Counted from the first letter of the stretch, positions 1 to 64,000 are shown. The stretch is DNA of 64,000 bases from an uncultured Clostridia bacterium (GCA_947625725.1 CANQPI010000001.1:22085-86084), one strand, 5' to 3'. Made by a program: numbers and translations. Notes: generated by a model from the letters alone, not told the origin.

Positions 1-108
1 TATGGCGAACACCTCGAGTCCAAGCCCAAGAGTTTCATCGTAGTGTTCTTTAAGTCGTTTGCGGATACGTAACCCGCGGCTCTGCACACTCATATTTTTA
101 CACGCCAT
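1..108 (-). CDS. hypothetical protein, N-terminal part only (runs off left edge)
   Basis: ATG at 106-108 (minus) 6 nt after GGAGAA; frame open to window edge (MACKNMSVQSRGLRIRKRLKEHYDETLG...). Confidence 0.3.
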   Translation of the reverse strand, partial: MACKNMSVQSRGLRIRKRLKEHYDETLGLGLEVFAI

Positions 109-141
109 TTATATTTCTCCATTTTTAATAAATCGTTTTCC

Positions 142-1107
142 CTATGCTCCCTCGACATCGCACTTATGTAAAATATCAAGCAGACATTTCTCTGGACAAT
201 CCTTGAGTGCGCGATAGTACTTGGTGTTAAGGAAAGGATCCATATGACAATCTATAAGCCATGAGAGTAATAGCAACTCGCGAATGTCTTGCTGCGGATG
301 GGGGGTGATGGGTGTCTCGCGAAGCGACCCGAGATTGCTATGTTGAAGCAAGATTGGCGCAAACCCAAGAGAAAGGTAACTTCCGATGTGTTGATGGTTG
401 TAGTAATGCGCTTTGTCGCTAACATCTCCGCGAAAGTTTTCGTAGGTCTTGGTCATAGCCTTCCCCGAATCATGAAGCATAATTGCATGATACAGAACAT
501 TGGTAAATCTGAAGGAGCGAATTGGGTGCGAAAAACAGTAGTTTTGGAAAACGCGCACAACATTTTGAGTATGTTCGCCGACTGTATTTTGGTGATGGGG
601 ATTGTCGTGTTCACACTTCATCCAAGAGTCCCAGTCTTCTCTGGTGTAAAGGTCGGAGGTATGTATGATGTATATATGGTCCCATCCTTCGTCGTAGTAT
701 GGCGGTTGAAATTGTTCGGACATTCTTCTCAATACCGCATCCCCGACGCCCCGCTCGCGCTTTGCATCCCTGTACGCACAAACGCCGTATTTAGCCCAGA
801 CAATGATTGCCGTCTTTTCGCATGACGGCAGTTGCGACAATAAAGCCTTGCGCCTTTTGCGGCTAAGATTGGTAGCGTCATAGACCACGTTTATCCCGCC
901 TTTTAGGGCGGATATGGTGCGATCACGCATCAAATCAAACACTCTTGCGGGATTATCCTGTGCCGCTGCATCACCGTATAATTCCTCGCGAATACCGTCA
1001 GAAGAGAGTATTTTCGGATTGGCTCCAACCACGAGCTTGGCAAGTTGAGGGGCAATGGTGGTTTTGCCGGAAGCGGGCAATCCGACAAGCATTGTGAATT
1101 TAGCCAT
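142..1107 (-). CDS. P-loop kinase (polynucleotide-kinase/AAA_33-like) fused to HD-domain phosphohydrolase
   Basis: Start moved to M32 (GGAGAA + 7 nt). Walker A GLPASGKTT at N-terminus; C-terminal half has H...HD signature (HAIMLHDSGK) plus further His residues. Confidence 0.65.
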   Translation of the reverse strand: MAKFTMLVGLPASGKTTIAPQLAKLVVGANPKILSSDGIREELYGDAAAQDNPARVFDLMRDRTISALKGGINVVYDATNLSRKRRKALLSQLPSCEKTAIIVWAKYGVCAYRDAKRERGVGDAVLRRMSEQFQPPYYDEGWDHIYIIHTSDLYTREDWDSWMKCEHDNPHHQNTVGEHTQNVVRVFQNYCFSHPIRSFRFTNVLYHAIMLHDSGKAMTKTYENFRGDVSDKAHYYNHQHIGSYLSLGFAPILLQHSNLGSLRETPITPHPQQDIRELLLLSWLIDCHMDPFLNTKYYRALKDCPEKCLLDILHKCDVEGA

Positions 1108-1489
1108 AAATAATTTCTCCAAATAGGGCGTATTGGATAATTGCATCGGCATCGGGCGAGTCGATTTGCGTGGTATCAATATGCAATTCTGCAAACTCAT
1201 CTATTTCCATAAATGAGTAATCGGTCGCCTCGCAAACATACTGATATATACCATTTATCAATTTTTCCTTTGTGAGTTCATATTTATCATCATCGTCGTC
1301 TTTCCCCACAAAGATTAACGTCCCTCCAAGAGAGATTTGCTGACGATCCGCACCCAGATATTCTCCCGAAGGTTGTATTTTTGAACACCAAGTGGAGACA
1401 ATATCGTGTGTCAACTCCTTCTCAATGATGTCGTCGATATCCTCATCCGTTACCTTAAGAGAGAGCGTTATTGGAATATAAGTACTCAT
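1100..1489 (-). CDS. hypothetical acidic protein
   Basis: 129-aa ORF, AGGAGG 5 nt upstream of ATG, 3' end overlaps next gene start. Confidence 0.75.
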   Translation of the reverse strand: MSTYIPITLSLKVTDEDIDDIIEKELTHDIVSTWCSKIQPSGEYLGADRQQISLGGTLIFVGKDDDDDKYELTKEKLINGIYQYVCEATDYSFMEIDEFAELHIDTTQIDSPDADAIIQYALFGEIIYG

Positions 1490-1498
1490 AGTTGCCTC

Positions 1499-2071
1499 CT
1501 ATATGAAACGAAGTCTGAGCCCAACTATCTCGTTGCCTTCTTTGCGGGCATAGACGGGGTAGTATCCGTCGCCATAACCGGAAGAAACTGTTACGCCATA
1601 CTTCCCAATATCGCAAGTGTTGTCACCTTCGATTTTGGAAAGGCTTCTCCAAAAGCCATTCCACAGCCTATCTTCTGCGTCATCGAATGATGGCTTGTGA
1701 CTATAGAACCCACATAGTCCTGCATCTACTCCAACGCCCCCGATAATGTCCCAACCATTGATTTTCCGTTTCCCATAAGAAGCGTGTTGAATATACAATG
1801 AAGTAATTCGAATGTCATCCATCCGCTTAATTTCATCGGGATTCAAGGGATCGTCTTCGTCCCTGTACAAAGAAGGAAAATTCTTCATATCTATAAATGC
1901 GTTATAGACACCCGGTTTAACTTTACGCTCCCACATGGCACACCAAGTATCTGTGTCGTAACAAGGATCTGTAACGTCAACATAACCATCCCCAAAGTTA
2001 AAGACTCCGATAAACGTATGATCATGTAATGTTTCGGGTTTAGGTTGTTTGTTTTGCGGTAAAAATTTCAT
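1499..2071 (-). CDS. hypothetical protein (DUF4241-like C-terminal SGYGDGYYPVY)
   Basis: 190-aa ORF, GAGGAG RBS, start overlaps upstream stop. Confidence 0.7.
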   Translation of the reverse strand: MKFLPQNKQPKPETLHDHTFIGVFNFGDGYVDVTDPCYDTDTWCAMWERKVKPGVYNAFIDMKNFPSLYRDEDDPLNPDEIKRMDDIRITSLYIQHASYGKRKINGWDIIGGVGVDAGLCGFYSHKPSFDDAEDRLWNGFWRSLSKIEGDNTCDIGKYGVTVSSGYGDGYYPVYARKEGNEIVGLRLRFI

Positions 2072-2538
2072 TTGTCTTCTCCTCGTTTTTTAAGCCACTC
2101 CTTCGGCGAAAAGAGTGTTAGTGATGGTGAATCAAACCAAGCGGTGAAGTATTCTTTGTACTTCTCCAATACACTGTGGAAAGAACCCCAATATGCGTCC
2201 CAATACGCGTCGTTGTTTTCTAGTTCTTCATCTATTTCTTCGATGAGTTCGTCAAGCATCCGCGCGGGGAATGTTTCATAGAATTGCTCCCACAATTTCG
2301 GAACCCGACAAACATCGTCCACAACTTTGGTTGCGATATCTAGTCTCTTGTACTCTCTGTCGACTTCATCACATACTTTTTGACGAATTTGTTCAATGAA
2401 TGCCACAATAGCGTCTTCAATCTCGTAGTATTCTTCGCCCTTAAAGCGTGATAGCAAAGGGTGGTGTTCCAAAAAGTCCGCGACAGCTTGACGCAAGGAC
2501 CCAGAATTGCATTCGTCCCAAAACTGATTGTTCCTCAT
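2068..2538 (-). CDS. hypothetical protein
   Basis: 156-aa ORF with AAGGAG RBS. Confidence 0.75.
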   Translation of the reverse strand: MRNNQFWDECNSGSLRQAVADFLEHHPLLSRFKGEEYYEIEDAIVAFIEQIRQKVCDEVDREYKRLDIATKVVDDVCRVPKLWEQFYETFPARMLDELIEEIDEELENNDAYWDAYWGSFHSVLEKYKEYFTAWFDSPSLTLFSPKEWLKKRGEDK

Positions 2539-2552
2539 AATGATTTTCTCCT

Positions 2553-3056
2553 TTAATTAGACTCCGTTCCTTCGGGGATGCCATCGAGAATTGTGTCAAA
2601 TGTGATAGGGGCGCCATAGTATCCCTCAGCCCAATCCTCTGTGAATGTTTTTATCTCCGGCACGGGGTCGGTTTCGTCGGGATTATATATTTTCTTGAAA
2701 TATCGCCATTTATGGTCAAGACCAAATACATACATATATTCGCAGTCGCTGTTTTGAAATTCCCAAATGGCGATCTGCGATGGCGGACAATATTCCTCGC
2801 CGCGATCTCTATGATATGCTACACAAACGCCATCCGCAGGTGTATCAAATGTGTGTTTTTGCCCTTTCTTTGGCGCAAGCCGTGGTCCCAACGAAGAGAG
2901 ATCGCCGAGAGCCAAGAGCGCGTCGACGCTTTGCGGGGTATTGTAGTGTTTCACAAGCATTCTTCCGTTGTAGCTGGGATATCCATCCCAATGGCAATAA
3001 ATTCCTGTGTATGTATGGTCTGCTTTTTCTTTACAAATGAAACTATGTGTACTCAT
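2553..3056 (-). CDS. hypothetical protein (HWDGYP motif)
   Basis: 167-aa ORF with GAGGAG RBS. Confidence 0.75.
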   Translation of the reverse strand: MSTHSFICKEKADHTYTGIYCHWDGYPSYNGRMLVKHYNTPQSVDALLALGDLSSLGPRLAPKKGQKHTFDTPADGVCVAYHRDRGEEYCPPSQIAIWEFQNSDCEYMYVFGLDHKWRYFKKIYNPDETDPVPEIKTFTEDWAEGYYGAPITFDTILDGIPEGTESN

Positions 3057-3168
3057 AACAATCTCCTCGTTTCTATTTTAACTGTTTGCAAAACCGCGAA
3101 ACTCTATAAAAGAGATCTTTTATCCAAATTAAAGATGTTTACATATGTGACTCCCAAAGAGTCAGCGC

Positions 3169-3903
3169 TTATTGAAGTTTGGATTTAACCGAAAACCCGA
3201 GCACAGCACGATACTCCTTTTCAACAAGAGAGTAGGCGTAGCCAGTCTCGCTATTGATATAGCAACTATAACTCCCGTAGTTTTTGAAAGGAGAACGCAA
3301 CCACCAACTGAAGCCAAGACTCCGTGCTCGTTGATTGTTAAAAAGTGCATATTGCTCCCCTTCTCCCGGGAACGAGTAGTAATTTCCTCCACAAACCTCT
3401 ATCTCGGATAGCGGGAAAAGTTTGTTGTAAGTGTCAACCAGAGTAGAATTTTGCCCGCTCGTTGCTGTTTTCTTTGCTGTAACCGCAGCATATTCGGAGA
3501 TTTCTTTAGGCAGCATTTTTTCGAACAACGGCAATCTATTGTGCAGTTCACTCGTTTCCCACTTGTTAGACGCCAAACCGAAGTTCCATCCCCCGTCAAT
3601 TCCTATAATGATAAATGTTGCGGGGCTCGTAGCACCGTTCTCGTCGATGTCGTGATTGAAATCTGCAAGAATTACTTTTAACTTCCCCTTAATACCAGCG
3701 CATGACTGGACAATAGCATAATCTCCAACCATAAAGCGCTCATCGGGATATTCTGATGTCGCTATGTATTCAAGCATTTCGCCAAGAGAACAGTCAACCT
3801 GCCTCGGGACGCGGCATTCAACGGATTGGACGCGCATAATACGACAATTCCCGCAGTGAGGCTTCGTTCCTAACAGTTCGCAGTAATTACAGTTTCCTTC
3901 CAT
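3169..3903 (-). CDS. hypothetical protein, DUF6273-like (WWLRSP) with N-terminal Cys cluster
   Basis: 244-aa ORF, TAGGAG RBS; CNYC..CGNC N-terminus; FSWWLRSP near C-terminus. Confidence 0.7.
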   Translation of the reverse strand: MEGNCNYCELLGTKPHCGNCRIMRVQSVECRVPRQVDCSLGEMLEYIATSEYPDERFMVGDYAIVQSCAGIKGKLKVILADFNHDIDENGATSPATFIIIGIDGGWNFGLASNKWETSELHNRLPLFEKMLPKEISEYAAVTAKKTATSGQNSTLVDTYNKLFPLSEIEVCGGNYYSFPGEGEQYALFNNQRARSLGFSWWLRSPFKNYGSYSCYINSETGYAYSLVEKEYRAVLGFSVKSKLQ

Positions 3904-3914
3904 TGTTATTACTC

Positions 3915-4364
3915 CTATCTAATATTCTTCCAATATTTAATTGCGTCCGTCGCCAATTTGTCGCAACGGTTATTATATTTGTTGTCTGCATGTCCTTTGA
4001 CTTTTACGAAACGCACCGAGTGCATTTCTATTAGCTCAATGAGCTGTGTCCATAAATCCTTATTTTGAACGGGCTTTTTACTGCTATTTTTCCAGTTAGA
4101 TTGTCGCCAAGCAGCAATCCAGCCACAATTAAATGCGTTGACCACATATGCCGAATCACTATATATGGTAACAATGCAATTATGTTTCAACGCGGAGAGT
4201 GCCTTTATGACCGCTGTTAGTTCCATTCTGTTGGAAGTGGTATTTGGTTCTGCTCCGTACAATTCTTTTTTGTGAGTGCCGCATATTAGAACAGCACCCC
4301 ATCCGCCAACGCCGGGGTTCCCGGAGCAGGCTCCATCGGTGTAAATGGCGACTTCTTGATGCAT
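3915..4364 (-). CDS. rnhA: ribonuclease HI
   Basis: Start moved to M23 (AAGGAG + 7 nt). IYTDGAC (Asp), NRMELTAV (Glu), YSDSAYV (Asp), GHADNKYNNRCDKLA (His/Asp): canonical RNase HI catalytic set. Confidence 0.9.
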   Translation of the reverse strand: MHQEVAIYTDGACSGNPGVGGWGAVLICGTHKKELYGAEPNTTSNRMELTAVIKALSALKHNCIVTIYSDSAYVVNAFNCGWIAAWRQSNWKNSSKKPVQNKDLWTQLIELIEMHSVRFVKVKGHADNKYNNRCDKLATDAIKYWKNIR

Positions 4365-4871
4365 TTTAATCTCCTTTACGCAATCCTCGCTATTAGCGCT
4401 TGGTCTCATTCTGTGAGCTCTGAATGGCATTTGAGTACGGGGAGTAGTTTCGCGGTGACGAAATGCTATTTGTAATACTCAATGTAGCCAAATTACTAAT
4501 AGTTTGGGTGTGGTGTTGAAGGCATTGGCGACTTTGGGGCTTTTTGGGGGCTACGTGCGGGAATGTCTACAGGTGATCAGTAAGTGCCCATAGCAGCGTC
4601 CGGTTGGCTCCCGCTGTCACTTCGCGTTACCTTGAATTTCATTCGAGGCTCTAATGGAAATTAGAAACAGCGATTGCGAAATTTATTATTGTTGTAAAAT
4701 TAGATGCTCACAAACGCGGAAGGATGTGTATGCGGAAAGCCGACGGCACGGAAGGCTTTCCGCATATGCATCCGACGCGTTTGATTGGGTGGCGTCAAAG
4801 CGCTAATCCTCGTGTAGGAAGATATGTTTAATGTAATCAAACACCTGATGATTCAGTATTCCCATCCAATT
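4365..4871 (-). other. ORF-free spacer between RT and RNase HI; candidate RT-associated non-coding RNA region
   Basis: 507 nt with no RBS-preceded ORF on the transcribed strand in an otherwise gene-dense arm; contains several hairpins. Confidence 0.4.
4714..4780 (-). other. 67-nt extended hairpin (12-bp perfect core ATGCGGAAAGCC/GGCTTTCCGCAT plus two flanking helices)
   Basis: ACGCG-tc-GGATG-cat-ATGCGGAAAGCC-12 nt loop-GGCTTTCCGCAT-aca-CATCC-ttc-CGCGT read directly; only a weak U-tract follows. Confidence 0.7.
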
Positions 4872-6299
4872 TTATATGTTACCTTTGTTTAACAAGCGTC
4901 TAATGTCTATTTGACACTTGGACGTATAGTGAGCAATGTACGAATCTATCGTATCAGGCTCAATAGAATGACAATAGGAAATCTCTCCCGCGAGAGCTTG
5001 TATATCTTTGCTGTCCCAAGTGCGTCCGTTTTTGTAGTCTGTACCCAGTGCGAACAACGCAGTTTTGAGATGCTTTTTACGCTTGTATCCAACCGTGATG
5101 TTATTATCTTGGTTGAGCATCAATCCGAGGTTCCAGTTGCGTCCAGCAGATGAACCATAGCGAATTTTCTTGTTGCTAAACGTGAAAGGAGCACCGGCTT
5201 TTTGCAGGATTTCAAGCAATCCACACAAAACTTTAGTGTGATGTTTATCTTCTTCAATCATTGCGTTTAGAATGTTCCTGAATTTAGGCGCGCTGTCCTT
5301 GGTGATTTGGATTGTTTCCATTGTAACTACGCTGCTAGGATGATTTTCTTTGAAACGCTTGAGCGATGCGGTCGCCGCCTCTTGCTTATCTCGATAAATT
5401 ACGGGCACGTTGTCTACCGAAATTTTGAATATGGGGTAAGGAACGTATCCATTTTCATCGGGATTTTTTACATACTTCAGGCTCTCGACAATCCTTGCGT
5501 GGGACATAATTCGTTGTATTGCGTAATTTTCAAAGTCGAATTGACTCGATAATTGGATGTCGTCTGCGAACCTTGTATAAATCAAGTGCGGCTGGTGATC
5601 TCTTGCAAACTTGGCAATGGAATGGTCGATCGGAATCATGAGAAGATTTGTAAGCATCGGACTTATCGGTGTTCCTTGTGGTAGTCCGCCGTTCAAGAAA
5701 CAAATCGACAAGGCTTTTTGCAACTGTTCGCGCCCCTCTTCTTTTCCCAGAACAAGGTTAAATGGATAGATGAGAGAAAGCATCTTGATTGCAAAATCCA
5801 TCGTTATGCTTCCAAAGAAATCGTGGAAATCAGTTTTGAGAAACCAACGCGAGTTGTTGGCTTGATGTCGCCGTAGCGCATCAATCGGGGAGCGGTTTGG
5901 GATATAAGCAAAAGCAGAAGTGTGGTAGTTTGCAAAGAACGAAGTCTTCAGCAAATATGCCAACGTTCGTTGTGCCTCCATGAGGTCGTCATTTGGCGCA
6001 TCGATTCGTCTCAAGCCGCCGGTCTTTTTGGGTATGGGGAACGAGTGGTAAAAAACTGATTTGTCCTCGGCATCAATAAATTTTTTGAAGTGGCTGTTGA
6101 ACCCCATGAGTTTTCGAATGAGTTCATTGACGTCGACCTTGTTAATTAAGCGTTGCGGAGTTATTTCTCGATATATGGTTCGCGTGTCTCTTGTATCTTT
6201 AGAGGACGTTTCAAAGCAATTTGAATTAACACCTTGTAGCAAATCGTCAAATGAAACTTGCACTTCGCGAGGTTGAATATAATATGTAATATACGGCAT
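4872..6299 (-). CDS. reverse transcriptase, retron/unknown-group (UG/DRT)-like
   Basis: IPKKTGGLRRIDAP, YIPNRSPIDALRRH, FLKTDFHDFFGSI, LPQGTPISPMLTNLL, YTRFADDIQLSS in canonical order; TAGGAG RBS. Confidence 0.9.
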   Translation of the reverse strand: MPYITYYIQPREVQVSFDDLLQGVNSNCFETSSKDTRDTRTIYREITPQRLINKVDVNELIRKLMGFNSHFKKFIDAEDKSVFYHSFPIPKKTGGLRRIDAPNDDLMEAQRTLAYLLKTSFFANYHTSAFAYIPNRSPIDALRRHQANNSRWFLKTDFHDFFGSITMDFAIKMLSLIYPFNLVLGKEEGREQLQKALSICFLNGGLPQGTPISPMLTNLLMIPIDHSIAKFARDHQPHLIYTRFADDIQLSSQFDFENYAIQRIMSHARIVESLKYVKNPDENGYVPYPIFKISVDNVPVIYRDKQEAATASLKRFKENHPSSVVTMETIQITKDSAPKFRNILNAMIEEDKHHTKVLCGLLEILQKAGAPFTFSNKKIRYGSSAGRNWNLGLMLNQDNNITVGYKRKKHLKTALFALGTDYKNGRTWDSKDIQALAGEISYCHSIEPDTIDSYIAHYTSKCQIDIRRLLNKGNI

Positions 6300-6594
6300 T
6301 TTGTATCTCCTAATAAACTACAGTATGGAAAACGGTTTCCCTCAGATCAGACTGCTCCGGAGGAAGCTGGGGTGGGGGCGACGTTCAGTCGTCCGATTTG
6401 CACGTTTTTGCTGAAATCCGCTACGAAAATTGGCTAATTGAATCAGTTTTTGTTGTTGGATAACATCAACGGGTCTTGGAGAGAGCTAAGGAAGACGCCG
6501 CGATGCAGAAGTCTCTTCTTCGGGTCGGATTGTCGCGTTCACAATGCGGTACTTTTAATGTCATTAAAAGCCTTATATAAGAATGCTTTATTAG
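6300..6594 (-). other. ORF-free spacer upstream of RT; candidate ncRNA/leader
   Basis: 295 nt without ORF between E1-like stop and RT start; hairpins at 6552-6570, about 6385-6400 and 6328-6341. Confidence 0.4.
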
Positions 6595-7269
6595 TTAAAA
6601 TGTGTCGATTGCGAATGTAAATGGATTAGCAACGGCTATATGAGTCAGTGCCCCTTGACGAACAAAGTTCATAAAGTTGGTTATTCCAAGCGCGCAAATA
6701 ACGCGTACGGTTGGAGCTACTCCCATTTCAACGTTGCAAGCGGTCACGGGAGTTGTTTCTTTTGCTTCCTCGTGGGTAAAGTCCATGGTACTGATAAATC
6801 CATCTATATCCCTTGGGTTGTTCCAGTCGGCAGCGTAGTGTTGGGCATCTTCTAGTCTCGTTCGGAAGTCAAACATCGCCTTGATCGCGCGATTGAATTT
6901 ATTTTCCGTGGCAATTTGGCGTCGCAAGTCGATGTTGTCTACGCAGAGAAAGACATAACCGTTAAGCCTCACTTTTGGCTCCCAGCCCTGAGAGCAAATT
7001 TCAACGTTGTTTTCGCAGTCGGGATTGATTGCGACTAACATCTTTTTGACTGCCTCGACTTTCGGGGCTCCAATGTCCGAGTTGACAAACATTTGGTTTG
7101 CGATATTATGTGCGACGACTCTATCAAAATCGTAGAGTGTGATTTTCGTAAGACCCAGTCTAACGAGCAGTTCGGCGATGGTAGAGCCTACGGAGCCGCA
7201 ACCAATAATGTGGCAGCGCTCCCTGATTTTTGTTGGGTTGAAGTAGTCTATAGATTTGACAAGATCCAT
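6595..7269 (-). CDS. E1-like (ThiF/MoeB/HesA family) adenylyltransferase, minimal form
   Basis: Start moved to M11 (AAGGAGGTGA upstream; 8-nt gap after JAB stop). IIGCGSVGSTIAELLVRLG Rossmann loop, YDFDRV, CVDNIDLRR, Cys in TACNVE. Confidence 0.8.
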   Translation of the reverse strand: MDLVKSIDYFNPTKIRERCHIIGCGSVGSTIAELLVRLGLTKITLYDFDRVVAHNIANQMFVNSDIGAPKVEAVKKMLVAINPDCENNVEICSQGWEPKVRLNGYVFLCVDNIDLRRQIATENKFNRAIKAMFDFRTRLEDAQHYAADWNNPRDIDGFISTMDFTHEEAKETTPVTACNVEMGVAPTVRVICALGITNFMNFVRQGALTHIAVANPFTFAIDTF

Positions 7270-7277
7270 TGGTAATC

Positions 7278-8138
7278 TCACCTCCTTGGGTATCTCCACT
7301 TATTATAGGGGCTATAATCCCATTCATCGGGTTCTTCGTCGTCGCGCGCAGGAGCATCCATATAGTTCATGCTTGTTTGGGGACTATACTGTTGTGCCTT
7401 TCCTTTCGTCTTCTTTGTGGAGTTCACTCCCAGCGGATAAAGTGGGCGTGGAGTAGGAACAGTCACTTTTTTGCCTGTTTCTTTAATGAAGTTCTCAAGG
7501 GTTTCGCCGTCCTCAAACTCTACGCTTATTGTTATTTCGTTAGTATTGTACAAGGCATTGTATTGAAGATCGTATATTAAACTTGTCACTTCGCCCCTCT
7601 TGTTGACTATCATGAATATGTAGAAAACGTCGTTGTTTTCGTTGGGGGTTTCGAAAAGGTTAAGTATCTTTTTCTGGTAGGCGGTGTCGACTGCCGAGGG
7701 GGTACATCCCATATTGACGTGGCTATGTCCGTGTAGGCGCACTTTATTGAAAATGTCGTCGGGCAAACTGTCGAGCCATTGGTTATACTCGCCTTGGTCA
7801 GATGTGACTGTCGCTTCCGATACCTCGTGGGGAAATGTAAGGATGTCCTCGACAAGAAATTCCCTCTCTGCCGTTCGCGTAACGAGCCCATGCCATTGCA
7901 CTTCTGTATTATAGGTGATTACTAAAGCGTACATTTTTGCATAAGCCTTCGGAGTGAACCGGAGAGTTGCTCGCCGATCATCAAAGCCGTTGTCCCCAAG
8001 AGAAAAAGAGAAGTTGAATTGAGGAATGTCTGTAAGTTGCAGACGCTCTTTTCTCTTTGATTCAAGAAAAGCCTTGAAGTCCCCAAGGAGTTTCTCCGCA
8101 AGTTCGGGAGATGTATCACGTAGAATTTTTTTAGCCAT
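7278..8138 (-). CDS. JAB/JAMM (MPN+) metalloisopeptidase
   Basis: HGHSHVNMGCTPSAVD = HxHx7Sx2D with upstream Glu (FPHEVSE); start overlaps upstream stop (TAATG). Confidence 0.8.
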   Translation of the reverse strand: MAKKILRDTSPELAEKLLGDFKAFLESKRKERLQLTDIPQFNFSFSLGDNGFDDRRATLRFTPKAYAKMYALVITYNTEVQWHGLVTRTAEREFLVEDILTFPHEVSEATVTSDQGEYNQWLDSLPDDIFNKVRLHGHSHVNMGCTPSAVDTAYQKKILNLFETPNENNDVFYIFMIVNKRGEVTSLIYDLQYNALYNTNEITISVEFEDGETLENFIKETGKKVTVPTPRPLYPLGVNSTKKTKGKAQQYSPQTSMNYMDAPARDDEEPDEWDYSPYNKWRYPRR

Positions 8139-9526
8139 TATTCGTTCTCCTCGTCTTGTGATCTTTCGATGTAATTGACGAACTCGTCGGGAGTCATGCG
8201 GCGACCGTCATCAAGAAGAATGCACTTGCGCGAAAAGGCAAAATCTTCGATGTCTTCGATAAAGCGTCCCATAACCGTTGTATCAGAGAAATTTATATTC
8301 TTGGTCGCGGCAACCGCTTGATCGATTGCACTCTGCCAATCTCCCGACATCAGATAGTTGTCTATATATGCTTTATTGCCGCCAAGACACCCATAGTAAC
8401 AGAGGTGCGGGTGAGGCATTGCTTCCGGATCGTTAATGCAATGTCTCTCGCATCTCACTGGGGTTAATGCTGACAACCCTTTGAGTGTAAATTTGCTTTC
8501 CACAACGAACACGCCCTTGTGTCGACGGAATATATAGTCGCATACTTTTTGAGCAAATGGGAAATCCTCGAAATAAGAGGCATTTTCGAGAACGTTGTCA
8601 ATAATATTTTCGTCATAATATTCCAATGTCTCTACAATGCCGAAGTCTATGGCACCCGAACCAGATGCCGTTACTTCGTTAATTCTCAGGTGTCTTCTCG
8701 ATTGGAAGAAATTCACAATTTCGTTTGCTTTGCTTTCCGGAGCTGACTTCCAACAGTATAACTCCTGCCTTATCTTGTCCAAGGTTTGCAAACAGCCGTC
8801 GATGCGTTCCTCATACTCCCTTACGTCGCTAATCAAAGACTCCTCGTTGCCTTCAAGGTTCTTAATGCGATTTTTGATGTAAGTTTTGTTGTAGTCCGTG
8901 AGCAGTTTAATTGTCGCAAGATTCGCGAAATCTATGCCTTGACATGCGTCGTTTATGATGCTTGCGATCAAGTCAAAATCAACCTTGCTCGAGGAACGAT
9001 GAACTGCTCCGAAACTTTTGTATATTTGAAGTTCCTCCCCTTCGGGATTGGTGGGATAAAACCACGGGAAAACACGGAACAGTGTTGAGCACAAAAGGCG
9101 TACCCAGCGCAATGTAATTTTACGAACAAAGATAATGCTCTTTTTAAGTTCGTTGTTGACGTATACTTTTGTTTCTTCCGCCGTTCCCAAATATTGGTTT
9201 ACTGGGTAGGGCTTTGAATCAAGTGCTACCCACCCCTCTGCAAAAATTGTAGGAAGAGCCTCGTCTTGACGTGCCGCCGTTCCTATAAATAAATCGCAAT
9301 CGTTTGTTTGGGATATGAATGGATTCCCATCGGCGCCGCGAACAACTTGTGCATGCGGTTTTATGAGTTGTAGCGTCGATATATCACCATGGTGGTGCTT
9401 GAGAACAATATACCTCAACACCGCTTCGAGCTCGACGCTACCGTCGAACTCGAGAGGTTGTTGGCTAAAATAAGCGTTTGCGCTGGGGCCTGTAAGTATA
9501 GTTGTTAACCTATCCATTGCAGACAC
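8138..9526 (-). CDS. E2-like (UBC-fold candidate) protein with long N-terminal extension
   Basis: C-terminal MPHPHLCYYGCLGGN resembles the E2 HPN-x-Cys active-site signature; sits between the Ubl and JAB genes; TAGGAG RBS. Confidence 0.55.
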   Translation of the reverse strand: MSAMDRLTTILTGPSANAYFSQQPLEFDGSVELEAVLRYIVLKHHHGDISTLQLIKPHAQVVRGADGNPFISQTNDCDLFIGTAARQDEALPTIFAEGWVALDSKPYPVNQYLGTAEETKVYVNNELKKSIIFVRKITLRWVRLLCSTLFRVFPWFYPTNPEGEELQIYKSFGAVHRSSSKVDFDLIASIINDACQGIDFANLATIKLLTDYNKTYIKNRIKNLEGNEESLISDVREYEERIDGCLQTLDKIRQELYCWKSAPESKANEIVNFFQSRRHLRINEVTASGSGAIDFGIVETLEYYDENIIDNVLENASYFEDFPFAQKVCDYIFRRHKGVFVVESKFTLKGLSALTPVRCERHCINDPEAMPHPHLCYYGCLGGNKAYIDNYLMSGDWQSAIDQAVAATKNINFSDTTVMGRFIEDIEDFAFSRKCILLDDGRRMTPDEFVNYIERSQDEENE

Positions 9527-9541
9527 TCCTATGTATTGATG

Positions 9542-9778
9542 TTATCTTGCTCCGTCTGCCTTCACGATGGCGCCAAGGGCAATTTCGTCGCCGGACTTGT
9601 AACCCAAGTTTTCGAGGGTGCTGTTGAGCTCCGTGTTAGTCAGGGTTTTGCCATTGATGTTGACGGAACAGCCGCCGACGTTGGCTCCAACCTGAGCGAA
9701 TATCTCCAAAGGAGTTGTGCTGGGCTGAACAGTGATTTCTCTACGAGTTGTATTAGTTTTTACGCTGACTTTAATCAT
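9542..9778 (-). CDS. ubiquitin-like (ThiS/MoaD beta-grasp-like) small protein
   Basis: 78 aa; ..VNINGKTL..LGYKSGDEIALGAIVKADGAR pattern typical of ThiS/MoaD-type Ubls; AAGGAG RBS; first gene of the coupled cassette. Confidence 0.6.
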   Translation of the reverse strand: MIKVSVKTNTTRREITVQPSTTPLEIFAQVGANVGGCSVNINGKTLTNTELNSTLENLGYKSGDEIALGAIVKADGAR

Positions 9779-9841
9779 GTTTGTTTCTCCTTGTTTATTA
9801 TTTTGTTTTAGAGGGGGCGCGGTTAAGCGCCCCGTTTGTGG

Positions 9842-10276
9842 TTAGCCGCGGCGAGCAGGTGTCTCGGTCACTACGCCCACAACGCTGATTTTGCTGACGA
9901 GGTCAGCCTTTGCGTCACGGATTGCTTTCGCAGCCCGGGGCACGCTTGTTTCGAGCGTCTTAACGTAGCCAATAACGCCGCCAAGTTTCTCAGCCACATA
10001 GTCCTTAGCCTTGTCGTCGCTAAGACCAGTTTCCAAGGTGCCTGTGAATGTAGCAAAGCCTTCTGTGCCGCGAGAAGTTCCGCCAAATACCATTCCGAAT
10101 CCGCTAACCGTGTCTTTGCCTTCTTCATAGGCAATACGGAATACGTCGCGCTCGATATCGCCTTCCTTGGTTGTGATTGCGAGCCCATTGGGATTGTACT
10201 TTTGCAGAAGCTTGATGTCCTCGACTTTAATCGCGGATGTCACCACAAAAGTGTTTGCAACGATTTGAATTTGCAT
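9842..10276 (-). CDS. hypothetical protein ending in ..TPARRG
   Basis: Start moved to M14 (AAGGAG + 8 nt); 144 aa; GC-rich hairpin (9814-9833) separates it from the Ubl gene. Confidence 0.7.
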   Translation of the reverse strand: MQIQIVANTFVVTSAIKVEDIKLLQKYNPNGLAITTKEGDIERDVFRIAYEEGKDTVSGFGMVFGGTSRGTEGFATFTGTLETGLSDDKAKDYVAEKLGGVIGYVKTLETSVPRAAKAIRDAKADLVSKISVVGVVTETPARRG

Positions 10277-10339
10277 AGTTTGTTTCTCCTTTTCATGTAT
10301 TTTTTTTATCATCACTCGAAAGAGTTTGATACAATAAAT

Positions 10340-10496
10340 ATGGAACGGAACGCCTCAATGTATAAGAAGAAAATAAAAACAAAAGAGGTAGTAGAAAGTA
10401 TCCGCGTTTCTCTACTGCGACAAAAAAGAAAGGTCGCTTTATGCTTAAAGAAAGAAGATGGTAGAGGCATCTTGACGAAAAGACGCTCCGTTCCAT
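10340..10496 (-). ncRNA. structured element bracketed by a 13-bp helix, directly 3' of the tRNA-like element
   Basis: AUGGAACGGAGCG (10496-10484) pairs with CGUUCCGUUCCAU (10352-10340). The single non-Watson-Crick pair is G-U only on the minus-strand RNA. Two internal hairpins. Confidence 0.4.
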
Positions 10497-10595
10497 TGGT
10501 GGAGAGTGGTGGAGTCAAACCACCGCGGTAGGACGTATGGCGCCAAGCCTACCAGGGAGTTCGCGTCCCCTGCTTAATCGCTTGCGTAACTCTCC
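10497..10595 (-). ncRNA. tRNA-like element (class-II-like, non-canonical), ends in ACCA
   Basis: 7-bp acceptor stem GGAGAGT/ACTCTCC + ACCA; T-arm-like GGTGG-TTTGACT-CCACC; anticodon-arm-like GGGGA-CGCGAAC-TCCCT; long extra arm. No proper D-arm; G33; C56 absent. Confidence 0.35.
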
Positions 10596-10609
10596 ATAAT
10601 TAACAAAAT

Positions 10610-10948
10610 TTATTTTTCGTTTGGCTCTCGCTCAACGCATTCGCCATCAACAAAGTGGTAATCTCCCGAATAAGCGCAATCAGCGCAGTCATCGGTTTCG
10701 TCGCCGCCGAAGGGACAATCAAAGCCGAAGTCCTCTCTTAACCGTGCGCCACATTCCGGGCAGTAGTTAAGACCAAATTTTTCTTTCAGTCTTTCTTTCA
10801 CCCTCTCTGTTGCTTCTTCAATATTTTCCCCTTGCGCAAATGCAAGGAAATAACCACATACCGAGCATTTCGCTACGACTATTCCTTCGCCTGCTTCCGG
10901 TCTTGGTCTTATTATCGGCTCGTGCAATTCGTTTTCTCTCGTTTCCAT
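10610..10948 (-). CDS. hypothetical zinc-ribbon protein
   Basis: Start at M8 (GGAGG RBS); CSVCGY...YCPECG pairs. Confidence 0.7.
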   Translation of the reverse strand: METRENELHEPIIRPRPEAGEGIVVAKCSVCGYFLAFAQGENIEEATERVKERLKEKFGLNYCPECGARLREDFGFDCPFGGDETDDCADCAYSGDYHFVDGECVEREPNEK

Positions 10949-10965
10949 TATTGTTCCTCCGTTTG

Positions 10966-11271
10966 TCAAACTATTGCTAACTTAATGCTTGTGTGCTGAT
11001 CACTTTCCCAGCCTTGAATAAAGGCGTCGAAGTCTGTATCGGTATCCTTGTCGATGATCAGTGAACCTTCTTCAGGGTTGCCGTCAGCGTCTGTGGATGC
11101 TTGTTCGTCCGCTATCCACGACTCACGCTTTTCGCGTTCGACGAGTTCCTTGAACGCAGTACGGGCTTTGTTCTCATTGGTGAAAGGTGTTACTTCGACA
11201 CCATGGTTGCCATCGTATGCCCACTCAAAAATGAGGCAAAACGTGTGATTTGACGCTTCCTGATTGTTCAT
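10966..11271 (-). CDS. hypothetical protein
   Basis: Start at M20 (AAGGAG RBS). Confidence 0.65.
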   Translation of the reverse strand: MNNQEASNHTFCLIFEWAYDGNHGVEVTPFTNENKARTAFKELVEREKRESWIADEQASTDADGNPEEGSLIIDKDTDTDFDAFIQGWESDQHTSIKLAIV

Positions 11272-11321
11272 AAAAGACTCCTTTGATTGAATTGTGCAGA
11301 GTACTGTATTGCCCCTCTTGT

Positions 11322-11660
11322 TTACCACGACGTGAGAATATTTTGATGTGCAATCTCATCGAGGGGGAACACATATACGTCTGGGCACATCTTTGGGTAT
11401 GGGATATCTATGCCCACCTGATATCCATTAAAGAATTTTCGAATAAGCTCGGAAACCAAATGCTGATTTTCTTGCCAAGATCCATCTCCCGGGTATGAAT
11501 CAAGGAATAGAGTCAAGGTGTTGGCGGCGCCATCCGAAGAATAACAGATTTGGTAAAACCTTACGGGTTCTGCGTTTCCGGTGGTTTTGGATAAGTCAAC
11601 AATATTGTGCTCTTCCAAAAATTCTTTTATTTGATTTAATTGTTCACTTGTGATGTTCAT
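11322..11660 (-). CDS. hypothetical protein
   Basis: Start at M23 (AAGGGG RBS). Confidence 0.65.
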   Translation of the reverse strand: MNITSEQLNQIKEFLEEHNIVDLSKTTGNAEPVRFYQICYSSDGAANTLTLFLDSYPGDGSWQENQHLVSELIRKFFNGYQVGIDIPYPKMCPDVYVFPLDEIAHQNILTSW

Positions 11661-11677
11661 AAAAGCCCCCTTTGTAA

Positions 11678-11875
11678 TCAAAATTCTTGCCAATCGGTGC
11701 ACTTGCCATCGGGAGACACGGCACATATTTGTTTCTCAAGGAGTTCGCCCGGCTCAAGGACAAACTCTCCTTTTCTGTATTTCTCTTGGGCAATTTCCAA
11801 CGCTTCCTCTTCGTTTTTAGCTTCGACAGTAAATCCATCGGTGACTGTTTCTTGTATCCAAACTATAAATTTCAC
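11678..11875 (-). CDS. hypothetical small protein
   Basis: 65-aa ORF, GTG start 8 nt after AAGGAG. Confidence 0.6.
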   Translation of the reverse strand: MKFIVWIQETVTDGFTVEAKNEEEALEIAQEKYRKGEFVLEPGELLEKQICAVSPDGKCTDWQEF

Positions 11876-11951
11876 AATTGATTCTCCTTTAACCCGACCA
11901 GAAAATTATAAGATGTTGCGCGTCTCTTTGGGCACGTATTTGGGCGAGGTG

Positions 11952-12209
11952 TTATAAACTATTCTTCATCACTTTCAGAATGTATGACAACTCCTTACAG
12001 GGAGCCCTGTTTTCGGCAGTCATGTTTCTTAGAAGTTTCTGGGAGAGACTGGGGTAAAGGTCTGCTAACATTCTGAGCGTTTTATCGTGTTCGAGGATCT
12101 CTTTCAACATTTTGAGTTTCGCTTCTTTCTTTGTTGGTGCGATTATAGAACTGCTGTAACCCCCATTGATTGAGAGCGTAACGAAATACGGTTTAAGAGG
12201 CTTAGACAT
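11952..12209 (-). CDS. hypothetical protein
   Basis: 85-aa ORF with AAGGAG RBS. Confidence 0.65.
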   Translation of the reverse strand: MSKPLKPYFVTLSINGGYSSSIIAPTKKEAKLKMLKEILEHDKTLRMLADLYPSLSQKLLRNMTAENRAPCKELSYILKVMKNSL

Positions 12210-12263
12210 ACAAATATCTCCTTTTATTTTTTATTTTCAAAAGTTTCAGATAACTCTTCGAAA

Positions 12264-12992
12264 TTACCTTTCTACGAGAATCGAGTTGTCGCTTACTTTA
12301 TTGTAGATGAATGTGCGGTGATTCGCGCCGTCGATGTATTCCGTGTGTTCTTCGTCGTTAACGAGAGGATACATATTCCTTGCCCATAAAATAATCGCGT
12401 CCCGCAATTCTTCGTTATCTTCGTCGCTTGTATCAAACCCTTGCAGAGCGAGGAGCGGTGCAACCCTTCGGAAAAACACCTCGTCGTACCAATCATCGAA
12501 ATCATCGTACTCGTCTTTTAAGTGCGTGTCATAGGGACCATTCTCCACATCGCATTTCATGTCGTAAAAGACATCCAAAAGTGCGGTGCTACGGATTACT
12601 TCTTCGTCGTTTCCCTCTAAATAAGCGCAACATTCATTAACCCAACTTTTTACCCAAGATTCAAGCGAAACATAGCTCCCGTAGAGTTTCTTGATTCGCT
12701 CAACCATATCGGCTTGTCTTCTCGGGATTTTTCCCTCTGCCATAAAAGGTCCGTACTGGAGATAGAGTTCCCGCATCTCTTCCGATTTTATTTTGCCATA
12801 AGGAAGGCTTGCAATTCGAAGCCAGTATGCTACCGGATCAATTTGCACATTCACGATTTTAGCGTTTGATATTTCGGCGTCAGCACTAGATGCCGCGATA
12901 CAAACGCCACCCCTGCAGTCACTGTGACAAACCAAATTTTTGAAGTTGATATCGTCCGCAACCTCTGCGGAAATCATGATAAGTGTTTTCAT
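12264..12992 (-). CDS. hypothetical protein
   Basis: 242-aa ORF, GGAGGG RBS 5 nt upstream of ATG. Confidence 0.75.
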   Translation of the reverse strand: MKTLIMISAEVADDINFKNLVCHSDCRGGVCIAASSADAEISNAKIVNVQIDPVAYWLRIASLPYGKIKSEEMRELYLQYGPFMAEGKIPRRQADMVERIKKLYGSYVSLESWVKSWVNECCAYLEGNDEEVIRSTALLDVFYDMKCDVENGPYDTHLKDEYDDFDDWYDEVFFRRVAPLLALQGFDTSDEDNEELRDAIILWARNMYPLVNDEEHTEYIDGANHRTFIYNKVSDNSILVER

Positions 12993-13010
12993 CAACGCCC
13001 TCCGTTTTAT

Positions 13011-13073
13011 ATTTTAATAAAAGCCCCAGTTCCACCCACCATCAAATCGCTTGAATTGCGGATGGAAGTGGGG
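13011..13073 (-). terminator. intrinsic terminator candidate closing the 14.4->13.0 kb transcription unit
   Basis: 11-bp stem (CCCCACTTCCA / TGGAACTGGGG, one mismatch) followed by CTTTTATT on the minus strand. Confidence 0.6.
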
Positions 13074-13074
13074 C

Positions 13075-13646
13075 GAAATTTGCTGCGGCAACCAGAGATA
13101 TCACTAGTCGACATTACTCGGACTTCGCTTTCTCACTCGGAAACTTGATACGTAATTGCAAACTAATAATAGTTTTTTTGGCTTCCACTATGGCAGGAAC
13201 TCTCCCGTATTAGTTTCCTTGATTACGAACCAACAACTATCAAATTTATTGTCGCAATGGCACCACGCCGGTTTAATTAAAGTAGCGAAGCTATCGGGTT
13301 ATTACGTTGTAGCCCAAAATAATAATCCGTTCACATCTCGCAGTTCGGAGGAAAGAGCGGCTTGTCATCTGCCCAACAAGCGAGGCAGCCAAATGCATGG
13401 CTTAACGTCTTTGCTTCGTACGGTTTTTATGCAACCTTCCGTCAAATAGTTGGTGTGGTTAGCACCTGACTTTCAATCTGTTGCCTTTGGTGGGTTTGGT
13501 CGGAAATGCTCCGCCATCTTCGGTCGCCCGATGTTTTTCTGCTTAAACTATGAACCCATACAATATTGTCCCCGAGGCGTTGCTGCCCTTCTACCTTTCG
13601 GGGAGGCTGACACTCAGCTAATAGGCAGTTTTTTGCCGTCCTTTTA
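13075..13646 (-). ncRNA. 570-nt ORF-free tail of a strongly promoted transcript; candidate large non-coding RNA
   Basis: No RBS-preceded ORF on the transcribed strand; flanked by a terminator; plus-strand ORFs in the track lack RBSs and look non-coding. Confidence 0.35.
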
Positions 13647-13799
13647 TTACCTCTCTGACATAGCTAGCCTGACATCAGTCAGGGAGGCGACGAGCGCGGC
13701 AAGACACCGCGTCGGCTTCTCTCGCGACGAGACCGATATTATTGTGAAAATTGTCACCCCAAAGCGCGGGGCATTCGCGGGCTGTTCATCGAACTCCAT
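13647..13799 (-). CDS. possible 50-aa ORF
   Basis: ATG 9 nt after AGGAG; MEFDEQPANAPRFGV...; below the track length cutoff. Confidence 0.25.
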   Translation of the reverse strand: MEFDEQPANAPRFGVTIFTIISVSSREKPTRCLAALVASLTDVRLAMSER

Positions 13800-13884
13800 T
13801 TACCACAGCTCCTATTACTCTCAGGCAAGCTTCCCGACGATCCAAGCGTCTTGCTTCTCCTTGTTGCTTCGTGGCACCCATTTT

Positions 13885-14064
13885 TTACGCTTTTGATTTA
13901 CGTTTGCGACGAGCGCGGGGCATTCGCGGTACAATCCATTTTCTCCAATTGCAAGAAAATTTGCTGACGCGGTTTCCCTTGCCGTCGCGCATTGGCTTAT
14001 TCAGGCGGTCAATGCCTGCCGTCTGCATATTGTATCTGGCGATACTTCTTAAAAGTTTTCTCAT
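13885..14064 (-). CDS. possible 59-aa highly basic protein
   Basis: ATG 5 nt after AGGAG; MRKLLRSIARYNMQTAGIDRLNK...PRMPRARRKRKSKA; below the track length cutoff. Confidence 0.35.
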   Translation of the reverse strand: MRKLLRSIARYNMQTAGIDRLNKPMRDGKGNRVSKFSCNWRKWIVPRMPRARRKRKSKA

Positions 14065-14441
14065 AATAACTCCTATTATAGTTTCACAATCCTAACGCGA
14101 CAGAATGTTAATCCAGCGAAGGAAGGAGACGCATTCGAGGTGCTTCTGGCGTGTGAGGAGTTTGTTGGTTTAATGGTTGTTTAATGGTTTTAATCAACAA
14201 TAATTCTGAAAAGTGAATGGGTTTTTATCCTAAGAGAAAGGTTCGAGTATTTAAGAGATGGTCGCGAACGCTCATTCGAACCGCTCAAGGGGCTTAGGGT
14301 TCCGATGAAAGTGACCAGATGGTATCCCTCAGGCGGCTTCCCGCCTTCACTTCTCGATGCCCTGAACGTTGTCCAAGGTTCTACAAGGTAGAAATGCGAT
14401 TGTGAATTGCTTTACAGTCCCCAAACGTGTCGTGTAATTGT

Positions 14442-14470
14442 ATTATATGACACAGATGTGGAGTTGTCAA
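14442..14470 (-). promoter_or_regulatory. sigma-70-type consensus promoter (TTGACA-17-TATAAT) with A-rich upstream tract
   Basis: Minus strand: TTGACA at 14470-14465, exact 17-nt spacer, TATAAT at 14447-14442; AAAAAAACTTTCAAAAAAA just upstream. Confidence 0.7.
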
Positions 14471-14490
14471 GCGTTTTTTTGAAAGTTTTT

Positions 14491-14871
14491 TTAAGAATTT
14501 TCTTTGGCTTTGCGAGCTTTCATTTTCGCGTACCAACGGTGTTGATATTCGGCACGCTTACGCCTTTGCTCCGCCAAGATTTCCTCGGCGGTTGGCGCAG
14601 CCCCCGAAGGAGCGGGGACAAGACGTCTGACGGGTGCCGTCAAAGATGCCGCATTGACGACCTCAATGGATGCGATCTCAGCCGCGAGGGCGGCTTTGCT
14701 TGCAACCAAGGTGAGATATGTTGCATCTTCCTTGTCGCAGGGAATGGTGGCGCCGGTGCAGTTGAGCTTGATGTCGACGTGCCCAACGCGGTCGATTTTT
14801 TTGATAAGTTGCGTTACGTGCTTGAGCGCCTTAGCCTTACGCCCAATAATTTCAGCTGTTCTGTTATCCAT
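14491..14871 (-). CDS. hypothetical protein
   Basis: Start at M9 (AAGGAG + 8 nt). Confidence 0.7.
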   Translation of the reverse strand: MDNRTAEIIGRKAKALKHVTQLIKKIDRVGHVDIKLNCTGATIPCDKEDATYLTLVASKAALAAEIASIEVVNAASLTAPVRRLVPAPSGAAPTAEEILAEQRRKRAEYQHRWYAKMKARKAKENS

Positions 14872-14896
14872 AGTTACTCTCCTTGTTTTTTGCATT

Positions 14897-14920
14897 AAAA
14901 AAGCACCCCGTCAAGGGTAC
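14897..14920 (-). terminator. intrinsic terminator candidate
   Basis: Minus strand GTACCC-TTGACG-GGGTGC followed by TTTTTT. Confidence 0.45.
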
Positions 14921-14985
14921 TTGGTTGTCAAATGTGTTACTTGTGAGGCGGTGTGTAACGCGATGGACACAGAATGATTGCCTCA

Positions 14986-15384
14986 TTATTTGTCTGTGTA
15001 AATGTGGTTCTCCTCTACTTTTTGGTAAGGGTTGTCAATAAAGAACGAGATTAAAAACGACCCATCCTCTAGTCCAGTACCGTTTATGTTAATCGCTTTG
15101 CATTGTGATAATGTAGAAATGAAACTTTTCATGTTATTCTTTTCATCTCCAATTATCAGGTCGTTGGCGAACCGCAGCGCTATCTCAACAAATTCTTCGC
15201 CTTCGCGGACAACGCTATATTCAATAGCGCCCTCATTTTTATCTGCAAGCGTTTGACAGTAATCGAGAACTTGTATCACAACTGACGCTTTTTCTGGGTC
15301 TACAATATAGTTCCCTTCTCTACGTTTGGCGAGATGCTCTAAATACGCCTCGCCTAATAGTTCGTTGAATTCTTCTTCGGTCAT
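14986..15384 (-). CDS. hypothetical protein
   Basis: Start at M16 (AGGAGG + 5 nt). Confidence 0.7.
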   Translation of the reverse strand: MTEEEFNELLGEAYLEHLAKRREGNYIVDPEKASVVIQVLDYCQTLADKNEGAIEYSVVREGEEFVEIALRFANDLIIGDEKNNMKSFISTLSQCKAININGTGLEDGSFLISFFIDNPYQKVEENHIYTDK

Positions 15385-15683
15385 ATGTCCTCCTGACGCA
15401 CAGAGGACAATCGATAGCCCCCTGCGCAAATATAATATTAAACTGCGCAGCGGCTATCAGCCACTCAAATAAGCAAACAACCCGTTAAAAAGGAGCGGGT
15501 GGTGCATATCGCACCACCCCAGTGGAAGCAACTCGTAAAAACGAGTACACAACCAAATGCGCCAAGCCAGCGGCGCAACGCTACGCCCTCAGCCAGATGG
15601 GCGTTACGCATTATAAATATATCACTCCGTTTTGGAAAAGTCAATCAAAAAAACATTATTCCAAGACAGAGGCTTGGGGACTA

Positions 15684-16436
15684 TTATTTTTTCACCCTTC
15701 TGAAGCCGTCAATTCCATATTTGCCGTTTGTAAGCAGGCGATATGCGACATCAACTAGGATGCGAAGCAAGTAGGTGTCATTCGACACGCGAACCGTCAA
15801 GCGCGCCTTGTTGCTCTTTTTACCATATAGGTCATCGAGATACGCGACGTCGTGGGTGTTGCATCTAGTCAAAGCACAACCCTCGGGCAGTATGTCGTCA
15901 AGTATGCCCTGAAGCAGTTTGACTACTTTGGTATTGCTATCGGGCGTCCCGCCCATTTCGATTTTCTGTGCTGCTTCGCGCAAGTAGTATGTTGTTGCAA
16001 TATCCTTCGCGGGTATGCCCAACGATTTAGCGGCACGCAAGCATAGCAATTGGTTAAGTTTGCTTACGGAATGCGCCCATTCCGTATCGATTTTTGCCCT
16101 CTTGCAAAATGCAAGCAGGTTGATTTGACGCTCTTTGTCGACCAATTCGACCGAAATGACCGCATTGGCGTTTGTCTTGTCGTGGGATTCGTGATGCCCA
16201 AATGTCTTGTATGCGTATGCCTTGATAACATCAGGCACGGCATTTTCGGTGCCTATGAACTTGTCATAAAACGCATTGGCAGCCATCTCGCCATACTGCT
16301 TCTCTAAGGCAACAAGGTTGTCCATAGATGTACTGTATGCCGCGCTGTCGACTGGTTTTTTGCCAAGTATAGCGTTGACCTCTTTGACAGCATCACGCAA
16401 TTTCGCCTCGACCGTTTCCATTGTGATTTGTTCCAT
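15684..16436 (-). CDS. hypothetical protein
   Basis: Start at M11 (AAGGAG + 9 nt); 250 aa. Confidence 0.75.
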   Translation of the reverse strand: MEQITMETVEAKLRDAVKEVNAILGKKPVDSAAYSTSMDNLVALEKQYGEMAANAFYDKFIGTENAVPDVIKAYAYKTFGHHESHDKTNANAVISVELVDKERQINLLAFCKRAKIDTEWAHSVSKLNQLLCLRAAKSLGIPAKDIATTYYLREAAQKIEMGGTPDSNTKVVKLLQGILDDILPEGCALTRCNTHDVAYLDDLYGKKSNKARLTVRVSNDTYLLRILVDVAYRLLTNGKYGIDGFRRVKK

Positions 16437-16461
16437 AATAAAACACTCCTTGAATGTATTA

Positions 16462-16542
16462 GGCAATCAGTTGGCTGCTATGCCATCCACGCCCGCCGCT
16501 GGGAGGCTTGCCTGTGGGCGCGAGGCTTGCATATAGCAAGCC
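16462..16542 (-). repeat. two-hairpin leader motif, copy 1
   Basis: GGCTTGC-tatat-GCAAGCC then CGCCC-[acaGGCAAGCCTCCCAGCGGC]-GGGCG, about 25 nt upstream of the RBS of gene 15684-16436. Confidence 0.6.
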
Positions 16543-16556
16543 CAAAGGAGGAAAAA

Positions 16557-16655
16557 ATGAAAAGGCTATGCCCAAGTGGCACAGTATTGACCGTTACGCA
16601 ATATGGTCACTTCATCACCAAACAAATACCATTGCTTGGCGGTAGAGAATTTTGA
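16557..16655 (+). CDS. possible 32-aa ORF antisense to 16566-16712
   Basis: AAAGGAGG 5 nt upstream of ATG; MKRLCPSGTVLTVTQYGHFITKQIPLLGGREF. Confidence 0.2.
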   Translation: MKRLCPSGTVLTVTQYGHFITKQIPLLGGREF

Positions 16656-16712
16656 TGACTTTTTGCCCGTACATTTATTGATGAACAAATACGTCGCTCT
16701 TTGTTTTAACAT
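16566..16712 (-). CDS. possible 48-aa protein
   Basis: Start at M19 (AAGGGG RBS), preceded by motif copy 2 just as gene 15684-16436 is preceded by copy 1. Confidence 0.35.
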   Translation of the reverse strand: MLKQRATYLFINKCTGKKSSKFSTAKQWYLFGDEVTILRNGQYCATWA

Positions 16713-16733
16713 AATCCGATCCCCTTGTTGTAA

Positions 16734-16825
16734 GGCAATCAGTTGACTATAACGCCATCCACCCACGCCACAGGGAGGCTTGCCATTGTGGGCAAGAGCC
16801 GCATATCATAAGCGACACGCGGCTC
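16734..16825 (-). repeat. two-hairpin leader motif, copy 2
   Basis: GAGCCGC-16 nt-GCGGCTC then GCCCAC-[aatGGCAAGCCTCCCTGTGGC]-GTGGGT, then ..TGGATGGC..CAACTGATTGCCT shared with copy 1. Confidence 0.6.
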
Positions 16826-17265
16826 CCAATATACCCGCATTGATGAAATGCGGAAGGAATTGTTTGATTATGTGTTGTTTGAAGTCTATACATATACATT
16901 ATCTAAAACATCAAAATGTACGCAATGCCCCTTGGGCAAGTGCGTAGTTCCCCTGCTGGCAGATTTTGATAACCGCCACGCCATAGCATTGCTTGAATAC
17001 TATGTGTATAACGGCTAAAAGGGTAGATGTTACGCAATGTACTTCTAAGACCGGCAATGTCCGCAAGCCGCGTTTAGGCTATCGCTACCTGTTGCCGTTT
17101 TCACTAACCGACACGCCGCAAGTCTACACCTATGCGGCTGAACCGTCGCCTTATTGCGTTTAAGGTTACGCTATGGTAATTCTATCGCCAACCATAGTTG
17201 GCTATAGCAACTTGCCGAATAGGTATCGTGCTATTAAAATAGTCGAACTTCTGACCTATTCGTTG

Positions 17266-17329
17266 CCCGCCCTACGCCACTGGGAGGCGTTGCTACGCAG
17301 GGCATAAGTCACCGCCGCACTATGCGGCG
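17266..17329 (-). repeat. two-hairpin motif, copy 3 (more divergent)
   Basis: CGCCGC-atagt-GCGGCG then GCCCTGCG-[tagCAACGCCTCCCAGTGG]-CGTAGGGC. Confidence 0.5.
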
Positions 17330-17344
17330 ATGACGCTCGTATGG

Positions 17345-17494
17345 TTACAAAGTTTCGTTGTATGTGCGCTCGAAGTCATCACGCAAGGCTATGCCTTCGG
17401 CATCATCGGGATTGATTGCAAGCAATGCCCGAATGGCACGCCGTGTCATCTCCTTGGTATCCTGCCGCGCCCTAATCTGTTGGGCAATGGTCAT
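17345..17494 (-). CDS. possible 49-aa protein
   Basis: AGGAGG 7 nt upstream of ATG; MTIAQQIRARQDTKEMTRRAIRALLAINPDDAEGIALRDDFERTYNETL; below the track cutoff. Confidence 0.45.
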   Translation of the reverse strand: MTIAQQIRARQDTKEMTRRAIRALLAINPDDAEGIALRDDFERTYNETL

Positions 17495-17528
17495 TCGTTA
17501 TCCTCCTGGAATGTTGGTCAATCGTCAC

Positions 17529-17599
17529 GCCGTTCGGTTGCCGTTGGACGGTTGCCACTATAAGGGACGAGCCGTCAACCCCTTTAGGGGTTAGGTTGC
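17529..17599. repeat. 71-bp dispersed direct repeat, copy a
   Basis: Identical to 17668-17738; contains GGTTGCC x2, CCGTTGGACGG, GACGAGCCGTC and the AACCCCTTTAGGGGTT palindrome. Confidence 0.9.
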
Positions 17600-17667
17600 G
17601 GCACCCCCCCCACACACGCGAGGGGTGTCGGCACAGCCTGCCCACATAGGCGGGCGCCGTCGTGGTT

Positions 17668-17738
17668 GCCGTTCGGTTGCCGTTGGACGGTTGCCACTAT
17701 AAGGGACGAGCCGTCAACCCCTTTAGGGGTTAGGTTGC
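17668..17738. repeat. 71-bp dispersed direct repeat, copy b
   Basis: 71/71 identical to 17529-17599 by direct comparison. Confidence 0.9.
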
Positions 17739-17879
17739 TCGCGGTGGTGGGTGTTCTGGTCGCCCCCTTCCCCTGCACCCTATCCCCCACCGACGTACGC
17801 ACACGCTCGCGGTGGTGGGTGTTCTGGTCGCCCCCTTCCCCTGCACCCTATCCCCCACCGACGTACGCACACGCTCGCG
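17738..17879. repeat. 68-bp tandem repeat, 2.1 copies; C-rich on plus strand, G4-type motif on minus strand
   Basis: Units 17738-17805 and 17806-17873 identical. Minus strand reads GGGGGATAGGGTGCAGGGGAAGGGGG in each unit. Confidence 0.9.
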
Positions 17880-17896
17880 TGTGTATATGTGTGCGT

Positions 17897-17932
17897 AAAA
17901 AAAATCCCGCAGGGATTTTGCACCCTGCGGGA
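17897..17932 (-). terminator. strong intrinsic terminator after the HTH gene
   Basis: Minus strand TCCCGCAGGG-tgcaaaat-CCCTGCGGGA followed by T8, 17 nt after the stop of 17949-18809. Confidence 0.8.
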
Positions 17933-17948
17933 CTGCGTTTCAACCCCT

Positions 17949-18809
17949 TTAGGGGTTGATGCGTGGCAAGTTCGTTTTGTCGGTTCCACCGAGATTTTCA
18001 ATCTCGGTGCGTATCCAAGTGCGTACCTCGCTTGCCATCGCTGATACGCGTTGCTTGCTTATAGCAAGCAATTTGGCGGTTTCAGCCGTTGGCTTTTTGA
18101 GTACTACGTACTCAAAGCACTTCCAGCGTTTGGCGGTAGCGTAGGGGTGCTTGCGTTTGACTTCGTCAAACGCGGCGACGAGCGCGTTGCCCTGCTTTGG
18201 CGTGGAGAAGTATTTCTTTGCCCCTAAAGGGGGCAAAGAGCATTCGTCCTGTTCGGGTTCAACCCCTTCGGGGTTGAGCGAGCAAATTTGCTGAGTGGCG
18301 AACCTAAGGTCACGGTCGCAAACCTCTTCCTTCGGAAGAGTTTTGCGGTCACGGCTCTTGTAGTCGTCACGGCTGTCGATTGCTTTAGCAATCGCCTCGA
18401 ACCCTCGCGTGATTGCGTGCGCGACGTTGCCGTCCCTGACAGCCTCGCACACCGCGAGGACGAAGTCCTCGCGCCATTCTTGCACCTCATTCGTAAGTTC
18501 TACGAACTTACGGGCACTGTCCACGAGGTCGTAGGGCAGGTATGCGTTGCGTGCGAGCGTTGCGTGCTTGCTTGCGACGGCGGCGGCATAGTGCAGGAAG
18601 TCGAGATGCCCGAAGTAACCTACCTCTACGAGGTAGGTTAGGTCGTCGATTGGGTAGCACTCAAGACTAAAAGTCTTGGCGAGTTCAACGAGGCGGCTGA
18701 GTTCGGCTTGCAGGTGGCTCTCACGGACTTCGTCCGTGAGGCTGTCGTCTGCGAGGGTTGCAATGACTTCGTCATTGGCGATTGCGTTTGTTTGTTGGCT
18801 GTGTTTCAT
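17949..18809 (-). CDS. HTH protein with sigma-70 region-4-like C-terminus
   Basis: Start at M31 (AAAGGAG + 5 nt). C-terminal FEYVVLKKPTAETAKLLAISKQRVSAMASEVRTWIR resembles sigma region 4 / LuxR-type HTH. GC-rich codon usage unlike neighbours. Confidence 0.6.
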   Translation of the reverse strand: MKHSQQTNAIANDEVIATLADDSLTDEVRESHLQAELSRLVELAKTFSLECYPIDDLTYLVEVGYFGHLDFLHYAAAVASKHATLARNAYLPYDLVDSARKFVELTNEVQEWREDFVLAVCEAVRDGNVAHAITRGFEAIAKAIDSRDDYKSRDRKTLPKEEVCDRDLRFATQQICSLNPEGVEPEQDECSLPPLGAKKYFSTPKQGNALVAAFDEVKRKHPYATAKRWKCFEYVVLKKPTAETAKLLAISKQRVSAMASEVRTWIRTEIENLGGTDKTNLPRINP

Positions 18810-18908
18810 TTTTGCTCCTTTGCCCCTACGGGGCAACCAACCGTCCGTGGCTTGCGTACCCCTTTGGGGTAGCGGTTGGCTCGGTGGGCTGGCTCCCACC
18901 TTGCCACC

Positions 18909-18917
18909 ATTGTACCA
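18909..18917 (-). promoter_or_regulatory. possible extended -10 (TGGTACAAT) for the HTH gene
   Basis: TGnTAcAAT on minus strand about 100 nt upstream of the ATG; three small hairpins in the leader. Confidence 0.3.
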
Positions 18918-19003
18918 CGCCGACGGCGGAATGGCGCAACGGATTTGCAGAGCAAATCCCGTGACGGGCGCGATAACTCACTTCGCGAGTGCATACGCCT
19001 AGG

Positions 19004-19080
19004 CACGCTAATATCCCACTTCGCGGGCGGGCGGGCGCTTGCACGCTAATAACTAACTCTCGCGCGGGCGCGGGCGGGCG
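19004..19080. repeat. 38-bp imperfect direct repeat x2 with GGGCGGGCGGGCG tracts
   Basis: CACGCTAAT at 19004 and 19042, each followed by a CGCGGGCGGGCGGGCG-like run. Confidence 0.6.
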
Positions 19081-19354
19081 TCTATCCTTGTCGCGCGCAC
19101 ACGTGCGGGCGCGCACTTAAGGTTTATTATTTCTTGGATATTTTGTTTGGGAAGTAACGTGGACGTGGGTTGCCTGTCGCTCTTGGGGGTAGGGGGTTGA
19201 GGGTATTATAAAATACTTAGTGGAAATCAAAGATACAAGAGGGTTTGCCGTCGTGGGGTTGGCGGTGTGGTAGTTGCTTGTTTGCTCTCTGGCGGTGGCA
19301 CTTTGCCACCGAACTCGCGGGGAAATAGTATATATAAAAATAAATAATTCGGGG

Positions 19355-19376
19355 GGCTTGCCTCCCTGCGTGGCGG
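19355..19376 (+). repeat. core of the GCCTCCC..GTGGCG motif in inverted orientation
   Basis: GGCTTGCCTCCCTGCGTGGCGG on the plus strand; other copies carry this core on the minus strand; followed by the 9-bp-stem hairpin 19379-19407. Confidence 0.4.
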
Positions 19377-19704
19377 TTGATATTATCTTTTTAGCGTAGA
19401 TAATATCGCAGGGCAGGGGCTATTTTACACATAAATTTATTATATAAATACACCAAAACAATATGTCAGTTCTCCTTCCATCCCACCAAAAAATCCCCGA
19501 CATTTTTACCCCAATTTTCCTCGAAACTCCGTTCGGAGATCTATCGTACACTAGGGAAAGTTTGCTCTCATGCAAATTGCCCTCGTTATCAAATACCCCG
19601 GGGTACAATTACACAAAAGCCCGCACAGTAGGACAAGTTGTCGAAGACGACAAAAAAAGCCCCTTTTATATAGATATAAGTTATGCTTATTTACGACAGT
19701 AAAA

Positions 19705-19750
19705 CTATCTACTATAGGGGTAAAGTATAAGCTATCTACACAGGGGTAAA
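19705..19750. repeat. direct repeats CTATCTAC-N2-3-AGGGGTAAA x2 (iteron/operator-like)
   Basis: 19705-19724 and 19732-19750 in the AT-rich divergent region. Confidence 0.6.
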
Positions 19751-19780
19751 CTATATATTAGTATATTAGAGTACCCAAGT

Positions 19781-19823
19781 AACAGAGAGTACAAATAATA
19801 GTACACACTAAACAGAGAGTACA
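19781..19823. repeat. direct repeats AACAGAGAGTACAA x2
   Basis: 19781-19794 and 19811-19823; additional AGTACAC words nearby. Confidence 0.6.
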
Positions 19824-20002
19824 ATTAAAATAAAAAAAATAAAAGAAAGATTTACATCAGTAAACATATAGTACACAAGATATGCGTATATAACTAATAG
19901 CTAAATACGCGTACTTATATTATGTTTACTAATAAACTATTTAATATTAGATAAATATTAGAAAAAAAATATAAATTTTTCAAATAAATTATTAAAAAAC
20001 TA

Positions 20003-20031
20003 TTGACAAGTACTCAATTATGTCGTATAAT
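20003..20031 (+). promoter_or_regulatory. sigma-70-type consensus promoter (TTGACA-17-TATAAT) for the rightward arm
   Basis: TTGACA 20003-20008, 17-nt spacer, TATAAT 20026-20031, AT-rich upstream. Confidence 0.7.
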
Positions 20032-20037
20032 ATGTAC

Positions 20038-20320
20038 AGGTAGAATAGAGAATCAAGATATTGGATAGAGAGTATTCGCTATTACCGCCGCCTTACGGGC
20101 GGGTTGCTAACTGCATCCTAAGTACCCTTGTATGCTTCGTACCCACACGGAGTTTGCGAGCGGAGCGAGCACCTAAGTTGTTTGAGCGTAACCTCCTCTC
20201 TATCTAAGTACAAAAAGTACGTTTTAGGATACCTTTCCTTTTTAGGGAAGAAAAAATTTCCCCCTACTATAGGGCGCAAATTTTCAAAAGTGCAACCCCC
20301 CTGGTTGCATTTTTTATTTT
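20038..20320 (+). ncRNA. about 280-nt structured leader or short transcript ending at an intrinsic terminator
   Basis: No ORF. Long-range pairs GATAGAGAG(20064)/CTCTCTATC(20196) and ATCCTAA(20115)/TTAGGAT(20224); internal hairpins. Terminator 25 nt before the first RBS. Confidence 0.45.
20291..20320 (+). terminator. intrinsic terminator
   Basis: TGCAACC-CCCCT-GGTTGCA followed by TTTTTTATTTT. Confidence 0.75.
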
Positions 20321-20344
20321 CTACGGGCTATTTTGGAGGCCAAA

Positions 20345-20734
20345 ATGTCGATTTTTTCTGTTCTGTTTTTAATGATTTTATTCCACGTTATTGATGACTT
20401 TTATCTTCAGGGCGTATTGGCTCAGATGAAGCAGCGCGACTGGTGGAGGAAGCACACTCCGGGCGATATGTATCGGTTTGATTACGTAGCGGCTCTTATC
20501 GTCCACGCCGTCAGCTGGTCTATTATGGTCACTCTTCCTATCTTTTTCGCGACGGCTTTCAATCCCCCATCTTGGATGTACTTGTTCATTCTCGTAAATG
20601 CGGTTATACATGCGGTGGTAGATCACGCGAAAGCGAATCGGCGCGTAATCAACTTGGTTGACGATCAGAGTATACATCTCGTACAAGTTTTATTTGAGTG
20701 GTTTTGCTACGGACTTTGGGTTTTGTTTAATTAG
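20345..20734 (+). CDS. DUF3307-like integral membrane protein
   Basis: Start at M5 (GGAGG RBS); HVIDDFYLQ motif and several hydrophobic segments. Confidence 0.7.
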   Translation: MSIFSVLFLMILFHVIDDFYLQGVLAQMKQRDWWRKHTPGDMYRFDYVAALIVHAVSWSIMVTLPIFFATAFNPPSWMYLFILVNAVIHAVVDHAKANRRVINLVDDQSIHLVQVLFEWFCYGLWVLFN

Positions 20735-20747
20735 AAGGAGTTTATTT

Positions 20748-21002
20748 ATGAATAAAAGTAAGATTGAGATTTCTGACGCTTGTTGTAGTTACCATTGCGA
20801 TAAATTTGATGACTGCGCGCGTGCGTATAAAAACAATGTTGGCTATTGCGTTCTACACGACTATGAGAATACAGCCTCGGCGTTCGCTTATCACGGGGCG
20901 GACGGTTTGCGTGAGGCCTGCGTTAGATACCGTTGCGGCGAGAACGGAAATTACAGGATGTTCACCTCGCGAGAGGAGTCGGGTAGTAATAAGGGGCGGT
21001 AA
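20748..21002 (+). CDS. hypothetical Cys-rich protein
   Basis: Start at M31 (AAGGAG RBS). Confidence 0.65.
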   Translation: MNKSKIEISDACCSYHCDKFDDCARAYKNNVGYCVLHDYENTASAFAYHGADGLREACVRYRCGENGNYRMFTSREESGSNKGR

Positions 21003-21023
21003 TAAGGGTAGTGAGGAGGAAAA

Positions 21024-21485
21024 ATGTTAATTTACAGAAAACGTTGGGTGATCATAAAGGACGACTCGGAAATATTCTGTGGGCTTGCGCGCAACTATCA
21101 ATTCAAGCATTTTGTCTCCATCGGCGATACAGCCATAAAGACTTATCGCAGCGAGAGAACGGCGCGGAGCGGGTTTCTTGCGAGTTGGCGGGATGCGCAA
21201 GAACTTATTGCGGCGGGCAGAATAAAATTCGTTAACATTACAGAGTCAATAGAGATGGATTCGGGGCGCGTGTACGAACCCGCGACTGATGCGACATGGA
21301 ATATCCAGTATATGTTGGGATGTTCAAACGGCGCCTACATCGGAACAGCGTATTGTCCTGCTTGTAATGCGGAACTCGCCCATTACACCGATTGGTATGC
21401 ACCGTCTGTGCCGGTGGAGTTGCTAAAACTGTGTCCTCATCGGTGCCCAAATTGCGGAGAAACACTAAGGAGAGTTAAGGAATGA
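21024..21485 (+). CDS. hypothetical protein with C-terminal zinc ribbon
   Basis: GAGGAGG RBS; CPACN...CPHRCPNCG. Confidence 0.75.
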   Translation: MLIYRKRWVIIKDDSEIFCGLARNYQFKHFVSIGDTAIKTYRSERTARSGFLASWRDAQELIAAGRIKFVNITESIEMDSGRVYEPATDATWNIQYMLGCSNGAYIGTAYCPACNAELAHYTDWYAPSVPVELLKLCPHRCPNCGETLRRVKE

Positions 21486-22102
21486 GTTCAAGGGCAATGC
21501 CAACAAAAGACTGGACGGGCAATGTCAAAAGCATATTCGTGTGCAACGGTGCGAGCAATCATAGCGATAGCGAGCGACAATGCGACGATTACTACGCAAC
21601 TGAGCCCAAGGCGACGCAAAAGTTGTGTGAAGTCGAGAAATTCACCGACACCGTTTGGGAATGTGCATGCGGAGGCGGACATATGGTGCGAGCCTTGCAG
21701 GAGAGCGGCTACAACGTGATTGCCTCCGATATAGTCAATCGGGGAGGAACGGATTCAATGGAAGAGATTGACTTTCTCTCAACGGAACACTCCGATTTCG
21801 ATATAATCACCAACCCACCGTACAAATACGCGAAAGAGTTTGTGGAGCATGCACTAGATATTGTCGATAACGGGCGGAAGGTGGCAATGTTTCTGAAGTT
21901 GACGTTCTTAGAAAGCAAAGCGAGACGGGAGTTGTTTAAGAGATACCCGCCAAAAAGAATTTTGGTCTTCTCAGAAAGAGTACAGTGCGCAAAGAACGGT
22001 GACTTTAAGGCTTATAAACAAGGTGGCAGTAATGCGGTTGCCTACGCTTGGTATATTTGGGAGAAAGGTTATAAAGGAGAACCCACTGTCGGGTGGATAT
22101 AG
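21482..22102 (+). CDS. N6-adenine DNA methyltransferase
   Basis: ITNPPY catalytic motif; ECACGGGH AdoMet-binding-like motif; ATGA start/stop overlap. Confidence 0.85.
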   Translation: MSSRAMPTKDWTGNVKSIFVCNGASNHSDSERQCDDYYATEPKATQKLCEVEKFTDTVWECACGGGHMVRALQESGYNVIASDIVNRGGTDSMEEIDFLSTEHSDFDIITNPPYKYAKEFVEHALDIVDNGRKVAMFLKLTFLESKARRELFKRYPPKRILVFSERVQCAKNGDFKAYKQGGSNAVAYAWYIWEKGYKGEPTVGWI

Positions 22103-22119
22103 AACGGGAGGTTGATGAT

Positions 22120-22287
22120 ATGACTAACAGAGAGTGGCTCGAAAGTTTGAGCGATGAGGAATTGGCCATAGTGATAGGCGGGTGTACTTGTTGTATTTAT
22201 GACGACATAGACAATTGCGCAGACAAGGACAGCACTTGTTGCGATGGACGGTTGAAGTGGCTCCAAGCCGAACACAGGGAGACATAA
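22120..22287 (+). CDS. hypothetical small Cys-rich protein
   Basis: Start at M10; MTNREWLESLSDEELA... Confidence 0.55.
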   Translation: MTNREWLESLSDEELAIVIGGCTCCIYDDIDNCADKDSTCCDGRLKWLQAEHRET

Positions 22288-22288
22288 A

Positions 22289-22483
22289 ATGATTGGAGTA
22301 AAGATTGTATTGGGTATTATTTCAGCACTTTTTGTGTGTTGTGCATTAGTTATGTTTTTTGCTGAAATAGACACTTGGCGCGACACTTCGCAGGAAATAC
22401 CCAAAAGCCTTAGTATTATCATTAGCTTGATATTGTTTGCTATTGGCGTAGGCGGTATAGTGCTTGCTTGCATAAAATGGTAA
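22289..22483 (+). CDS. small membrane protein (2 TM)
   Basis: 64 aa with two hydrophobic helices. Confidence 0.6.
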   Translation: MIGVKIVLGIISALFVCCALVMFFAEIDTWRDTSQEIPKSLSIIISLILFAIGVGGIVLACIKW

Positions 22484-22508
22484 CAATTTGTAAAAATGAG
22501 GTGAAAGT

Positions 22509-22772
22509 ATGAACGATATTGTTAAAGAACTAAACGAGGTTGGGTTAGAATTAAATTGGGGTTCTGTGGATAGAATTGACGGTATGCCAAAAAACGTTGC
22601 TATTGTGCAAAGGGCTATTGCGGAACTTGAAAAGTATAAAAAGGCATTGGCGTTGGCAAGCGAGGTCGCGGCAAGGTGTGATTGTCCAGACCGAGAATGG
22701 AAGTGTGTAGGCAAAGACTGCACCATATGTTGGCAGGAATTCTTTTTGAAACAAGCGGAGGCAGAACGATGA
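22509..22772 (+). CDS. hypothetical protein
   Basis: 87-aa ORF with GAGGTG RBS. Confidence 0.65.
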   Translation: MNDIVKELNEVGLELNWGSVDRIDGMPKNVAIVQRAIAELEKYKKALALASEVAARCDCPDREWKCVGKDCTICWQEFFLKQAEAER

Positions 22773-22882
22773 GCAATAAAGCAGGTACGGTTTGTCCGTT
22801 GTGCAGGTGGTTTGTTTACGACGGAATGGGCGGATATTGCAAGAAACCAGATATGTGCGTTGGTCCTCAATGGAAGAAATGA
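22769..22882 (+). CDS. possible 37-aa Cys-rich protein
   Basis: ATGA overlap with the upstream stop; MSNKAGTVCPLCRWFVYDG... Confidence 0.4.
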   Translation: MSNKAGTVCPLCRWFVYDGMGGYCKKPDMCVGPQWKK

Positions 22883-22938
22883 GAGCCATCATCCCAGGCG
22901 AGACAAATCATAGATTGCGATAATTAAGGAGTTATTTG

Positions 22939-23088
22939 ATGATCAAGGAAACAACAAAAATACTAAAGCAAATGCTTCAAGACATTATGATGCCCAATGG
23001 TTGTGTTATGGAACGCGACATTCAAAATAACGGCGAACTGCTCAGTGCGGTTCTCTATTCACTAGCATCGGCGGGGTACCATAAATGA
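22939..23088 (+). CDS. possible 49-aa protein
   Basis: TAAGGAG 8 nt upstream; stop overlaps the next start (ATGA). Confidence 0.45.
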   Translation: MIKETTKILKQMLQDIMMPNGCVMERDIQNNGELLSAVLYSLASAGYHK

Positions 23089-23279
23089 AAATTATTCAGC
23101 CCGATTGTTCGTTCACGGAGGCAGCGCGCGTTTGCAAGGAACGCATGACAACTAACCTTGCGGTACCCTGTGGAAGTTGCCCCATAGCACCGGTATGTGT
23201 TGCTTGTTTCAAGGTGCCACCTTGCGAGTGGGAGAATACGGCGCGCGTAAATTTTGGCGAGGTGGATGATGGAAGTTAA
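23085..23279 (+). CDS. hypothetical small Cys-rich protein
   Basis: 64-aa ORF coupled to neighbours. Confidence 0.55.
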   Translation: MKIIQPDCSFTEAARVCKERMTTNLAVPCGSCPIAPVCVACFKVPPCEWENTARVNFGEVDDGS

Positions 23280-24591
23280 AGTCTGTGATGCGCTCTGCGG
23301 TGCTGGCAAGACTATGAGTTGCATCAACATGATGAACGCGGATACAGAGAACAAATACATCTTCATCACGCCGTACCTTGACGAGGTGGAGCGCATACGC
23401 AAAGGTTGTTCTGAACGGCATTTCATATCTCCGGAAAGGAAGGCAAGCAATGGTTATTCTAAACTCCGCGATTTGCCGCAGTTGCTCCGTGATGGTGAAA
23501 ATATAGCCAGCACCCACGCGCTGTTCTCCTGCTATAACGAAGAGATAAAAGACCTCATTCGGGGCAGCAATTATATCCTAGTGCTTGACGAAGTGATAGA
23601 TTTGTTCCAACCGGTCGACATTGATATTGGAGATGTGGAGTTTCTGACTCGGAATAAGATCGCCAAGCGTGATGGCGACAACGTTGTGTGGAGTGACGAT
23701 AAATATACGGGAGAAGCGTTCAATGAAGTGATGCGGATATCGCAGTCAAAGAATATGGTCGATTACGACGGTAGTTTCTATTTCTGGTCTTTGCCTATCG
23801 ATGTTTTCAAATGTTTTAAGGAAGTTTACGTTTTAACCTATTTGTTTGAATACCAACTTTTACGATATTTCTTTGACGTTAATCACGTCGAATACAAACT
23901 AATTGGAACGAGGCTCAGCAACGGCCGATATGAGTTTTGTGATATGAGCGAAATGCGTAGGCAACGCGATCTTCGCAATAAAATTCACATTGTTTACAAC
24001 GAAAAATACAACGAAATTGGAAATAAATGCTATTCTTTATCATCGAAATGGTTTATGCGTTCGCAAAAAGAGCCTAACCAACCCAACCTACGAGTTCTCA
24101 AGTCCAATATTTACAATGTGTTCCGACAGATGAAGGCGGGGGCAGATGACAAACTGTGGACTACCCTAAACAAGTACAGGGGATACCTCAAAGGGAAAGG
24201 GTATTCAAATGGGTTCATAACTTTCAACAAGCGGGCGACAAATGATTATTCGGATAAGCACTATTTGGCATATTGCGTCAACGTGTATATGATGCCCTGG
24301 ATGAAAAACTATCTTGTGCGGCTCGGCGCGCCTGACGTTAATCAAGACATGTATGCCCTGTCGGTTCTCATACAATGGCTCTTCCGCTCCGCTGTGCGCA
24401 AAGGGGAGGATGTATGGATTTACATACCGAGCAAACGGATGAGATATTTGCTCCACGAATGGATTCAAAACTTGGCGCGGGGAGAGGATCTGCGCGAAAT
24501 CAAATTTGATGTAAAGAAAGCAACAAAATTAAATGAAGCGGGATACGCCTTAACCAAGGCGAGCAAGACTAAAAAGGAGGGAGCCAAATGA
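23266..24591 (+). CDS. P-loop NTPase, SF2 helicase-like
   Basis: Walker A CGAGKT near the N-terminus, Walker B/DExx-like LVLDEV; immediately upstream of the RNAP-like gene. Confidence 0.55.
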   Translation: MMEVKVCDALCGAGKTMSCINMMNADTENKYIFITPYLDEVERIRKGCSERHFISPERKASNGYSKLRDLPQLLRDGENIASTHALFSCYNEEIKDLIRGSNYILVLDEVIDLFQPVDIDIGDVEFLTRNKIAKRDGDNVVWSDDKYTGEAFNEVMRISQSKNMVDYDGSFYFWSLPIDVFKCFKEVYVLTYLFEYQLLRYFFDVNHVEYKLIGTRLSNGRYEFCDMSEMRRQRDLRNKIHIVYNEKYNEIGNKCYSLSSKWFMRSQKEPNQPNLRVLKSNIYNVFRQMKAGADDKLWTTLNKYRGYLKGKGYSNGFITFNKRATNDYSDKHYLAYCVNVYMMPWMKNYLVRLGAPDVNQDMYALSVLIQWLFRSAVRKGEDVWIYIPSKRMRYLLHEWIQNLARGEDLREIKFDVKKATKLNEAGYALTKASKTKKEGAK

Positions 24592-24758
24592 AAACTTGCA
24601 ATAACTGCCTGTGGTACGACAAATGCGACCACGCGGCGAGATGTGAGTTCTATGACCCCATTGAAGGAGCAGATACGGATGCATTGCATGAATACAACGC
24701 GTATCTGAAACAAATGGCACAGGAAGACGAAGATACAATAAATGACCAAAACTCGTGA
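24588..24758 (+). CDS. possible 56-aa Cys-rich protein
   Basis: AGGAGG 7 nt upstream, ATGA overlap; MKTCNNCLWYDKCDHAARCEFYD... Confidence 0.5.
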   Translation: MKTCNNCLWYDKCDHAARCEFYDPIEGADTDALHEYNAYLKQMAQEDEDTINDQNS

Positions 24759-24769
24759 GGAGATAGTGA

Positions 24770-27553
24770 ATGAGTAACTCAATAAGGTTAATGTCGGTTG
24801 AAGCCAAAGACCTTTACAACGTAATGATACGGGCGGACGATGCGCAGTATAAAATCCGAGACAAGTCGGGTTTGCTTAGGTTATCGCGGTTTACCAACAC
24901 GTATGATTACTCCTTGGATCTCATTAAACTGTTGGAAATATATCGGCGTAAATATCGGAATGATAGGTTCGCTGTACAAATTGGTCGCCATAAGTACACT
25001 CAACAGATTATCAACGTCACGTTCAAGTACAGCGCCAAGATATACAACTTATGTGGCAAAAACACCTATGTCAAACTAGGCTACAATTACAGCGACTGCG
25101 ATTTCCAAGACGGCGTATATATTAAGGACGGCGAGCTGATTGGGATTCAAACCAACGTAGAGGTGGCGGAGCCTGTGGACAGGGCCATACTTGGTAAGTA
25201 CTTCGCGTTCGTCGATGGGCATTACGAGCAGATTGGAAATATACCCGTTGCCATGGACAGAGCAGCACTGCGCTCGTATTTGTATGCCAATGGGTTTGTT
25301 TGCGATGGCATAAGGTATGTACGATACAAACGTTCTGCGGGAGCAAGTCGTGTTGGGAAATGCTTGTTTATCAATGAGGTACTGTACAAAGACATTCACA
25401 AATGGGATTTGTGCGGTCTAGACATTAAAGACAATCAGCAAATTGATCTCGCATCCTTTGAGGCGTATACGGCATTGTCCATGAGCAGCATCATAGACAC
25501 TCTTGAAATTCCCGCAAACAGTATTTTGGTTATTGATGACTATTCAAGCAAGTTCAAAGACGATGTCGTAATGGTGACATCTAAAGATGGCAAGCTCGCA
25601 TCGCAACGAAAGACGGTTGAATTTTCTAACAGCATTTGGGACGGCGAGTCTTTGTTGGATATCAGTATGTTCGGTTCCTATTCTGACAAGGGAATGTTAT
25701 TGCTACGTAATCGCTTCTTCAAAACTTGTGCGTTCAACACCAACATTCAAAAGTGGTTTGAGGACAACGGCATAACCAGCGTAAAGCAATTAAATGGGTT
25801 TACATTGGCGACGGATATTAGCCAAATCAAACTTATAACAACGCCAAATAGCATAAAGTATTTGAAGTTTGGAACAATAGAGCAATGGCTCGAAAACATA
25901 GAGCCGATATTTGGAATAGTAAAGTACGAAAAAGAAACTCACTATTTTGACGGTCGAATGGTTCAATGCCATTATCAACTTCTCAATACATTGCAATTAT
26001 CATATGACGAAGTGGAACGACTGCTACGTCCCTCATTGGAGTATATCGGGCAGGTAAGAAGCGATCCCGATGTGTTGCGCTACCATATCGGATATCCATT
26101 CCGAGCCGAGCAAGAAGATGGCGAACTCAACCCTTTGAAGTCCAAGAACGACATAGTATTCAAGATGCTTGGCATCAACAATGATTTCGCCAAGACGCAA
26201 CTGTACAAGGAATTTCGCAACGACATCGTAAAAGGGTTCATGCGCAACCTAAAACAGGGGCACCTACTTTTGCACGGCAACTATTCGACGTTGTTAGGCA
26301 ATGGCGTAGAAATGTTGCAGCAAGCAATAGGGGAGTTCCGCGGATACGGTGTCATTGAGCCGGGGTGTATTCATAGCACGAAGTTCAACTACGGTGCAAC
26401 AATTTTGGCTTCGCGGAGTCCTCACATCACGATGGGCAATATCTATCTGGCGCGCAATGTGGCGAACGAGCAGATTGACAGATATTTTAACCTAACCAAT
26501 GAGATAGTTTATATCAACGCCATCGACGAGAACATTCAGCAACGCCTCAATGGGTGTGACTACGATAGCGACAGTATCCTGTTGACGGATAATGAAATAC
26601 TCATAGATGCGGCGCAGAAAAACTATCGCTTGTTCAAGGTGCCGACCTGCTTTGTTGAGTCGCAAAAAACTAACAGATATTATAACGACGAGCACAAAGC
26701 AGACCTTGATGTCAAGACGAGTGTCAACAAAATAGGCGAGATAGTCAATCTGTCACAGCAACTTAACAGCTTGTTTTGGGAACATATCAACGAAGGGCAT
26801 ACGTTCGGCGAGTGCGAAGAACTCTACAATGATATATGCAAACTAGCAGTGCTATCTGGTATTGAAATTGACAAGGCTAAGCGTGAATATGTCATTAACA
26901 GTGCCAACGAGATAGAGCGGCTCAAATCTAAGTACAAACTCATCCAAGACGACAAGCAGGTCAAGCCAATGTTTTTCAAGATGATAACCTTGGAAAACGG
27001 ATTCGAACTCAGCGACAAGGTGCATTACAGGTATTTCGCCACTACAATGGATTACTTGCAACAAATCATTGCCAAAACGAATTTCCGCCAGGCCCGCAAG
27101 TATGCCATCAAGCCTGTGCCATTTATGGACATAGTACGCCGCCCTGAGGGCAACTTATCCGGTGGTTCATATAGTTTGCGGCGCGACTTAATCATCGACA
27201 TTGTGCGTACAGCAAAAGAGGATATTAGAATCCTATACGCCGACTACGACACAAAAAGTGATGAGGATAGAATGTTTGTTTGGGCACGAGCTGCCGAGCG
27301 CAAGCAAGATTGCATCGACGCCATCGACAGAATATCCCAAGACGAGTTCCTGATGTACTCAATTCTCAAAGAGTTGGATGCGAAGGAAACCAGAGACGTG
27401 TACAGATTTATGTTTGAGGTGTTGTTCGGTGAACCAAACCAAGCCTTTTTCACAATGATCGAGCGCAGTAAAGAGCCTCTATATCGCCTTGAAGAAAGCA
27501 ATGATGGCGACATAAAATTATACGATTTTAACTTCGGGAAAGTCGCTGCATAG
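24770..27553 (+). CDS. single-subunit two-barrel RNA polymerase, YonO / RdRP-like
   Basis: ILASRSPHITMGNIYL ... LNGCDYDSDSILLT matches the RdRP/YonO pattern (R/K-N/S-P-x-h-H-x-G-D/N ... G-x-D-h-D-G/S-D); upstream basic YKRSAGASRVGKCLF segment; 927 aa. Confidence 0.65.
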   Translation: MSNSIRLMSVEAKDLYNVMIRADDAQYKIRDKSGLLRLSRFTNTYDYSLDLIKLLEIYRRKYRNDRFAVQIGRHKYTQQIINVTFKYSAKIYNLCGKNTYVKLGYNYSDCDFQDGVYIKDGELIGIQTNVEVAEPVDRAILGKYFAFVDGHYEQIGNIPVAMDRAALRSYLYANGFVCDGIRYVRYKRSAGASRVGKCLFINEVLYKDIHKWDLCGLDIKDNQQIDLASFEAYTALSMSSIIDTLEIPANSILVIDDYSSKFKDDVVMVTSKDGKLASQRKTVEFSNSIWDGESLLDISMFGSYSDKGMLLLRNRFFKTCAFNTNIQKWFEDNGITSVKQLNGFTLATDISQIKLITTPNSIKYLKFGTIEQWLENIEPIFGIVKYEKETHYFDGRMVQCHYQLLNTLQLSYDEVERLLRPSLEYIGQVRSDPDVLRYHIGYPFRAEQEDGELNPLKSKNDIVFKMLGINNDFAKTQLYKEFRNDIVKGFMRNLKQGHLLLHGNYSTLLGNGVEMLQQAIGEFRGYGVIEPGCIHSTKFNYGATILASRSPHITMGNIYLARNVANEQIDRYFNLTNEIVYINAIDENIQQRLNGCDYDSDSILLTDNEILIDAAQKNYRLFKVPTCFVESQKTNRYYNDEHKADLDVKTSVNKIGEIVNLSQQLNSLFWEHINEGHTFGECEELYNDICKLAVLSGIEIDKAKREYVINSANEIERLKSKYKLIQDDKQVKPMFFKMITLENGFELSDKVHYRYFATTMDYLQQIIAKTNFRQARKYAIKPVPFMDIVRRPEGNLSGGSYSLRRDLIIDIVRTAKEDIRILYADYDTKSDEDRMFVWARAAERKQDCIDAIDRISQDEFLMYSILKELDAKETRDVYRFMFEVLFGEPNQAFFTMIERSKEPLYRLEESNDGDIKLYDFNFGKVAA

Positions 27554-27861
27554 GTGTAAATTTTCATAACATTTCTATTTCATTTTTCAAAATTTAGATA
27601 AAATATTTCGACCATTTTTTGCAATTTTACCCCAATTTTTGTCCGAAACCCTTAAAAAATTTTTCCAGAAAATTTTGAACCCCCCCCTATAGCAGGGGTG
27701 TTTCAGAGCAAAATGCAACCCTCGCTTAATTGCCGTATATGGAGAGAGACGACCAGGAGGTCGCCGAGAGCGTGATTGCGGCGTGCTCCGACAGCCTTCA
27801 TTTTGCCCGACGGCAGGGTGCGGACGGTTTGAATTTTTATCAAAGGAGACCAACTGATATT

Positions 27862-29103
27862 ATGATACAACTTACAAAGATGCCCAACGAAAGCGAAGAA
27901 CAATTTATTTGGCGACTGGGCAGAGCAAAGGACTGCGGTGAGCTTGACCTTGAATGGGAGGAAATCGCAGATATCATCAACAAGGAGTGTCGCGAAGACG
28001 AAAGTGAGTACCGCAACGAGTCGGCTTATCGGAAGCCGTATCAACAAGCCAAAAGGTTCTATGAAGCGGGCGTCTTTAAGGACCTAACGGCAGAAGCATA
28101 TATCAAAATTATGCAAGAACAAACGCGCAGCCTCAAAATGGAAAAGCAGAAGGTGCGCGACGAAAAGTTAGAACTCAATAGGTGGATGCGCCAGCAAGCG
28201 CGCGACGAACTCATCTGCGAGAAGATATGCGATGAAGTCAAAGCCCTCCCTCCTGTGGAGTTTCCCGCACTGATACCATGCGAGCCGAGAAACACGGAGG
28301 CAGTTTTGTGTTTCGCCGATACCCACTATGGAACGGAGTTCGAGATTAAAGGTCTGTTCGGCAATGTATTGAACCGTTATAGCCCCGAGATATTCGGCGA
28401 AAGAATGTTTAACTTGCTGTGCCAAGCTATACGCATAATCGAGGAAAAGGGGCTAACCAGACTACATGTTTTCTCCCTGGGAGATGAAATCGACGGCATA
28501 CTTCGGGTATCGCAACTCATGAAACTCAGACATGGCGTCGTTGAGTCCACAATCCAATACGCCGAGTACATCAGCAATTGGCTCAATGAATTGACGAAGC
28601 ACGTTCACGTAGATTTCTATTCGGTTTGCGGCAATCACACTGAACTTCGGATGCTTGGTCAACCCAAGGGAACGTTTACAGAGGACAACATGACAATGGT
28701 CATTAACGAGTTCATCAAAACGCGCCTTGCGGACAACGCGAACTTCACATTCCATCACAACGAAACAGGCTTGATTTACAACAACATATGCGGATATAAC
28801 GTTCTCGGAATACATGGTGAGGTCAAAAACCTTGGAATGGCGCTGACCACTTTCACCAACACATACGGAGTTATGATTGACATTCTTGTGGGTGCACACA
28901 AACACCATCTCAGTATGGAAACGGTGGGGCGTGATAAGGAGGTCATCAGTGTTCCATCTGTAATAGGCATAGATGACTATGCAATGTCGCTTGGAAAGAC
29001 CTCAAACCCTGGCGCGCTGATGTTCTTTGTGGAAGAGGGCAAGGGCATAGTGGAACAGAGGAACTTGAAATTGAATGACGGCAACACGCCCGTCGGAAAG
29101 TAG
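27862..29103 (+). CDS. calcineurin-like metallophosphoesterase with N-terminal helical domain
   Basis: FADTHYG, LGDEIDG, CGNHTE, GIHGE, GAHKHH motifs. Start uncertain (27862 chosen; the ORF is open from 27730). Confidence 0.75.
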   Translation: MIQLTKMPNESEEQFIWRLGRAKDCGELDLEWEEIADIINKECREDESEYRNESAYRKPYQQAKRFYEAGVFKDLTAEAYIKIMQEQTRSLKMEKQKVRDEKLELNRWMRQQARDELICEKICDEVKALPPVEFPALIPCEPRNTEAVLCFADTHYGTEFEIKGLFGNVLNRYSPEIFGERMFNLLCQAIRIIEEKGLTRLHVFSLGDEIDGILRVSQLMKLRHGVVESTIQYAEYISNWLNELTKHVHVDFYSVCGNHTELRMLGQPKGTFTEDNMTMVINEFIKTRLADNANFTFHHNETGLIYNNICGYNVLGIHGEVKNLGMALTTFTNTYGVMIDILVGAHKHHLSMETVGRDKEVISVPSVIGIDDYAMSLGKTSNPGALMFFVEEGKGIVEQRNLKLNDGNTPVGK

Positions 29104-29113
29104 GAGGGATAAA

Positions 29114-29395
29114 ATGCTTAACGCAACACAATTTAGCCGTCTGCTTGCAGAAAGCAGAGGCATTACATATCAGCACGCAAAGGAAATTACGGACACAGTA
29201 TTCTCGATGTTGGGGGAAGTTTTATACGAACGGGGTGAAGATGTTAGCATCTATGGCGTCGGTTCGTTCAAGCACAAGATTGCCAAGGAAAAGAATACCA
29301 GACATCCGGCAACGGGAGAAATAATTCGTGTCCCCGAGCGCATTTACATCAAGTTCAACGAGTCGGAAGCGCGGACAATAACTTACGCAGAATAG
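29114..29395 (+). CDS. hup: HU/IHF-family DNA-binding protein
   Basis: GVGSFKHKIAKEKNTRHPATGEIIRVPERIYIKF matches the HU beta-arm pattern; AGGAGGG RBS. Confidence 0.85.
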   Translation: MLNATQFSRLLAESRGITYQHAKEITDTVFSMLGEVLYERGEDVSIYGVGSFKHKIAKEKNTRHPATGEIIRVPERIYIKFNESEARTITYAE

Positions 29396-29404
29396 GTGGG
29401 CGCA

Positions 29405-30397
29405 ATGAAGAAACTTGATGCGATCACAAGTGCCGAATGGGGTGAGGTGTGCGACTTTAACAAACAATTGTTGGAGTCGTTCCTATGTGACTCGGTGGAA
29501 CTTTCGGAAAAGTCCAAACGAGCCTATGAGTCAAATCTTAAAATATGGTTTGTCTGGGTAAAGAACAACCTCGGCAACAAGTCACAAATTGACATTAAAC
29601 CTTTGGATTACAAAAGATTTCAGAATTGGATGGTAAACAGAGGCTGTTCATCAGCCGACGTTAACAACAAAAGAGCCGCAATTTCTTCTCTGAACGGATA
29701 CATCGAGATTTATTTTCACGACACATATCCCATGTTTCGCAACTTTATCAACAAATCTATCAAGCGCCCGCCAACAAAGGTCGTGCGAGAGAAGATACCA
29801 TTAACGAAAGCGGAGTTTCGGCATCTGGTGGATGAGTTGCGAAAGCGGGGCGAATATCAAATGGTGGCATATGTACTATTCACATTTGACACAGGATGCC
29901 GCAGAGAGGAAAGCCGCCAACTCACAAAAGATGTGGTCGCGGCAAACCCAATTATCGCTCGTCGCTCGGTGATAGATGATGAGGGGAACTCCGTCGACAA
30001 GGAAATTCGGCTGTACCACACAAAACCCATCCGATGCAAAGGGGCTAAGATAAGGCGATTGACCTTTGGAGAGGAAGCGATGATTGCTCTCAAAGAGTGG
30101 CTTGACGTCCGCGGAGATGACGATTGCCCCTATATGTTTGTGTCTAAATATGGCGGCGTTACCAAGCAAGTGAGCGAAACCACGTTCAACGCTTGGTTCA
30201 CCAATACGATTTCGCAGATAGTCGGACGCTCCGTTCATCCCCACACCCTCAGAGCGAGCAGGGCCACGCAAGCCGTCGTGGAAGACGGGAAAGATGTAGA
30301 GGCGGTGCGCCAACTACTTGGACACGAAGACCAAAGCACGACGCTTAATTACTATATCGTTAAGGAAGACGATGACGATGTAGGTGATTTGTTTTAG
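29405..30397 (+). CDS. tyrosine recombinase / phage integrase family
   Basis: HPHTLRASRAT and LLGHEDQSTTLNYY (R..HxxR..Y catalytic set). Confidence 0.85.
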   Translation: MKKLDAITSAEWGEVCDFNKQLLESFLCDSVELSEKSKRAYESNLKIWFVWVKNNLGNKSQIDIKPLDYKRFQNWMVNRGCSSADVNNKRAAISSLNGYIEIYFHDTYPMFRNFINKSIKRPPTKVVREKIPLTKAEFRHLVDELRKRGEYQMVAYVLFTFDTGCRREESRQLTKDVVAANPIIARRSVIDDEGNSVDKEIRLYHTKPIRCKGAKIRRLTFGEEAMIALKEWLDVRGDDDCPYMFVSKYGGVTKQVSETTFNAWFTNTISQIVGRSVHPHTLRASRATQAVVEDGKDVEAVRQLLGHEDQSTTLNYYIVKEDDDDVGDLF

Positions 30398-30451
30398 TCG
30401 ATACTGCTATATGTGATGGTATCGGCTTATCAAGGAATAAAAGGAGGGCAT

Positions 30452-31597
30452 ATGAAGCCAAATAATTTCGAGCGAACCGCCCTTCAGGGCGAAAACTTGC
30501 TTGAGCAAACAATAAATTTACGCAAAAGGCCCCAAAGAATAGCCAAAGATTTCTCATATCCCCATATTCAGCAGCAGGAAGTTGACTCTCAGCGCAAGTA
30601 CTATTGTACATGCTGTGGCAAATCTTATACGGCACAACAGGGCAACTTTATTGCTGCCAAGAACTCCATACTTTGGCAGGGCAACAACGGTTATATACCG
30701 GTATGCAAAACTTGCGTTAAGGCTATATACAATTCGTTCGTAGATTTTTTTGAAGGTAATGAGGAACACGCACTCGAAAGAATGTGCCAGATTTTCGATT
30801 TGTTCTACGACGAAGCGGCCTCGGCAATGACATTAAAGGACACTCACCTTGGTCAGCCGCGCATAGCGTTATATCCGTCTAAAGTCAATACAAGGCAGGT
30901 CGCTCAACGGGGACAGACCTACTTAGATACGATACGGGCAGATGTTGCTAACAGGCACGTAATAAGAGACGATGAAGATATGCAGGCTCACGTTGAGTCT
31001 TCAAAAGTAAACGGGGAATCCGGAGAGTTTGTTGTAACCGACGAAATGATTGCTAAATGGGGCTACGGCTATCAACCCAGGGACTACCAATACCTAGAAG
31101 TCGAAGAGGCTGACTGGCGGTCAAGGGTAGAGTGCAAAACAAAACCCCAAGAGCAACTCATACGCTCAATTTGTCTTGCGCAGCTTCAAATCCGCGTGGC
31201 ACAGCTCAGCGGCAAGTCTGCAGATGTAGCAACAGCTCAGAAAACATATGTAGACTTGTTGTCCGCATATAACGTGCTGCCGAAGCAAAATGCAGTTGAT
31301 GACGACAAGAACCAAGTTACACTTGGTACACTTATAAAAAAATGGGAAGAAGAAGAGCCAATTCCTGAGCCCGACGAAGAATGGAAAGACGTAGATGGTA
31401 TTCAGCGGTATGTTGATGTCTACCTCTATGGGCATTTGGCAAATCTTGCGCACTTACCCAATGCGAACGAAGAGGCTTATCGCAAAGAGATGGAGAAGTA
31501 TACTGTAACGCCGCCCTCCTATGAAGGGGACGGAGATAGTATCGATGACACATCCCTCGTTGATAAACTTGCCACCAAAGGGGGCGGCAACAAATGA
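30452..31597 (+). CDS. hypothetical protein; position suggests small terminase or packaging accessory
   Basis: AAGGAGGG RBS; Cys cluster CTCCG...CKTC; stop overlaps the TerL start. Confidence 0.55.
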   Translation: MKPNNFERTALQGENLLEQTINLRKRPQRIAKDFSYPHIQQQEVDSQRKYYCTCCGKSYTAQQGNFIAAKNSILWQGNNGYIPVCKTCVKAIYNSFVDFFEGNEEHALERMCQIFDLFYDEAASAMTLKDTHLGQPRIALYPSKVNTRQVAQRGQTYLDTIRADVANRHVIRDDEDMQAHVESSKVNGESGEFVVTDEMIAKWGYGYQPRDYQYLEVEEADWRSRVECKTKPQEQLIRSICLAQLQIRVAQLSGKSADVATAQKTYVDLLSAYNVLPKQNAVDDDKNQVTLGTLIKKWEEEEPIPEPDEEWKDVDGIQRYVDVYLYGHLANLAHLPNANEEAYRKEMEKYTVTPPSYEGDGDSIDDTSLVDKLATKGGGNK

Positions 31598-33378
31598 GCC
31601 AACCTGAGGCGGTCGCGTCGGCAATGGTACAGACCGATGCCGAGATTATACGAGAAAAGCACCAAAAGACGATGCGTGCGGTAGCCAAGTGGGTTTCCTT
31701 TTATAGGGCAAACCCACATAGGTTCGTTAGGGACTATCTGGGAGTTAAACTTTACCCGTTTCAACAAATAATAATCAAAGAGATGTTCGAGAAGGTGAAC
31801 ACAGTCCTCCTTGCCTGTCGCGGTATAGGCAAGACTTTTTTATTTGGGGTTTTTTGCTCGGGATATTGCATCCTGTACCCCGGAACAACTATTTGCATTG
31901 CCTCAAAAACAAGAGGGCAAGCCGCTGAGGTAATAGATAAGGTGCAGTTGCTCATGGTGGAATCTCCGAACCTTCGCTCTGAGATTGTTGAAATAAAACG
32001 GAACGAGAGAGAAGCCAGCATTACATTCCGTAATGGATCGGTCGTCAAGGTGGTCACTTCATCTGATAACGGGCGTCACAATCGTGCGACCGTATTGATT
32101 ATCGATGAGTTTCGTATGGTTGACAAAAATACGATTGACACCGTGTTGAAAAAGTTTTTGACATCATCGCGTATGCCGGGCTATTTGCGCAAACCGCAAT
32201 ATGCAGACTATCCCAGGGAGAGAACGAAGGAACTTTATGGCAGCAGCTGTTGGTATGAATCGCACTGGTCTTATGAGTTAGTCAAATCTTACATCTCCAA
32301 CATGATGCGCGGCAGGAGTTACTTTTGCTGCTCTCTGCCATATCAGTTGGCGATAAAAGAACATATCTTGGAGCGCGAACGCATCGAGGACGATATGTCT
32401 GAGTCGACGTTCAACTCCATGACATTTACAATGGAAATGGAGTCATTGTTCTGGCGTCAAGGCGAAGGCGGGCTTTATAACTTTGATGATATCAACAAAA
32501 CGCGCGTTCTGGAGTATGCATTTTACCCCAGAGAAGAGGTGATGCACGTCCCAGATAAGAGGGTACACATACCACCAAAACGCCCCGAGGAAATTCGAAT
32601 TCTTTCTGCCGATATTGCATTGATGGCTTCGACCAAAAGCAAAAACGACGCCACATCTATTTTCATCAACCAAATGCAGCCATTGTACAACGGACGGTAT
32701 TCTAAGAATATAGTTTACGCAACTAACAACGAGGGACTCCGAACAGAGGTTCAAGCACTGGTAATTCGTCGCTTGTTTGACGAATTCGATTGTGATTATT
32801 TGGTAATTGACGTCAAGGGCCTGGGTATTGGCGTGGTGGACGCATTGATGGGGGATATATATGATGCAAGTTCTGGCATTACATATCCTGCTCTCAGCTG
32901 TTGTAACGACGATACTATTGCTCAAAGGTGTGCGATAGCGGATGCGCCCAAAAAAATTTGGGCGGTGCAAGGGTCGCCAGAGTTCAACTCACAATGCGCG
33001 CTGGCACTGAGAGAGGAGTTTAAGCAGGGGCGATTGCACTTATTGGATACGGACATTGAGATTGAAAATACCTTAAGGGAACTCAAAGGGTATTCATCGT
33101 TGACACCTGCCGAGCAGGCAACATTACAGCTTCCGTATGTACATACAACCCTTTTGGTCAAGGAATTGGTTGACCTGGAATATGAAACGAGAAACAACGT
33201 CATCCGGGTAAAGGAAAAGCCCGGGCGGCGTAAAGACAGATATAGTAGTTTGAGCTACAACGTTTACGTCTCTAATGCCGTTGAGCGTTCATTGGCTCAA
33301 TCTACAAGACAAAATATTTCGGAGGCGCGAATCCGTTGGCGCGTGCCCCAATTATACAAAAATAAAGGAGGTTATTGA
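31594..33378 (+). CDS. terL: terminase large subunit
   Basis: Walker A-like ACRGIGKT, Walker B VLIIDEF; size and position upstream of the portal gene. Confidence 0.85.
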   Translation: MSQPEAVASAMVQTDAEIIREKHQKTMRAVAKWVSFYRANPHRFVRDYLGVKLYPFQQIIIKEMFEKVNTVLLACRGIGKTFLFGVFCSGYCILYPGTTICIASKTRGQAAEVIDKVQLLMVESPNLRSEIVEIKRNEREASITFRNGSVVKVVTSSDNGRHNRATVLIIDEFRMVDKNTIDTVLKKFLTSSRMPGYLRKPQYADYPRERTKELYGSSCWYESHWSYELVKSYISNMMRGRSYFCCSLPYQLAIKEHILERERIEDDMSESTFNSMTFTMEMESLFWRQGEGGLYNFDDINKTRVLEYAFYPREEVMHVPDKRVHIPPKRPEEIRILSADIALMASTKSKNDATSIFINQMQPLYNGRYSKNIVYATNNEGLRTEVQALVIRRLFDEFDCDYLVIDVKGLGIGVVDALMGDIYDASSGITYPALSCCNDDTIAQRCAIADAPKKIWAVQGSPEFNSQCALALREEFKQGRLHLLDTDIEIENTLRELKGYSSLTPAEQATLQLPYVHTTLLVKELVDLEYETRNNVIRVKEKPGRRKDRYSSLSYNVYVSNAVERSLAQSTRQNISEARIRWRVPQLYKNKGGY

Positions 33379-34874
33379 TGTCCAAAAAAAATAAGCAGAA
33401 AAATCGCGGTGGCACATATGTAGCTCCAAAGGCTCACAATGCGCCCAGCCAGAGCGAATTGCTTCAGCTATTTTCCCGCGAATTGATGCGCATAAAAACA
33501 TATAACCCCAATGTAACTTCTTCAAAAAAAACGTACTCCTATGGTGGATATACAAAGGAAAATGTCCTAAAGTGGTTGCAATCGCCGTCGGCAAGTGAGA
33601 AGAGTTTGCGAGACGCATCAAACTACATGTATATTGCCTCTATGCATTACAACAGGTTGATTCGCTACTACTCGAAACTTTATGTGGGTAGTTATGTGGT
33701 TTTGCCCGTGGGTTTTGATTCTAAATCGATACCCAGTAATTTCGACAAGCAGTATCGCAAGGTTTGTACAATACTCTCTTCAATGAAAATTCCAAGCAAG
33801 ATGTCCACAATTATAGACTACGCATTGCGCGATGGGGTGTTTTATGGGATACGGGTAAGCGATACGAATTCATGCAATATTTTCCGCATCGATCCAGACT
33901 ATTGCAAGATAGTAGCTATATGCGACGACACATTTTTATATGCCGTCGACATGACGAAATTGACCGGCAAATTGGAATTTTATCCTACCGAATTCACCGC
34001 GATGTACCAAGAGTATTTGCGGACTGGCAATAAGTGGCAAGAAGTGCCGTTGGACTGTTCGGTATGCATAAAGAGTGACGAGAGCCTTGTGGATTATGTC
34101 ATTCCGCAGTTTGCCGCCGTGTTGCCCGACTTATATACGATTGCCAACACAAAGGAATTGCAGGAAACTGCTGCAGAAATTCGCAACTATAAAATGTTGG
34201 CGGGGCAAATTCCTTATGACGACAAGGGGAACGTCCTTATCCCCGACCCTATCGTGGACAAATATTACGATCACATTGCTAACGCGCTTGGTGTTCGCGT
34301 TGGGCTTGCTCTGTCCCCATTTAAGTTAGAGGCGCTAACTTTTGACAACAAGGCGGGGATAACGGATATCGATGATGTCGCCAAAGCAGAGGATGCGTTC
34401 TGGTCAACAGCGGGAAGTTCCGGCTTGCTTCACGGCAAAACGAATGATACTGCGGGCGTTACTAAACTCGCCATCAAGAATGATGAAAGTTACGTGTGGG
34501 GGATTGTTCAGCAATTTGAAGCGGTAATCAACCGTTATCTGAAGTCCGGTTTTGGGGGAAAGGCAAAATTTAGGATTTCGATATTGCCCATAACTATTTT
34601 CAACCAAGAGGAGAAAATTCAGCAGTACAAAGAAGCTGCAACTCTCGGGATCGGGAAGATGTATTATGCTGCGGCGCTGGGCATTGACCCATCGGATATT
34701 GCGGGCATGAACTGCATCGAAACCGACATCTTACCATTCGCCGAATTAAAGCCCTTAAAGAGCACCTATACGGAAAGCGCAAGTGGTGATGGCGGGCGTC
34801 CTGCATCGCCAGACACTGATCTCACGCCGTCAGGCGAAAACACCCGAGATAACGACACCAACGCTAACAAGTGA
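33378..34874 (+). CDS. portal protein
   Basis: 498 aa directly after TerL (TGATG overlap); typical size and position. Confidence 0.7.
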   Translation: MSKKNKQKNRGGTYVAPKAHNAPSQSELLQLFSRELMRIKTYNPNVTSSKKTYSYGGYTKENVLKWLQSPSASEKSLRDASNYMYIASMHYNRLIRYYSKLYVGSYVVLPVGFDSKSIPSNFDKQYRKVCTILSSMKIPSKMSTIIDYALRDGVFYGIRVSDTNSCNIFRIDPDYCKIVAICDDTFLYAVDMTKLTGKLEFYPTEFTAMYQEYLRTGNKWQEVPLDCSVCIKSDESLVDYVIPQFAAVLPDLYTIANTKELQETAAEIRNYKMLAGQIPYDDKGNVLIPDPIVDKYYDHIANALGVRVGLALSPFKLEALTFDNKAGITDIDDVAKAEDAFWSTAGSSGLLHGKTNDTAGVTKLAIKNDESYVWGIVQQFEAVINRYLKSGFGGKAKFRISILPITIFNQEEKIQQYKEAATLGIGKMYYAAALGIDPSDIAGMNCIETDILPFAELKPLKSTYTESASGDGGRPASPDTDLTPSGENTRDNDTNANK

Positions 34875-34885
34875 GGTGATATGCT

Positions 34886-35101
34886 ATGTGCACAAAAATG
34901 TTTATCAAATTTATCGATGAAAGTGTCGCAGTCGCGTTGAGTGACCGCGGCTTTTCATATATGCAAGAAAAAATCAACGAAGGTCAGACACTCTATGTAT
35001 TTGAACGCTCCGACGAACTTATGGCTGCCCTGAACGAAGTTCTGTGCGGAGACAAGTATCAGAATGTGATATGTGTGGATGATTCGACGTTGCTTTTTTA
35101 G
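34886..35101 (+). CDS. hypothetical protein
   Basis: 71-aa ORF with GAGGTG RBS. Confidence 0.6.
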   Translation: MCTKMFIKFIDESVAVALSDRGFSYMQEKINEGQTLYVFERSDELMAALNEVLCGDKYQNVICVDDSTLLF

Positions 35102-35110
35102 GAGGACAAA

Positions 35111-36742
35111 ATGAACGAAAAACTTTTTATTCCATTTACAAGTCAAGTTGTCCCCGTGAAACCCATCAACGAACAGATGACACTGTGCAAGTGCTATGTC
35201 TTGGCGCTTGGAAAAAATCGAAAAAAGACAAGTATCTCAAAGGAAGCCGCCGATGATGCGCTATCCTCCCTATACAATATCCCCGTTGTCGGACATCTTT
35301 ATGTCGATAAGGACGGTAAGGTTTGGATGGGCGGACACGACCAAGTCATCGAGAAGGGTGCGGATGGAGTCTACAGATTCCGCACACTTACCGTCCCATA
35401 CGGCGTGGTTCCTCAACAAGACAACGTTCATTACGAAGAAGTTACCGAGTCTGATGGTGTTACGCGCACCTATATGGTTGCAGATGTAATCCTTTGGACG
35501 GGCAAATATCCAGAGTTGATGAAAGCGGTTTACAGCAAAGATATGTACTTTTCTCAAAGCATGGAAATTACACCGACCGCTGCGAAGAGAGAGAATGGAT
35601 ATTTGGTTATCGACAAGTTTCAATTCTCAGCTCTTTGCTTGTTGTGCAAGAGCGACGACGAACATAATGTCGAGCCCTGTTTTGAGTCGGCATGCGTCGA
35701 GCCCTATGACTTTTGCGCTTCTGATGAATGGACGAAACGTTTTGAGGAATTCAAAACTGAGTTGGCGCGGGCATATTCGGTAGCCCACGATGAGGAAGGA
35801 GGAAAACCAGCATTGAACAAAGAACAAATTATTCAAATAATGCTTGAATTCGGTCTGGGGGCAGATTCCAATTTGCCTTTTGAGGTTGCGGACGGAATGA
35901 GCGAGGAAGAATTTAGAGCCAAGTTGCAAGAAACATTTGGGGCGGCAAACCAAGAAGAAACAGCCGCGGTCGTGAGCAATCCAGATGTCCCTGTAATCGA
36001 TAACGGGCAGTTAGTGTCCACCGAAGATACTTCTACAGAGGCGCAAGACACAGCAAATTTTGCGAAACAGGAAACAGAAACAGTAGAAGACGATGCTCCG
36101 GCGAATGAGCCTCTTGCGTATGCCGCAGAGCGTACATATCGCGAAAAGGCTGAGGCTCTCGATGAGGCTCTGAGCAAACTGGGCGTTTCAACTGATGCCA
36201 TCTGTCAGCACTATTACCTCATTGATTTCGATAGTGAGTATGTTTATGCGAACCTTTTTTATTGCAACAGAGATGGTGAGGAGCGCAATGAAACATATCG
36301 CATTCCGTACAGTGTCGACGCAGATGGCGGGTGCACCCTTGATACGACAAATCAAGAACCGGTGCGTCTTGTGTGGTTGACTAAAGCCGACGAAGAGAAG
36401 TTGGCTGCTCAAGAAAATCAACTGCGCGAGTTGACCGAATATAAACAAGCGAAACTCGAAGAAGAGCGCAACAGAGAGTTTGCCGCAGTTCTTGCAGAAT
36501 TTCCCGAGTTGCAAGATCTCGATGAATATCGTGCCGTTGTTAGTAACGTTGCGACATTCGAGAGTCCTGATGCACTTTGTGAGAAAATGTATGCGCTGCG
36601 GGGCAAATACAATTTGTTTGCCAGCAAACCTTCGAGCCAAAGCCCCTCCGACATTCGTATTCCCGTGGGCGTCGAAGCCCATAAGGGTCAAAACGAGATG
36701 GAAGAGTTTATGAACAGATATTGCCCTCGTCGGGCAAATTAA
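35111..36742 (+). CDS. head morphogenesis protein (possible protease/scaffold fusion)
   Basis: 543 aa; acidic low-complexity middle; C-terminal coiled-coil-like KLAAQENQLRELTEYKQAKLEEERNREF; lies between the portal and capsid genes. Confidence 0.45.
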   Translation: MNEKLFIPFTSQVVPVKPINEQMTLCKCYVLALGKNRKKTSISKEAADDALSSLYNIPVVGHLYVDKDGKVWMGGHDQVIEKGADGVYRFRTLTVPYGVVPQQDNVHYEEVTESDGVTRTYMVADVILWTGKYPELMKAVYSKDMYFSQSMEITPTAAKRENGYLVIDKFQFSALCLLCKSDDEHNVEPCFESACVEPYDFCASDEWTKRFEEFKTELARAYSVAHDEEGGKPALNKEQIIQIMLEFGLGADSNLPFEVADGMSEEEFRAKLQETFGAANQEETAAVVSNPDVPVIDNGQLVSTEDTSTEAQDTANFAKQETETVEDDAPANEPLAYAAERTYREKAEALDEALSKLGVSTDAICQHYYLIDFDSEYVYANLFYCNRDGEERNETYRIPYSVDADGGCTLDTTNQEPVRLVWLTKADEEKLAAQENQLRELTEYKQAKLEEERNREFAAVLAEFPELQDLDEYRAVVSNVATFESPDALCEKMYALRGKYNLFASKPSSQSPSDIRIPVGVEAHKGQNEMEEFMNRYCPRRAN

Positions 36743-36791
36743 CATCCTTATGGGTGTAACAAAAAAACAATAATAAGGAGAACTAAACACA

Positions 36792-37280
36792 ATGTATGCA
36801 CGTGTAAGAACTGACAACATGTCGGGCACTCAAGTCGGAAAAGATCTCGTTTCCGCGAAATACTTCGTCGAATCCGATCCTAAGGATATCGAAAACGGCA
36901 GCCTTGTTGCCATCGGTGCTCTTCTCGAAGGAGAGAGAGAAATTCGCAAAGCTACCGCTCCCAAAAAGGACACGGCCATCTTTGACCTCGCCCTTGTCGC
37001 CACCCCTGAAGTAATAAAGGACAAGACTTATTACTCTCTCGGCGACTTTATCAATAAAGCTGGCAATCCCATCCGTTGCTACAGACTCACCCCAGGCAGC
37101 ACCTTTGCTGTAACGAAAGAGGTGCTCGACGGACAACCCACTGTTGATTACTTTGTAGAAGCTGCCGATGACAGCACCAAGTTCAAAGTGGTTGAGTCCA
37201 ACACAGAGGGTAGCACTCTTGTCGGCAAAATTCTTGCCATCGAAGGCGACTACACGGTTATCGAAGTAGCCCGCCAATGA
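36792..37280 (+). CDS. virion morphogenesis protein, function unassigned
   Basis: 162-aa ORF with AAGGAG RBS in the head module. Confidence 0.6.
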   Translation: MYARVRTDNMSGTQVGKDLVSAKYFVESDPKDIENGSLVAIGALLEGEREIRKATAPKKDTAIFDLALVATPEVIKDKTYYSLGDFINKAGNPIRCYRLTPGSTFAVTKEVLDGQPTVDYFVEAADDSTKFKVVESNTEGSTLVGKILAIEGDYTVIEVARQ

Positions 37281-37672
37281 AGAAGGCCCACGTCTCGTCC
37301 AATGCAAAGCCCATAGGCGGTTCTGAAAATCATCTCGGCAAAGAAATAAGCGAGTTGATTAGTCCAGACACCAAAATATTGAGCGATGGCTCGGTTGTGG
37401 GTACGATACATTACGTGACGGACTACGTGGGCTTTAACGAAAGCAATCCGGACGAGCAGGAAGGGTATTTCTTCCCCGTGCGCCTCACAGGTAGTGGAAG
37501 CAAAATGACACTCAAGAAAGATGGTGTAGCCAAAGAGGAAAAGACTGGAATGAAATATGACCCAAACTTAATACTTCGCGTTGACGGACAAAATACCGTT
37601 TGGAGTATTGAGGTCGATGGGAATGAAGTTGTAAAACTCAACTTCACAAAAGCGACATTTGATTCGCATTAA
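37277..37672 (+). CDS. virion morphogenesis protein, function unassigned
   Basis: 131-aa ORF with ATGA coupling. Confidence 0.6.
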   Translation: MKKAHVSSNAKPIGGSENHLGKEISELISPDTKILSDGSVVGTIHYVTDYVGFNESNPDEQEGYFFPVRLTGSGSKMTLKKDGVAKEEKTGMKYDPNLILRVDGQNTVWSIEVDGNEVVKLNFTKATFDSH

Positions 37673-37701
37673 ACATCTATAAACTAAAAGGAGAACTACA
37701 A

Positions 37702-38688
37702 ATGCAAGTTTTGGAAAAAATCATCAACGTAATTAAAGGCGTTGGCGTTGAAAACTACAGCAAGGAAGACAGATCTACCGCCGTCCGTCAAGCCCTCGTT
37801 GAGGTAAACGGCGGCAGCACAAAACTGTCTCGCAAAAATTTCTATCGGGGCACTCAACTGTTTGACCTTGTGCAAGAGTTGATTCCCACACTCATTGACG
37901 AAGGTTTCAAAGACACTGATGAAATCTTCAAGTTGGTAGAGTACCGCAACATCAAGGATGGCGATCAGATCGAATTCGTGGTCGATGGTGATTCCTTGTT
38001 CGTTGTAGCTGATGCCGCTCTGGGTATTCAGGGTGTTAGACGTCAACGCATTGACGATCGTCAAACCATTACTGTTAACACTTCCTTCAAAATCGTGCGT
38101 GTGTACGAGGAACTTTCTCGTTTGCTCACCGGCAAAGTAAACTTCGACACGTTCGTTGAGAATGTGGCTAAGTCTTTCAAGCAAACTATCATGAACGACG
38201 CTTTCGCCGCTCTTGATGCGATCTCTGCGGATACTTTCAATCTTGGCTCTGATTACGTAAAGAGTGGTAGTTTTGACGAGGCTGCGCTCGTAGAACTTGT
38301 TGAACATGTTGAGGCCGCGACGGGCATGAAGGCTCGTATTTACGGAACCAAGTCTGCGCTGCGCAAAATCACAACCGCCGAGGTTTCTGAGGAAGCAAAG
38401 AGCGACAAGTATCATCTCGGTTACTACGGCATGTTCAATGGCACCGAGTTGGTTCAAATGCGTCAAAGCCATAAGCCAGGCACGTCCACGTTCGCTTTGA
38501 ATAACAACAAACTGTACATCATCGCTGCCGGCGATGCTCCTATCAAGGTTGTTAACGAGGGCGAAGGCCTCATCATAGAGAGAGATCCCACGGCGAACAA
38601 CGACCTGACTCAGGAATACATCTATGGTCAAAACGTCGGCGTCGGCGTTATCTGCTCTGCTAAAATGGGTGTTTGGACGCTCGCTTAA
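37702..38688 (+). CDS. major capsid protein
   Basis: 328 aa, strong RBS, position and composition typical of siphovirus major capsid proteins. Confidence 0.7.
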   Translation: MQVLEKIINVIKGVGVENYSKEDRSTAVRQALVEVNGGSTKLSRKNFYRGTQLFDLVQELIPTLIDEGFKDTDEIFKLVEYRNIKDGDQIEFVVDGDSLFVVADAALGIQGVRRQRIDDRQTITVNTSFKIVRVYEELSRLLTGKVNFDTFVENVAKSFKQTIMNDAFAALDAISADTFNLGSDYVKSGSFDEAALVELVEHVEAATGMKARIYGTKSALRKITTAEVSEEAKSDKYHLGYYGMFNGTELVQMRQSHKPGTSTFALNNNKLYIIAAGDAPIKVVNEGEGLIIERDPTANNDLTQEYIYGQNVGVGVICSAKMGVWTLA

Positions 38689-38785
38689 TTAAGGCATCGT
38701 TTTACCGTGGGCAAATAAATTGCCCACGGTGCCCATTGGGTGTCTTGACGTTGTCAAGAAATTTGAATAAAAGGAGAATAAGGAA

Positions 38786-39301
38786 ATGACATCTCAAACT
38801 ACAAACGAGCAAGAAATCAAGAGAAATGTCAAAATCAATGGCAGAACACTCATCAAAGTTCGTAGCAATGTGTATGGCTCGCTTCATTATGTCAACCCGT
38901 ATAACGGATATCGTATTGTGTGGTTGGCAAGTGGCGACATTCAGCTCGTTGAATTTGATGAACTTGTAAGAATGAAGAATACGGCTCCGGCGTTTTTCCA
39001 AAATCAATGGGTATTGATTGTTGGAGTGGGCGATGGTGAAGCGTGCAAGGCTAGCGCCGATGAAATTTGCCACGCTTTGGCGGTAGACCAATATTACAAG
39101 GGATATCTCGAACCCGCGGCAATGACAAATATCTGCGATTGGGATGAGAAAACAATTGCCGAAAGAGTCGCCGTGCTTAGCGATGGGGCAAAGACTAATC
39201 TGGTCGCCACGCTGAACGGATATATTGCGAGCGGCAAACTCGATTCGCTGCGTAAGATTGCGGCATTTGAAAAGGCTCTTGGTTGCGCGTTGACAAAATA
39301 A
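38786..39301 (+). CDS. hypothetical head-module protein
   Basis: 171-aa ORF with AAGGAG RBS. Confidence 0.65.
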   Translation: MTSQTTNEQEIKRNVKINGRTLIKVRSNVYGSLHYVNPYNGYRIVWLASGDIQLVEFDELVRMKNTAPAFFQNQWVLIVGVGDGEACKASADEICHALAVDQYYKGYLEPAAMTNICDWDEKTIAERVAVLSDGAKTNLVATLNGYIASGKLDSLRKIAAFEKALGCALTK

Positions 39302-39312
39302 AGGAGTGACAA

Positions 39313-39747
39313 ATGGCAACCAAGTTTTCAACAATCTATGATAGAGCCGTCTTTAAGTTCAAGGATTATAGTTTTTTGAAAATTATTCCCGATTACAAAG
39401 AGGCTATATTGCAACAGTATTTACTGTCTGCGGTTGCTGATTTCGCATATGTTTGCGATGTGGATTTGGAAGATATTGATTTAGATCAAGAACAATTCAA
39501 CCAGGATCTCAGCAACGAAATCATTGAAATTCTTGCGTTGGGCATTGCGTATCACTGGCTAAGCGGGCAGATTCTAAGCAAAGAACATATGCGCAACCTA
39601 CTCCATAATAAGGATTACACCTCATATTCTCCAGGCAATTTGCTCGGGGAGATGCGTAGCCTTAGGGAGGAGTACGCGCAAGAATATCGCGGCAAGATAA
39701 ATGGGTATTCGGTAAGACACGCTGATATTGCAAACCGTAAGGTTTAG
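39313..39747 (+). CDS. possible head-tail connector/adaptor
   Basis: 144 aa, position after the capsid gene. Confidence 0.4.
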   Translation: MATKFSTIYDRAVFKFKDYSFLKIIPDYKEAILQQYLLSAVADFAYVCDVDLEDIDLDQEQFNQDLSNEIIEILALGIAYHWLSGQILSKEHMRNLLHNKDYTSYSPGNLLGEMRSLREEYAQEYRGKINGYSVRHADIANRKV

Positions 39748-39757
39748 GGAGGTGCAA

Positions 39758-40084
39758 ATGGAAAAACAACTTTTGCATTACCTTGAACATTTGCGCGGTG
39801 ACATCTGGAAGTTGCTCCCGATGAGAGAAGCAGAAATGATGGGAATAGATAACCATCTCGGTGATTATCTCGAAACACTCGTGGCCAACGTGAGTGGCGC
39901 AACTACTACATACCCGATTCTCGCCGACCAAAAACAATTTTTGTATGTGATAAACAACATCCAATACCTTAACAAACAGCCAATCAGGTTTAAGCGATGG
40001 CGACAGATAGTATTGAACTCCACGCAGAGCATAGACAATCTGTATGTGTTGTACGGAGGTGTCAAAGATGTCAAAGGCAAATGA
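39758..40084 (+). CDS. hypothetical head-tail joining protein
   Basis: Start at M11 (GGGAGG RBS). Confidence 0.5.
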   Translation: MEKQLLHYLEHLRGDIWKLLPMREAEMMGIDNHLGDYLETLVANVSGATTTYPILADQKQFLYVINNIQYLNKQPIRFKRWRQIVLNSTQSIDNLYVLYGGVKDVKGK

Positions 40085-41096
40085 TTGGATGAGCGTATAT
40101 CGTTATTGGCTCAACGAAGAACGTAAGGCGAACACTGAGCAAGCCAAGCTCCTTGCGCAAGAAACATTCGAGGAAGACATTAAAAACTCTCCGTCATATC
40201 AAGAAGATGCTTTGCGCAATGGCGAGTCGCAGCCTATGAGTGTAACCAGAGAAAATACCCGCAAGGCTCGTTTCACTGTTGCCCCGGGCGATGATATGCA
40301 TATCGGCGACCTTATAACCGTGTTTGGCGAAAATTGGCTTTGTATTGAGTTATACATCGACGAGTATGGTATGAAATATGGGGAGCTTTGGATGTGTAAC
40401 CACGTTTTCCATTACCAAGACCACGACAAAAATATAATTCACAAAGACGCCATTATCGACGATGGCTCCTACACAAAAGGAACCGACAAGGCTTTACCAA
40501 TTACGGATAACTATTATAGGTGCTACATCTCACTTGACGATGAAAGCAGAGCTCTATTTGTGGACAAGCGTCTTGCGATTGACGAAATTGTCGATGGGCG
40601 CGGACGTGATATATTGGAAGTCGGCAAGATTTCCTGGATAGATACAAGAAGCCACAACTACGGCGAGGGAAGCCATCTAATGGTTTTCGGCCTCATTGAC
40701 GATCCGTACAACGAGGAACACGACAATATTGCCGAGATGATTTGCGATTATGTCGAGCCCCAAAGTGATACCCCCGACATTGGCGGTGACAGCGATGAGC
40801 CAGTCGCGGGACATTTTGAGATAAGCGGAAGGGACGAAATGCGCCTTGGTACAGAGAGAACATACACGGTTAGTGCTTTTGGCGATTCTGAGACCGATGT
40901 GGAGTTACCAGAGGAAATTTCGTGGACGCTCGACACAACAGTCGATGGCGTGACGATAACCCCTCAAGGGGCGTCGTGTCTTTTGGGCGTTTCCAACAAC
41001 GAAGTTCTCGTTGGCGAAGTAATTAGGCTGAAAGCAGAAGACGCGTCCGGGAAAATAGCCTCGGCTACGAAAGAGGTGGTGATTATCTATGGCTAA
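40068..41096 (+). CDS. structural protein with C-terminal Ig-like (Big_2-type) domain
   Basis: Start at M9 (GGAGG RBS); C-terminal ..YTVSAFGDSE..VTITPQGASCLLGV..IRLKAEDASGK. Confidence 0.55.
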   Translation: MSKANDWMSVYRYWLNEERKANTEQAKLLAQETFEEDIKNSPSYQEDALRNGESQPMSVTRENTRKARFTVAPGDDMHIGDLITVFGENWLCIELYIDEYGMKYGELWMCNHVFHYQDHDKNIIHKDAIIDDGSYTKGTDKALPITDNYYRCYISLDDESRALFVDKRLAIDEIVDGRGRDILEVGKISWIDTRSHNYGEGSHLMVFGLIDDPYNEEHDNIAEMICDYVEPQSDTPDIGGDSDEPVAGHFEISGRDEMRLGTERTYTVSAFGDSETDVELPEEISWTLDTTVDGVTITPQGASCLLGVSNNEVLVGEVIRLKAEDASGKIASATKEVVIIYG

Positions 41097-41592
41097 TTCA
41101 TATCTTGACCAACTTGTTACATACCCCGCGGAAATTATTAACAGAATTGCTTCTGACGATACATGCGTGGGGTTACTTGTCAATAAGGCACCATCTACGG
41201 TAGACGACACCGATCGCGATGCCGTGCTCGACGAACATCTCTTTGACTACCAGTACGTAGATTCCACGACGCAAACATCTACCGCATACGTCTGGGTAGA
41301 GGTTGACGTGGGCGACGTGGAGAATAAACACATCAAGGATTTGAGAGTCTACGTGACCATTGCTTGTCACAAATCCTATATGAAACTTGAGACAAAAGTT
41401 TTCAAGGGGATGATGGGCAACAGGCGAGATAACCTTGCTCGGCGTATAGACGTGTTGCTCAACGATTCGGAGTTTCTGGGCATTGGAAGATTGTCTTTGA
41501 AGTCCGTGAATACCTGTGCGCCGATTAACGGGTTTACGGTGAAGGAACTCACATACATAACGCCAGATTTTAATCAGGTGCCACTAAACTGA
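41089..41592 (+). CDS. hypothetical tail/neck protein
   Basis: 167-aa ORF, coupled. Confidence 0.6.
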   Translation: MANSYLDQLVTYPAEIINRIASDDTCVGLLVNKAPSTVDDTDRDAVLDEHLFDYQYVDSTTQTSTAYVWVEVDVGDVENKHIKDLRVYVTIACHKSYMKLETKVFKGMMGNRRDNLARRIDVLLNDSEFLGIGRLSLKSVNTCAPINGFTVKELTYITPDFNQVPLN

Positions 41593-42362
41593 TGAAACTT
41601 CTATATGAAGATTTAATGAGTGGCGACGTCATTCCAGTCGAGGGTGTGGGACATATTCGGTCTCCATACCTAAGGGAATTGATGCCGACCAAGGGAATCG
41701 GCACTTGGCGATACAACATTTATTTGAACGTGCTGGAGTGGGATAAAGAGAGTATCTTGAAAGCAGACTTTTTTTCCCTCGGGAGAAATTCCAAGGCACT
41801 CCAAAACGAAAAACTTAATGCTTTCGACGTTGCCACACTGGTCGAAACAACGAGGGGACTTTTGCTTGAAGCAATGTCTTTTTTTTTAGACCCAAAAGAG
41901 GAAATGGTGTGGAACAAGGAACAGCGACTATTTGAAGTACATCTCAAAGAGGACGGTTCCATTATCGGGCAAATAACCCGTGATAATTTTGACGAAGTTA
42001 GACACTTGATGTTGCAGATGAACTATATAGGGTTGGGAGAAGAGGCAGCCAAACCGACCAAGTTTACATCTCGCAAGGCAAAAGAACTTTGGGAGCAAGC
42101 GCAGAAGCATTTGCAGGCTTCGAAGGCCAAGTCAATCAAAGAGAAAAGAATGGAACTTGGCAACATTGTGTCAAAGCTTTGCGCCGTTCCAAGCGGCTAT
42201 ACTTTGTTGAATATATACGATTTAACCGTATTTCAACTTTATGATCAATTCTTCCAGTACGGATACATTCGCGCGATGGACTTAAGCGAGCGCGCCTATT
42301 CAATACACGGAGGAAAAGACTTTAAGTTTGAAAACTGGTTGGATCCAATTCTAAAAAAATAA
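41592..42362 (+). CDS. hypothetical tail/neck protein
   Basis: 256-aa ORF with TGATG overlap. Confidence 0.6.
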   Translation: MKLLYEDLMSGDVIPVEGVGHIRSPYLRELMPTKGIGTWRYNIYLNVLEWDKESILKADFFSLGRNSKALQNEKLNAFDVATLVETTRGLLLEAMSFFLDPKEEMVWNKEQRLFEVHLKEDGSIIGQITRDNFDEVRHLMLQMNYIGLGEEAAKPTKFTSRKAKELWEQAQKHLQASKAKSIKEKRMELGNIVSKLCAVPSGYTLLNIYDLTVFQLYDQFFQYGYIRAMDLSERAYSIHGGKDFKFENWLDPILKK

Positions 42363-42374
42363 GGAGAAATAAAA

Positions 42375-42941
42375 ATGCCATCTACAAACAAGACGAAACT
42401 TGCCAACAGATATGGCTTGAACTTGTATTTTTACAAGTATGGCGCGGCCGAAAACGATTACACCGACCCTAGCAAAGCGCTTGCCGTTATCGATTTCGCA
42501 AACGAAATTTCCTTTGAGCTGAGCGGCGACTTGGTTTGGGCAACTGGCGGCCGCGGACATAAGCGTCTGATTGGTTTCAGAGATCCCTACGAGGGAACGA
42601 TGACCATTTCTACGCAAATCACCAACGACGTGTTGCTTGACATTCTTACGGGCGGCGACGGTTCTGAAGCCGGTCGTAGCCACGTGTTTAAGAACACCGA
42701 CGACACCAACAACTACTTTGAAATCAGGGGCTACACCGTTTACAAAGGAGAAGGTGGGGAAGTCGTTTACGAGAAACTCATTGCTCACAAAGCAATGGTC
42801 AGCCCGTCTTACAGTATGAGCTACACCGGGGAAGGCGATCCTCAAAGCATCGACATCGAATTTCAACTTGCCGCCGACGACAAAGAGCAGGTTCTTACGC
42901 TTGAGCGCGCAGATGAAACCGAGGAGCCCACTGCGGAATAG
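42375..42941 (+). CDS. major tail protein (positional call)
   Basis: 188 aa, strong RBS, followed by a terminator-like hairpin, upstream of the chaperone and tape-measure genes. Confidence 0.5.
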   Translation: MPSTNKTKLANRYGLNLYFYKYGAAENDYTDPSKALAVIDFANEISFELSGDLVWATGGRGHKRLIGFRDPYEGTMTISTQITNDVLLDILTGGDGSEAGRSHVFKNTDDTNNYFEIRGYTVYKGEGGEVVYEKLIAHKAMVSPSYSMSYTGEGDPQSIDIEFQLAADDKEQVLTLERADETEEPTAE

Positions 42942-42961
42942 TCTGTTGACTACAAAATCTT

Positions 42962-43003
42962 GATATCGCCACGGGGAGACCTGTGGCGGTATCTTCTTTA
43001 TTT
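42962..43003 (+). terminator. intrinsic terminator/attenuator after the major tail gene
   Basis: GATATCGCCAC-10 nt-GTGGCGGTATC (11 bp, one G-U) followed by TTCTTTATTT. Confidence 0.55.
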
Positions 43004-43465
43004 ATGGTACGGAAATCCAAATACAACACAGGAGATATCACTAAACGTACATACAATGGCGTGATCTACGATAGCGCACTTGAAATCAAGTATTTGCGCG
43101 AAGTAATTGAGCCGGGCATGGCGGCAGGTGATATTGCCTACTGGGAACGTCAAAAAAAATACATCTTGCAAGACGGATTTACGTATAGGGGTAAGCGCGT
43201 ATTGCCAATCACTTATGTCGCTGACTTCTATGTAGTATTTGCCGATGGACGCGAACAGGTCGTGGACACCAAAGGGTGTGCAGACCCGAAAGCACTAATC
43301 AAGAGAAAAATGTTTTGGTTTAGATACCCCGATATAGATTATTTGTGGGCAGCTTATTCCCGCATCGACGGGGGATGGATGGATTATGATGCAGTTCAAC
43401 ATAATCGGTCAATACGAAGAAAAGCCAAAAAGGAAAATTCAAAAAAGGAGAACAAGGATTTATGA
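43004..43465 (+). CDS. DUF1064-like PD-(D/E)xK nuclease
   Basis: KSKYNTG..YDSALEIKYL..ITYVADFYV..QVVDTKG pattern; no obvious RBS. Confidence 0.55.
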   Translation: MVRKSKYNTGDITKRTYNGVIYDSALEIKYLREVIEPGMAAGDIAYWERQKKYILQDGFTYRGKRVLPITYVADFYVVFADGREQVVDTKGCADPKALIKRKMFWFRYPDIDYLWAAYSRIDGGWMDYDAVQHNRSIRRKAKKENSKKENKDL

Positions 43466-44073
43466 ACAATCAAGAAACAAACGCGCAAGAATCCGTACAA
43501 CCCATCGCGTTTTTGGTAAAAGAACCCATTCGTGTGCTCTATAAACCTAACGATGAACAAGAGGGAACCTACATTACAATCTATCCGCAAATAGACATCA
43601 AGACGAGAATGCAAGCGGCAGAACGCATAGCGGAAACTGTTTTCCCCCACGATGCGGAAAGCATTGAAGAATATGCGCCGGCGACATTGCAGTTTGAACA
43701 GCGTTACGAAATTGTAAAGGCGTTTACCGATTTTGCATTGCCGGAAAACGTTGAGGACATATGGCCAATTTTAATGTATACGTCTATTTACGATACAGTT
43801 GTGCGCTACGTCGGGGAGTGGCAGGTACTCGAGATATTCAAAGACGCAGATTGTTTGATTGAGGCGCGTAAGGAAAACATTGTACACAAAACGGAAATAA
43901 CGAAATTGCTTACTGCCGCGGCAGATAAGTTTGGAGAGGTAGCATCTCAATTCTCCAAAGACGACATCCAGAAACTATTGGATGTAGTTAAGCAAATGTC
44001 TGATTTTTCGCCGGAAGCGTTGGTGAAAGCGGTGACACAGGCGCAAGGGATGCAAGGAAATAAAACAGAATAA
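43462..44073 (+). CDS. hypothetical protein (possible tail assembly chaperone)
   Basis: 203 aa, acidic, AAGGAG RBS. Confidence 0.45.
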   Translation: MNNQETNAQESVQPIAFLVKEPIRVLYKPNDEQEGTYITIYPQIDIKTRMQAAERIAETVFPHDAESIEEYAPATLQFEQRYEIVKAFTDFALPENVEDIWPILMYTSIYDTVVRYVGEWQVLEIFKDADCLIEARKENIVHKTEITKLLTAAADKFGEVASQFSKDDIQKLLDVVKQMSDFSPEALVKAVTQAQGMQGNKTE

Positions 44074-44120
44074 TCTCAGGACGGCGCTCCCAGAAGCTCG
44101 TTCTGAAAGGGAGCAACAGA

Positions 44121-44438
44121 ATGTTACAAACACTTCAAATAATAAGTCTAATCATTGGTGTAACCAACAGCCTTTTCATCGGATTGGTGGCTTTATGCAA
44201 GCCGTTTCGTAATTGGTTTTTAGAGCGCTATCGCGGTCGCGAGACGGATAAGTGTCTGCTTCGTGACAGGATAACGCACATTTATTACAAATACCACACG
44301 ACACAAAAGATACCCCAATATGATTACGACAACCTTGACAGGCTATATCAACAATACAAAAAACTCGGTGGCAACTCTTTTGTCGATAAGATTTGGGCTG
44401 AGATACAAGACCAGTGGGAAGTCACTAAAAATCAATAA
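44121..44438 (+). CDS. small membrane-anchored protein
   Basis: N-terminal TM segment (IISLIIGVTNSLFIGLVAL). Confidence 0.55.
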   Translation: MLQTLQIISLIIGVTNSLFIGLVALCKPFRNWFLERYRGRETDKCLLRDRITHIYYKYHTTQKIPQYDYDNLDRLYQQYKKLGGNSFVDKIWAEIQDQWEVTKNQ

Positions 44439-44461
44439 TATTTTTCCGGAGGGGGACATGT

Positions 44462-45016
44462 ATGAGCAATATGATTAGTGAGCGGGCAATTATGGAACTC
44501 GTGCAGAAGTATGCCGTGTCCCCCGCAGGAAGAAAAAAGATTCGAGAGAAAACAGGATGGGTTTATAGCGAGCACCCAGAGCGCGACTTGATTGCGTATG
44601 GAGAAAAGATGAAGATTGTTTTGCTAAAACATATTGTGCCGCTAATTCACTCAATAACAGCAGATGATATTATAGTCCAACCGCCGCAGATGATAAATGG
44701 AGTTTGGGGCATTAAACTAGCATTTCGCAAGGGTAGCTTGAGAAGGAAGTCCTTGATATATGATGAACTGAGCCGCGGTATAAACAATATCGTCTTACTT
44801 TTCGCAAAGGGCTATCACGCCAGTATGCAGGTTGAAGGTATGTGGAACGTTGGCTCGGCAGAGAATCCAAACTACATCCACGTTAAGAGTAGGCAAGACA
44901 GACCGGCCAATAGTTTTTTGTTGGATGCTGTCAAGGAATTTAATGCTACGGAAGGTGGCGGCATTGCCACGGCATTGCTCCTTGGAGAATACAAGAAGGC
45001 TTCCGAAACTAACTAA
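44462..45016 (+). CDS. hypothetical protein
   Basis: 184-aa ORF with GGAGGGGG RBS. Confidence 0.6.
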   Translation: MSNMISERAIMELVQKYAVSPAGRKKIREKTGWVYSEHPERDLIAYGEKMKIVLLKHIVPLIHSITADDIIVQPPQMINGVWGIKLAFRKGSLRRKSLIYDELSRGINNIVLLFAKGYHASMQVEGMWNVGSAENPNYIHVKSRQDRPANSFLLDAVKEFNATEGGGIATALLLGEYKKASETN

Positions 45017-45070
45017 GAGTATTCGCTCGCCAGGTGCGAGTTTTAATAAATTTCAAAAGGAGGGCTAATC

Positions 45071-48000
45071 GTGCCACAAACAAGTAATACGCCAAACGAA
45101 GCGATTGGCATAATGTTTAAGGTCTACGGTAATGGAAGTATCGTAGGAAACAGCTCGGGCGCATTGATCAAGCGGCAACTGAAAGAGATAGTCGCACAGA
45201 TAAATGCAAAGCCCTTCGGCATTAAGATACAAGTAGATAAAAGCTATTTCGCCAAACAACTATCGGGCATCAAAAAGGAAATAGAAAAGCAACTTGGGAC
45301 GTTGCCTCTGCAAATTAACCCAACCGCTAATACAAAAAATTCGGGAGGCAACAGCAATGGCGGCAATAGTGCCGGCAGTAAAGCGGCAGATGCCCAGGTT
45401 GAAAAGACACTTGAACGAATATATGCTCTTCGTCTCAAAATATATAAATTACAGAGCAAAGGCGAGGGTGATTCTATTGCCTCGGTGCAAACAAGAAATC
45501 AACTTAAACAACTTGAAGAAAGCGTCCAAAAAGGCTATCAAGGGTTGAGCGATGAGCAAAAGGCATCCCTCGAGAGTTATAATAGCCAGCTGGATATAGC
45601 GCTAAAATCTGAAGAAGAGCGTCTCGGAGTTGCTCGCCAATTGACCGAGGAACTTAAGGCGCAGAAAGCTTTCGCCAATGGGATGGAGCGTGCAAAACTT
45701 AGCGACAGAATGGAGTCGCTTTACACGCAAAACGCTGATGTTCTTGCACGAAGCCCTGAGGCTAAGGGGCTTGTTGACGACTTAAAAAGGGATGTCACGG
45801 CAGCTCTAGGCAAGAGAGATCAGTTACCGAAGGATGAGCTACGCGCATTAAGTCAACGCATTGTTGAAGTTAGTGCTAAGGTTAAAGAATGTGGAACTCA
45901 AACGGACACCCTAGGGAATAAATTCAAAGAAACATTTGCGAGCAAGGCTTTACAGCGTATTGCGAATATCGCACTGATGTTTATTGCTCAAGCACTTCGT
46001 CAAGTATACACTAATGTTAAAGAAATCGACGATGCAATGACGCAGCTTAAAATTGTTACAAGGGATAGCGCGAAGGCGTATCGTGATTTTGCGGATGATA
46101 TTGCGAAGTCTGCGCAAGAAATTGGTGCAAGTATAACTGATCTTATCAATTCCACTACGGTTTATGCGAGGTTGGGCTACTCTCTCAAAGAGGCTGCTAC
46201 GTTAGCAAAGGCTACAACAATTTATAGCAATGTTGCCAGCACGAGCGTGGGGGATGCAACCACAAATATCACCGCCATTATAAAGGCTTTTGGCATCGAG
46301 GCAAGCAGTGTTGAGGATGTATTAGACCAACTTGTATACGTTGGCAATCACTTTGCAATAAGCTCCGCGGAAATTGGCGAGGGCATGAACAATGCTGCGA
46401 GTGCACTTGCCGCCAACGGAAACACATTACAAGAAGCTATTGGTATTTTGACGGCAGCCAACGTAACCGTCCAAAACGTAAGTAAATCTTCTACGGGCGT
46501 GCGCACAATTGCCGCGCGTATTTCTCGAAGCCTTACTGAACTTGACGAATTGGGAGAGGATGTCGGCGATGTATACTCGACTGCTAAGCTCGATAGCGAA
46601 ATGAGGGCACTAGGTGTTGCAATTACGACGGCGAATGGTGAGTTGCGTTCCACATATGATATTTTGGCGGATTTGTCTGAGCGCTGGGAAGAGTACACAG
46701 ATACCGAGCGCGCGGCTATTGCGGAAATGCTAGCGGGAACACGTCAACAAAACGTATTTTACAGCATAATGCAAAACTGGGGAGATGCTACGCGGGTTGT
46801 CAAGGATGCCTCTTTGGCGACGGGGACGCTCCAAAAATCGCAAGAGATATATCTTGACTCCATTGAAGGCAAATCGCAAAGGCTTAAAGCAACCTGGGAG
46901 CAATTTTCTCAGGATTTACTAGATAGTGCCATAGTCAAATTTTTCGTTGACTTACTCGATTGGATTGGGGGCGTTTTGGATGGAATTATTTCACTTGGAG
47001 ATGGCGCAGTTTCGAAAATTGGTTTGATTGCTGCTGCACTTGCAGGACTCATGGCGATGTTAACCAAGTTAACCCCGCGCATAGCGACGCTTATTGAGAA
47101 TTTTAGAGCTATTAGGGACATGGCGACACAACTTGGTGGCAAAGGAGCGGCGCTTAAGGGCTGGATACTAGACATTGGCTTGGCCTTAAAAGATTTCATG
47201 GCGAAAAATGGGCCATTGTTAATTATTACAACAATCATCACTCTAATGACTACCCTCGAGGGAAAAGTGAAAGGCTCTGTCGAGCTAATAGTTGGGTTTA
47301 TTACCTTACTAACGGTCGTAGTCGTTGCCGCAATAAAAACAATAGACGGAGCCATAAAGAACTTTCTGGAAACGAACATAGTAGGATGGGTTTTAGTCGT
47401 CCTAACTGCGGTGGTCGCGATGATAAAGGGAATCGCCGATTTAATCAAGGAGTGCAATCCCTCTTTTGATGAGCTTAAAGACAGAGCAAAAGAAGCAAAA
47501 GAAGCCTGGGAAGAAGCCGGAAAGGCTATCGAGGAAACAAAAGATAAACTTGAGGAAGTAGCAAAGCAGATAGATGAACTCAACGCGAAGGATTCATTGA
47601 CATTTATTGACGAGCAACAACTTGCCGCTCTTAAACAAGAGGAAGCCCAGCTAAAAATGCTTCGAGAAATACAAGAGGCGACGGCAAAGCAGTACCAAAA
47701 GTCAAGTGTGGCGGCAACGCGCGATGCTATGGACGTTCTCAACGGCAAAGTTAAGAATGGTCAAAGGGACAACCCTGGTTGGGCGGCAGTCGTCGGCTTT
47801 TTCACTCTCGGCATAGGCAACGCTATATGGGCGGGGGCTGACGCCGCTAAGGAAACGCTTTCAGAGGCTACGGATCGTATACTCTCAGACTGGGAAAACG
47901 CCACAGACGAAGAGCGTAATCAGGTCTTGGAGTATATGCAGCAACAAGAGGAACTCCTGCAAGGCTATGAATATCAGATGCCTGAAGTGGATGCCGATGG

Positions 48001-50059
48001 TAATATCAAAGAGCTCGAAGACTGGCAGAAGGCAGTTAACCAAATGCTTGATGAGTCATATGGGGCCCAAGAAAAATATGCGGTTGCGACCGGCAATTAT
48101 GCCGCGGCATGGGAAGCGGTCTTTTCAAGACTTCAATACCAGACAGCAATAACCAAATTGACCGATCTCGCTAATTCGTTCAAAAATACGGCGTTAATCA
48201 CCGGAGAGACAATCCAAAACCTCTACGATGAGGACGGGGAAATAAAAGGGTTTTTGGAACACCTTAAGGATGTTGGTCTGTGGGACGGCACCAACATGGA
48301 GCAAATCGCGACGGTCGTAAGGTCGTTGCGAACAGGAATGGAGCAGATTCCCCAGCTATCACTTGCAGACGATATCGAGCAGATGACCGACAAGTTTGAG
48401 GCCTTGAGTAATGCGCTTGAAGAGGTAAATTCCACTGGTGTAATGACGCTCGACACCTTGGCTAAACTGGCAAAAGATTATCCAACGCTGCTTCGCACAT
48501 ATTTTATCAACACAAATGATGGATATATGTTGCGCGATGAGTACAAAAACGTCTCTTCATACGACATTTTAGAAGGAATGGCTGTCGACTCAGTAAAAGA
48601 ATATGCTAAGCAGTTGAAAGAGCAGCAAGATATTTTGGCGGGGTTAAAACCTGAAGACGACGACTATGCCACGGCTTTACGCAATGTAGCCATCGCCCAA
48701 GACAACCTCAACAACAAGACTCTCGAGTGGGCGTCATTACTTCGCGAGGCTAAGATTGCGGAAGAAAAGGAACGCTTAGAGGAAGAAAAAGAACGCCTTG
48801 AGGAACAACTCGACCTTTACAAAAGCCTAGTAGATATACGGAAAGACCTGCTTGAAACATACGAGGAAGAAACCAAGCACCAAAAAGAACTTGCTAAGAA
48901 ACAGATGAATGTGAGCAATCTTCGTACGCAGCTTTCTTTGCTTCGTATGGATAATTCTGCTGAAGGGCAGGCACGCGCCAGAGAATTAGAAGCACAACTC
49001 AAAGAGGCTCAGGAAGAGCTCGACGAATACGTGCTTGAAGATGCCGTCAGCGACATCGTGCAGTCTCTTGACGATCAATACGCCGAGTACGAATCGTTCA
49101 TCAACAGCGAGGTGGATAGAATTTCTGCACAGATTGAGGAACTAGCAAAGACCATACGCGATGTATTACAGGAAGCCTTGAATGGGGATTCTAATGGAGA
49201 AGAATTTACGCTCCCCGGTCAAACAACCAATGCCTCTGCCACGGAGATTAACGATTTGTATCGTGCTTTGCATGATAAGCCTATTAACGCCGACAACCCC
49301 GATGCTGATGGGAATGTTCAAAAGTTTATGAGCGCGGCAGCTGCCGGTAACTCGGTTGAAGCAGACCAATACTACAATGACGCCAAGGAGTTTTTGAACA
49401 ACTACAAAGAGCAAAAGCCCACAGGTAGTGGTGGCGATGGCGTCGATTGGAGTGGTGTTTCGGTTAAGAGAGGCTCAAGTTGGGCCTTAGGACAAAGGGT
49501 GACTATCAACTTTGGCGGGAAGGACTTTTCTGCAAGACTCGCGAGATACGCGACTTCGAAAGAAATACGCAATGGGTTAAGCAACATGCCAGATATGAGC
49601 GCGGGCGTTCACGACGGACGATTGTTTATACACGAGAAGGGCGGCTCAACGGTGGATTATTTCGCAATGGATCCTTCTAACAAAAATCCACAAGATTATG
49701 GGCTGCTTGTAGATTTGCTTAAAACACATGGGCATATATATCATACAGGCGGATTTGTCGGAGACATCACATCTCTACGTAGCAACGAAGAGTTCGCTAA
49801 GCTTCTCAAGGGCGAGCATGTCTCTACTCCCGCTCAAATGGACACTTTTATGCGCAAGACTTTGCCGAAGCTCATCGGCTACACTCCGAATGGGGGCGGG
49901 ACAATTAACAACAACGCTCCCCTCGTTGAAATAAGGTGTGGGGAGGTTTCGCCCGAAACTATGCCGCAATTAAGACGGCTTGTCGATGATGCTGCCGATG
50001 AGGTGTACCGTCGTATGGAAGATGCGCTCGGCAGGACGGGCTACAAGAAAAAATATTAA
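45071..50059 (+). CDS. tail tape measure protein
   Basis: 1662 aa, GTG start after GGAGGG; coiled-coil-rich, hydrophobic central segment; TP901-type core (..AIAEMLAGTRQQNVFYSIMQNW). Confidence 0.9.
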   Translation: MPQTSNTPNEAIGIMFKVYGNGSIVGNSSGALIKRQLKEIVAQINAKPFGIKIQVDKSYFAKQLSGIKKEIEKQLGTLPLQINPTANTKNSGGNSNGGNSAGSKAADAQVEKTLERIYALRLKIYKLQSKGEGDSIASVQTRNQLKQLEESVQKGYQGLSDEQKASLESYNSQLDIALKSEEERLGVARQLTEELKAQKAFANGMERAKLSDRMESLYTQNADVLARSPEAKGLVDDLKRDVTAALGKRDQLPKDELRALSQRIVEVSAKVKECGTQTDTLGNKFKETFASKALQRIANIALMFIAQALRQVYTNVKEIDDAMTQLKIVTRDSAKAYRDFADDIAKSAQEIGASITDLINSTTVYARLGYSLKEAATLAKATTIYSNVASTSVGDATTNITAIIKAFGIEASSVEDVLDQLVYVGNHFAISSAEIGEGMNNAASALAANGNTLQEAIGILTAANVTVQNVSKSSTGVRTIAARISRSLTELDELGEDVGDVYSTAKLDSEMRALGVAITTANGELRSTYDILADLSERWEEYTDTERAAIAEMLAGTRQQNVFYSIMQNWGDATRVVKDASLATGTLQKSQEIYLDSIEGKSQRLKATWEQFSQDLLDSAIVKFFVDLLDWIGGVLDGIISLGDGAVSKIGLIAAALAGLMAMLTKLTPRIATLIENFRAIRDMATQLGGKGAALKGWILDIGLALKDFMAKNGPLLIITTIITLMTTLEGKVKGSVELIVGFITLLTVVVVAAIKTIDGAIKNFLETNIVGWVLVVLTAVVAMIKGIADLIKECNPSFDELKDRAKEAKEAWEEAGKAIEETKDKLEEVAKQIDELNAKDSLTFIDEQQLAALKQEEAQLKMLREIQEATAKQYQKSSVAATRDAMDVLNGKVKNGQRDNPGWAAVVGFFTLGIGNAIWAGADAAKETLSEATDRILSDWENATDEERNQVLEYMQQQEELLQGYEYQMPEVDADGNIKELEDWQKAVNQMLDESYGAQEKYAVATGNYAAAWEAVFSRLQYQTAITKLTDLANSFKNTALITGETIQNLYDEDGEIKGFLEHLKDVGLWDGTNMEQIATVVRSLRTGMEQIPQLSLADDIEQMTDKFEALSNALEEVNSTGVMTLDTLAKLAKDYPTLLRTYFINTNDGYMLRDEYKNVSSYDILEGMAVDSVKEYAKQLKEQQDILAGLKPEDDDYATALRNVAIAQDNLNNKTLEWASLLREAKIAEEKERLEEEKERLEEQLDLYKSLVDIRKDLLETYEEETKHQKELAKKQMNVSNLRTQLSLLRMDNSAEGQARARELEAQLKEAQEELDEYVLEDAVSDIVQSLDDQYAEYESFINSEVDRISAQIEELAKTIRDVLQEALNGDSNGEEFTLPGQTTNASATEINDLYRALHDKPINADNPDADGNVQKFMSAAAAGNSVEADQYYNDAKEFLNNYKEQKPTGSGGDGVDWSGVSVKRGSSWALGQRVTINFGGKDFSARLARYATSKEIRNGLSNMPDMSAGVHDGRLFIHEKGGSTVDYFAMDPSNKNPQDYGLLVDLLKTHGHIYHTGGFVGDITSLRSNEEFAKLLKGEHVSTPAQMDTFMRKTLPKLIGYTPNGGGTINNNAPLVEIRCGEVSPETMPQLRRLVDDAADEVYRRMEDALGRTGYKKKY

Positions 50060-50113
50060 CATGGGGTGGCAAAAACTTGCCACCCTTTGCAATAAACAGG
50101 AGGAACAAGAGGA

Positions 50114-50935
50114 ATGTTACAAGCAACAGAGTTCACATACGATGGCGTTTACTCTGGGTTATACGGATTAAAAATCGCCACGCTTGACGGAAGTTACATG
50201 GACGAAACCGCTTATGCTACTCCGAATATAACTACGGCGAAATCGCCAAACCAAAAACGGTTTTATTACACGGATTCACAATATGAGAGTCCTCCCACTT
50301 TTAATTTTTCAATTATTAGTCCTACTCCGATTCCCGATGGGGTGCAGCGAGAAATAATGGCGTGGCTAGATAATAGACGTGGGTTTCGCCCACTAATATT
50401 TATGCAGCCCGGACTGGATCAGTATACGTACAATTGCGTTATTACTATCGCGGGAATACACTATCACGCGGGAAATGTGATAGGTTACAATCTGTCAATA
50501 CTTTTCGATTCGCCATATCACTTGAAGGCAACGCGTAATGTCATTGTGACCAGCGACGGGGCTGCGCCAAAAGAGGTGCGCTTGCACAACGGGTCGGATA
50601 TAAGAGATGACTACGTGTACCCCGTGGTCACATTCACTTCGAATGGCACATTTACTTCCGACGGTGGAGTGGCGAATTGTAACATAGAAATAATCAACAC
50701 AACTGACGACAAAGAGAGAAGGTTCGTTTTTGCTGGGCTTGATACAGGCGGCGGCGTGACGTTAACCGTGGACAATGAACGCAAACTAATTACCGGCAAC
50801 AAAGGGGATTTTTATCTCGAAAATTTTGTTGACAAGAAGTGGCTTCGCCTCAGACATGGTGTCAATTACGTGACGGTGAGAGTTAATGGGCAGGCAACAT
50901 TCAGTTATCCCGAATATGCCAAAATCAGATTTTAA
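50114..50935 (+). CDS. distal tail protein (Dit)
   Basis: 273 aa directly after the tape measure gene; N-terminus FTYDGVYSGLYGLKIA typical of siphovirus tail family proteins. Confidence 0.7.
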   Translation: MLQATEFTYDGVYSGLYGLKIATLDGSYMDETAYATPNITTAKSPNQKRFYYTDSQYESPPTFNFSIISPTPIPDGVQREIMAWLDNRRGFRPLIFMQPGLDQYTYNCVITIAGIHYHAGNVIGYNLSILFDSPYHLKATRNVIVTSDGAAPKEVRLHNGSDIRDDYVYPVVTFTSNGTFTSDGGVANCNIEIINTTDDKERRFVFAGLDTGGGVTLTVDNERKLITGNKGDFYLENFVDKKWLRLRHGVNYVTVRVNGQATFSYPEYAKIRF

Positions 50936-50952
50936 GTAAGGAGAGAGAAACG

Positions 50953-53900
50953 ATGCAAAGTAACTTTGATTTTTACAAAAAACTTGAGAGCGTGGATATC
51001 TCCTTGTGTAATCCAGATGGCAAACGGTTGTGTATATTAGATGCACTAGACCGAAACCCAACTCTAAGGTTTAACGATATTTCAGAGATATCATTCAGCG
51101 TTCCGCTCCTTGAGGGCAAGGAAAAATACTATAGACTGGTAGAGTCTAAGCGACTGGTTTACGTCGATAATATAGGGTGGTTTCAAATCTCTTCCGCGAC
51201 CGAAAGTGTAAGAGGTGCTGCTCGCACAAAGCAGGTTACTGCCCAGTCATTGCAAGTGGTTTTCAAGAACAAGGGTTTCGTAAGAGAAGATAGGGTGTAC
51301 ATGTTCTACAATCCTAACGATCCCACAGATAGTGAATATCAAAGTTCCAATGTCGGCGCGATGCCCTCGGTTGTTGGACAACTATATCGGCAACTCGGCA
51401 TAAAACTTAGAGTGAGTAACGTCGACAGGGAAATCGTAGATGATTTCGGAGAATGGACTCTGGTTTATATTCCCAAACAATTAACATTTCAGTCGGCGGG
51501 CGGTGGAAACTTGATGTATACACCGCGCGACGGAGCAGTCAATATCTGTCGTAGTTTTACCGATAACGATACAACCTACGGCTATGACTTTATGGTCAAC
51601 GACGTGTCACCAGCCTTTGAAGTTGTCTTTGAGTTTGACTATTTGCATCACGCGATTAAAGTTAAAACGATAGATGAGATTGTCAAGCCAACAGATATTT
51701 ACTTGTCTTTCGAGAATCTACTCAAGGAGTTATCTCTCCAAGAAAAATCGGATGACATTGTAACAGTACTTTCATGCAACGGCAAGGATTTAGATATTCG
51801 CACCGTTAACCCAATGGGCACAAACTATCTTGTCAACTTTGATTATTACGCCAAGGAAGTTAGCGACGACGGCAAGATTGCATATCCGTGGATGTCCCGA
51901 GAACTTATAGAGGCATTAAAGCAGTGGAAGCAAGAGTGGGAGCAGTGGCAACGAGATGACCCTAGCCGCACAGGACACGCTGAATCATATCAAACTTTGG
52001 TAGGTAAACTACAGAAACGCTACCAAGAACTCTCAGAGATCGAGGCCCAGATCACGGCGGGCAATTTGTGGCTCACAGATTTATGTACGGCGCGAGATCA
52101 ATTTATTGATGACAAAGACAAGGACGACAAGGCAGGCGTCGATCTCGATGGCGGAGGCTACATAATGGCGGAAAAGGTGGAGGGCACCGACACCAGAAGT
52201 CTACTGTCGAACTCTCCATATGCGCAGGCACCCTTTAACGGAAGTTCTCGTGTTACAGGCTACAAAAGCGCCCCAACCGTATCAAAGGACGACGATGGTC
52301 GCTATGTGTTCACCTTTGGGGGAGAAAGCAAACAAGGCACCGCATCTGAGATGATAGATGCATATACAGATGACGAGACGGGCGACGACTCGGAACCAGC
52401 CACATACATGTATTTCGGAGACACCGACCCCGCTACAAGCTATTGCAAGATACTGGTAGCGGCAAGGGTGGAAGTGACGAAGGACTCCGATGGTGTAGCA
52501 ACAACGAGCGGAAGTGGTACTGTAACGTTTGATGACGTGGTATTTACAGTAACCTCTCAGGCGAGCACGTTCAAGGTGGGTTGTCCCGATGGGTCTACGA
52601 AGAACCTATCCACATCAAATTCATATTTTATCTACAATGGAATCCGCTATAAGGTTGCGAAAAGTGCGGATAACGTCATCTCTATTCATTGTTACTATGT
52701 CAACGGATTTGAGCGGTACAGCACATATCAGGCGGCGGCAGGTTATGAAGGTTTTGACGGATGGTGCACGCTATGGGAAAAACGCATTGCAAAGCTTAAC
52801 CGCGACAAAGCAGCAAAGCAGACGGAGATAGATACCATCAACGCTCTTTTAGAATACATCAGCGATAGGTGCGAGGTGCGCAAATTTATCTCGCGCCAAA
52901 ATGGAGGAGAGGCTCTTGTCAACGAGCTTGACCATTATTGGATTGAAGGTGACTATGAGAACGATACCCTTGCGGCTCTTGATGACACAACAATGAGCGA
53001 GACAATAGAACTTGCCGAGCAACTTATGAGCGCGGGGACAAAAGAGCTAGAGAAGGTGAGCAAGCCGACTTTTGAAATGTCGGTGGATGCAGTCAACTTT
53101 ATTCGCATACCTGAATTTGCCAAATTTACGCGGCAACTTGAGTTGGGAAGAACAATTACGATAGAAAAGGACGATGAAACACGCTACGAACCTGTGTTGA
53201 TGTCCGTGGAATACAGTTTAGATAATCCCGACACGTTTACTCTTACGTTCTCAACTGCGGGCACAAATTGCGAGGTTGCGAAAACTTTTGGCGATTTAAT
53301 AAAGGAGTCTTCTTCAACGAGCCGCAGTATTTCATCCAACTGGTCGATATTAACGGATTATTCGCGGAGCAAAGAAACTCTTACAACATTAGTGGCAAAA
53401 CCTTTGGAAAGGTCGCTGCGCGCCGTATATGATACAGTGGCAAATCAAGAATTTACAGTTGACGAAACGGGGATATTAGGTAGACGGCGCAACGAAGAAG
53501 GTTCGGAGGAGTTTCTGCCCGAGCAAGTGCGGCTTACCAATAATACAATAATATTTACTCGGAATAATTGGAAAAGCACAGCGACTGCCCTGGGTAAAAT
53601 AATACTTGCCGACGGTACATCGGCGTATGGTCTCGCGGCGGAAGTACTAATAGGAGATCTGATTTTCGGTAGTCAAGTTCATATCAAAAACGATGGTGGA
53701 AATATCACTTTGGATGAGAATGGAATTACCATCAAAGATAGCGATGGCAACGTACATTTTCAAGCCACTCCCGACGGCACTGTTAGTGTTTCGGGTTACG
53801 CAACTGACGCCGCTTTGAACGATGTCAAAACCACTTTCGAGGCAAGCGTCGAGGGTGTCAAAGCCGAGATTACGCAAGCGGTTTCAGATACATATGCGCC

Positions 53901-55428
53901 CAAAGAAGCAAGTTCGAAAACGTTTGGGTACAGTTTGACGGCCGATGGGTTCAAACTCTACGACCAAAGCGGGGAAGATGACCCGGTTTTATATGCCAAT
54001 AGCAACGGAATAGAAGTCCGCGGCAAAATAACATCAGATTCGGGACGAATTGGAGCGTTGTATGTAGAAGAGGTTGAGGGCACAAGAATAGACACCGAAC
54101 AACAAGAATTTTCTTGTATTGTTTCAACTACAATTCCAGCCGGTGCCATAGGAACACTTGATGATAGCAAACCTATGATTTATCAGTATACATACGGTGT
54201 CAGGGATGTTCGTTGGACGCTAGAAGACCTACTAGAGGCGGCGGGTCTTTCTATAGAAGGAGCAACCATTTGTGGGGTAGAGCTTGAAAATAATTCTAAG
54301 CTCCACGAGGGCATAACGTTGCAATCCATTTGTGGTACTTACATAGAGTTGGCTGGGTGGTTAGAAGGGAAGACCTCGACGCTACTTCTTGCTTATAGAT
54401 TGACTGCTACGTGCAAGGTCAAATATTATACCAAAACGACAAAAATAATACGATATCCTGTCGTTAGGACACCAGACAAAACTTTCAACATTTCTTCATA
54501 TGAGGAGCAAGGCTTCGTTGAGGCAAGCGATTTGCAAGTGGGAACAGCCCATGTTCATGAGATGGATTGCGCCAAAATAAACATCGGGGCTCTTTCAATA
54601 AGCGATGACAATGCAGATGATACAGTCATAGGCACGCGAGGGAGTGGCTTCTTTTTCGACGATTACGACGACGGTGCAACCGACCGCTATACTGCGCATT
54701 TAGAGTACTCAGGAAATACTATAATGCTGTTCGTTGATGGAGGGCTTAGTCCGCCGCAACGAGATTGCCGGTTTGGTATTGAATATAAAACAACGACCTC
54801 CGATCTTGTCAAAACAACTTCTTTGACTATTGTAGCGGGGCAAAGAAGTGCCTACATTACTATACCGCTCCTCGGCGAAATTACAATGGCGCAATTTCCC
54901 AACGGGAAAACTACGACCTCATTCCAAATGGAAGATGGAGCATGGGATGAGGCGGCGCCAGGAATTGGCTTGTTTGGCGGCGGCATATATCCGTCTCGTA
55001 ATGGTGAGAGCAATCTCGGAACGGAACAACGCAAATGGAAGATGATATTCGCAAAAGAGATATTCACCGACCAAGATAGCAACACTTCAAGCGACAGGAA
55101 CCTAAAAAAGAATATTTCTTGTTTGGACGAAAGACACGAACGCTTTTTTGATAATTTGGTTCCCGTTAAATACCAACTCAAGGATGACGATAGTGGCAAA
55201 TATCATCTTGGCTTAATCGCTCAGGATGTCAAGTGCGCGATGGATGAAGCCGGTTTAATTCCGCAAGATTATGCAATATATGCAGAATGGGTGAGGGGCA
55301 AGGGCAACATTTCTAGGTCTTTGAAGTATGGGGAATTTATACCATTGACCATTAGAGAGATACAGTTGCTAAAAAAACGCTTAATAGCTTTGGAAAATAG
55401 TTTGTCTACGACAAAGAATGAAAAATAA
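50953..55428 (+). CDS. tail-associated/central fibre protein (Tal) with C-terminal S74 intramolecular chaperone domain
   Basis: 1491 aa after Dit; C-terminal SSDRNLKKNI...HLGLIAQDV... matches the peptidase S74 autoprocessing chaperone pattern. Confidence 0.8.
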   Translation: MQSNFDFYKKLESVDISLCNPDGKRLCILDALDRNPTLRFNDISEISFSVPLLEGKEKYYRLVESKRLVYVDNIGWFQISSATESVRGAARTKQVTAQSLQVVFKNKGFVREDRVYMFYNPNDPTDSEYQSSNVGAMPSVVGQLYRQLGIKLRVSNVDREIVDDFGEWTLVYIPKQLTFQSAGGGNLMYTPRDGAVNICRSFTDNDTTYGYDFMVNDVSPAFEVVFEFDYLHHAIKVKTIDEIVKPTDIYLSFENLLKELSLQEKSDDIVTVLSCNGKDLDIRTVNPMGTNYLVNFDYYAKEVSDDGKIAYPWMSRELIEALKQWKQEWEQWQRDDPSRTGHAESYQTLVGKLQKRYQELSEIEAQITAGNLWLTDLCTARDQFIDDKDKDDKAGVDLDGGGYIMAEKVEGTDTRSLLSNSPYAQAPFNGSSRVTGYKSAPTVSKDDDGRYVFTFGGESKQGTASEMIDAYTDDETGDDSEPATYMYFGDTDPATSYCKILVAARVEVTKDSDGVATTSGSGTVTFDDVVFTVTSQASTFKVGCPDGSTKNLSTSNSYFIYNGIRYKVAKSADNVISIHCYYVNGFERYSTYQAAAGYEGFDGWCTLWEKRIAKLNRDKAAKQTEIDTINALLEYISDRCEVRKFISRQNGGEALVNELDHYWIEGDYENDTLAALDDTTMSETIELAEQLMSAGTKELEKVSKPTFEMSVDAVNFIRIPEFAKFTRQLELGRTITIEKDDETRYEPVLMSVEYSLDNPDTFTLTFSTAGTNCEVAKTFGDLIKESSSTSRSISSNWSILTDYSRSKETLTTLVAKPLERSLRAVYDTVANQEFTVDETGILGRRRNEEGSEEFLPEQVRLTNNTIIFTRNNWKSTATALGKIILADGTSAYGLAAEVLIGDLIFGSQVHIKNDGGNITLDENGITIKDSDGNVHFQATPDGTVSVSGYATDAALNDVKTTFEASVEGVKAEITQAVSDTYAPKEASSKTFGYSLTADGFKLYDQSGEDDPVLYANSNGIEVRGKITSDSGRIGALYVEEVEGTRIDTEQQEFSCIVSTTIPAGAIGTLDDSKPMIYQYTYGVRDVRWTLEDLLEAAGLSIEGATICGVELENNSKLHEGITLQSICGTYIELAGWLEGKTSTLLLAYRLTATCKVKYYTKTTKIIRYPVVRTPDKTFNISSYEEQGFVEASDLQVGTAHVHEMDCAKINIGALSISDDNADDTVIGTRGSGFFFDDYDDGATDRYTAHLEYSGNTIMLFVDGGLSPPQRDCRFGIEYKTTTSDLVKTTSLTIVAGQRSAYITIPLLGEITMAQFPNGKTTTSFQMEDGAWDEAAPGIGLFGGGIYPSRNGESNLGTEQRKWKMIFAKEIFTDQDSNTSSDRNLKKNISCLDERHERFFDNLVPVKYQLKDDDSGKYHLGLIAQDVKCAMDEAGLIPQDYAIYAEWVRGKGNISRSLKYGEFIPLTIREIQLLKKRLIALENSLSTTKNEK

Positions 55429-55897
55429 CTCGATCTGCCAGTCCACGATAGAGGAAAAAATTCCATTCCCACTCCAGAGTGCCGTCTTGTTGCACGGTGG
55501 CAGAACCATAAGTTGTATTGGCGTCAGTGCAATTTATGAATAGCGTTATCTTTGAGCCTGCCAAAACGGTGGATCTTGTGTAGCCTTTTGCCTGAATTTT
55601 ATATGCGTAAGGATAGAATGTGCCACTGAAGGGTTCATCGGGTTTTATCTCATTTTTTGAGCAAAGCGTTACTTTTATGCTTGAAATATGGATGGTGCGC
55701 CCACTTTCTAATTTGTAGTCAAACTCAAAGTTTGGATACACGGGCACTTCGTAACCAACTTCTTTATCGGCGAGGTAGTCGCCGTGAAGTTGTTCGGTCG
55801 TGCATTGGCAACCATTGTTGTCATTGCATCCCACAAGCAATACCCCTAATCCCAGCGTCAATACGGCGCACAAAATTACACAAACAAACTTTTTCAT
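55406..55897 (-). CDS. lipoprotein (reverse-strand moron)
   Basis: Start at M5 (GGAGG RBS). Signal peptide with lipobox LLVGC. Convergent 23-nt overlap with the Tal 3' end. Confidence 0.75.
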   Translation of the reverse strand: MKKFVCVILCAVLTLGLGVLLVGCNDNNGCQCTTEQLHGDYLADKEVGYEVPVYPNFEFDYKLESGRTIHISSIKVTLCSKNEIKPDEPFSGTFYPYAYKIQAKGYTRSTVLAGSKITLFINCTDANTTYGSATVQQDGTLEWEWNFFLYRGLADRVIFHSLS

Positions 55898-55924
55898 AAT
55901 TACCTCCATAGGTGATTTTTTAAT

Positions 55925-55953
55925 ATATTATCATTTTTGGGCGAAGATTGCAA
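55925..55953 (-). promoter_or_regulatory. promoter of the lipoprotein moron (TTGCAA-17-TAATAT) overlapped by an inverted repeat
   Basis: -35 at 55953-55948, -10 at 55930-55925. 9-bp inverted repeat TTGCAACAC (55948-55956) / GTGTTGCAA (55978-55986) covers the -35. Confidence 0.5.
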
Positions 55954-56055
55954 CACCCATTGCGAGAAATTGCAGACGTGTTGCAATTTTCATTCGCCTA
56001 TTCGCGGTGAACGCTTAATAGGCCATTCGAAAATAAGGAATAAAAGGAGATTACA

Positions 56056-56442
56056 ATGAAATTACACAATCTTATCGAAGCGAGAAACACGCTTGCAAAC
56101 CACGCCAACGAGCGGGTATCCGTCAAACTGGCGTATTGGATAATGAAATTCCTAAAGAAGTCGGAGCAAGAGGAAACCTTCTACTACGACAAATACAGAG
56201 AATTGCTCAATGAGTACGCAAAGCGAGATGAGAACGGGGAAATAATGCGCAAACCCGACGACCCGAATCAAATTCTTTTGATTCCCGAACGTGTCGACGA
56301 ATATCGCAATAAATTCACCGAATTGGAAAACACCGAAGTGGATGTTCCCAATATGCATTTCGCCCTTGATGACCTAAGCGAACTCAAATTATCTGCGCAG
56401 GAGGTTTACTCGCTTGACGAACTAATCGTTGAGGAGAAGTAA
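56056..56442 (+). CDS. hypothetical protein
   Basis: 128-aa ORF with AAGGAG RBS. Confidence 0.65.
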   Translation: MKLHNLIEARNTLANHANERVSVKLAYWIMKFLKKSEQEETFYYDKYRELLNEYAKRDENGEIMRKPDDPNQILLIPERVDEYRNKFTELENTEVDVPNMHFALDDLSELKLSAQEVYSLDELIVEEK

Positions 56443-57840
56443 ATGTCTATAGATTTGAAAGGTAAGGCAGTCAAACACTTGCTCTTGCCCACAGTGAGCT
56501 ACGAAAGTAGCACTATAAAAATAATCTCGGCGCAACAAGGTGACTCCCAGTCGCGCTATTTTAGCGTACAACTCTACGATGATGGCGGCACAATTGACGT
56601 AACAGGCTATTCTAATGTTACTCTCAATGCCACGCTGCCGGACGAAACCAAAGAGTTATACGCGGGCGAGATTGATTCCACGAGGAATCGGGCGATTTGT
56701 CCCCTCCCCTCTGACATCTTATGTCAAGAGGGCAGAGTGGCGTGTGATATTTGCTTTTGGACGGGTGAAAACGACGACAAGGTTGTTTTAACGAGTCAAA
56801 CGTTTTACGTTATGGTTCTACCCTCGCAAGCAAGTGAGGATGCAATCATTGCTCAGGATAAATCGGGGTTACTCGCCGATATCGTTGTTAATGAACAAAA
56901 TCGTATTGAAGCCGAAAATGCTCGTCAGGCAGCGGAACAGGAACGCGCCGATACTGAAAGCACTCGTAACTCTAACGAAGAAGCGCGCAAGTCTGACGAA
57001 TCCGATAGGGCTAATGCCGAAACACAAAGAGAGTCGGCAGAAACCAATCGCGAGGCTGCCGAAACGGGTAGATCGAAAGCCGAAGACACTCGTGTTGCCG
57101 CAGAGAACACCAGGGGCACCAATGAGGCTAGCCGCGAAACCGCCGAAGCCAGTCGTGTAAGCGCGGAAGAAAAGCGTGTTGCAGCCGAAAAGGGCAGAGT
57201 AGATGCTGAGTCAAAGCGTGATACAGCCGAGGCTGGCAGAGCGAGCGCCGAAACGGCTCGTGTCTCAGCAGAAAAGACCAGAGATAGCAACGAAACAACT
57301 CGCAAAAACAATGAATCTGCACGAGAGACAGCCGAGAGCAAACGAGCCACGGCAGAAAGCGATCGAGCGACGGCAGAGTCCGCGAGGGCTAGTGCCGAAC
57401 AGACACGAGTATCCGCTGAGAATACTCGCAAAAGCCAAGAAACTGCTCGCCAAAATGCAGAGATAGAGCGTTCCTCTGCGTTTGATACACTGAAATCCAA
57501 TGCGGAAACGGCGACGAAAAATGCAAACGACGCGGCAAAAGCGGCAAATGATGCAACAAAAACGGCAAACGACGCGGCGCAAGCGGCAAGCGATGTAACA
57601 ATAACTTCAGAGGTGATTGAGTATCAACTAACCGACACGGGAACTCTGCCCGAAACTGGATGGGCAACAAACATGCCATCTCCCGTTCAAGGCAAATATT
57701 TTTGGACGAAGGTAACAACTACCTACGGGAATAAAACAACTAAGGTTCGCGTTAGCGTTGCTTATTGCGGAACGGACGGGGAAACCCCCGTGTCCGCATC
57801 TATCAATGATAATGGCGAACTTGTCATTTCGTGGGAATAA
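56443..57840 (+). CDS. baseplate/fibre protein, BppU-like N-terminus plus long AE/R-rich repeat rod
   Basis: N-terminal Ig-like region (..SQSRYFSVQLYDDGG..) then about 200 aa of AExxRxxAExxR-type repeats. Confidence 0.55.
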   Translation: MSIDLKGKAVKHLLLPTVSYESSTIKIISAQQGDSQSRYFSVQLYDDGGTIDVTGYSNVTLNATLPDETKELYAGEIDSTRNRAICPLPSDILCQEGRVACDICFWTGENDDKVVLTSQTFYVMVLPSQASEDAIIAQDKSGLLADIVVNEQNRIEAENARQAAEQERADTESTRNSNEEARKSDESDRANAETQRESAETNREAAETGRSKAEDTRVAAENTRGTNEASRETAEASRVSAEEKRVAAEKGRVDAESKRDTAEAGRASAETARVSAEKTRDSNETTRKNNESARETAESKRATAESDRATAESARASAEQTRVSAENTRKSQETARQNAEIERSSAFDTLKSNAETATKNANDAAKAANDATKTANDAAQAASDVTITSEVIEYQLTDTGTLPETGWATNMPSPVQGKYFWTKVTTTYGNKTTKVRVSVAYCGTDGETPVSASINDNGELVISWE

Positions 57841-57849
57841 GGAGGGAAT

Positions 57850-58263
57850 ATGGTACTAGCAAAATGTTCTTTGAAGACTTTCGCCCCACATAACTCTCCA
57901 ACGGATTCGCAAGGGATAATGTTCCCACGCGGAGACGTGGTTGAAATATATTTTGAACTCGAAGGAATTGAGCGCGAACAGGTTAACAATCTGTATTTTT
58001 CGTGCGAAAAATTGGGACTATTTTACGAACTTCCTTATGAGGAGAGCAAGAATGCATATTACTTGCGGATAAATACCGAGGATTCGTGGAAATTGCTCCC
58101 CGCAATCGCCACATACGACATCACTCTCGAACTTGCAGACACAAATACATTAACTCTCATTGCGAGCGCCCCGTTTGTCGTTCTCAAAAAGCGCAATCCA
58201 ATATATGATGATGAGCCCGACGACGAGTCGGATAACGAGGTGCGAGATGAAGAAAAAGGTTGA
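57850..58263 (+). CDS. hypothetical tail protein
   Basis: 137-aa ORF with AAGGAGGG RBS. Confidence 0.6.
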   Translation: MVLAKCSLKTFAPHNSPTDSQGIMFPRGDVVEIYFELEGIEREQVNNLYFSCEKLGLFYELPYEESKNAYYLRINTEDSWKLLPAIATYDITLELADTNTLTLIASAPFVVLKKRNPIYDDEPDDESDNEVRDEEKG

Positions 58264-58597
58264 TGTTCGCCCGGCGCCAAGACCTAAAATCAAGTTGGGT
58301 GCCTCGGTTTCGTTATTGGCGAGCGATTACGAAAAACTGAAAAATCATCCCAAGATAAATGGTGTCGAACTCATTGGGAACGTGGGCGCAATAGACTTGA
58401 AGTTGTTGCCGCTTAATGCGGAGGAGTACGAGGAACAAAGTATCGGCGACGCTCGGCGTGATGGAGTGTATTTAGTGACCCTGAGTAATGATGGCGCCAA
58501 AAAAGTCAAACTTCCTGTCGAACTTGGTTTCAAGACCGTGGGGGAGATCGACCATGCTTCCGAGGTGGGAGCATATCAGTTTGTGGAGAAAAAATAA
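58247..58597 (+). CDS. hypothetical tail protein
   Basis: Start at M30 (overlaps the upstream 3' end). Confidence 0.5.
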   Translation: MKKKVDVRPAPRPKIKLGASVSLLASDYEKLKNHPKINGVELIGNVGAIDLKLLPLNAEEYEEQSIGDARRDGVYLVTLSNDGAKKVKLPVELGFKTVGEIDHASEVGAYQFVEKK

Positions 58598-58606
58598 GGA
58601 GCAAGT

Positions 58607-59593
58607 ATGGCAACAACAGAGAAGAATTATAAAATTATACAAAAACTTGGGGATGACGAGTTTCTCGTACTTCATCCCGAAACTACGGCGGAAAACGTTG
58701 TCGTAACAAAAGAAGACGGCTCAACGGAATCTGCCAAGCAATCCCTCGATACGCTCAGCACAGAGATTGAACAAATCAAACAAGGTGCCGTTACGGGCGT
58801 CAAAGGCGAAGCCGAAGAGGGAGATTTCAGACATGGCGACGTGACAATAACCAAGGGAAATATCGGACTTGGTAATGTAACAGATGATGCGCAGGTAAAA
58901 CGCTCCGAAATGGGCGAGGCTAACGGTGTCGCGACTCTTGACGGCACAGGAAAGGTTCCCGCCGCGCAATTGCCGGGTTTTGTAGATGATGTCGAGTCAT
59001 ATGTCAATAGAGCGGCTTTCCCCGAGACGGGCGAAGACGGCAAAATCTACATCGACAAGGAAACCAACAAGCAATATAGGTGGGACGGAGAGTCTGATTA
59101 TGTGGAGATTTCTTCCTCGCTTGCACTTGGCGAAACCGAGTCAACTGCCTATTCTGGTGCGAAAGGCAAAAAGAATAGAGAAGATATCGACGCGCTCAAA
59201 ACGCAAGTATCGGCTATCGAGGAGAAAAACACAGTGCAAGATACGAGCATCCAAAAGAACACGGATGACATCGCAGCTATTAAAGATGGCACAACGCCAG
59301 CGGCTAAGGCTAAAACCGCCGAGAACGCCGACAAACTAACGACCCCGCGCAACATTTCCGTTAGCGGCGATGCGACGGGTGGTAATTCGTTCGATGGCTC
59401 GCTTGACGTTGACATAGAAGTGGAACTTTCGCCAACGGGAGTTGAAGCAGGAAGTTATTCCGCGGTAACAGTTGACACAAAAGGAAGGGTAACGGCTGGC
59501 GCCATGGTAATAGAAGTTGGTCAGGCAGGACAGGAAACTCCAAGCGCAAACCTCGCGGTTGGCGGGCTATTCTTCAAAGCGCTGGAAGCGTAA
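58607..59593 (+). CDS. tail fibre protein
   Basis: 328 aa; shares the VTGVKG..NIGLGNVT.DAQVKRSEMG..GVATL..GKVP.AQLP..VDDV module with the next gene. Confidence 0.7.
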   Translation: MATTEKNYKIIQKLGDDEFLVLHPETTAENVVVTKEDGSTESAKQSLDTLSTEIEQIKQGAVTGVKGEAEEGDFRHGDVTITKGNIGLGNVTDDAQVKRSEMGEANGVATLDGTGKVPAAQLPGFVDDVESYVNRAAFPETGEDGKIYIDKETNKQYRWDGESDYVEISSSLALGETESTAYSGAKGKKNREDIDALKTQVSAIEEKNTVQDTSIQKNTDDIAAIKDGTTPAAKAKTAENADKLTTPRNISVSGDATGGNSFDGSLDVDIEVELSPTGVEAGSYSAVTVDTKGRVTAGAMVIEVGQAGQETPSANLAVGGLFFKALEA

Positions 59594-59608
59594 AGAGAGG
59601 GTGCAACT

Positions 59609-61405
59609 ATGGAGTTCCAAATTTACAAAAAGCTTAATGCCAACGGCGAAATTGTTGAGCTATCCGTGGTTGCGGAAAGAACAAAGCACAAACTCCATTT
59701 TGGTACGGCCGTTTACGACGGTTCGGCGGACGCAACGATCCCCGAGGCCACACAATCGGCTTCGGGATTACTTTCTGCCACTGATAAGAAGGTGCTCGAC
59801 TCGCTAAAAAATCTCGCCACATCGTCCGTAACGGGCGTCAAGGGTGGTGCCGAGGAGAGTTATAGAACCGGGCAGGTCGAAATTACCAAGACAAACATTG
59901 GGCTTGGCAACGTCACTAATGACGCGCAAGTCAAACGCTCGGAAATGGGCAAGGCGGGTGGTGTTGCTACGCTGGGAACGGATGGCAAAGTCCCCTCCGC
60001 GCAGTTACCGTCTTATGTAGATGATGTTGAGGAGTATGCCGATAAGACCAAGTTCCCCACGCAAGGCGAGAGTGGCAAGATCTACGTCGCTCAAGATACC
60101 AATGTTACCTACCGTTGGAGTGGCACGGGTTACGTTGAAATCGGTTCGTCCCTGGCATTAGGCGAAACGTCGAGCACCGCATATGCGGGCGACAAAGGAA
60201 AGAAAAATGCCGACAACATTGCTTCGTTGCAGACGAGGATGACGGCGGTGGAAGGCAAAAACACATCGCAAGACACCGCAATAACCAAAGCCCAAGAAAC
60301 AGCCACAGCGGCTCAGACGACGGCGAACAACGCTGTTAGATATAATGCCGCGCAGTCACTGACCGACACGCAGAAGGCGCAAGCGAGAACCAATCTTGGT
60401 CTCGGCGGCTTGGCAACGAAGTCGGCGATTGCTTCGGGCGACATAACCGATGGCACAATCGTCAATGCGGATATCAACGCAAATGCCGCTATCGCGCAAA
60501 GCAAAATTGACGGACTTCCAAAGTCGTTGACCGATTTGGGCGACCGCATAACTAACTTAACATATAACGACCTGAAACGCATTAACGTCAAATCCTATAC
60601 GGGTGGTGGTACTACCTTTTGGTATTATCCCATTGCGACATTACCCGTCGATAATGATGGTAACTACGCAAGCGTTGTCATAACGGGGCGAATCGGCGGA
60701 TGGGTAAAAACTAATATGTCTTACATCAATGCCGTCGTGTCAAACCGAAGCGGCGAGACAGGTTCGTTCGTCGACTTAGGCGACAACACAAGTTCGGCAC
60801 TAGGCATTACGGATATCGTGCTATATCGTCAAACCGACAACAGAACGATAGTCTATCTCAAATGTAACGCTTACTTCGCTTTTGATATTAACGTTCAGGT
60901 GATGCAAGCGACTTACACCTACAATGGTTCTTATACGACAGCACCCACGGGGACACTTAAATGGAGCGCTTCGACGGCAGCCAATAGCCTGTTCGTTAAC
61001 GTCAACGGCGCGTATGTCAAGGATAAAAAATTGGCTACGGAAGAATTCGTGACAGGAAAGGGATACACGACATTGGCACTTGGCGAAACAGCAACAACAG
61101 CCTATGCCGGCAGCAAGGGCAAAGCAAATGCAGATGCCATTGCGGCTTTACAGACAAGAGCGGGAAATATCGAGAGCAAAAATACAACTCAGGATACAGA
61201 TATATCGGAGTTGAAAACTCGTATGGCCGCTGTAGAAACGAAGAACGGCACGCAAGATACCGCGATTACGAACGCGCAAAACGCGGTGACGGCAGCACAG
61301 ACTACTGCAAATAACGCCGTGCGGTACAATTCCGAGCAGAGTTTGACGGCCGATCAAAAAAAAACAGGCGCGAAGCAACATCGGCGCGGGTACGTCCAGT
61401 TTTAG
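59609..61405 (+). CDS. tail fibre protein, 5' segment (frame lost at the A9 tract 61356-61364)
   Basis: 598-aa ORF; the last 14 codons after the A9 run are out-of-frame junk ending in a premature stop. Confidence 0.7.
   Translation: MEFQIYKKLNANGEIVELSVVAERTKHKLHFGTAVYDGSADATIPEATQSASGLLSATDKKVLDSLKNLATSSVTGVKGGAEESYRTGQVEITKTNIGLGNVTNDAQVKRSEMGKAGGVATLGTDGKVPSAQLPSYVDDVEEYADKTKFPTQGESGKIYVAQDTNVTYRWSGTGYVEIGSSLALGETSSTAYAGDKGKKNADNIASLQTRMTAVEGKNTSQDTAITKAQETATAAQTTANNAVRYNAAQSLTDTQKAQARTNLGLGGLATKSAIASGDITDGTIVNADINANAAIAQSKIDGLPKSLTDLGDRITNLTYNDLKRINVKSYTGGGTTFWYYPIATLPVDNDGNYASVVITGRIGGWVKTNMSYINAVVSNRSGETGSFVDLGDNTSSALGITDIVLYRQTDNRTIVYLKCNAYFAFDINVQVMQATYTYNGSYTTAPTGTLKWSASTAANSLFVNVNGAYVKDKKLATEEFVTGKGYTTLALGETATTAYAGSKGKANADAIAALQTRAGNIESKNTTQDTDISELKTRMAAVETKNGTQDTAITNAQNAVTAAQTTANNAVRYNSEQSLTADQKKTGAKQHRRGYVQF
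61356..61364 (+). other. A9 homopolymer at the frameshift junction of the fibre gene
   Basis: gatcAAAAAAAAAcagg. Removing one A restores ..DQKKQARSNIGAGTSSFSGSYNDLTNKPT.., parallel to the upstream paralogous ..TQKAQARTNLGLGG. Confidence 0.85.
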
Positions 61406-62003
61406 CGGGTCGTATAACGACTTAACAAACAAACCAACCATACCAACTATACCTAATATCGGTATCACAAATAGTGGGAGCGGCAATGCGGTGACTTCTA
61501 TAACCGCAAGCGGACACACAATAACCGTCACAAAGGGTGCCACTTATGCTACCAGTGCAGACCTAGCCACAGTCAAAAGCACTGCGGATAGCGCAAGCGC
61601 GACTGCGAGCACGGCGGTACAGTCCGTCTCGGGCTCAAACGGCATCACGACAAGCAAGAGCGGCACGGCAATTACAGTCAAAGGCGTTACGGCGAACACA
61701 AGCACGATAGGTGTTGCGTATTTGCATACCTCTGCTGATTGCACATCCTTTTCGAGCGATAACGGTGGGGCTACCCCTGCGGCGGTCAAAAAAGCGATTA
61801 CAACAGAAGCCACACAACCAAACGGCATTTTTAACGCTACATCAACGCACCGTGGCACAATGTCGAAAGAGGACAAGGCGAAGTTAGACGCGTTCGGAGC
61901 GGCAAGCACATATGCCTTGAAATCCGACTTGACGGGTTTTATCAAAGCATCGGATGTGGCATTTTCAATTAACAGTAATGGCGAATTGGTCGTCACTTAC
62001 TAA
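61365..62003 (+). CDS. tail fibre protein, 3' segment in the +1 frame
   Basis: Frame open from the junction to 62003; the track shows only the part from the internal Met (61491). Confidence 0.6.
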   Translation, partial: QARSNIGAGTSSFSGSYNDLTNKPTIPTIPNIGITNSGSGNAVTSITASGHTITVTKGATYATSADLATVKSTADSASATASTAVQSVSGSNGITTSKSGTAITVKGVTANTSTIGVAYLHTSADCTSFSSDNGGATPAAVKKAITTEATQPNGIFNATSTHRGTMSKEDKAKLDAFGAASTYALKSDLTGFIKASDVAFSINSNGELVVTY

Positions 62004-62020
62004 TATAAGGAGATGAAATA

Positions 62021-62914
62021 ATGGAAACAAACCTTGGACGTGTACGGGGCGCCGGTGTATTTGGATCGACGTCGACAAGCACAACAAGCATTGCAACAAA
62101 CACCGTAAAAGCGAGTGGTGGCATTGTTCCCCTTAAGGGCGATACCATAATTAACGCCAACGGTGATTTGTGTGAAATAACGGCCGTAACAAGTACCGCT
62201 TACACGGTCACAAAATATGGAAGTATAAGAGGTGCTGATGGAGCGTCTGGGCAAGAAGGACAATATGCGGCGACGTATCGCGGCCCCGCACAAGAGTACG
62301 ATGATGTGTCAAACCCAATACCCGAGCAATGGGCACAAGATGATTATCCGGAATATTCCTTGGGCGTGGGTTATGTAGATCCGCGCAACGTGTATTTAGG
62401 TTGTACAATATACGTTCCAGTAAAACTTAAATCGAACGGGCTGGTGTACTGGGCACCGTGTAAAACATTGAATACAGCTGTCGGAACTTTTCTTATTAAG
62501 GTCAAGCAAACTCAACCATTCGACAAATGCGCAGTATTAACGGGGCCCGAGGGTCCTGTTGGCCCAGAACCGACGAGAGTATTAAATACCATTCGTTTGA
62601 GATGTGCTGATAGTAGTACGTATAATTTTGATATTACATTCAGCATTATTTGTAATGAAAAAATAACAGCAGCGACATTCAATGAATTGGGGCAATGGTG
62701 TGTACTAAATGGCTTTTTAACGACGCTACCCGTAAGTGGAGCAGTTGCTAGAGAGGCGGTCACATTGTTGCCAGTCTTTATAACGATTGAGACAAATTTT
62801 ATGAGATTAGTTGCTGCGCAGCCAGGCTCTGATTTGACGTTAGCAAGTGTTTCGATACGCGAGAATATTGGCACGATATTATTAAATATAACGAGTCGAA
62901 CATTAAAAGCATAA
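62021..62914 (+). CDS. hypothetical fibre-associated protein with short collagen-like tracts
   Basis: 297 aa; GADGASGQEGQ and GPEGPVGPEP; AAGGAG RBS. Confidence 0.6.
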   Translation: METNLGRVRGAGVFGSTSTSTTSIATNTVKASGGIVPLKGDTIINANGDLCEITAVTSTAYTVTKYGSIRGADGASGQEGQYAATYRGPAQEYDDVSNPIPEQWAQDDYPEYSLGVGYVDPRNVYLGCTIYVPVKLKSNGLVYWAPCKTLNTAVGTFLIKVKQTQPFDKCAVLTGPEGPVGPEPTRVLNTIRLRCADSSTYNFDITFSIICNEKITAATFNELGQWCVLNGFLTTLPVSGAVAREAVTLLPVFITIETNFMRLVAAQPGSDLTLASVSIRENIGTILLNITSRTLKA

Positions 62915-62954
62915 TATTTTAATTATTTGACTATCGTCTGTGCTAGGAGGTTAT

Positions 62955-63341
62955 ATGAAAGTAATAAAAACCTTTTTGATGGTCTTGTGGCAGTTACCAC
63001 AAGACCTATTGGGGGCGATCATCTGTCTTGTATGCCGCATCAGAAAGCGGACTTGTCATTGTCAGGATGATCGCATTTTTGTCGAGTGGGGGCTTTACAG
63101 TGGATTGTCGTTGGGGCATTTCATTTTTGTACATACTACGGACGCGACTACGACAGTTAAACACGAGTATGGTCACACTCTTCAAAGTCATTATTTGGGG
63201 TGGCTCTATCTTTTGGTTATAGGGCTGCCTTCTATTATATGGGCTGGTTGTTTTGACCGCTATCGCGCAAGAAAAGGCGTATCATACTATTCGTTTTATA
63301 CGGAGCGGTGGGCGGACAAACTCGGCGGAATTACTAGATAA
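62955..63341 (+). CDS. small membrane protein with HExxH motif
   Basis: Start at M6 (TAGGAGG RBS); hydrophobic N-terminus; VKHEYGHTLQSH. Confidence 0.6.
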   Translation: MKVIKTFLMVLWQLPQDLLGAIICLVCRIRKRTCHCQDDRIFVEWGLYSGLSLGHFIFVHTTDATTTVKHEYGHTLQSHYLGWLYLLVIGLPSIIWAGCFDRYRARKGVSYYSFYTERWADKLGGITR

Positions 63342-63362
63342 CGGAAAATAAGGAGAAAAATT

Positions 63363-63761
63363 ATGAATTGGCAACCAATTGTTTTATCGGTGATTGGAAT
63401 TGTTCTGACTGCACTTGTGAGTTGGGCTACCGAACGGCTCATAGCTCTCATCAACTCCAAAATATCCAATACCAAATATGCTAAATACTTGACCGACGCA
63501 GTCGAGGTAGTGACACGCGCCGTAAAGACAACTTATCAGACATACGTAGAAACGCTCAAAAAGGATCCGACCAACGCATTCACAGCAGATGCTCAAAAAG
63601 AGGCTTTGGGAAAAGCCTGCGACTTGGTTAGAGAGCAACTGAGCGGCGACATTCAAGATTACATCGAGAAGAACTTCGGCGGGTTTGAGCAGTGGATGAA
63701 AAACACCATCGAGAGCGTTATCTACGATCTCAAAAATTCGGCGGGAAAGTCAGCCGACTAA
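63363..63761 (+). CDS. holin candidate (LL-H-like: single N-terminal TM plus charged tail)
   Basis: 132 aa; N-terminal TM (IVLSVIGIVLTALVSWA); position at the end of the tail module. Confidence 0.45.
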   Translation: MNWQPIVLSVIGIVLTALVSWATERLIALINSKISNTKYAKYLTDAVEVVTRAVKTTYQTYVETLKKDPTNAFTADAQKEALGKACDLVREQLSGDIQDYIEKNFGGFEQWMKNTIESVIYDLKNSAGKSAD

Positions 63762-63767
63762 ATAAAA

Positions 63768-63815
63768 AAGGCAACTATCGGATAAAATTCCGGCAGTTGC
63801 CTTTAACCTTGATTT
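63768..63815 (+). terminator. terminator candidate after the holin gene
   Basis: AAGGCAACT-18 nt-AGTTGCCTT followed by a T-rich stretch. Confidence 0.45.
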
Positions 63816-63892
63816 TTGTTGTATAATCTATACGCAATACGACCATATTATATAAGGGTAAAATTGCTATGGGAAAACATTGACAAAAACTA

Positions 63893-63921
63893 TTGACATG
63901 GTCAGAAACCAATGCTATAAT
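63893..63921 (+). promoter_or_regulatory. sigma-70-type consensus promoter (TTGACA-17-TATAAT)
   Basis: TTGACA 63893-63898, 17-nt spacer, TATAAT 63916-63921; a second TTGACA lies at 63880. Confidence 0.65.
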
Positions 63922-64000
63922 ATAACCACTAAGGAGCGAATCGCGGCTCCAAATGGCTGTACCACCGCCATAAGTGGTAGTTAAAAAGAAGATGCGGTGC

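Follow-up and report, generated by a model that had tools for sequence, protein, structure and literature searches.

The tail-fibre gene and its nine-adenine tract

The window, that is, the whole stretch of 64,000 nucleotides that was analysed, carries genes in the order terminase, portal, (presumed) capsid, a 1662-aa ORF, a 1491-aa tail protein (PHROG 'minor tail protein') and fibres. From its size and position we take the 1662-aa ORF to be the tape measure. The portal reaches only about 30% identity with its counterparts in large siphophages of Bacillus, Brevibacillus, Alicyclobacillus and Lactococcus, and the source of the sequence is probably an uncultured large siphophage of a Firmicute. 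The gene at 50114-50935 presumably codes for the distal tail protein; it has no family match.

The fibre gene considered here belongs to the tail module and is located downstream of the tape measure. Its ORF matches tail, minor-tail and fibre families of the PHROG collection and contains stalk modules of the type LTxxQKxQARxNIG / GSYNDLTNKPTIPT. The gene is a mosaic. An N-terminal stalk, which is common with a 328-aa paralogue, is followed by a globular knob, a second stalk which repeats the first, and a distal module (Table 1).

Table 1. Features of the fibre locus, given in window coordinates
Feature	Position	Strand	Remarks
Upstream paralogous fibre gene	58607..59593	+	328 aa; N-terminal stalk modules common to both genes
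Tail-fibre gene, zero-frame ORF	59609..61405	+	598 aa; standard decoding of the A9 allele; exact protein P0001
Intact paralogous motif copy LTDTQKAQARTNLG, same gene	60359..60400	+	no homopolymer: CAG AAG GCG CAA GCG
Internal globular 'knob' domain	60506..61048	+	about residues 300-480; kept in the short product
TGA closing the +1 frame upstream	61344..61346	+	left bound of a possible frame change
A9 homopolymer, frame-change site	61356..61364	+	zero frame CAA AAA AAA ACA
Distal fibre module, +1 frame	61365..62003	+	212 codons and stop
TAG, zero-frame stop	61403..61405	+	TAA four codons beyond
170-aa ORF, mechanically called	61491..62003	+	GTG start; ORF-calling artefact, start within the conserved module

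The first-pass annotation had reported that a run of nine adenines splits this gene, and both the exact position of the run, within gatcAAAAAAAAAcagg, and the end of the 598-aa ORF are confirmed. In the zero frame the tract is read as GAT CAA AAA AAA ACA GGC..., and a TAG follows 13 codons later. The 598-aa ORF hence ends with ...QSLTADQKKTGAKQHRRGYVQF-TAG (also written ...LTADQKKTGAKQHRRGYVQF*), whose final 13 residues (TGAKQHRRGYVQF) are meaningless out-of-frame sequence. The +1 frame, from 61347 onwards, has 218 open codons before it ends with the stop at 62001-62003. Since the +1 frame is closed upstream by the TGA and the zero frame downstream by the TAG, a change of frame is confined to 61347-61402. 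A reassigned stop codon was considered and ruled out, as the TAA four codons past the TAG would leave the frame unrescued.

We simulated other tract lengths. As had also been claimed, with eight adenines the frame continues to 62003 and takes in the 170-aa ORF; the product is a fusion of 797 aa (...LTADQKKQARSNIGAGTSSFSGSYNDLTNKPTIPT...). At the repaired junction, LTADQKKQARSNIG, the fibre motif is regained. An A11 tract gives 798 aa. The other lengths yield short proteins, namely 604 aa for A7, 598 aa for A9, 605 aa for A10 and a product likewise within 598-605 aa for A12. A change by one unit thus toggles between full-length (A8/A11) and short (A7/A9/A10/A12) products. A peptide spanning the junction of the fused protein would read ...SLTADQKKQAR / SNIGAGTSSFSGSYNDLTNKPTIPTIPNIGITNSGSGNAVTSITASGHTITVTK. 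For the fused protein no sequence homologue was found in the PDB.

The standard product of the A9 allele is without the outer 212 residues. This short form consists of the N-terminal stalk, the internal knob and the second stalk. Two homologues contain a domain with 38-41% identity to the knob. In one of them, P0005 (920 aa), only 26 residues follow this domain, which is therefore near-terminal; in the other, P0003 (1221 aa), the knob is internal and about 415 residues lie beyond it. Thus, fibres which end soon after the knob and fibres which extend past it both exist. A fibre ending shortly after the knob is architecturally plausible by this comparison, and the predicted product of 598 aa could well function as a fibre. 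For the distal module neither Pfam nor the PDB gave a match and the AlphaFold2 model is poor (pLDDT 52.5, pTM 0.18), and it is only for its position that this module may be called receptor-binding.

The 170-aa ORF was also considered as an independent gene, and this was ruled out. The 42 residues upstream of its GTG at 61491 are covered by at least 45 HSPs, the alignment with P0152 runs unbroken through the GTG position, and neither a promoter-like nor a terminator-like site was found between 61405 and 61491. By homology the 170-aa ORF is the tail of the fibre ORF and not a gene of its own. For annotation this means that the fibre should be recorded as one frameshifted coding sequence and that the 170-aa 'gene' should be dropped.

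Homology across the frame junction

The A8 reading regains the motif L-T-x-x-Q-K-x-Q-A-R-x-N-I-G. Scanning 397 retrieved proteins we found 153 instances of this motif in 96 proteins, and in every one of the 153 the gap between the K and QAR is exactly one residue. A stop right after LTxxQK occurs among the 397 proteins only in P0001, the protein of this window. In unrelated viral contigs the motif is coded in a single frame with mixed codons, and unrelated fibres carrying it are never split there, neither in the fetched loci nor in the 397 proteins. As the spacing of the motif is invariant and P0001 is alone in stopping, we infer that the ancestral tract was A8 (CAA AAA AAA CAG, that is Q K K Q) and that a single A was inserted into it.

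In a full HMMER scan covering 1.84 billion representative proteins, the 212 post-tract residues had 1745 matches. When the repaired protein was compared by BLAST with the best 148 of these 1745 matches, 55 HSPs in 32 uninterrupted proteins crossed the junction. Among them are P0280 (72% identity over 87 aa), P0287 (42% over 200 aa), P0306 and P0255; P0287, a protein of 690 aa, contains nearly the whole distal module. None of the 32 junction-crossing homologues is split at the junction. The shifted frame therefore encodes the conserved continuation of the protein, as seen from these 32 uninterrupted homologues and from the invariant motif spacing. Codon usage points in the same direction. After the tract the codon log-odds are +0.195 bits per codon in the +1 frame vs -0.72 and -0.46 in the other two frames. 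The open frame of the distal module has stayed intact and codon-adapted, and the coincidence of the tract with the frame change which restores the motif is not due to chance.

The gene itself carries an intact copy of the motif, LTDTQKAQARTNLG. Its alignment with the repaired junction is gapless, with 58% identity over 108 columns (E 4e-35), and the parallel with the upstream paralogous segment that had been noticed earlier is borne out. On the DNA level the paralogous segments are only 64-71% identical and the GC content has no step at the tract; a recent duplication or a horizontal patch at this place is ruled out on these grounds.

Sequencing error, related sequences and recoding signals

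The first-pass annotation had left room for a sequencing error. The true genome would then have A8 and a single 797-aa gene, and with several sequencing chemistries homopolymers are indeed where most indel errors arise. However, the A9 tract is present in the window and in six of six fetched contigs (ERZ27248994, ERZ27249265, ERZ27249483, ERR10663710, ERR10663711), with no variation in tract length between the assemblies, and every public assembly of the phage has A9 as its consensus. The six contigs were assembled separately, from at least five read sets and with two assemblers (SPAdes-style NODE contigs and Logan), although they are not fully independent, as the samples probably come from one study and a systematic error could recur. 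For the ENA contigs the k-mer coverage is low, about 3.4-3.5, at which minority tract alleles would be invisible. Over 2-8.5 kb the contigs depart from the window by 0, 1 or 3 substitutions; no contig breaks or ends at the tract. The exact 598-aa and 170-aa products are present in NCBI, ENA and Logan data; the products of A8, A10 and A11 are absent from a public collection of 15 billion proteins.

The other homopolymers of the window also bear on this question. A T9 run at 41879-41887 (coding S-F-F-L) and three A8 runs sit within intact genes and keep the frame, which argues against a general homopolymer problem in the assembly. Two C8 runs lie outside any ORF of at least 100 aa, one of them clearly intergenic. 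Only one of the 11 long homopolymers in the window is found at a frame junction, the A9 tract, and the same holds when the fetched loci are added (one of 71 long tracts in 1.23 Mb); no other gene is split. The number of A9/T9 runs in the window is not unusual, with 2 observed vs 4.24 expected from shuffles. With A9 in six contigs and no second tract at a frame junction, an error that is random or that affects homopolymers in general is unlikely, and the split of the gene appears to be real. The suspicion of an artefact of sequencing or assembly is thereby largely refuted, and we regard such an artefact as highly improbable.

A diverged relative of the phage was found neither in INPHARED, IMG/VR, GTDB genomes and JGI metagenomes nor in a protein collection of 5.8 billion clusters. 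The search for close relatives (megablast and tblastn against 50,697 phage records) gave nothing. When IMG/VR was scanned with the fibre, its distal module, the gene downstream of it and the one at 50114-50935, only modular or unrelated matches came up. Patterns of the exact flanking DNA with a variable tract had no match in the GTDB genomes or the JGI metagenomes. With the downstream 297-aa gene as anchor we found only unrelated phage contigs of 31-36 kb, which have the N-terminal ~80 residues in common. The sequences which share the A9 tract are at least 99.96% identical, with 0-3 SNPs between them. Common ancestry is thus enough to explain the common tract.

We also searched the surroundings of the tract for recoding signals. 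Neither the 80 nt upstream (z 0.11) nor the 100 nt downstream (z 0.17) fold better than shuffled sequences, no Rfam family matches at the tract, and no SD-like sequence (GGAGG) lies upstream of it. The codon following the shift site is ACA, which is the commonest Thr codon (33%) and not slow. In this genome CAA makes up 66% of the Gln codons and AAA 55% of the Lys codons. Both being preferred, an A8 run (CAA-AAA-AAA) is simply the default coding of Q-K-K. Nothing found here indicates that the site arose as a programmed recoding signal. A canonical tail-chaperone frameshift upstream of the 1662-aa ORF, which could have served as a comparator within the genome, is not evident; the second ORF there has its own RBS and ATG.

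These results weigh against a programmed +1 (or -2) ribosomal frameshift, in which a Lys-tRNA would slip on AAA AAA A in the manner of the Listeria phages PSA, A118 and A500. The shift itself would be feasible. A Lys-tRNA moving from AAA at 61361-61363 to AAA at 61362-61364 re-pairs perfectly and gives the exact canonical DQKKQARS, and +1 shifts are known in structural genes of phages (PMC5009743). As in the capsid and tail genes of the Listeria phages, a C-terminal extension of a structural protein would be made from the +1 frame. But the known Listeria phage sites, which are conserved among phages, consist of CCC_UGA or of CCC combined with a pseudoknot (PMC5009743), and no comparable signal is seen here. 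The fibre tract is followed neither by a stop nor by a rare codon in the A-site, and of the stimulators of programmed +1 frameshifting both the SD-like sequence and the downstream structure are missing. We therefore consider ribosomal frameshifting extremely improbable.

Proposed routes to the full-length fibre and comparison with known systems

We suggest that the locus probably represents a genuine insertion allele, A8 to A9, at a slippery tract and that the distal module is reversibly or leakily accessible. The extra base would have entered the codons for Gln-Lys-Lys within the conserved motif of this mosaic fibre gene. The main product would then be the short fibre which retains the internal knob, and the distal module would be made only upon a change of the tract length. 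Such a change could come about by two routes. Replication slippage could convert A9 to A8 in the DNA, and the gene would behave as a contingency locus as in phage T2 and the Campylobacter phages. Alternatively, RNA polymerase could slip unassisted on the A9 tract and yield A8 or A11 transcripts, from which a minority of full-length fibre would be translated. In the transcript, restoration would need -1 or +2, and the commonest slippage event, +1, would leave the frame broken. Because only -1 or +2 restores the frame, A9 templates may yield little full-length protein. That a short product is accompanied by a slippage-dependent full-length product, as was proposed in the first-pass annotation, is a plausible consequence of this mechanism. 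The short and long forms of that proposal stand, but its idea of a different distal domain does not hold as a swap of domains: the distal module is lost, and the short protein ends after the internal knob and the second stalk. The proposal of a programmed frameshift or a host-range switch did not find support, given the missing recoding signals, the default QKK codons, the constant tract length and the missing A8, A10 and A11 products.

Two other readings accept the A9 allele as real and differ in what becomes of the distal module. According to one, the gene was recently inactivated by the frameshift, the distal module survives as a dead remnant without useful expression, and the phage uses the short fibre alone. 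Such plain decay would agree with the presence of A9 in all assemblies, with the failure to find an A8 allele in the assemblies and the protein collection, with the lack of recoding signals, and with a short protein that has a complete knob, near-terminal in a homologue. Yet there is not one stop in the 212 post-tract codons and their codon usage is normal, so that decay, if it occurred, must be very recent. Furthermore an A9 run is bound to slip somewhat in DNA and RNA, and strict silence is unlikely. Decay departs from the leaky or reversible allele only in how much slippage matters, and in its strict form we hold it for distinctly unlikely.

The opposite reading is that both products are selected. 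A9 would be kept so that slippage of the RNA polymerase sets the ratio of a short fibre (knob only) to a long fibre (with the distal module), as with tssM1 of C. rodentium and mxiE of Shigella. This would fit with the occurrence of A9 in every assembly, including sequences 1-3 SNPs apart, with the fully intact and codon-adapted distal frame, and with both architectures being represented among the homologues (the near-terminal knob of P0005, the knob plus extension of P0003). Moreover, nine A or T is the length where transcriptional slippage becomes relevant in many bacteria (PMC1088944), and the fibre tract, with A9 at the frame transition, has just this length and would be long enough for productive slippage; the function of tssM1 requires both length variants and their ratio (PMC4256274). 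Against this reading stand the close identity of the A9-sharing sequences, whose ancestry explains the sharing, and the failure to find a diverged relative carrying the tract in the collections searched. The tract uses the default codons for QKK, none of the 32 junction-crossing homologues is split there, a nascent-RNA hairpin upstream is lacking, and the transcript would have to change by -1 or +2 and not by the usual +1. Selected expression of two isoforms is therefore doubtful. That the A9 tract is a selected device by which RNA-polymerase slippage makes two fibre isoforms in a set ratio from one gene of a large Firmicute siphophage appears unlikely to us.

What we describe is one well-documented frameshift allele, and judged from its sequence its weight is modest. 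If the tract switches or leaks, the outer end of the fibre, and perhaps the host range, could be changed without recombination. Phage contingency loci, which have so far been shown in coliphages and Campylobacter phages, would then extend to an uncultured large siphophage. If two isoforms are indeed selected, virions would be mixed and could recognise two receptors, the short fibre having the knob as its only recognition domain and the long one carrying the distal module as well, and this would be the first dual tail fibre encoded by transcriptional slippage.

Several known systems can be compared with the insertion allele. The 'savior' indel in a G run of the herpes simplex thymidine kinase gene resembles it in that a homopolymer indel cuts expression and slippage leaves a trickle of full-length protein (Atkins et al. 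2016, PMC5009743); unlike here, that virus is eukaryotic and was under drug selection, and compensation takes place at the ribosome. Transcriptional slippage is documented for the A9 run of T. thermophilus dnaX, where about 50% of the product is the shorter form (PMC1088944), and for the A11 run of C. rodentium tssM1, whose transcripts contain 10-15 As, one-base deletions included (PMC4256274). On A runs the E. coli RNA polymerase is reported to be far less prone to slippage than on T runs (PMC6260861), and the amount of full-length fibre made from an A9 template could even be negligible. In tssM1, dnaX and Shigella mxiE, as in the fibre gene, an A run precedes a premature stop, the conserved C-terminal part lies in the downstream frame, neither RNA structure nor an SD sequence is needed, and short and long products are possible. 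In those genes, however, the heterogeneity of the mRNA and the need for both products were demonstrated, and the tssM arrangement recurs in Yersinia, whereas the fibre gene would require -1 or +2 instead of +1.

Among phages, the polyG tracts in the receptor-binding protein genes of Campylobacter Fletchervirus are reported to be hypermutable (Sorensen et al. 2021, Cell Rep 35:109214). There too a homopolymer lies within a receptor-binding or fibre gene and its length decides on the full product. The Fletchervirus tracts are G tracts of 7-11 in several genes, occur genus-wide and reportedly come with sub-populations differing in host range, whereas here we have a single A tract in one lineage. 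As in a contingency locus, the fibre repeat lies within the coding sequence and toggles the frame; the variation in tract length that marks such loci in populations was not seen across the six contigs. In base and length the repeat equals the A run of the T2/T4 agt gene (bases 288-296; Gomez, Barrick & Waters, bioRxiv 10.1101/2025.10.21.683753). According to the same study the A9 run in T2 agt has a mutation rate of about 7e-4, with reversion about 1000-fold faster than for a SNP, and SSRs are under-represented in tail-fibre genes of coliphages. For agt the switching rate, the reversion and the phenotype were measured and the majority is ON, whereas the fibre tract is found in a tail-fibre gene and its consensus is OFF. 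Common to both is a nine-A run in a phage coding sequence, at which the gain or loss of one A by replication slippage, frequent and reversible in agt, would toggle between a full-length and a truncated protein.

Modules of the fibre genes and the gene downstream

The two adjacent fibre genes (58607-59593 and 59609-61405) have N-terminal stalk modules in common, recognizable by the motifs GVATL..GKVP..QLPS.VDDV and LALGET..TAY.G.KG. This gene pair stems from an old duplication and not from a recent one, because the DNA identity between the two is only 64-81%. The 598-aa fibre further contains an internal globular knob (60506-61048; KSYTGGGTTFWYYPIATLPVDNDGNYASVVITGRIGGW...), which is 38-41% identical to a domain in the two homologous proteins P0005 and P0003. 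In P0005 (920 aa) this domain is located near the C-terminal end, in P0003 (1221 aa) it is internal. The knob found no match in Pfam, in PHROG families with a function or in the PDB; it is therefore an uncharacterised, reusable fibre node.

The protein encoded downstream of the split fibre gene had no match in the PHROG and Pfam searches. Over its first ~80 residues it shares 57-68% identity with the N-termini of proteins that are 258-520 aa long. Among these proteins, P0248 is present on at least 23 contigs, and in the loci examined (L167-L170) these are unrelated phage contigs of 31-36 kb. This suggests that the N-terminus is a common virion-attachment domain with exchangeable C-termini, and with such an architecture the 297-aa protein may be a second receptor-binding protein.

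Features in the window and on the contigs extending it
Feature	Location	Context
ORF-poor region, ~3.8 kb	16500-20300	few long ORFs; switch from minus-strand to plus-strand genes
C8 run	17604-17611	stretch without any ORF of at least 100 aa
C8 run	27680-27687	between 927-aa and 457-aa genes
T9 run	41879-41887	within 256-aa gene 41592-42362, reading frame intact
Two small ORFs	44121-45016	upstream of 1662-aa ORF (presumed tape measure)
297-aa gene	62021-62914	downstream of split fibre gene
Anaerobic ribonucleotide reductase (NrdD) gene	L164 4548-7156	contig running past the 3′ end of the window
Gene with radical-SAM activase-like Pfam match (PF13353)	L165 9652-10338	past the 3′ end of the window

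Homopolymer runs and reading frames elsewhere

PolyG/C tracts are classic phase-variable elements, in promoters or in coding sequences; two C8 runs are listed in the table. The ORF-poor region, which also holds three A8 runs (at 17897, 19832 and 19962), could serve in regulation or as an origin. No tRNA genes were found across the whole 64-kb window.

The T9 run, which encodes ...M-S-F-F-L-D... in the window sequence, is a second slippage-prone tract equal in length to the A9 run of the fibre gene, here with the frame unshifted, and is a useful internal control for error rates at the read level. With E. coli RNA polymerase, slippage is much stronger on T runs than on A runs (PMC6260861), and by the literature the T9 run suits slippage of bacterial RNA polymerase better than the A9 run does.

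In the two small ORFs before the presumed tape measure gene the usual overlapping -1 chaperone frameshift was not seen. The frame of the second ORF opens just 10 nt ahead of the stop of the first, and this ORF has its own RBS GGAGGGGGA and its own ATG.

The phage beyond the window

The source contig comprises 190,731 bp. An anaerobic host is suggested by the NrdD gene together with the activase-like gene on the extending contigs. The portal is ~30% identical to the portals of large Firmicute siphophages.
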